From Capsulimonadales bacterium (GTDB lineage Bacteria; Armatimonadota; Armatimonadia; Armatimonadales; Armatimonadaceae): DNA of 14,352 nt. Position 1 is the stretch's first letter, and the number at the start of each line of letters is the position of its first letter. The stretch lies in NCBI GenBank assembly GCA_033762295.1, contig JANRLW010000118.1:1-14352 (forward strand), given 5' to 3'. The notes beneath the pieces were generated by a model that was not told where the DNA came from, searched no databases, and saw only the letters and a program-made list of their open reading frames with translations. Made by a program: the position numbers and the translations under genes. Of this stretch, positions 1-14,352 are shown one piece after another.

Positions 1-378
1 GGTGGTGTAGGTGCGATCGACATCGACGCGATCCGCCGAGTTGGCGTACGGCGTCTCGCTCTCATCGATGTGCGCGCCGCCCCCGATCCCGGACACCTTG
101 TTATCGTTGTCGACGGCGTCGACCGCCGCCACCGCCGCGCCGCTCATCAGCGCGCCCGCCGCGCCGCCGATGATGGCTCCGGCTACCGCCCCTATCGGCC
201 CGGCCGCCGCCCCCGCCGCCAGACCGACCGCAGCGCCGCCCACACCGCCGAGGGTAGCGCCTTTCTGCGCGTCGTTGTCCGGATTATCGTCAATACCGTG
301 CTGAATCCCATCCACCACTCCTCCGTCTTCGGCCACCGGCCGGTTCTTCACCCTGTCATCACGCGTATCCATGTTCAT
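1..378 (-). CDS. Glycine-zipper domain membrane protein, possibly a general-stress protein; 3' end truncated by the window edge
   Basis: Manual translation from ATG 378 (alternative ATG 372) is open to position 1: MNMDTRDDRVKNRPVAEDGG...QKGATLGGVGGAAVGLAAGAAAGPIGAVAGAIIGGAAGALMSGAAVAAVDAVDND... with repeated GxxxG motifs. Strong SD (AGAGGAGA) lies just upstream. Absent from the ORF track because there is no stop in the window. Confidence 0.8.
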   Translation of the reverse strand, partial: MNMDTRDDRVKNRPVAEDGGVVDGIQHGIDDNPDNDAQKGATLGGVGGAAVGLAAGAAAGPIGAVAGAIIGGAAGALMSGAAVAAVDAVDNDNKVSGIGGGAHIDESETPYANSADRVDVDRTYTT

Positions 379-460
379 TCTCCTCTGTGCTTTCCGTTCG
401 CTACCATCGCTATTCATCCATCGATAGCATATTTGCGTCTGGTATTGAACGATGACAGCA

Positions 461-492
461 ACAAGACGGGGGGTCCCGTCGCCGGGTTTCGC
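461..492 (-). promoter_or_regulatory. Putative ECF-sigma-type promoter (GCGAAAC-N17-CGTCTTGT) for the glycine-zipper gene
   Basis: Matches the general ECF AAC-N16/17-CGT architecture. A second copy with identical spacing lies upstream of the PAS kinase at 1376-1407. Confidence 0.5.
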
Positions 493-520
493 GGATTTTT
501 CGGCGCGGGTCGCTACCGTC

Positions 521-570
521 GAAGGTCAGCGAAGGTCAGCGAAGGTTCGCTAAGGTCAGCGGAGGTCCGG
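521..570. repeat. Imperfect 10-bp tandem repeat, about 5 units (GAAGGTCAGC)
   Basis: gaaggtcagc gaaggtcagc gaaggttcgc taaggtcagc ggaggtccgg; overlaps the HAD stop codon at 556-558. Confidence 0.8.
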
Positions 571-1278
571 GTTTTCCGGCGAAGGCGGTTGGGCGGAGGC
601 GGCGGCATGGAGATGTCGGAGGAGATGTTCGACCGGGAAGGCGGCGAGATCATCGACCCGCAGATCGGCGTGAGAGAGATCGAGCAGGGCGGTGAGCGGG
701 TTGGGGAAGGCGAGGGCGAAGACGCGGGCGCGTTTGGCGGCATGCAGTCCGTTGGGGGAGTCCTCGACGGCCAGAGTGCGTGTCGGGGGTACTCCGAACG
801 TCTCGCAGGCGGAGAGGTAGAGATCGGGGTGCGGCTTGGCGAGGGGGACATCGCCGTAACAGCGGGTGAAGGCGAAGGCGTCGAGGATTCCGAGGCGTCG
901 CAGGTGTCCGTCGACCCAGTCGTGGTTGGAGGAGGAGACGACGGCGACGGGCAGGTTGCGTTGTTCGGCGTCGGCGAGGTATTCGAGGATGCCGGGGCGT
1001 ACGGGTGCGGCCTCGATCATTTCGAGAAACCGGGCGCGTCGCCGGGTATGAGCGACGGCATCGTCGAGGGGGTGTCCGACGAGGGTGCGGAGGTGGTTAT
1101 AGGGATCGAACTTGACATCGTTCGCGCCGCGTCCGATGCTGTCGGCCCAGAGCGCGAGCGGCAGTTCCTGTCCGTAGAAGGCGTAGACTTCCTCCCATGC
1201 CTGATACTCGAGGGTTTCGGTGTCGAGGATGGTGCCATCGAAATCGAGGAACAGGGCGTCAATCGGGCGGTGGTCCAT
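556..1278 (-). CDS. HAD-superfamily hydrolase/phosphatase, subfamily IA (beta-PGM/CbbY-like)
   Basis: 240 aa. Motif I FLDFDGTILDTE, motif II VVSSS, motif III KPHPDLY, motif IV VEDSPNG. Confidence 0.93.
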   Translation of the reverse strand: MDHRPIDALFLDFDGTILDTETLEYQAWEEVYAFYGQELPLALWADSIGRGANDVKFDPYNHLRTLVGHPLDDAVAHTRRRARFLEMIEAAPVRPGILEYLADAEQRNLPVAVVSSSNHDWVDGHLRRLGILDAFAFTRCYGDVPLAKPHPDLYLSACETFGVPPTRTLAVEDSPNGLHAAKRARVFALAFPNPLTALLDLSHADLRVDDLAAFPVEHLLRHLHAAASAQPPSPENPDLR

Positions 1279-1284
1279 GCTGTC

Positions 1285-1290
1285 AGTATA
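1285..1290 (-). promoter_or_regulatory. Putative -10 element (TATACT) 6 nt upstream of the HAD ATG, suggesting a leaderless transcript
   Basis: Minus strand reads ggTATACT-gacagc-ATG, with no SD between the hexamer and the start codon. Confidence 0.4.
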
Positions 1291-1375
1291 CCTTCGAACC
1301 TCTTTCGGTCGTGTTCGCCGGCATCGGTTCCAGGAAATTCGTTCTGTTGGGGAAGCGCCGTTGAGCCTACAAATT

Positions 1376-1407
1376 GCGAAACCCGGTCGGGGTTTTCCCC
1401 GTCCTGT
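1376..1407 (+). promoter_or_regulatory. Putative ECF-sigma-type promoter (GCGAAAC-N17-CGTCCTGT) for the PAS kinase
   Basis: 23 of 32 positions identical to the minus-strand copy at 461-492, with identity concentrated at the two ends; about 70 nt upstream of ATG 1480. Confidence 0.5.
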
Positions 1408-1479
1408 AGGGGGTTCACTGTGCGAACGGATTGGCCGACGCCCGCCCGGAGCGGCAGGCGAGGGGAGAAGTGTCTGCGG

Positions 1480-3006
1480 ATGGTCGAATCGGATGAATTC
1501 GGAGGCAAAGAGCGCACGGGCAACGGCGGAACGGCCGACGCATGGGCGGAACTGGAACGGGAGATTTCACGACGGCGACAGGCCGAGGCGGAACGGGACG
1601 CGGTGCGCGAACGCCTCGAAGCCGCTCTCACCGCCGGGGAAGTCGCAACCTGGGTCTGGGACGTCGCCGCCGATCATGTCCTCGCCGATCGGAACCTCCT
1701 CCGGCTTTTCGGTCTCCCCGATCCCGGCCCCGACGGTCTGCCGATCGCCGAATTTCTCCGGGTTATCCACGCCGAGGACCGGGAACGCGTCGGCGAGGCG
1801 ATCCGCGCAGCGCTCGCCAACCGACGCGAATACGAGGTCGAATACCGAATCCTTCCCCCCGACGGTCGACTGCGCTGGGTGATCGCTCGCGGCAAAGCCG
1901 AATACGACGAAACCGGCGCTCCCTCCCGCTTCCCCGGCGTCACCCTCGATATCACCGTCCACAAACAAACCGAGGAGGCGCTGCGCGAGAGCGAGCACAA
2001 GTTCCGGATGGTCGCCGATACCATGCCGCAACTGGTCTGGAGCACGCGCCCCGACGGCTTCCACGACTACTACAACGCCCGCTGGTTCGAATACACCGGC
2101 CTGACCTACGAGGATACCCGGGGCGAGAAGTGGAACGATGTCCTGCATCCGGAGGACCGAATCCGCGCCTGGGAGGTCTGGCGACGCTCGCTGGAAACCG
2201 GCGAACCCTACGAGATCGAGTACCGATTCCGGCGACACGACGGCGCGTTTCGCTGGTTCATCGGACGCGCCCTGCCGATGCGGGACGCCGACGGGCGCAT
2301 TCTGCGCTGGTTCGGCACCTGCACCGATGTCGATGAGCAAAAACGCACCGAGGAGACCCTCCGACGGCAACAGGAGGAGATCGCCGCGCTGAACGCTCGC
2401 CTGCGCCGCGCGATGGTGGAAACCCATCACCGCGTCAAAAACAACCTTCAGTTAATGGCCGCCCTGATCGAGATGCAGCGGAACGAGGACGAACCCGTCT
2501 CCCCGAAAGCCCTGGATCGACTGAGCGAAAACGTCCGCGCCCTCGGCGTCATCCATCAACTGCTCACCCAGGAGGCGAAGGAGGGAGACGCCCCCTCGCT
2601 CTCGGCCCGCGCGGTGATCGAACAACTGATCGCTCTGCTGGCCGGCACGGTGCGCGGACGCCGGATCGTCGCCGAACTCGATGACGTCCGACTTCCCGGC
2701 AAGTACGCGACCTCGCTGGCGCTGGTCGTCAACGAACTGCTGTCCAATGCGCTGAAATACGGCGCGGGCGATGTGCTGGTGCGGTTTCGGATTCGACAGA
2801 CCGATCCCGGTTCGGTCCTGCTGGTCGTCGAAGATGACGGTCCCGGTTTCGGTGAGGCGTTCGATCCGACCGGAGCGGCCAGCACCGGCCTGGAACTGAT
2901 CGAGAATATCGTCCGCTTCGACTTCCAGGGGGAGGCCGCGTACGAAAATCGGGAGGCCGGAGGCGGGAGAGTCCGCATTATTGTCCCGGTTCCGGAAACA
3001 AAGTGA
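1480..3006 (+). CDS. Cytoplasmic sensor histidine kinase, PAS-PAS-HisKA_2-HATPase
   Basis: Start reassigned to ATG 1480 (purine-rich GGGGAGAAG upstream), giving 508 aa. Two PAS/PAC units (IHAEDRERV...YEVEYRI...RWV; LHPEDR...YEIEYRF...FRWF), H-box ETHHRVKNNLQ, N-box NELLSNALKYG, G1 VEDDGPGF. No TM segment seen. Confidence 0.93.
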   Translation: MVESDEFGGKERTGNGGTADAWAELEREISRRRQAEAERDAVRERLEAALTAGEVATWVWDVAADHVLADRNLLRLFGLPDPGPDGLPIAEFLRVIHAEDRERVGEAIRAALANRREYEVEYRILPPDGRLRWVIARGKAEYDETGAPSRFPGVTLDITVHKQTEEALRESEHKFRMVADTMPQLVWSTRPDGFHDYYNARWFEYTGLTYEDTRGEKWNDVLHPEDRIRAWEVWRRSLETGEPYEIEYRFRRHDGAFRWFIGRALPMRDADGRILRWFGTCTDVDEQKRTEETLRRQQEEIAALNARLRRAMVETHHRVKNNLQLMAALIEMQRNEDEPVSPKALDRLSENVRALGVIHQLLTQEAKEGDAPSLSARAVIEQLIALLAGTVRGRRIVAELDDVRLPGKYATSLALVVNELLSNALKYGAGDVLVRFRIRQTDPGSVLLVVEDDGPGFGEAFDPTGAASTGLELIENIVRFDFQGEAAYENREAGGGRVRIIVPVPETK

Positions 3007-3042
3007 CGGTTTTGTCAGTTTTATGTTGGAGAGATCATTTCG

Positions 3043-3555
3043 GTGAAGAAAGCGCAAGAAATCATGCCGCCCTATGCCTTGACATCATATCCGTCGGAAA
3101 ACCTGCCTTCCGCGCCCTCCGTGGCCGGCGGCCCGTGGTCTCCGGAGCAGCGTTCGATCCTGCCCGGCAAGCGCGTGCTGATCGTGGAGGATGAGGGGCT
3201 GACCCAGGCACAGCTGCGCAAACTGATGACCAACGCCGGAATGAAGGTGGTCGGTTCGGCGGTGAACGGCGCACAGGGGCTGGAAATCGCGCTGCGGGAA
3301 CGACCCGACCTGGTTCTGATGGATATCAATATGCCGGTCATGGACGGCCTGGAAGCGACCCGCCGCCTGCTCGCGGAGATGTCGGTCTGCGTCGTGATGC
3401 TGACGGCGTTCTCCGACCAGGAAACCCGGAGCCGGGCATGGGCGTTCGGCGCGTCCGGCTATATCCTGAAGCCGGTGGATCGGACCATCCTGCTGCCCCA
3501 GCTGGAGTCTGCCTACCTCCAGTTCGAACATACCCGTCGCTCCCATCTTCAATAA
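3043..3555 (+). CDS. Single-domain response regulator (PdtaR/EutV-like receiver, no output domain)
   Basis: VLIVEDE acidic pocket, phospho-Asp in PDLVLMDINMP, MLTAFS, YILKP. Protein ends shortly after receiver helix 5. Start is GTG 3043 (GGAGA upstream) or ATG 3064. Confidence 0.9.
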   Translation: MKKAQEIMPPYALTSYPSENLPSAPSVAGGPWSPEQRSILPGKRVLIVEDEGLTQAQLRKLMTNAGMKVVGSAVNGAQGLEIALRERPDLVLMDINMPVMDGLEATRRLLAEMSVCVVMLTAFSDQETRSRAWAFGASGYILKPVDRTILLPQLESAYLQFEHTRRSHLQ

Positions 3556-3575
3556 CGGCAATAACGGCGACCGAT

Positions 3576-3607
3576 GCGAACGCGTGGCAGCGCCGCCGCG
3601 CGTTCGT
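3576..3607 (+). terminator. GC-rich stem-loop downstream of the response regulator (possible terminator or mRNA-stabilising hairpin)
   Basis: GCGAACGCGTGGC-agcgcc-GCCGCGCGTTCGT: 13-bp stem with 2 G-U pairs and a 6-nt loop; no adjacent U-tract. Confidence 0.35.
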
Positions 3608-3804
3608 CCCCGCCCGGCACACCGCCAGTAAAACCGCAAAAAGACGGTGTAAAAGCCGGTTTTTTCTCCTCTGTGTGTGTTAATCAACAAAACTTAAAGT
3701 AGACTATATTCTATTATAAAACGTTCGGACAGGGCGGAACAGCCGTAATTACGCACGGCTGTCTTTTCGGTCGCCTCCGTCCGCCCGCCGAAGCGACATT
3801 CCGT

Positions 3805-5532
3805 ATGGATACGAAACTGACAATCGGGTTTCTGACGGTGATGCTCGTGATCGGAGCGAACGCTTTCATCGCCGGGACGAATCTGGATACGGTCGCCCGT
3901 AACCGGCAGTGGGTGACGCATACCCAGGAGGTTCTGTGGACGATCGAGACCGTTCTCTCGCTCCTGAAGGACGCGGAGACGGGTCAGCGCGGCTTCCTGC
4001 TGACCGGACGACCGGAGTATTTGCTCCCCTACGAGCAGGCGCGGCAGGCCCTTCCCCCGAAACTCGGTCAACTGCGCGAACTGACCGCGGATAATCCCGA
4101 ACAACAGCGGCGTCTCAGGGAGATCGAGCGATTGACGACGGAACGACTGGCCGCGCTGCGCACCGCGCTGGACCTCCGGCGGACGCGGGGCGACGCGGCG
4201 GCCCGTCAATGGCTGCTGTCCGGACGGGGGCGAACGATCATGGTCCGTATTCGCGGCGAAGTTGAGGAGATGGAGAAGGCGGAACGGCTCCTCCTGCTGC
4301 GACGGGAGTGGGAGTCCGAAGTCAGCGAGCGACGCGCCCGCCTGACCCTGCTCGTTGCCTCGCTGGTCAGTCTGACCCTGTTGCTGGCGGTCTACCTGAT
4401 TCTCGCACGGACGGCGACGGAACGCCGGAGAGCCGCCGACGCGCTGAAGAGACGGGAGGAGTGGCTCTCGGCCACGCTGGCCGCCATCGGGGACGCCGTA
4501 CTGACGACCGATGAAAAAGGGAACGTTCTCTTCCTCAACGGGGTCGCCGAGACGCTGACCGGTTGGCTGCAGCACGAGGCGCAGGGAAAAAAGGCTTCCG
4601 AAGTGTTTCATATCGTCCATGAAACGACCGGCGCGCCCGTGCAAAGTCCCGTCGACCGGGCGATCGCGGAAGGGGTCACGGTCGGTCTGGCCAATCATAC
4701 CGTCCTGATCGCCCGCGACGGAACGCGGCGACCGATCGAGGACAGCGGCGCGCCGATCCGCGATATCCGGGGCAACCTCGCCGGGGTCGTGCTGGTGTTC
4801 CGCGATGTCAGCGAACGACGACGGGCCGAAATCGAACGGGAGCGTCAGGTCGCCGAGGTGGAACAGCTGAACGCCCGGCTCCGGCGGGCGATGACCGAGA
4901 CGCACCACCGGGTCAAAAACAACCTGCAGATCATGTCCGCCCTGCTCGACCTCCGGCAGACCAGCGGTCAGGAGACCGTGCCGATGTCGGAACTGGCCGA
5001 GGTCAGCCGCCATCTCCAGGCGCTCGGCGTGATCCACGATATTCTTACCCAGGAATCGAAGACCGAGAGCGGCCTGCGGCGTATTTCGGTGAAATCCGTC
5101 CTGGAGCGCCTGATGCCGCTTCTGGAGTCGATTCCGGACGGTCGGCCCGTCCGCGCGGAAATCGCCGAAGTCCTGCTGCCGAGCAAGCAGGCCACGTCCG
5201 TCGCCCTGATCACCAACGAACTGGTGTCCAACGGTATCAAGCATGGCCGGGGAACGGTTGAATTATCGTTGCGGGCCGAGGGCGACACGGCGACGCTGAC
5301 CGTTTGCGACGACGGGCCGGGGTTTCCGCCGGATTTCGATCCGGAAACCGCCGCGCATACCGGCATCGAACTGCTGACCAGCATCGTCGGCTACGACCTT
5401 GGCGGCACCATCTCCTTTGAGAACGCCGGGGGAGGCGGGGCGAAAGTCGTCGTCACGTTCCCCGTCCCCGAAGAGAGCGGTCCCCGCCCGGATTCTGGAG
5501 AACCGCTGTCAAGTTCCCGCTTTATCGCCTGA
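3805..5532 (+). CDS. Membrane sensor histidine kinase, CHASE3-PAS-HisKA_2-HATPase
   Basis: 575 aa. TM1 (LTIGFLTVMLVIGANAFIA), CHASE3 signature LLKDAETGQRGFLLTG..EYLLPY, TM2 (LTLLVASLVSLTLLLAVYLIL), PAS (IGDAVLTTDEKG...IEDSGAPIRD..GVVLVFRDVSERR), H-box ETHHRVKNNLQ, NELVSNGIKHG, DDGPGF. In-frame stop at 3700 limits any upstream extension. Confidence 0.95.
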   Translation: MDTKLTIGFLTVMLVIGANAFIAGTNLDTVARNRQWVTHTQEVLWTIETVLSLLKDAETGQRGFLLTGRPEYLLPYEQARQALPPKLGQLRELTADNPEQQRRLREIERLTTERLAALRTALDLRRTRGDAAARQWLLSGRGRTIMVRIRGEVEEMEKAERLLLLRREWESEVSERRARLTLLVASLVSLTLLLAVYLILARTATERRRAADALKRREEWLSATLAAIGDAVLTTDEKGNVLFLNGVAETLTGWLQHEAQGKKASEVFHIVHETTGAPVQSPVDRAIAEGVTVGLANHTVLIARDGTRRPIEDSGAPIRDIRGNLAGVVLVFRDVSERRRAEIERERQVAEVEQLNARLRRAMTETHHRVKNNLQIMSALLDLRQTSGQETVPMSELAEVSRHLQALGVIHDILTQESKTESGLRRISVKSVLERLMPLLESIPDGRPVRAEIAEVLLPSKQATSVALITNELVSNGIKHGRGTVELSLRAEGDTATLTVCDDGPGFPPDFDPETAAHTGIELLTSIVGYDLGGTISFENAGGGGAKVVVTFPVPEESGPRPDSGEPLSSSRFIA

Positions 5533-6462
5533 ACGGAGCGTCAGGGCGACGCCGAACAGCAGGACGATGGCCGCCGCTCCCTGACCGGCGGTCACCGGTT
5601 CGGCCAGAAGGAAAAAGGCGAGAATCCCGGCGACGACGGGCTCGAGAAGCATGGCGACCCCGACGACTCCCACCTTGAAGTGCAGCAGGCACCAGTTCAG
5701 CGAGGTATGCCCGATCAATTGGGGAAGGAGCGCCATTCCGAGCACGGCAAGCCATGCCGGCGGATTGACCGGCCGTATTTGCGCCGGTTCCATGAGAAGC
5801 GGAATCGCCGCCCACAACGTCGCCGCCGCAGCCGTGTAGGTGATCGCCACCGTGCGCTCGGTCCCATGTCGTTTTTGCACTCCGTCCACCAGAAGGAAGT
5901 ACGCCGCCAGGGCGACCGCGCCGACAAGTGCGAGCGCATCGCCGACAGGCATGGTCGCATCGCCGATCCCTTCGCTCGCCCCCGCCATCGCCGCCGGACG
6001 CGGTCGCCCGAACAGCGTTACGCCCCAGGCGCCGACACAGGCCAATCCGAGACCGCCGATGAAACCGGGGCCGGGACGTTGCTTCAGCCAGAGCGCGCCG
6101 GCCAGTCCGGACCAGATCGGCGAGGTGGTGACGAGCAGGGTGGAACGCGCCACGGGAATGAAGGTGAGCGAGGCGAACCAGGCGAGGAAATGGACGGCCA
6201 GACCGATTCCGGCAAGGGTCAGGCGGGCGTACTCGGCGGCGGTCATCGGTTCCGCTCCGTCCGTATCGCTCGGTTTCGCCTGTTTGCGGAAGACCGAACG
6301 CGCGCCGCGCGCGGCCAGCACGATCAGCGCGGCAATCAGGAGACGCCACCCGGCCAGCGACAGCGGCGACATGCCGTTGTCCAGAGCGACCCGCGCCATC
6401 AGCGCGGAGGAGCCGATCGCCACCTGCGCCCCGAGCAGGACGATCACGGGAAGAAATCGCAC
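5509..6462 (-). CDS. EamA/DMT-family (drug/metabolite) transporter
   Basis: Start reassigned to GTG 6462 with SD-like GGAAGGGA 5 nt upstream, giving 317 aa. About 10 hydrophobic segments in two EamA repeats (HFLAWFASL...TLLVTTSPIW; PQLIGHTSLNWCL...LLEPVVAGILA). 3' end overlaps the CHASE3 kinase convergently by 24 bp. Confidence 0.9.
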   Translation of the reverse strand: MRFLPVIVLLGAQVAIGSSALMARVALDNGMSPLSLAGWRLLIAALIVLAARGARSVFRKQAKPSDTDGAEPMTAAEYARLTLAGIGLAVHFLAWFASLTFIPVARSTLLVTTSPIWSGLAGALWLKQRPGPGFIGGLGLACVGAWGVTLFGRPRPAAMAGASEGIGDATMPVGDALALVGAVALAAYFLLVDGVQKRHGTERTVAITYTAAAATLWAAIPLLMEPAQIRPVNPPAWLAVLGMALLPQLIGHTSLNWCLLHFKVGVVGVAMLLEPVVAGILAFFLLAEPVTAGQGAAAIVLLFGVALTLRSGDKAGT

Positions 6463-6567
6463 ACCGGTCCCTTCCGCCCGGACCGTTCCGTTTCCTGCCC
6501 GGCTCCTCTTTCGCCGAAATGATCGGAACGGCAGGGAAACTTGCCCCGGTCGTGGAACACTGTCGGC

Positions 6568-8046
6568 ATGAGTTCCACCGACGAAAAGAAAGATAAGCCG
6601 ACGACCGAGGAGACGAAAGCCGACTCCAAAGACTGGTTCAAGGAGGAGGCGCCGGTCGCCACCCGTCACGAAATCACGATCGGCGGCAAAACCCTCGCCT
6701 ACACCGCCCATGCCGGCAAGCTTCCGATCCGGAACGAGAAGGGTGAGACGGAGGCCGCGATCTTCTTCATGGCCTACACCCTCGACACCGAAGGCCCGCG
6801 TCAGGATCGCCCCCTGATGTTCGCGTTCAACGGTGGCCCCGGTTCCTCGTCCGTCTGGCTGCACTTCGGCGCGATCGGCCCCAAACGGGCCGCGCTGAAC
6901 CCGGACGGCACCCTGCCGCCACCGCCCTACCGTCCGGTCGACAACGAGTTCACCTGGCTGGAGAACGCCGATCTGGTCTTTATCGATCCCGTCGGCACCG
7001 GCTACAGCCGCGCCAAAGACGAGGAAACGGCTAAAAAATTCTACGGAATCGAACCCGATATCAAGTGCCTGGCCGAGTTCATCCGTCTTTACCTGACCCG
7101 CTACGAACGCTGGGGATCGCCGCTTTTCCTGGCGGGGGAGAGTTACGGCACGACGCGCGGCGCGGGATTGGCCGGTCATCTGATCAACGAAGGGATCGCT
7201 TTCACCGGCATTCTTCTGGTCTCGACCGTACTGAACTTCCAGACGCTGGTCTTCTCGACCGGAAACGATCTGCCTTATTCGCTGTTCCTGCCATCGTTCG
7301 CGGCGACCGCCTGGTATCACCGACGTCTGCCCGAAGACCTTCAATCGCGCCCGCTTCCGGAGGTGCTGAAAGAGGTCGAAGCGTTCGCCGAAGGGGAGTA
7401 TGTCCTGGCCCTGATGCGCGGCGACCGGTTGAGCGAGAGCGATCGGGATCACCTGGCCGCGAAACTGGCCCGCTATACCGGCCTTTCCGAACGCTATGTC
7501 CGGTTGTCCCAGTTCCGCCTGCGGATCCATGCCTTCTGCAAGGAGTTGCTGCGCGACGACGGTCTGATCGTCGGGCGGTTCGACAGCCGGATCACCGGGC
7601 GGGGCGGATCGGGAACCGGCGAAAACATGGAGTACGACCCCTCCGGCGCGGTCATTCGTCCTCCCTATACGGCGGCCTTCAACGATTACATTCGCCGTGA
7701 ACTCGACTACCGGGAGGACCTGCCCTATACGATTCTGGGCGGTCTTTACTCCCAGTGGGACTGGGGCAAGGGCAATACGTTCGCCGATACCGGCGCGGCG
7801 CTGCGCTCGGCCATCGAGAAGAACCCGCATCTCCGGGTCTTCGTCGCGTCCGGCTACTACGATCTGGCGACTCCCTACGCCGCCGCCGATTACACGTTCG
7901 CCCACCTGGGCATCGACCCGTCGCTGCGCGGCAACATCGAGGTGGCCTACTACGAGGCCGGACACATGATGTACATCGAGAGCGGCTCGATGGTGAAGCT
8001 GAAGCGGGATGTGGACGACTTCCTGCGTCGAACCGCCGGAGGATGA
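6568..8046 (+). CDS. Peptidase S10 family serine carboxypeptidase, apparently without a signal peptide
   Basis: 492 aa from ATG 6568. FNGGPGSSS, FIDPVGTGYS, catalytic Ser motif GESYG, GYYDLATP (Asp), YEAGHMMY (His). Confidence 0.93.
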   Translation: MSSTDEKKDKPTTEETKADSKDWFKEEAPVATRHEITIGGKTLAYTAHAGKLPIRNEKGETEAAIFFMAYTLDTEGPRQDRPLMFAFNGGPGSSSVWLHFGAIGPKRAALNPDGTLPPPPYRPVDNEFTWLENADLVFIDPVGTGYSRAKDEETAKKFYGIEPDIKCLAEFIRLYLTRYERWGSPLFLAGESYGTTRGAGLAGHLINEGIAFTGILLVSTVLNFQTLVFSTGNDLPYSLFLPSFAATAWYHRRLPEDLQSRPLPEVLKEVEAFAEGEYVLALMRGDRLSESDRDHLAAKLARYTGLSERYVRLSQFRLRIHAFCKELLRDDGLIVGRFDSRITGRGGSGTGENMEYDPSGAVIRPPYTAAFNDYIRRELDYREDLPYTILGGLYSQWDWGKGNTFADTGAALRSAIEKNPHLRVFVASGYYDLATPYAAADYTFAHLGIDPSLRGNIEVAYYEAGHMMYIESGSMVKLKRDVDDFLRRTAGG

Positions 8047-8924
8047 CGCAGGGAACCATCGCCGCCGCCCATTCGTTAATGGGGAGGATGACCCGACTCG
8101 AATCCTCCCTGCCGATATTTACGAACGAGGTCCTCGCTGCCGAAACGGAGCCGGGACGCATGGACGAACTGCACCTGTATCACGGAGCCCGGTGCAACCG
8201 TTCCTGCGCGTTCTGCTGTGTGAACGGTTCTCCGGACGGCGGACATACCCCGTTCGGCGAGCCGGTCCTGCGGGCGGCGGTCGATCTCGTTGCCCGGCGC
8301 GGCAGCCTGAAAATCTACGGCGGGGAACCGACGCTCGACCCGGACAACCTCGCCTGGTCGATCCGGAGGCTCCGGGAAATCGGATTCGAGGGAGCGATCA
8401 CGATCTTTTCCAACGGTCTTCGTCCCCGGCCCCTGATCGACCTGCTGCGCGGCGATGACCGGCTCTTCGTCGTGCTCAATCATGCGATCTTTTTCGGACG
8501 GGGGGAGGAGCCGCTGTCGCCGTCGGTCCGGGCACTTCTTCTCGCCGAACATGCCCGTCGTCCCGGTCGTCTCTTCGTCTCGCACGATTTCACGGTCGCG
8601 GTCGGCCGCGAGTCGACCGACCGGCAGCGAGACGGCGACCGCTATCTGCCCTGCTTTCGATGCTGGCCGACGCTGACGACGACCGGTTTCTTTCACGCCT
8701 GTCCGTTCGCGGTCGAACATGCCGGTCCGCATTTCGCGCTGGGAACGCTCGATACGCCGCCCGGAGTGGTCCGGGAGCGGTTCGAAACCTTCCTGCGCTG
8801 GACGGAGGAACGGCTGAACCCGGAGGCGAAGCGGCTGGGAATCGGCGCGTGCGCCCTCTGCACCGGACCCGCCCCGCCCGCCATCCCCCGGCACGAGCCT
8901 AGAGTCTTGTTGCCCATGGTCTGA
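8043..8924 (+). CDS. Radical SAM protein of unassigned subfamily with a C-terminal Cys-rich (Twitch/SPASM-like) region
   Basis: ATG 8043 overlaps the peptidase stop (ATGA); alternative ATGs at 8079 and 8088. 293 aa. CxxxCxxC motif CNRSCAFC(C) at 8193-8219, YGGEP, FSNG; C-terminal CFRC...ACPF...CALC. Confidence 0.88.
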   Translation: MTQGTIAAAHSLMGRMTRLESSLPIFTNEVLAAETEPGRMDELHLYHGARCNRSCAFCCVNGSPDGGHTPFGEPVLRAAVDLVARRGSLKIYGGEPTLDPDNLAWSIRRLREIGFEGAITIFSNGLRPRPLIDLLRGDDRLFVVLNHAIFFGRGEEPLSPSVRALLLAEHARRPGRLFVSHDFTVAVGRESTDRQRDGDRYLPCFRCWPTLTTTGFFHACPFAVEHAGPHFALGTLDTPPGVVRERFETFLRWTEERLNPEAKRLGIGACALCTGPAPPAIPRHEPRVLLPMV

Positions 8925-8931
8925 ACGCCCC

Positions 8932-9660
8932 ATGCCCGTCCCCGAAACGCCCGAAACGCCCTGGCTGTCGATCATCGTGCCGACGCTGAACGAGGAGAAG
9001 GCGCTGCCGGAAACGCTCGCCCGGATCGCCCGGTGTGCGCCGTCCGCCGAGATCGTGCTGGTCGATGGCGGCAGTACGGACGGCACCCGCGCCGTGTACG
9101 AACGTTTCGTCGCGCGGTCGGCGCAGCCGGTCCGATGGATCGACAGCGCGCGGGGTCGGGGCCGCCAGATGAACGCCGGCGCGGCGGCAGGTCGGGGCGA
9201 GGTCCTGCTCTTTCTGCATGCCGATACCCTGCTTCCCGACGACAGCGAACGGCATCTCCGCCGGGCGTTGAGGGACCCGCGTATCCGAGGCGGAAACTTC
9301 CGCCTCGCGTTCACCCCCCGGTCCGCCCTGTCGGACTTCTACGCCCGGTGCTACAACCTGCGCAGTCGCTGGCACGTCTTTTACGGGGATTCGGGGCTGT
9401 TCGTCCGCCGGGAAACGTTTGTCGCTCTCGGCGGGTATCGGGCGGACCGGCTGATGGAGGACGTGGAGTTCATCGGTCGGCTACGTCGCCACGGTGGCCT
9501 GACCTTTCTCGGTCAGGCTACCGTGGTCACCTCGGCGCGCCGCTTCCACGGTACGCGCCGGGGGTTGACGATGCTGTTTGTCTGGCTCCTGCTGCACGCC
9601 CTGATGGCGCTGGGCGTTTCGCAGGAGACGCTGGAACGGCTCTACCCGCCCCGGCGGTAA
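8932..9660 (+). CDS. GT2 glycosyltransferase, TIGR04283-like (rSAM/selenodomain-associated, arsenosugar-biosynthesis-annotated family)
   Basis: 242 aa. LSIIVPTLNEE, VDGGSTDGT, GRGRQMNAGA, LLFLHADT, YGDSGLFVRR..F..LGGY, LMEDVEF, VVTSARR. Starts 7 nt after the rSAM stop. Confidence 0.9.
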   Translation: MPVPETPETPWLSIIVPTLNEEKALPETLARIARCAPSAEIVLVDGGSTDGTRAVYERFVARSAQPVRWIDSARGRGRQMNAGAAAGRGEVLLFLHADTLLPDDSERHLRRALRDPRIRGGNFRLAFTPRSALSDFYARCYNLRSRWHVFYGDSGLFVRRETFVALGGYRADRLMEDVEFIGRLRRHGGLTFLGQATVVTSARRFHGTRRGLTMLFVWLLLHALMALGVSQETLERLYPPRR

Positions 9661-9670
9661 CGGGAGACGA

Positions 9671-12274
9671 TCAGTTTTTCTCGCGTTTCTCGGGCGTTTC
9701 GCGCTTCTCCCCGGCTTCGTTCTCTTCGTTCTCTTCCTCCTCATCCTCCTCGATGGCCACATTCGGGAGGCCCGTGGCGGAGAAGGACGGGCGGCGCACC
9801 GGCACCGGGTACGGGGCATTTTCCCCCTTGATGCTGTGCCACAGGATGCGGTTCAGATCGTCTTCATCGGCCCGGGTCAGTCGGTCCGGCGCGGAGAAAT
9901 CGAACTTCATCGAGCGGGCGGCGCCGAGGGCGCGGGGCGCGTTTTTGGCGTTCAGATCGATCGTCGCCGGGCGCGCGCTAAAGGGAGTCAGGTCGGCCTT
10001 GTTGCGGAAGGAGGCGTACATCGGGGTCGCCCCGGCATCGTACTCGCTCATCGGCGGCAGTCCCAGGATCAGTTCCATGGTTCGCAACATCGAGCAGGTC
10101 GTGTAGTGGGTGCTGTCCACCTTGCTTTGCCGGGTGTAGGGGGAGATGACCAGTCCCATCGTGCGGTGCGCGTCCACATGGTCCGGGCCGTTCTGGGCAT
10201 CGTCCTCGATGACGAAGATCGCCATCTCCTTCCAGAATCGGGATTTCGAGCAGGCTTCGACGATTTTTCCGAGGCCGAGGTCATTGGACGCGACCGCCGC
10301 CTGGGGGGTCGCCGCGCCCGGTCGCGTGCCGGAGGTATGGTCCTCGGACAGCGCCATCACCATGAAGCCGGGCATATCCCCGGTCTTCTCCCACTCCTGA
10401 ACGTCCTTAATGAAGATATCGGCGGCCAGGTAATCGCGCTCGCCCCGGCGGCGGGCGGCGGACCACTCCTCGTTGCGCTTCTTATCGACGTGATAGTAGT
10501 AGGTGCGGTACGGAATCCCCTTGCGTTCGCACAGGTCCCAGATGCGCCCGCCCGGCGTCTCGGCCAGCGGATCGCCGAAGTCGCCGTAACGGATCGGCGG
10601 CGCACCCTTGCCTCCGTACTGTGCGGGCCACGTCCGCTGCATCAGGTCCGGAACGTACGCGCCGTTCGACCAGTGATGGCCGTCCACGGACACCTCGCCG
10701 TTGCAGTAGAGGTTGTCCAGCAGGATGTACTCCCGGGCCAGCGCATGATGGTTGGGGGTCACATTCTCCCCGAACAGGGTCAGATTCGGATCGCCGTTGC
10801 CGATTCGCTTGCCTTTCGCGTCGGTCATATCGCCGAAGACCTGATCGTAGGTGCGGTTCTCCTTGATGATGTAGAGAATGTGCTTGATCGGGGACGGGTC
10901 TCCGAGGCGGGACGGAATCGGGTTGCTACCGGCCCGGGGCGCCTTGCTCGGGCGCTCCGTCAGGGCGTCGGCGTAGGGCGTATTGGCATAGACCTGTTTG
11001 GTGTAGGTGGCCAGTTGCTTTCCGTCCGGAACGGTCAGGGTGGTCAGCGACCCCTTCATCAGGGCGGTGATATAGGGATAGCTGCGCGGCGCGACCGGAT
11101 CGATCGGCTTTCCTTCGGTCAGGTTGTTCGGCCCGAACCCGAAGCCTTTGCCACAGCCGATCAGGAGTTGCCGACCGTCGGGCAGAGCGGTCACGACGCT
11201 CGGATAGGCGGCGGTCGGGATGAACCCTTTCACGATGGCATGACCGACGGCGGCAATATCGACGACCGCGACGGCGTTATTGTCGGAGCAGGCGACGTAC
11301 AGCGACTTCTCATCCGGCGAGAAGGCGAGCGCGTTCGGGGTCGCTCCGGCGGGCGCTTTGGGCGTCAGTTTGAGGGAGATCTTCTCGGCCGTGCGGCCGG
11401 CGACCGTATCGATCGCGTAGACGGCGTCGGCGTTACCGCAGGCGACGAACAGGCGGGAACCGTCCCCGGTGAGCAGCAGTGAGTTGGGATGCGGACCGAC
11501 CTCCATGGTCGCCCGCGTCTCCAGGGTGGCGACATCGAGCGCCGCCACCGTCCCGCGTCCGAGCAGGCCGACATAGAGGGTCCGGCCATCGCGGGCGAGG
11601 CACAGGGTTCCGGGGCGGTCGGCGTTATCGAAAGCCCGTTTCGCCTTGAGAGTTCCGTCCGCCGCATTCAGGGCGTAGAGCGTATCATTGGAAAGGTTCG
11701 TGACGTACAGCGTGCTACGGTCGGCGGAAAGCGCGAGTCCCCAGAGGAAGGCGGGCGCGGCGAACCGCTCCTTATCGGTGCTTCCCGGAGCGGCGGTATC
11801 CCGGCTGCCCAGAATGGCGAGTTCGGGCACATCGATCGGCGTCTGCGCCTCGGCCTCTCCGTTCGCCACTTTGAAGACGAAGATCCGTCCGCTGTTCCCC
11901 CCGGCGACGTAGAGCGTGCCGCCATCGGCGGACCAGACGATGCCGCAGCTCTGCGCACGGGTCAACGGAAGCGTCTGCCGCACCTTGCCGTTCGCCGGAT
12001 CGACGATCAGAAGAGCATGTTCCGACGCGCCGCCGGTCGTGACGGCCAGCGTTTTCCGGTCGGGGGACAGCGCCGCCATCTGCGGAATGTCTCCGATGGT
12101 CTGATGCTGCCCGACCGGGGTCAGGTACCAGCCGTTGTACAGCTTGATCTTCGGCGGAACGGCCTCCGGGCTTTTGACGAACGGACCGGGCGCCTGCTGG
12201 GCGGCCAGGGGCAGTAAAAAAAGGACGGAGAAGGTCGTCAGTTGAACGACCGGACGGCGGGGTAGTGCGGGCAC
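9671..12274 (-). CDS. Secreted bifunctional YVTN/YncE beta-propeller + phosphoesterase (alkaline phosphatase superfamily, AcpA/phospholipase C-like)
   Basis: Preferred start GTG 12274 (AGGAAG 7 nt upstream) gives a signal-peptide-like N-terminus MPALPRRPVVQLTTFSVLFLLPLAA; ATG 12301 and 12373 are in-frame alternatives. Propeller repeats (VGPHPNSLLLTGDGSRLFVAC; TPNALAFSPDEKSLYVAC), then IKHILYIIKENRTYDQVFGD, EVSVDGH, EDDAQNGPDHVDAHR, and an acidic C-terminal tail. Confidence 0.92.
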   Translation of the reverse strand: MPALPRRPVVQLTTFSVLFLLPLAAQQAPGPFVKSPEAVPPKIKLYNGWYLTPVGQHQTIGDIPQMAALSPDRKTLAVTTGGASEHALLIVDPANGKVRQTLPLTRAQSCGIVWSADGGTLYVAGGNSGRIFVFKVANGEAEAQTPIDVPELAILGSRDTAAPGSTDKERFAAPAFLWGLALSADRSTLYVTNLSNDTLYALNAADGTLKAKRAFDNADRPGTLCLARDGRTLYVGLLGRGTVAALDVATLETRATMEVGPHPNSLLLTGDGSRLFVACGNADAVYAIDTVAGRTAEKISLKLTPKAPAGATPNALAFSPDEKSLYVACSDNNAVAVVDIAAVGHAIVKGFIPTAAYPSVVTALPDGRQLLIGCGKGFGFGPNNLTEGKPIDPVAPRSYPYITALMKGSLTTLTVPDGKQLATYTKQVYANTPYADALTERPSKAPRAGSNPIPSRLGDPSPIKHILYIIKENRTYDQVFGDMTDAKGKRIGNGDPNLTLFGENVTPNHHALAREYILLDNLYCNGEVSVDGHHWSNGAYVPDLMQRTWPAQYGGKGAPPIRYGDFGDPLAETPGGRIWDLCERKGIPYRTYYYHVDKKRNEEWSAARRRGERDYLAADIFIKDVQEWEKTGDMPGFMVMALSEDHTSGTRPGAATPQAAVASNDLGLGKIVEACSKSRFWKEMAIFVIEDDAQNGPDHVDAHRTMGLVISPYTRQSKVDSTHYTTCSMLRTMELILGLPPMSEYDAGATPMYASFRNKADLTPFSARPATIDLNAKNAPRALGAARSMKFDFSAPDRLTRADEDDLNRILWHSIKGENAPYPVPVRRPSFSATGLPNVAIEEDEEEENEENEAGEKRETPEKREKN

Positions 12275-12301
12275 GGTTTTACTTCCTGTCTCGGACGGCA
12301 T

Positions 12302-12327
12302 ATGTCGGGAACGAATGTCGGGAACGA
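12302..12327. repeat. 13-bp tandem duplication ATGTCGGGAACGA x2, with a degenerate third unit near 12331-12342
   Basis: Read directly from the sequence, in the leader of the phosphoesterase gene. Confidence 0.75.
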
Positions 12328-12468
12328 ATAATGGCGGGACGAAGGCAGGTCGTCTCCGTCCCACCGAGATCATTCGCTAAGATGACACGGTCTCCGGGGA
12401 AACTACGGTAGACTGCTCTTCCCGGCCCGTTGAGCGGACAGCAACGCTGCTCTTGTTGTCCCGCGTAA

Positions 12469-12474
12469 ATTATA
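12469..12474 (-). promoter_or_regulatory. Consensus -10 element (TATAAT) for the phosphoesterase gene
   Basis: Plus strand ATTATA is TATAAT on the minus strand, in otherwise high-GC DNA. No TTGACA at -35; that position is occupied by the TTAAC repeat array. Confidence 0.7.
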
Positions 12475-12482
12475 GACCGCCA

Positions 12483-12523
12483 ATGTTAACCGGAGGTTAA
12501 GGAATCGTTAAGTCCGGGTTAAA
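12483..12523 (-). promoter_or_regulatory. Pho-box-like operator: four TTAAC direct repeats at 11-nt period
   Basis: GTTAA on the plus strand at 12485, 12496, 12507 and 12518. Minus strand reads TTTAACCC-gga-CTTAACGA-ttc-CTTAACCT-ccg-GTTAACAT, similar to cyanobacterial SphR (YTTAAYYW-N3) and Bacillus PhoP (TTHACA) boxes. Confidence 0.75.
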
Positions 12524-12682
12524 TCACCCAGTATTCGTGAATAATTAACAGCGCCCTGCAAACGGTGACAGGTCCGAAAGATTCCGCGAATCGCTTCCGG
12601 TCATTCGCGGAGGGTTCCCGCCGCCCGATCGCGAAATGTTCGGTGACTCACTGTCGCCGCCCACCGAGGAATCGATCGCTCC

Positions 12683-14352
12683 ATGCTGCCCGCCGTCCTG
12701 GCCCTGCGTTACGGGTCCTTCGACGCCCTGCCGGAACCACTCCCACTGGTCGCCGGCCCGCTGTCCTGCCTTTACGAGGACGGCGAACTCCGGAGCGTCC
12801 GCTGCGGCGAGGAGCTTCTCCTGCTGCGCGTCTACGCCGCCGTCCGCGACCGCGACTGGGGCACCGTTCCGGCCCAGGTCGCCGTGCGCGAGCAGACGGT
12901 CTTCAACGAAGGGTTCCGTATCGTCTTTGACACGTCCTACGTCCGGACCGGCGAAAACGAAACCATCCGTTTCGTCAGCGCCGGACGGATCGAGGGCAAG
13001 GCCGACGGTTCCATCGTGTTCGAGTTCGAGGGCGAGGCTAAAACCACGTTCCAGCGCAACCGGATCGGCTTCTGCCTGCTCCACCCGGCGGAGTGGGCGG
13101 GTCACCCGGTGATCGCGGAATTTACCGGCGGGAGAACGGAGACCGCCCATTTCCCCGGCCTCGTCGATCCGGCGCAGCCGGTCTTTCCGTTTACGCGGCT
13201 GCGCGCCCTGCTCCTGACCACCGGGACCGGAGAGCGTATCGAGGTCCGGATGGAGGGCGACGCGTTTGAGATGGAGGATCAGCGCAACTGGACCGACGCC
13301 TCCTTCAAAACCTTCTGTACGCCGCTCTCGCTGCCGTACCCGATCGAGATACCGGTCGGAACCCGTATCGTCCAGCGGATCACCGTCCGCACGCTTCCGG
13401 GCGTCCATACCCCGCGGCCCGTCGGGCGGACCACCCCTTCCCGTCGGACTCCCTCGCTGGAACTGCATCCGGGAGAGTCCGCCCGACTTCCGGAGATCGG
13501 GTTCGGGCATCATCGCCCGCATCCCCGGCGCGACCTGACCCGGCCGGAGGAGGACCACCTGCAGGCGCTTGCCCCCGCTCATCTCCGGGTCGATGTTCGC
13601 TTCACCGGGGACTGGCGAAAGAACCTGGCCTATGTCGCGCGTTATTCGCGTCGATGGAAGACGCCGCTGGCGGTGGCGATCTATCTGCCTGCGGACGCCG
13701 ATCGGCAGGCAAAAGAGTTGAAAGCGATGGGCTGGGAGATCCGGCAGTCCGAGGCGGAGATCGGTCGCTGGCAAATCTATCCGGAACAGGAGGTGTACAC
13801 CGGGCAGAACTGGCCGACGATCCCGAAAGAGACGCTACGCGCCATCGCGCCCGACGCGCCGATCCTGACCGGTTCCGACACGGATTTCCTCTTCTTCAAC
13901 CGGTTCGAGGGCACGCTCCCGGAAGTGAACGGGGTCGTCTTCCAGATCAATCCGCAGGTCCACGCGTTCGACAACGCCTCGCTGATGGAGACGCCACTCG
14001 CCTATGAAGCCGTGGTGGAGACCGCGCGGTTCCGGGCGCGCAACCTGCCGGTCCATATCAGTCCGCTGACGTTGAAGCCTCGCTACAACCCGTACGCCCG
14101 CAGCGAGAAACCGCCGTCGATCCCGCCCGACCCGCGTCAGAAATCGCTGTTCGCGGCCGCCTGGACGGTGTGCGCTCTCTCGGCCCTGACGGCGGCGGGC
14201 GTCCGAAGCGTCACGCTGTTCGATCTGATCGGGGATACCGGACTCGCGCAGGGAGACTGGGTCTTCCCCGCCTGGATTCCGCTCGGATGGCTCGCCTCGG
14301 TCGCGACCGGGGAGGCGTTCCCCCTGTCCGCGGACGATCCGCGCCGCGCGGC
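12683..14352 (+). CDS. apnL: D-apionate lactonase (ApnL)-like protein; 3' end truncated by the window edge
   Basis: Manual translation from ATG 12683 (GAGGA upstream, in-frame TGA at 12644) is open to the window end, over 550 codons. Motifs AGPL...GELR...VRDRDWGT, RNRIGFCLLHP, FEMEDQRNWTDASFKT...PLSLPYP, NPQVHAFDNASLME, DPRQKSLFAAAW, which I recall as ApnL-family blocks. The CDS is well supported; the exact substrate is not. Confidence 0.7.
   Translation, partial: MLPAVLALRYGSFDALPEPLPLVAGPLSCLYEDGELRSVRCGEELLLLRVYAAVRDRDWGTVPAQVAVREQTVFNEGFRIVFDTSYVRTGENETIRFVSAGRIEGKADGSIVFEFEGEAKTTFQRNRIGFCLLHPAEWAGHPVIAEFTGGRTETAHFPGLVDPAQPVFPFTRLRALLLTTGTGERIEVRMEGDAFEMEDQRNWTDASFKTFCTPLSLPYPIEIPVGTRIVQRITVRTLPGVHTPRPVGRTTPSRRTPSLELHPGESARLPEIGFGHHRPHPRRDLTRPEEDHLQALAPAHLRVDVRFTGDWRKNLAYVARYSRRWKTPLAVAIYLPADADRQAKELKAMGWEIRQSEAEIGRWQIYPEQEVYTGQNWPTIPKETLRAIAPDAPILTGSDTDFLFFNRFEGTLPEVNGVVFQINPQVHAFDNASLMETPLAYEAVVETARFRARNLPVHISPLTLKPRYNPYARSEKPPSIPPDPRQKSLFAAAWTVCALSALTAAGVRSVTLFDLIGDTGLAQGDWVFPAWIPLGWLASVATGEAFPLSADDPRRA

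Follow-up and report, generated by a model that had tools for sequence, protein, structure and literature searches.

Two described gene sets come closest to the locus analyzed here. In the first, formerly labeled "rSAM/selenodomain-associated" and now "arsenosugar biosynthesis," the radical SAM enzyme ArsS is accompanied by a family-2 glycosyltransferase (TIGR04283), a DUF2064 protein (TIGR04282), and a MerA-like flavoprotein; canonical ArsS clusters have the order TIGR04169, ArsS, TIGR04282, TIGR04283, and flavoprotein. ArsS is described as adenosylating DMAs(III) to DDMAA (PMC13598754), and this first radical step is the only one in arsenosugar synthesis presented as biochemically shown (PMC13598754; bioRxiv 10.1101/2024.02.01.577332). 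As judged by titles and abstracts, the literature searched in full text holds no treatment of the function of TIGR04282, TIGR04283, DUF2064, or DUF3641, and none of the literature matches listed treats bacterial DUF547 in its title or abstract. In the second set, that of mycofactocin, a radical SAM enzyme (MftC), a peptidase (MftE), and a glycosyltransferase (MftF) lie side by side, as they do in the 14,352-nucleotide stretch of Capsulimonadales DNA analyzed here (hereafter the window), and TIGR04283 was originally named "glyco_like_mftF." The mycofactocin peptidase, however, presumably represents the MftE family, whereas the peptidase of the window is an S10-family homolog.

We propose that the functional unit of the window comprises a radical SAM enzyme gene (hereafter rSAM; from 8043 or 8088 to 8924) and a TIGR04283 glycosyltransferase gene (hereafter GT; 8932 to 9660), which together form a reduced ArsS-type module with an unrelated radical SAM enzyme in the position of ArsS, and that the adjoining peptidase and transporter genes are unrelated to this unit. 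The probability of this reading is estimated at roughly 0.68.

Gene organization of the window

Translation and the Pfam and NCBIfam profile scores confirmed all four genes of the original prediction at the predicted coordinates. An EamA/DMT transporter gene (P0008; approximately 317 residues from a GTG start) occupies 5509 to 6462 of the minus strand, and its product matches PF00892 with 110 bits in two stretches. It diverges from the gene for an S10-family serine carboxypeptidase homolog (P0004; 492 residues, 6568 to 8046, plus strand) across a gap of 105 nt, read directly from the sequence (6463 to 6567), as had been claimed. This gap is the sole possible promoter site for the peptidase, rSAM, and GT genes; a consensus scan of 5300 to 9900 found no sigma-70-like site, a result that is uninformative because the chance expectation was 0.6.

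The overlap between the peptidase stop and the rSAM start is also present as described, with the sequence ggaggATGAcg placing ATGA at 8043 to 8046, and the rSAM stop (8922 to 8924) is separated from the ATG of GT (8932) by the predicted 7 nt. Two further in-frame ATGs are found in rSAM, at 8079 and 8088. The start of the closest homolog (P0009, 67% identical) aligns with 8088, and residues 1 to 20 have a pLDDT of approximately 50 in the AlphaFold model; for these reasons, the real start may lie 32 to 41 nt past the peptidase stop, without an overlap. Either start is compatible with a single transcript, and the peptidase gene is probably cotranscribed with rSAM.

The radical SAM enzyme

The rSAM protein (P0001; 293 residues, 8043 to 8924, plus strand) belongs to the radical SAM superfamily: it matches PF04055 with 32.4 bits, above the gathering threshold of 29.5, and its CX3CX2C motif (C51, C55, and C58) is invariant in an alignment of 60 sequences. 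Conserved columns, taken from alignments of 30 and 60 sequences, include four further invariant cysteines, C207, C220, C270, and C273, and C204 is conserved in at least 90% of the sequences. The spacing C207-x12-C220-x49-C270-x2-C273 resembles what we take to be the ligand spacing of the auxiliary cluster in BtrN. No curated NCBIfam model came near its cut-off in the profile search, and the family is small: out of 1.84 billion representative clusters, a search at E ≤ 1e-30 retrieved 31.

The AlphaFold model (pLDDT 88.5) gave EpeE/YydG, BtrN, CteB, SpeY, SkfB, and anSME as the top Foldseek matches, together with SuiB; the best matches are twitch/SPASM enzymes, and for BtrN, SpeY, and EpeE/YydG the E values were 3e-7 to 5e-5, TM-scores 0.4 to 0.6, and identities 13 to 19%. 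A PDB profile search aligned BtrN over its full length, from residue 30 to 263. The predicted fold resembles those of BtrN, SpeY, EpeE, and anSME, and the structure model points to a twitch-like fold; the Pfam SPASM model did not match rSAM. The dehydrogenases BtrN and SpeY and the peptide epimerase EpeE/YydG are of similar size to rSAM (about 250 to 320 residues), but the partners of the rSAM family are GT2, DUF2064, and DUF547 proteins, and an aminoglycoside or peptide context is absent.

As the original prediction had stated, rSAM is neither ArsS nor MftC. With the ArsS model TIGR04167, rSAM reached 17.8 bits where 300 are required (E = 0.0016), over residues 39 to 112 only; the MftC model TIGR03962 gave no match at E ≤ 0.01, and an hhalign comparison of the rSAM family with ArsS aligned 75 columns of the generic core and nothing more. 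ArsS carries a C-terminal cysteine-rich DUF3641 domain (PF12345), which scored 180 to 186 bits in the ArsS proteins of L108 and L109 and had no match in rSAM at E ≤ 0.01; rSAM has its twitch-like C-terminal part in that place. A second difference from ArsS is that members of the rSAM family are usually fused to DUF547 (62 of the best 80 of 188 homolog loci). Three cysteines in DUF547, located in CxxxxCP and WNC, are nearly invariant, and searches for fused forms found DUF547 fusions only and no fusion to ArsM.

The two radical enzymes are almost mutually exclusive in their distribution. ArsS is present in one of the 12 rSAM-positive genomes; among 201 genomes of the phylum, 34 encode the glycosyltransferase, and these contain ArsS in 28 cases, rSAM in two, neither in four, and both in none. 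From the four genomes with neither enzyme, it follows that the glycosyltransferase is not strictly dependent on either radical enzyme.

The glycosyltransferase and the helper genes

GT (P0002; 242 residues, 8932 to 9660, plus strand) matches TIGR04283 over model positions 1 to 221 of 221 with 209.7 bits (209.5 bits on the genome; cut-off, 182) and PF00535 with 71.9 bits, and it is the sole TIGR04283 copy above the cut-off in its genome. In the phylogenetic tree, it falls in a five-row clade (support, 100/97) with three glycosyltransferases from ArsS genomes and that of the rSAM locus L005, which indicates that orthologous glycosyltransferases work with either radical enzyme. The MerA-like flavoprotein gene likewise adjoins rSAM in L005, L056, L072, and L080 and ArsS in L108 and L109. 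DUF2064 and the flavoprotein surround the relatives of rSAM in L005, L056, and G061 (a genome from another family of the same phylum) as well as ArsS in L108 and L109. The pair in the window differs from the cassette in having no adjoining TIGR04169-type gene and a genome without DUF2064 or ArsM.

The absence of ArsM and TIGR04282 partners noted earlier for the window, and that of ArsS, extended to the whole genome (94.5% complete). No match to TIGR04282 was obtained there, and tblastn with four DUF2064 proteins was likewise empty; for ArsS and ArsM, the best scores were 30.3 and 59 bits, short of the respective cut-offs of 300 and 263, and DUF547 was not found. DUF2064 was also not found in G201, another rSAM-positive genome of the Armatimonadota. 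Given its absence from both genomes, the two-gene remnant may be nonfunctional or may differ in role.

The full module would comprise a twitch-type rSAM, usually fused to or adjoining DUF547, with DUF2064/TIGR04282, the TIGR04283 glycosyltransferase, and the MerA-like flavoprotein disulfide reductase; in most genomes, these helpers are found with ArsS instead. The cluster bound by CX3CX2C would cleave SAM to give a 5'-deoxyadenosyl radical, and a second, fully cysteine-ligated cluster of the BtrN twitch type at C207, C220, C270, and C273 may take the second electron. A small substrate would then be adenosylated, as by ArsS, or oxidized or epimerized, after which the glycosyltransferase might form or use the glycosidic bond of the product.

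The strongest competing explanation is an ordinary arsenosugar pathway, in which rSAM would carry out the ArsS reaction from dimethylarsenite to DDMAA and GT would process an arsenic riboside. That rSAM holds the ArsS position among the same helpers is consistent with this idea, as is ArsM above the cut-off in three rSAM-positive Armatimonadota genomes (G061, G201, and G202), and the cysteines of DUF547 could bind a soft metalloid. The reaction itself would be the one reported for ArsS (PMC13598754). However, ArsM was not found in the genome of the window or in the chromosome-level genomes G203 and G204 (Thermoanaerobaculia), the homology between rSAM and ArsS stops at the core, DUF3641 is absent from rSAM, and its fusions involve DUF547 and not ArsM. 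A fully ligated auxiliary cluster, as predicted for rSAM, is typical of dehydrogenases and not of adenosyl-transferring enzymes. Dimethylarsenite of endogenous origin is unlikely here because the genome appears to lack ArsM, and we regard the arsenosugar explanation as unlikely overall.

We tentatively raise a further possibility, which we hold to be considerably less probable than its converse: the DUF547-linked twitch rSAM may be a second, nonhomologous radical-step enzyme of the TIGR04282/TIGR04283 pathway, whose native substrate is not methylated arsenic but perhaps another soft-element compound or a sugar. Hints of such a substrate come from genes beside members of the family, which encode a flavoprotein disulfide reductase, a rhodanese, and a YnjB-like importer. 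On this view, rSAM thrives where ArsM is missing, as in the genome of the window and in two chromosome-level Thermoanaerobaculia genomes. If this were true, the "arsenosugar" label on the helper enzymes would be too narrow. An unrelated radical SAM enzyme within the ArsS helper set offers a natural experiment on the true function of these helpers; the enzyme is compact (about 280 residues) and suited to in vitro study, and its fusion to DUF547 provides a metabolic context for a widespread domain of unknown function.

Recurrence of rSAM with the glycosyltransferase

We inspected the best 80 of 188 rSAM homolog loci, many of them from close relatives, with a neighborhood radius of 7 kb. Within this radius, DUF2064 was found in 14 of the 80 loci and the glycosyltransferase in 13 to 14, always together; the other 66 had neither. 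Judging by record titles, the loci bearing them are from Chthonomonadaceae, Pyrinomonadaceae/Acidobacteriota, Binataceae, and MAGs labeled "Deltaproteobacteria" or "delta proteobacterium," one of which the tree tool assigned to Myxococcota. In L036 and L015, DUF2064 and GT2 form one fusion gene divergent from a DUF547–rSAM gene, and in G061 the order is DUF547, GT2, DUF2064, and rSAM. At the genome level, TIGR04283 exceeded the cut-off in nine of the 12 rSAM-positive genomes, with a split match in one more; the rSAM-positive MAGs G206 and G207 had none at E ≤ 1e-25. The predicted link between rSAM and the glycosyltransferase is well borne out: the two genes adjoin each other not only in the window but also in G061 and in 13 to 14 of these 80 loci across phyla, and they co-occur in nine of 12 genomes.

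Some rSAM genes occur in another setting. Among 17 stand-alone loci, 11 directly precede an ABC importer operon with the permease gene next downstream, and eight of these 11 also encode a binding protein of the YnjB-like type, which in L056 matches NF008633 with 424.5 bits. Rhodanese and thiosulfate-type (YnjB-like) importer genes were observed beside the rSAM family. The placement by importers may indicate another role for the stand-alone forms, and it bears on a second alternative, in which the adjacency of rSAM and GT is incidental and rSAM serves another process, for example, one acting on the substrate of the ABC importer in Acidobacteriota, Heliomicrobium, and Microcoleus. The many loci without a glycosyltransferase within 7 kb and the two MAGs without TIGR04283 fit such a view. 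However, the importer-type loci L056, L072, and L080 also carry DUF2064, the glycosyltransferase, and the flavoprotein within 7 kb, and where the genes are not adjacent, TIGR04283 above the cut-off was found elsewhere in five of five genomes, against 34 of 201 for the phylum. Because the adjacency, moreover, recurs across phyla in varied gene orders and fused forms, we consider an incidental origin improbable.

The neighboring peptidase and transporter genes

The peptidase matches PF00450 with 62.1 bits (cut-off, 21.9), although only 150 N-terminal residues (59 to 208) align. Its translation contains GESYG, YYD, and AGHM stretches, which, going by the motifs of the S10 family, may contribute the Ser, Asp, and His of a catalytic triad. 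Homologs with 55 to 65% identity are encoded in nine of 10 genomes of the same family and in none of 10 of the sister family. The only S10-bearing genome of the family that also has rSAM is that of the window; rSAM was detected in none of the seven same-family genomes of the phylum sample. In five of five relatives inspected, rSAM, the glycosyltransferase, and EamA were all absent beside the peptidase gene, and among the best 80 of 188 rSAM loci, neither the peptidase nor EamA occurred once.

Accordingly, the proposals that the peptidase acts in one system with rSAM and that EamA transports the product do not hold: the peptidase is a lineage-wide gene without synteny to rSAM in relatives, and an EamA homolog is found neither in the 80 rSAM loci nor in the five S10 loci. 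The expectation that rSAM homologs in other genera would keep the same company was therefore borne out in part, with the glycosyltransferase recurring and the peptidase missing. We judge the peptidase and EamA to be bystanders; the rSAM–GT pair came to lie behind a peptidase gene that is common throughout the lineage.

The mycofactocin-like peptide logic of the original prediction fared no better. GT scored 44.5 bits against the MftF model TIGR03965, far below its cut-off of 280, and the partners of the family are small-molecule enzymes. MftA and MftB are not found beside rSAM, where there is no space for them (an overlap or at most 41 nt to the peptidase gene and 7 nt to GT), and room for a precursor is also lacking elsewhere, with 29 nt around rSAM in L005 and about 100 and 40 nt in L056. 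The 293-residue protein has no RRE-like N-terminal domain, its core motif beginning at residue 51. The earlier remark that neither a precursor peptide nor an RRE is visible thus holds beside and within rSAM.

A single new system of all four genes that matures and exports a peptide-derived or glycosylated cofactor in the manner of mycofactocin, although suggested by the tight spacing of the genes, by structural matches that include the peptide-modifying EpeE/YydG, CteB, SkfB, and SuiB, and by the weak MftF match of GT, is highly improbable in view of the missing MftC match, the lack of precursor space in the window, L005, and L056, and the nonrecurrence of the peptidase and EamA. Nor do we read the rSAM–GT pair as a peptide-cofactor system, the conserved partners of the family being DUF2064, the MerA-like flavoprotein, and DUF547. 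Annotation of a peptide or cofactor cluster around a housekeeping peptidase is thereby averted. Given the tight spacing in this one genome, with an overlap or at most 41 nt, the peptidase may nevertheless have acquired a lineage-specific use together with rSAM.

Organization of the flagged genes

The window has a G+C content of approximately 65%. An EamA transporter gene (5509-6462, minus strand; PF00892, 110 bits) is divergent from plus-strand genes, namely, an S10-family peptidase gene (6568-8046; PF00450, 62.1 bits, with only the N-terminal part aligned), a radical SAM gene (8043-8924), whose translated ORF is hereafter P0001, and a family-2 glycosyltransferase (GT) gene (8932-9660). The GT is a member of TIGR04283 (209.7 bits against a curated cut-off of 182). 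The layout described in the original prediction was read in the sequence throughout: a 105-nt divergent gap, an ATGA overlap between the peptidase and radical SAM genes, and a 7-nt gap before the GT gene. The start of the radical SAM gene is ambiguous, with further in-frame ATGs at 8079 and 8088; the closest homologue begins, in the alignment, at the position equivalent to 8088, and the first 20 residues of P0001 were poorly modelled by AlphaFold. A promoter and terminator scan of the flagged stretch gave nothing above chance.

On the far side of the GT, a gene for a 900-aa protein (9671-12373, minus strand) converges on it with 10 nt between the stop codons; the protein has a hydrophobic N-terminal stretch, beta-propeller repeats, a PF04185 phosphoesterase domain, and a highly acidic tail. 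An open-ended ORF (12683-14350, plus strand) scores 245 bits with the model of the D-apionate lactonase ApnL, short of the cut-off of 750, and so encodes no more than a distant relative. Beyond EamA, positions 1-5532 hold plus-strand signalling genes: the first encodes a PAS/HWE-type histidine kinase and stops at 3006, the second (3043-3555) a response regulator, and the third (3805-5532) a CHASE3-PAS-HisKA_2 kinase. The stop of this third gene overlaps the end of EamA.

P0001 represents a radical SAM family separate from ArsS

P0001 carries a CX3CX2C motif (C51, C55, and C58); in the family alignments no variation occurs at C207, C220, C270, or C273, and C204 reaches at least 90% conservation. 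The protein barely passed PF04055 (32.4 bits against 29.5) and approached no NCBIfam cut-off, its best match being 26.9 bits against 380. That P0001 is a divergent form of ArsS (TIGR04167), the radical SAM enzyme of the arsenosugar cassette, was ruled out by its HMM score (17.8 against 300) and by hhalign, in which ArsS and the 60-member family profile aligned over 75 columns covering the generic core only. The AlphaFold model of P0001 (pLDDT 88.5, pTM 0.86) has a predicted twitch-like fold, and its best PDB matches were the twitch/SPASM enzymes EpeE/YydG, BtrN, CteB, SpeY, SkfB, and anSME; in a PDB profile search, BtrN aligned to the family along nearly its full length.

The family has few members and a clear boundary. 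A word-indexed search found 59 relatives of P0001, and a search of 1.84 billion representatives gave 31 clusters at E ≤ 1e-30, below which only generic radical SAM matches appeared. In the radical SAM tree, P0001 falls within a five-member Chthonomonadaceae clade (100/100), and the forms fused to a DUF547 domain make up one clade (100/99).

A fusion with ArsM was considered as a Rosetta stone; the search for longer proteins gave two DUF547 fusions only, and the 17 long proteins checked just under the family in the 1.84-billion search were tandem multi-radical SAM proteins and not ArsM fusions. An Atlas structure search with P0001 also returned an 837-aa methyltransferase-domain cluster, mostly from Acidobacteriota, that covers the whole radical SAM model with a TM score of 0.65. 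This cluster may be a radical SAM-ArsM fusion, which would imply a structurally similar radical domain.

The GT, and not the peptidase or transporter, recurs beside the family

Scanning one genome per species gave 188 radical SAM relatives, and the locus counts that follow rest on the best 80 of them. Among these 80 loci, the radical SAM protein is fused to an N-terminal DUF547 domain (approximately 510 aa) in 62, stands alone in 17, and is cut by a contig end in 1. The window GT found a counterpart by tblastn in 14 of the 80 loci, and DUF2064, the Pfam counterpart of the usual ArsS helper TIGR04282, occurs no farther than 7 kb away in 14 of the 80, the GT being present in each case. The proposed tie between the unnamed radical SAM protein and a TIGR04283 transferase was thus borne out by this recurrence. 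The arrangements of these recurrent partners vary: GT and DUF2064 are divergent from a flavoprotein-radical SAM pair in the Chthonomonadaceae locus L005; flavoprotein, DUF2064, and GT lie a few kilobases off the radical SAM gene in the Pyrinomonadaceae loci L056 and L072; and DUF2064-GT is divergent from DUF547-radical SAM in ten loci labelled Binataceae, "delta proteobacterium", or "Deltaproteobacteria". DUF2064 and GT are fused as one protein in L036 and L015, and a genome from another family of the window's phylum (G061) has the order DUF547, GT, DUF2064, radical SAM. A metagenome scan for the closest relatives yielded two loci only, both identical to the organism of L005.

The original prediction had joined the peptidase and EamA to the radical SAM protein and the GT in one candidate system, with a likeness to mycofactocin maturation. 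We judge that likeness to be wrong and reject the peptidase and EamA as members of the system. Neither S10 nor EamA was detected by tblastn with the window proteins in any of the best 80 of 188 loci; the failure of the peptidase to recur beside the radical SAM gene, which the prediction itself had named as evidence against it, is what we found. S10 homologues (55-65% identity) occur in 9 of 10 same-family genomes and in 0 of 10 sister-family genomes, the new radical SAM gene was found in none of the seven same-family genomes within the phylum sample, and in five of five relatives, examined over 12-18 kb, S10 has no other window gene as a neighbour. Because S10 is lineage-wide and shows no synteny in these relatives, the radical SAM-GT pair lies behind a lineage-wide gene in the window's genome only.

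Other neighbours were seen at some loci. In 11 of the 17 stand-alone loci (L056:3623-11886, L072, L012, L017, L022, L026, L028, L041, L068, L069, and L080), ABC-importer permease genes directly follow the radical SAM gene; by record titles, these loci belong to Acidobacteriota, a Heliomicrobium MAG, and Microcoleus. A YnjB-like binding protein is also present in 8 of the 11 (NF008633, 424.5 bits in L056), and L056 and L072 have, on the upstream side, a gene for a TonB-dependent outer-membrane protein. In 24 loci a rhodanese gene occurs approximately 3.7 kb upstream; of these loci, 23 carry fused forms, most of which belong to a single Thermoanaerobaculia lineage.

The new radical SAM protein and ArsS share a helper set

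Elsewhere in the window's order (L108 and L109), the TIGR04283 gene lies within a canonical ArsS cluster composed of a TIGR04169 peroxidase-like protein, ArsS (446.6 bits), a TIGR04282-type DUF2064 protein, the GT, and a MerA-like flavoprotein. The flavoproteins adjoining ArsS and those adjoining the new radical SAM protein score 456-489 bits with the same NCBIfam subfamily model and so fall short of its cut-off (620).

We cross-tabulated the new radical SAM protein, TIGR04283, and ArsS over a phylum sample of 201 genomes. Two genomes, that of the window and G061, carry the new protein, TIGR04283 is above the cut-off in 34, and ArsS is present in 34; the 34 GT-positive genomes divide into 28 with ArsS, 2 with the new radical SAM protein, 4 with neither (G079, G083, G158, and G176), and none with both, as raw counts over mutually related genomes. 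Ten more radical SAM-positive genomes came from the loci, giving 12 positives in all. TIGR04283 was above the cut-off in seven of these ten, was split in one (G209), and was not found at E ≤ 1e-25 in two (G206 and G207); the sole genome of the ten with ArsS was the cyanobacterial one, where the GT is present twice, and TIGR04282 was present in four of the five tested. The new radical SAM protein and ArsS are therefore nearly mutually exclusive. The split match, in the "Rokubacteria" genome G209 (C14:297784-298447), consists of two adjoining pieces (128 and 123 bits) and may reflect a frameshift or misassembly.

The GT tree places the window GT in a five-row clade (100/97) with the GTs of three ArsS genomes and L005, and the starred branches require at least two partner switches. 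We read these switches, together with the genome pattern, as non-homologous replacement of ArsS inside one pathway. The window holds a minimal copy of this variant of the known cassette, with a different radical SAM enzyme in place of ArsS.

TIGR04283 genes also occur in the window's own family in very different contexts, in L106 (G079; 7909-8655) and L107 (G139; 8099-8791). One is flanked by PHP, MFS, and HTH genes, and the other follows a gene for a 655-aa unknown protein, beside PIG-L and GT1 genes; no radical SAM gene adjoins either, which indicates that this GT family also exists outside radical SAM cassettes.

Possible reaction and substrate

ArsS is described as transferring the 5'-deoxyadenosyl group from SAM onto dimethylarsenite (PMC13598754; bioRxiv 10.1101/2024.02.01.577332). 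The new radical SAM protein would take on the radical step in the pathway that ArsS serves, either by adenosylation or by oxidising or epimerising a small substrate, the latter option being suggested by the predicted BtrN-like auxiliary cluster, and the GT would make or use the glycosidic bond. Among the papers found by full-text search to mention TIGR04282, TIGR04283, DUF2064, TIGR04167, or DUF3641, none has, judged by title and abstract, the function of the two transferases as its topic.

In the window's genome (94.5% complete), neither ArsS nor TIGR04282/DUF2064 was found, nor was ArsM, for which the best match reached 59 bits and the cut-off is 263. DUF547 was not found there either, tblastn with three fused proteins being matched by the radical SAM half only; a Pfam-model search for DUF547 was also blank but uninformative, since its control gave no match anywhere. 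The genome's best homologue of the module flavoprotein (C43) has unrelated neighbours. Among other genomes with the new radical SAM protein, G061, G201, and G202 encode ArsM, but in G203 and G204, both assembled to chromosome level, ArsM was not found; it is present in four of five ArsS genomes tested. An arsenic substrate is thus possible for the family but unsupported for the window's genome. It is the radical SAM family, more than the window locus, that merits enzymology.

A full-text literature search found no link between DUF547 and a radical SAM enzyme. The DUF547 half of the fusions is highly conserved (L045:6284-7810 and 58 other fused ORFs) and contains three nearly invariant cysteines, in HFAINC-x4-CP (a C-x4-C-P motif) and WNC; as a speculation, these cysteines might serve in substrate binding or thiol redox chemistry.
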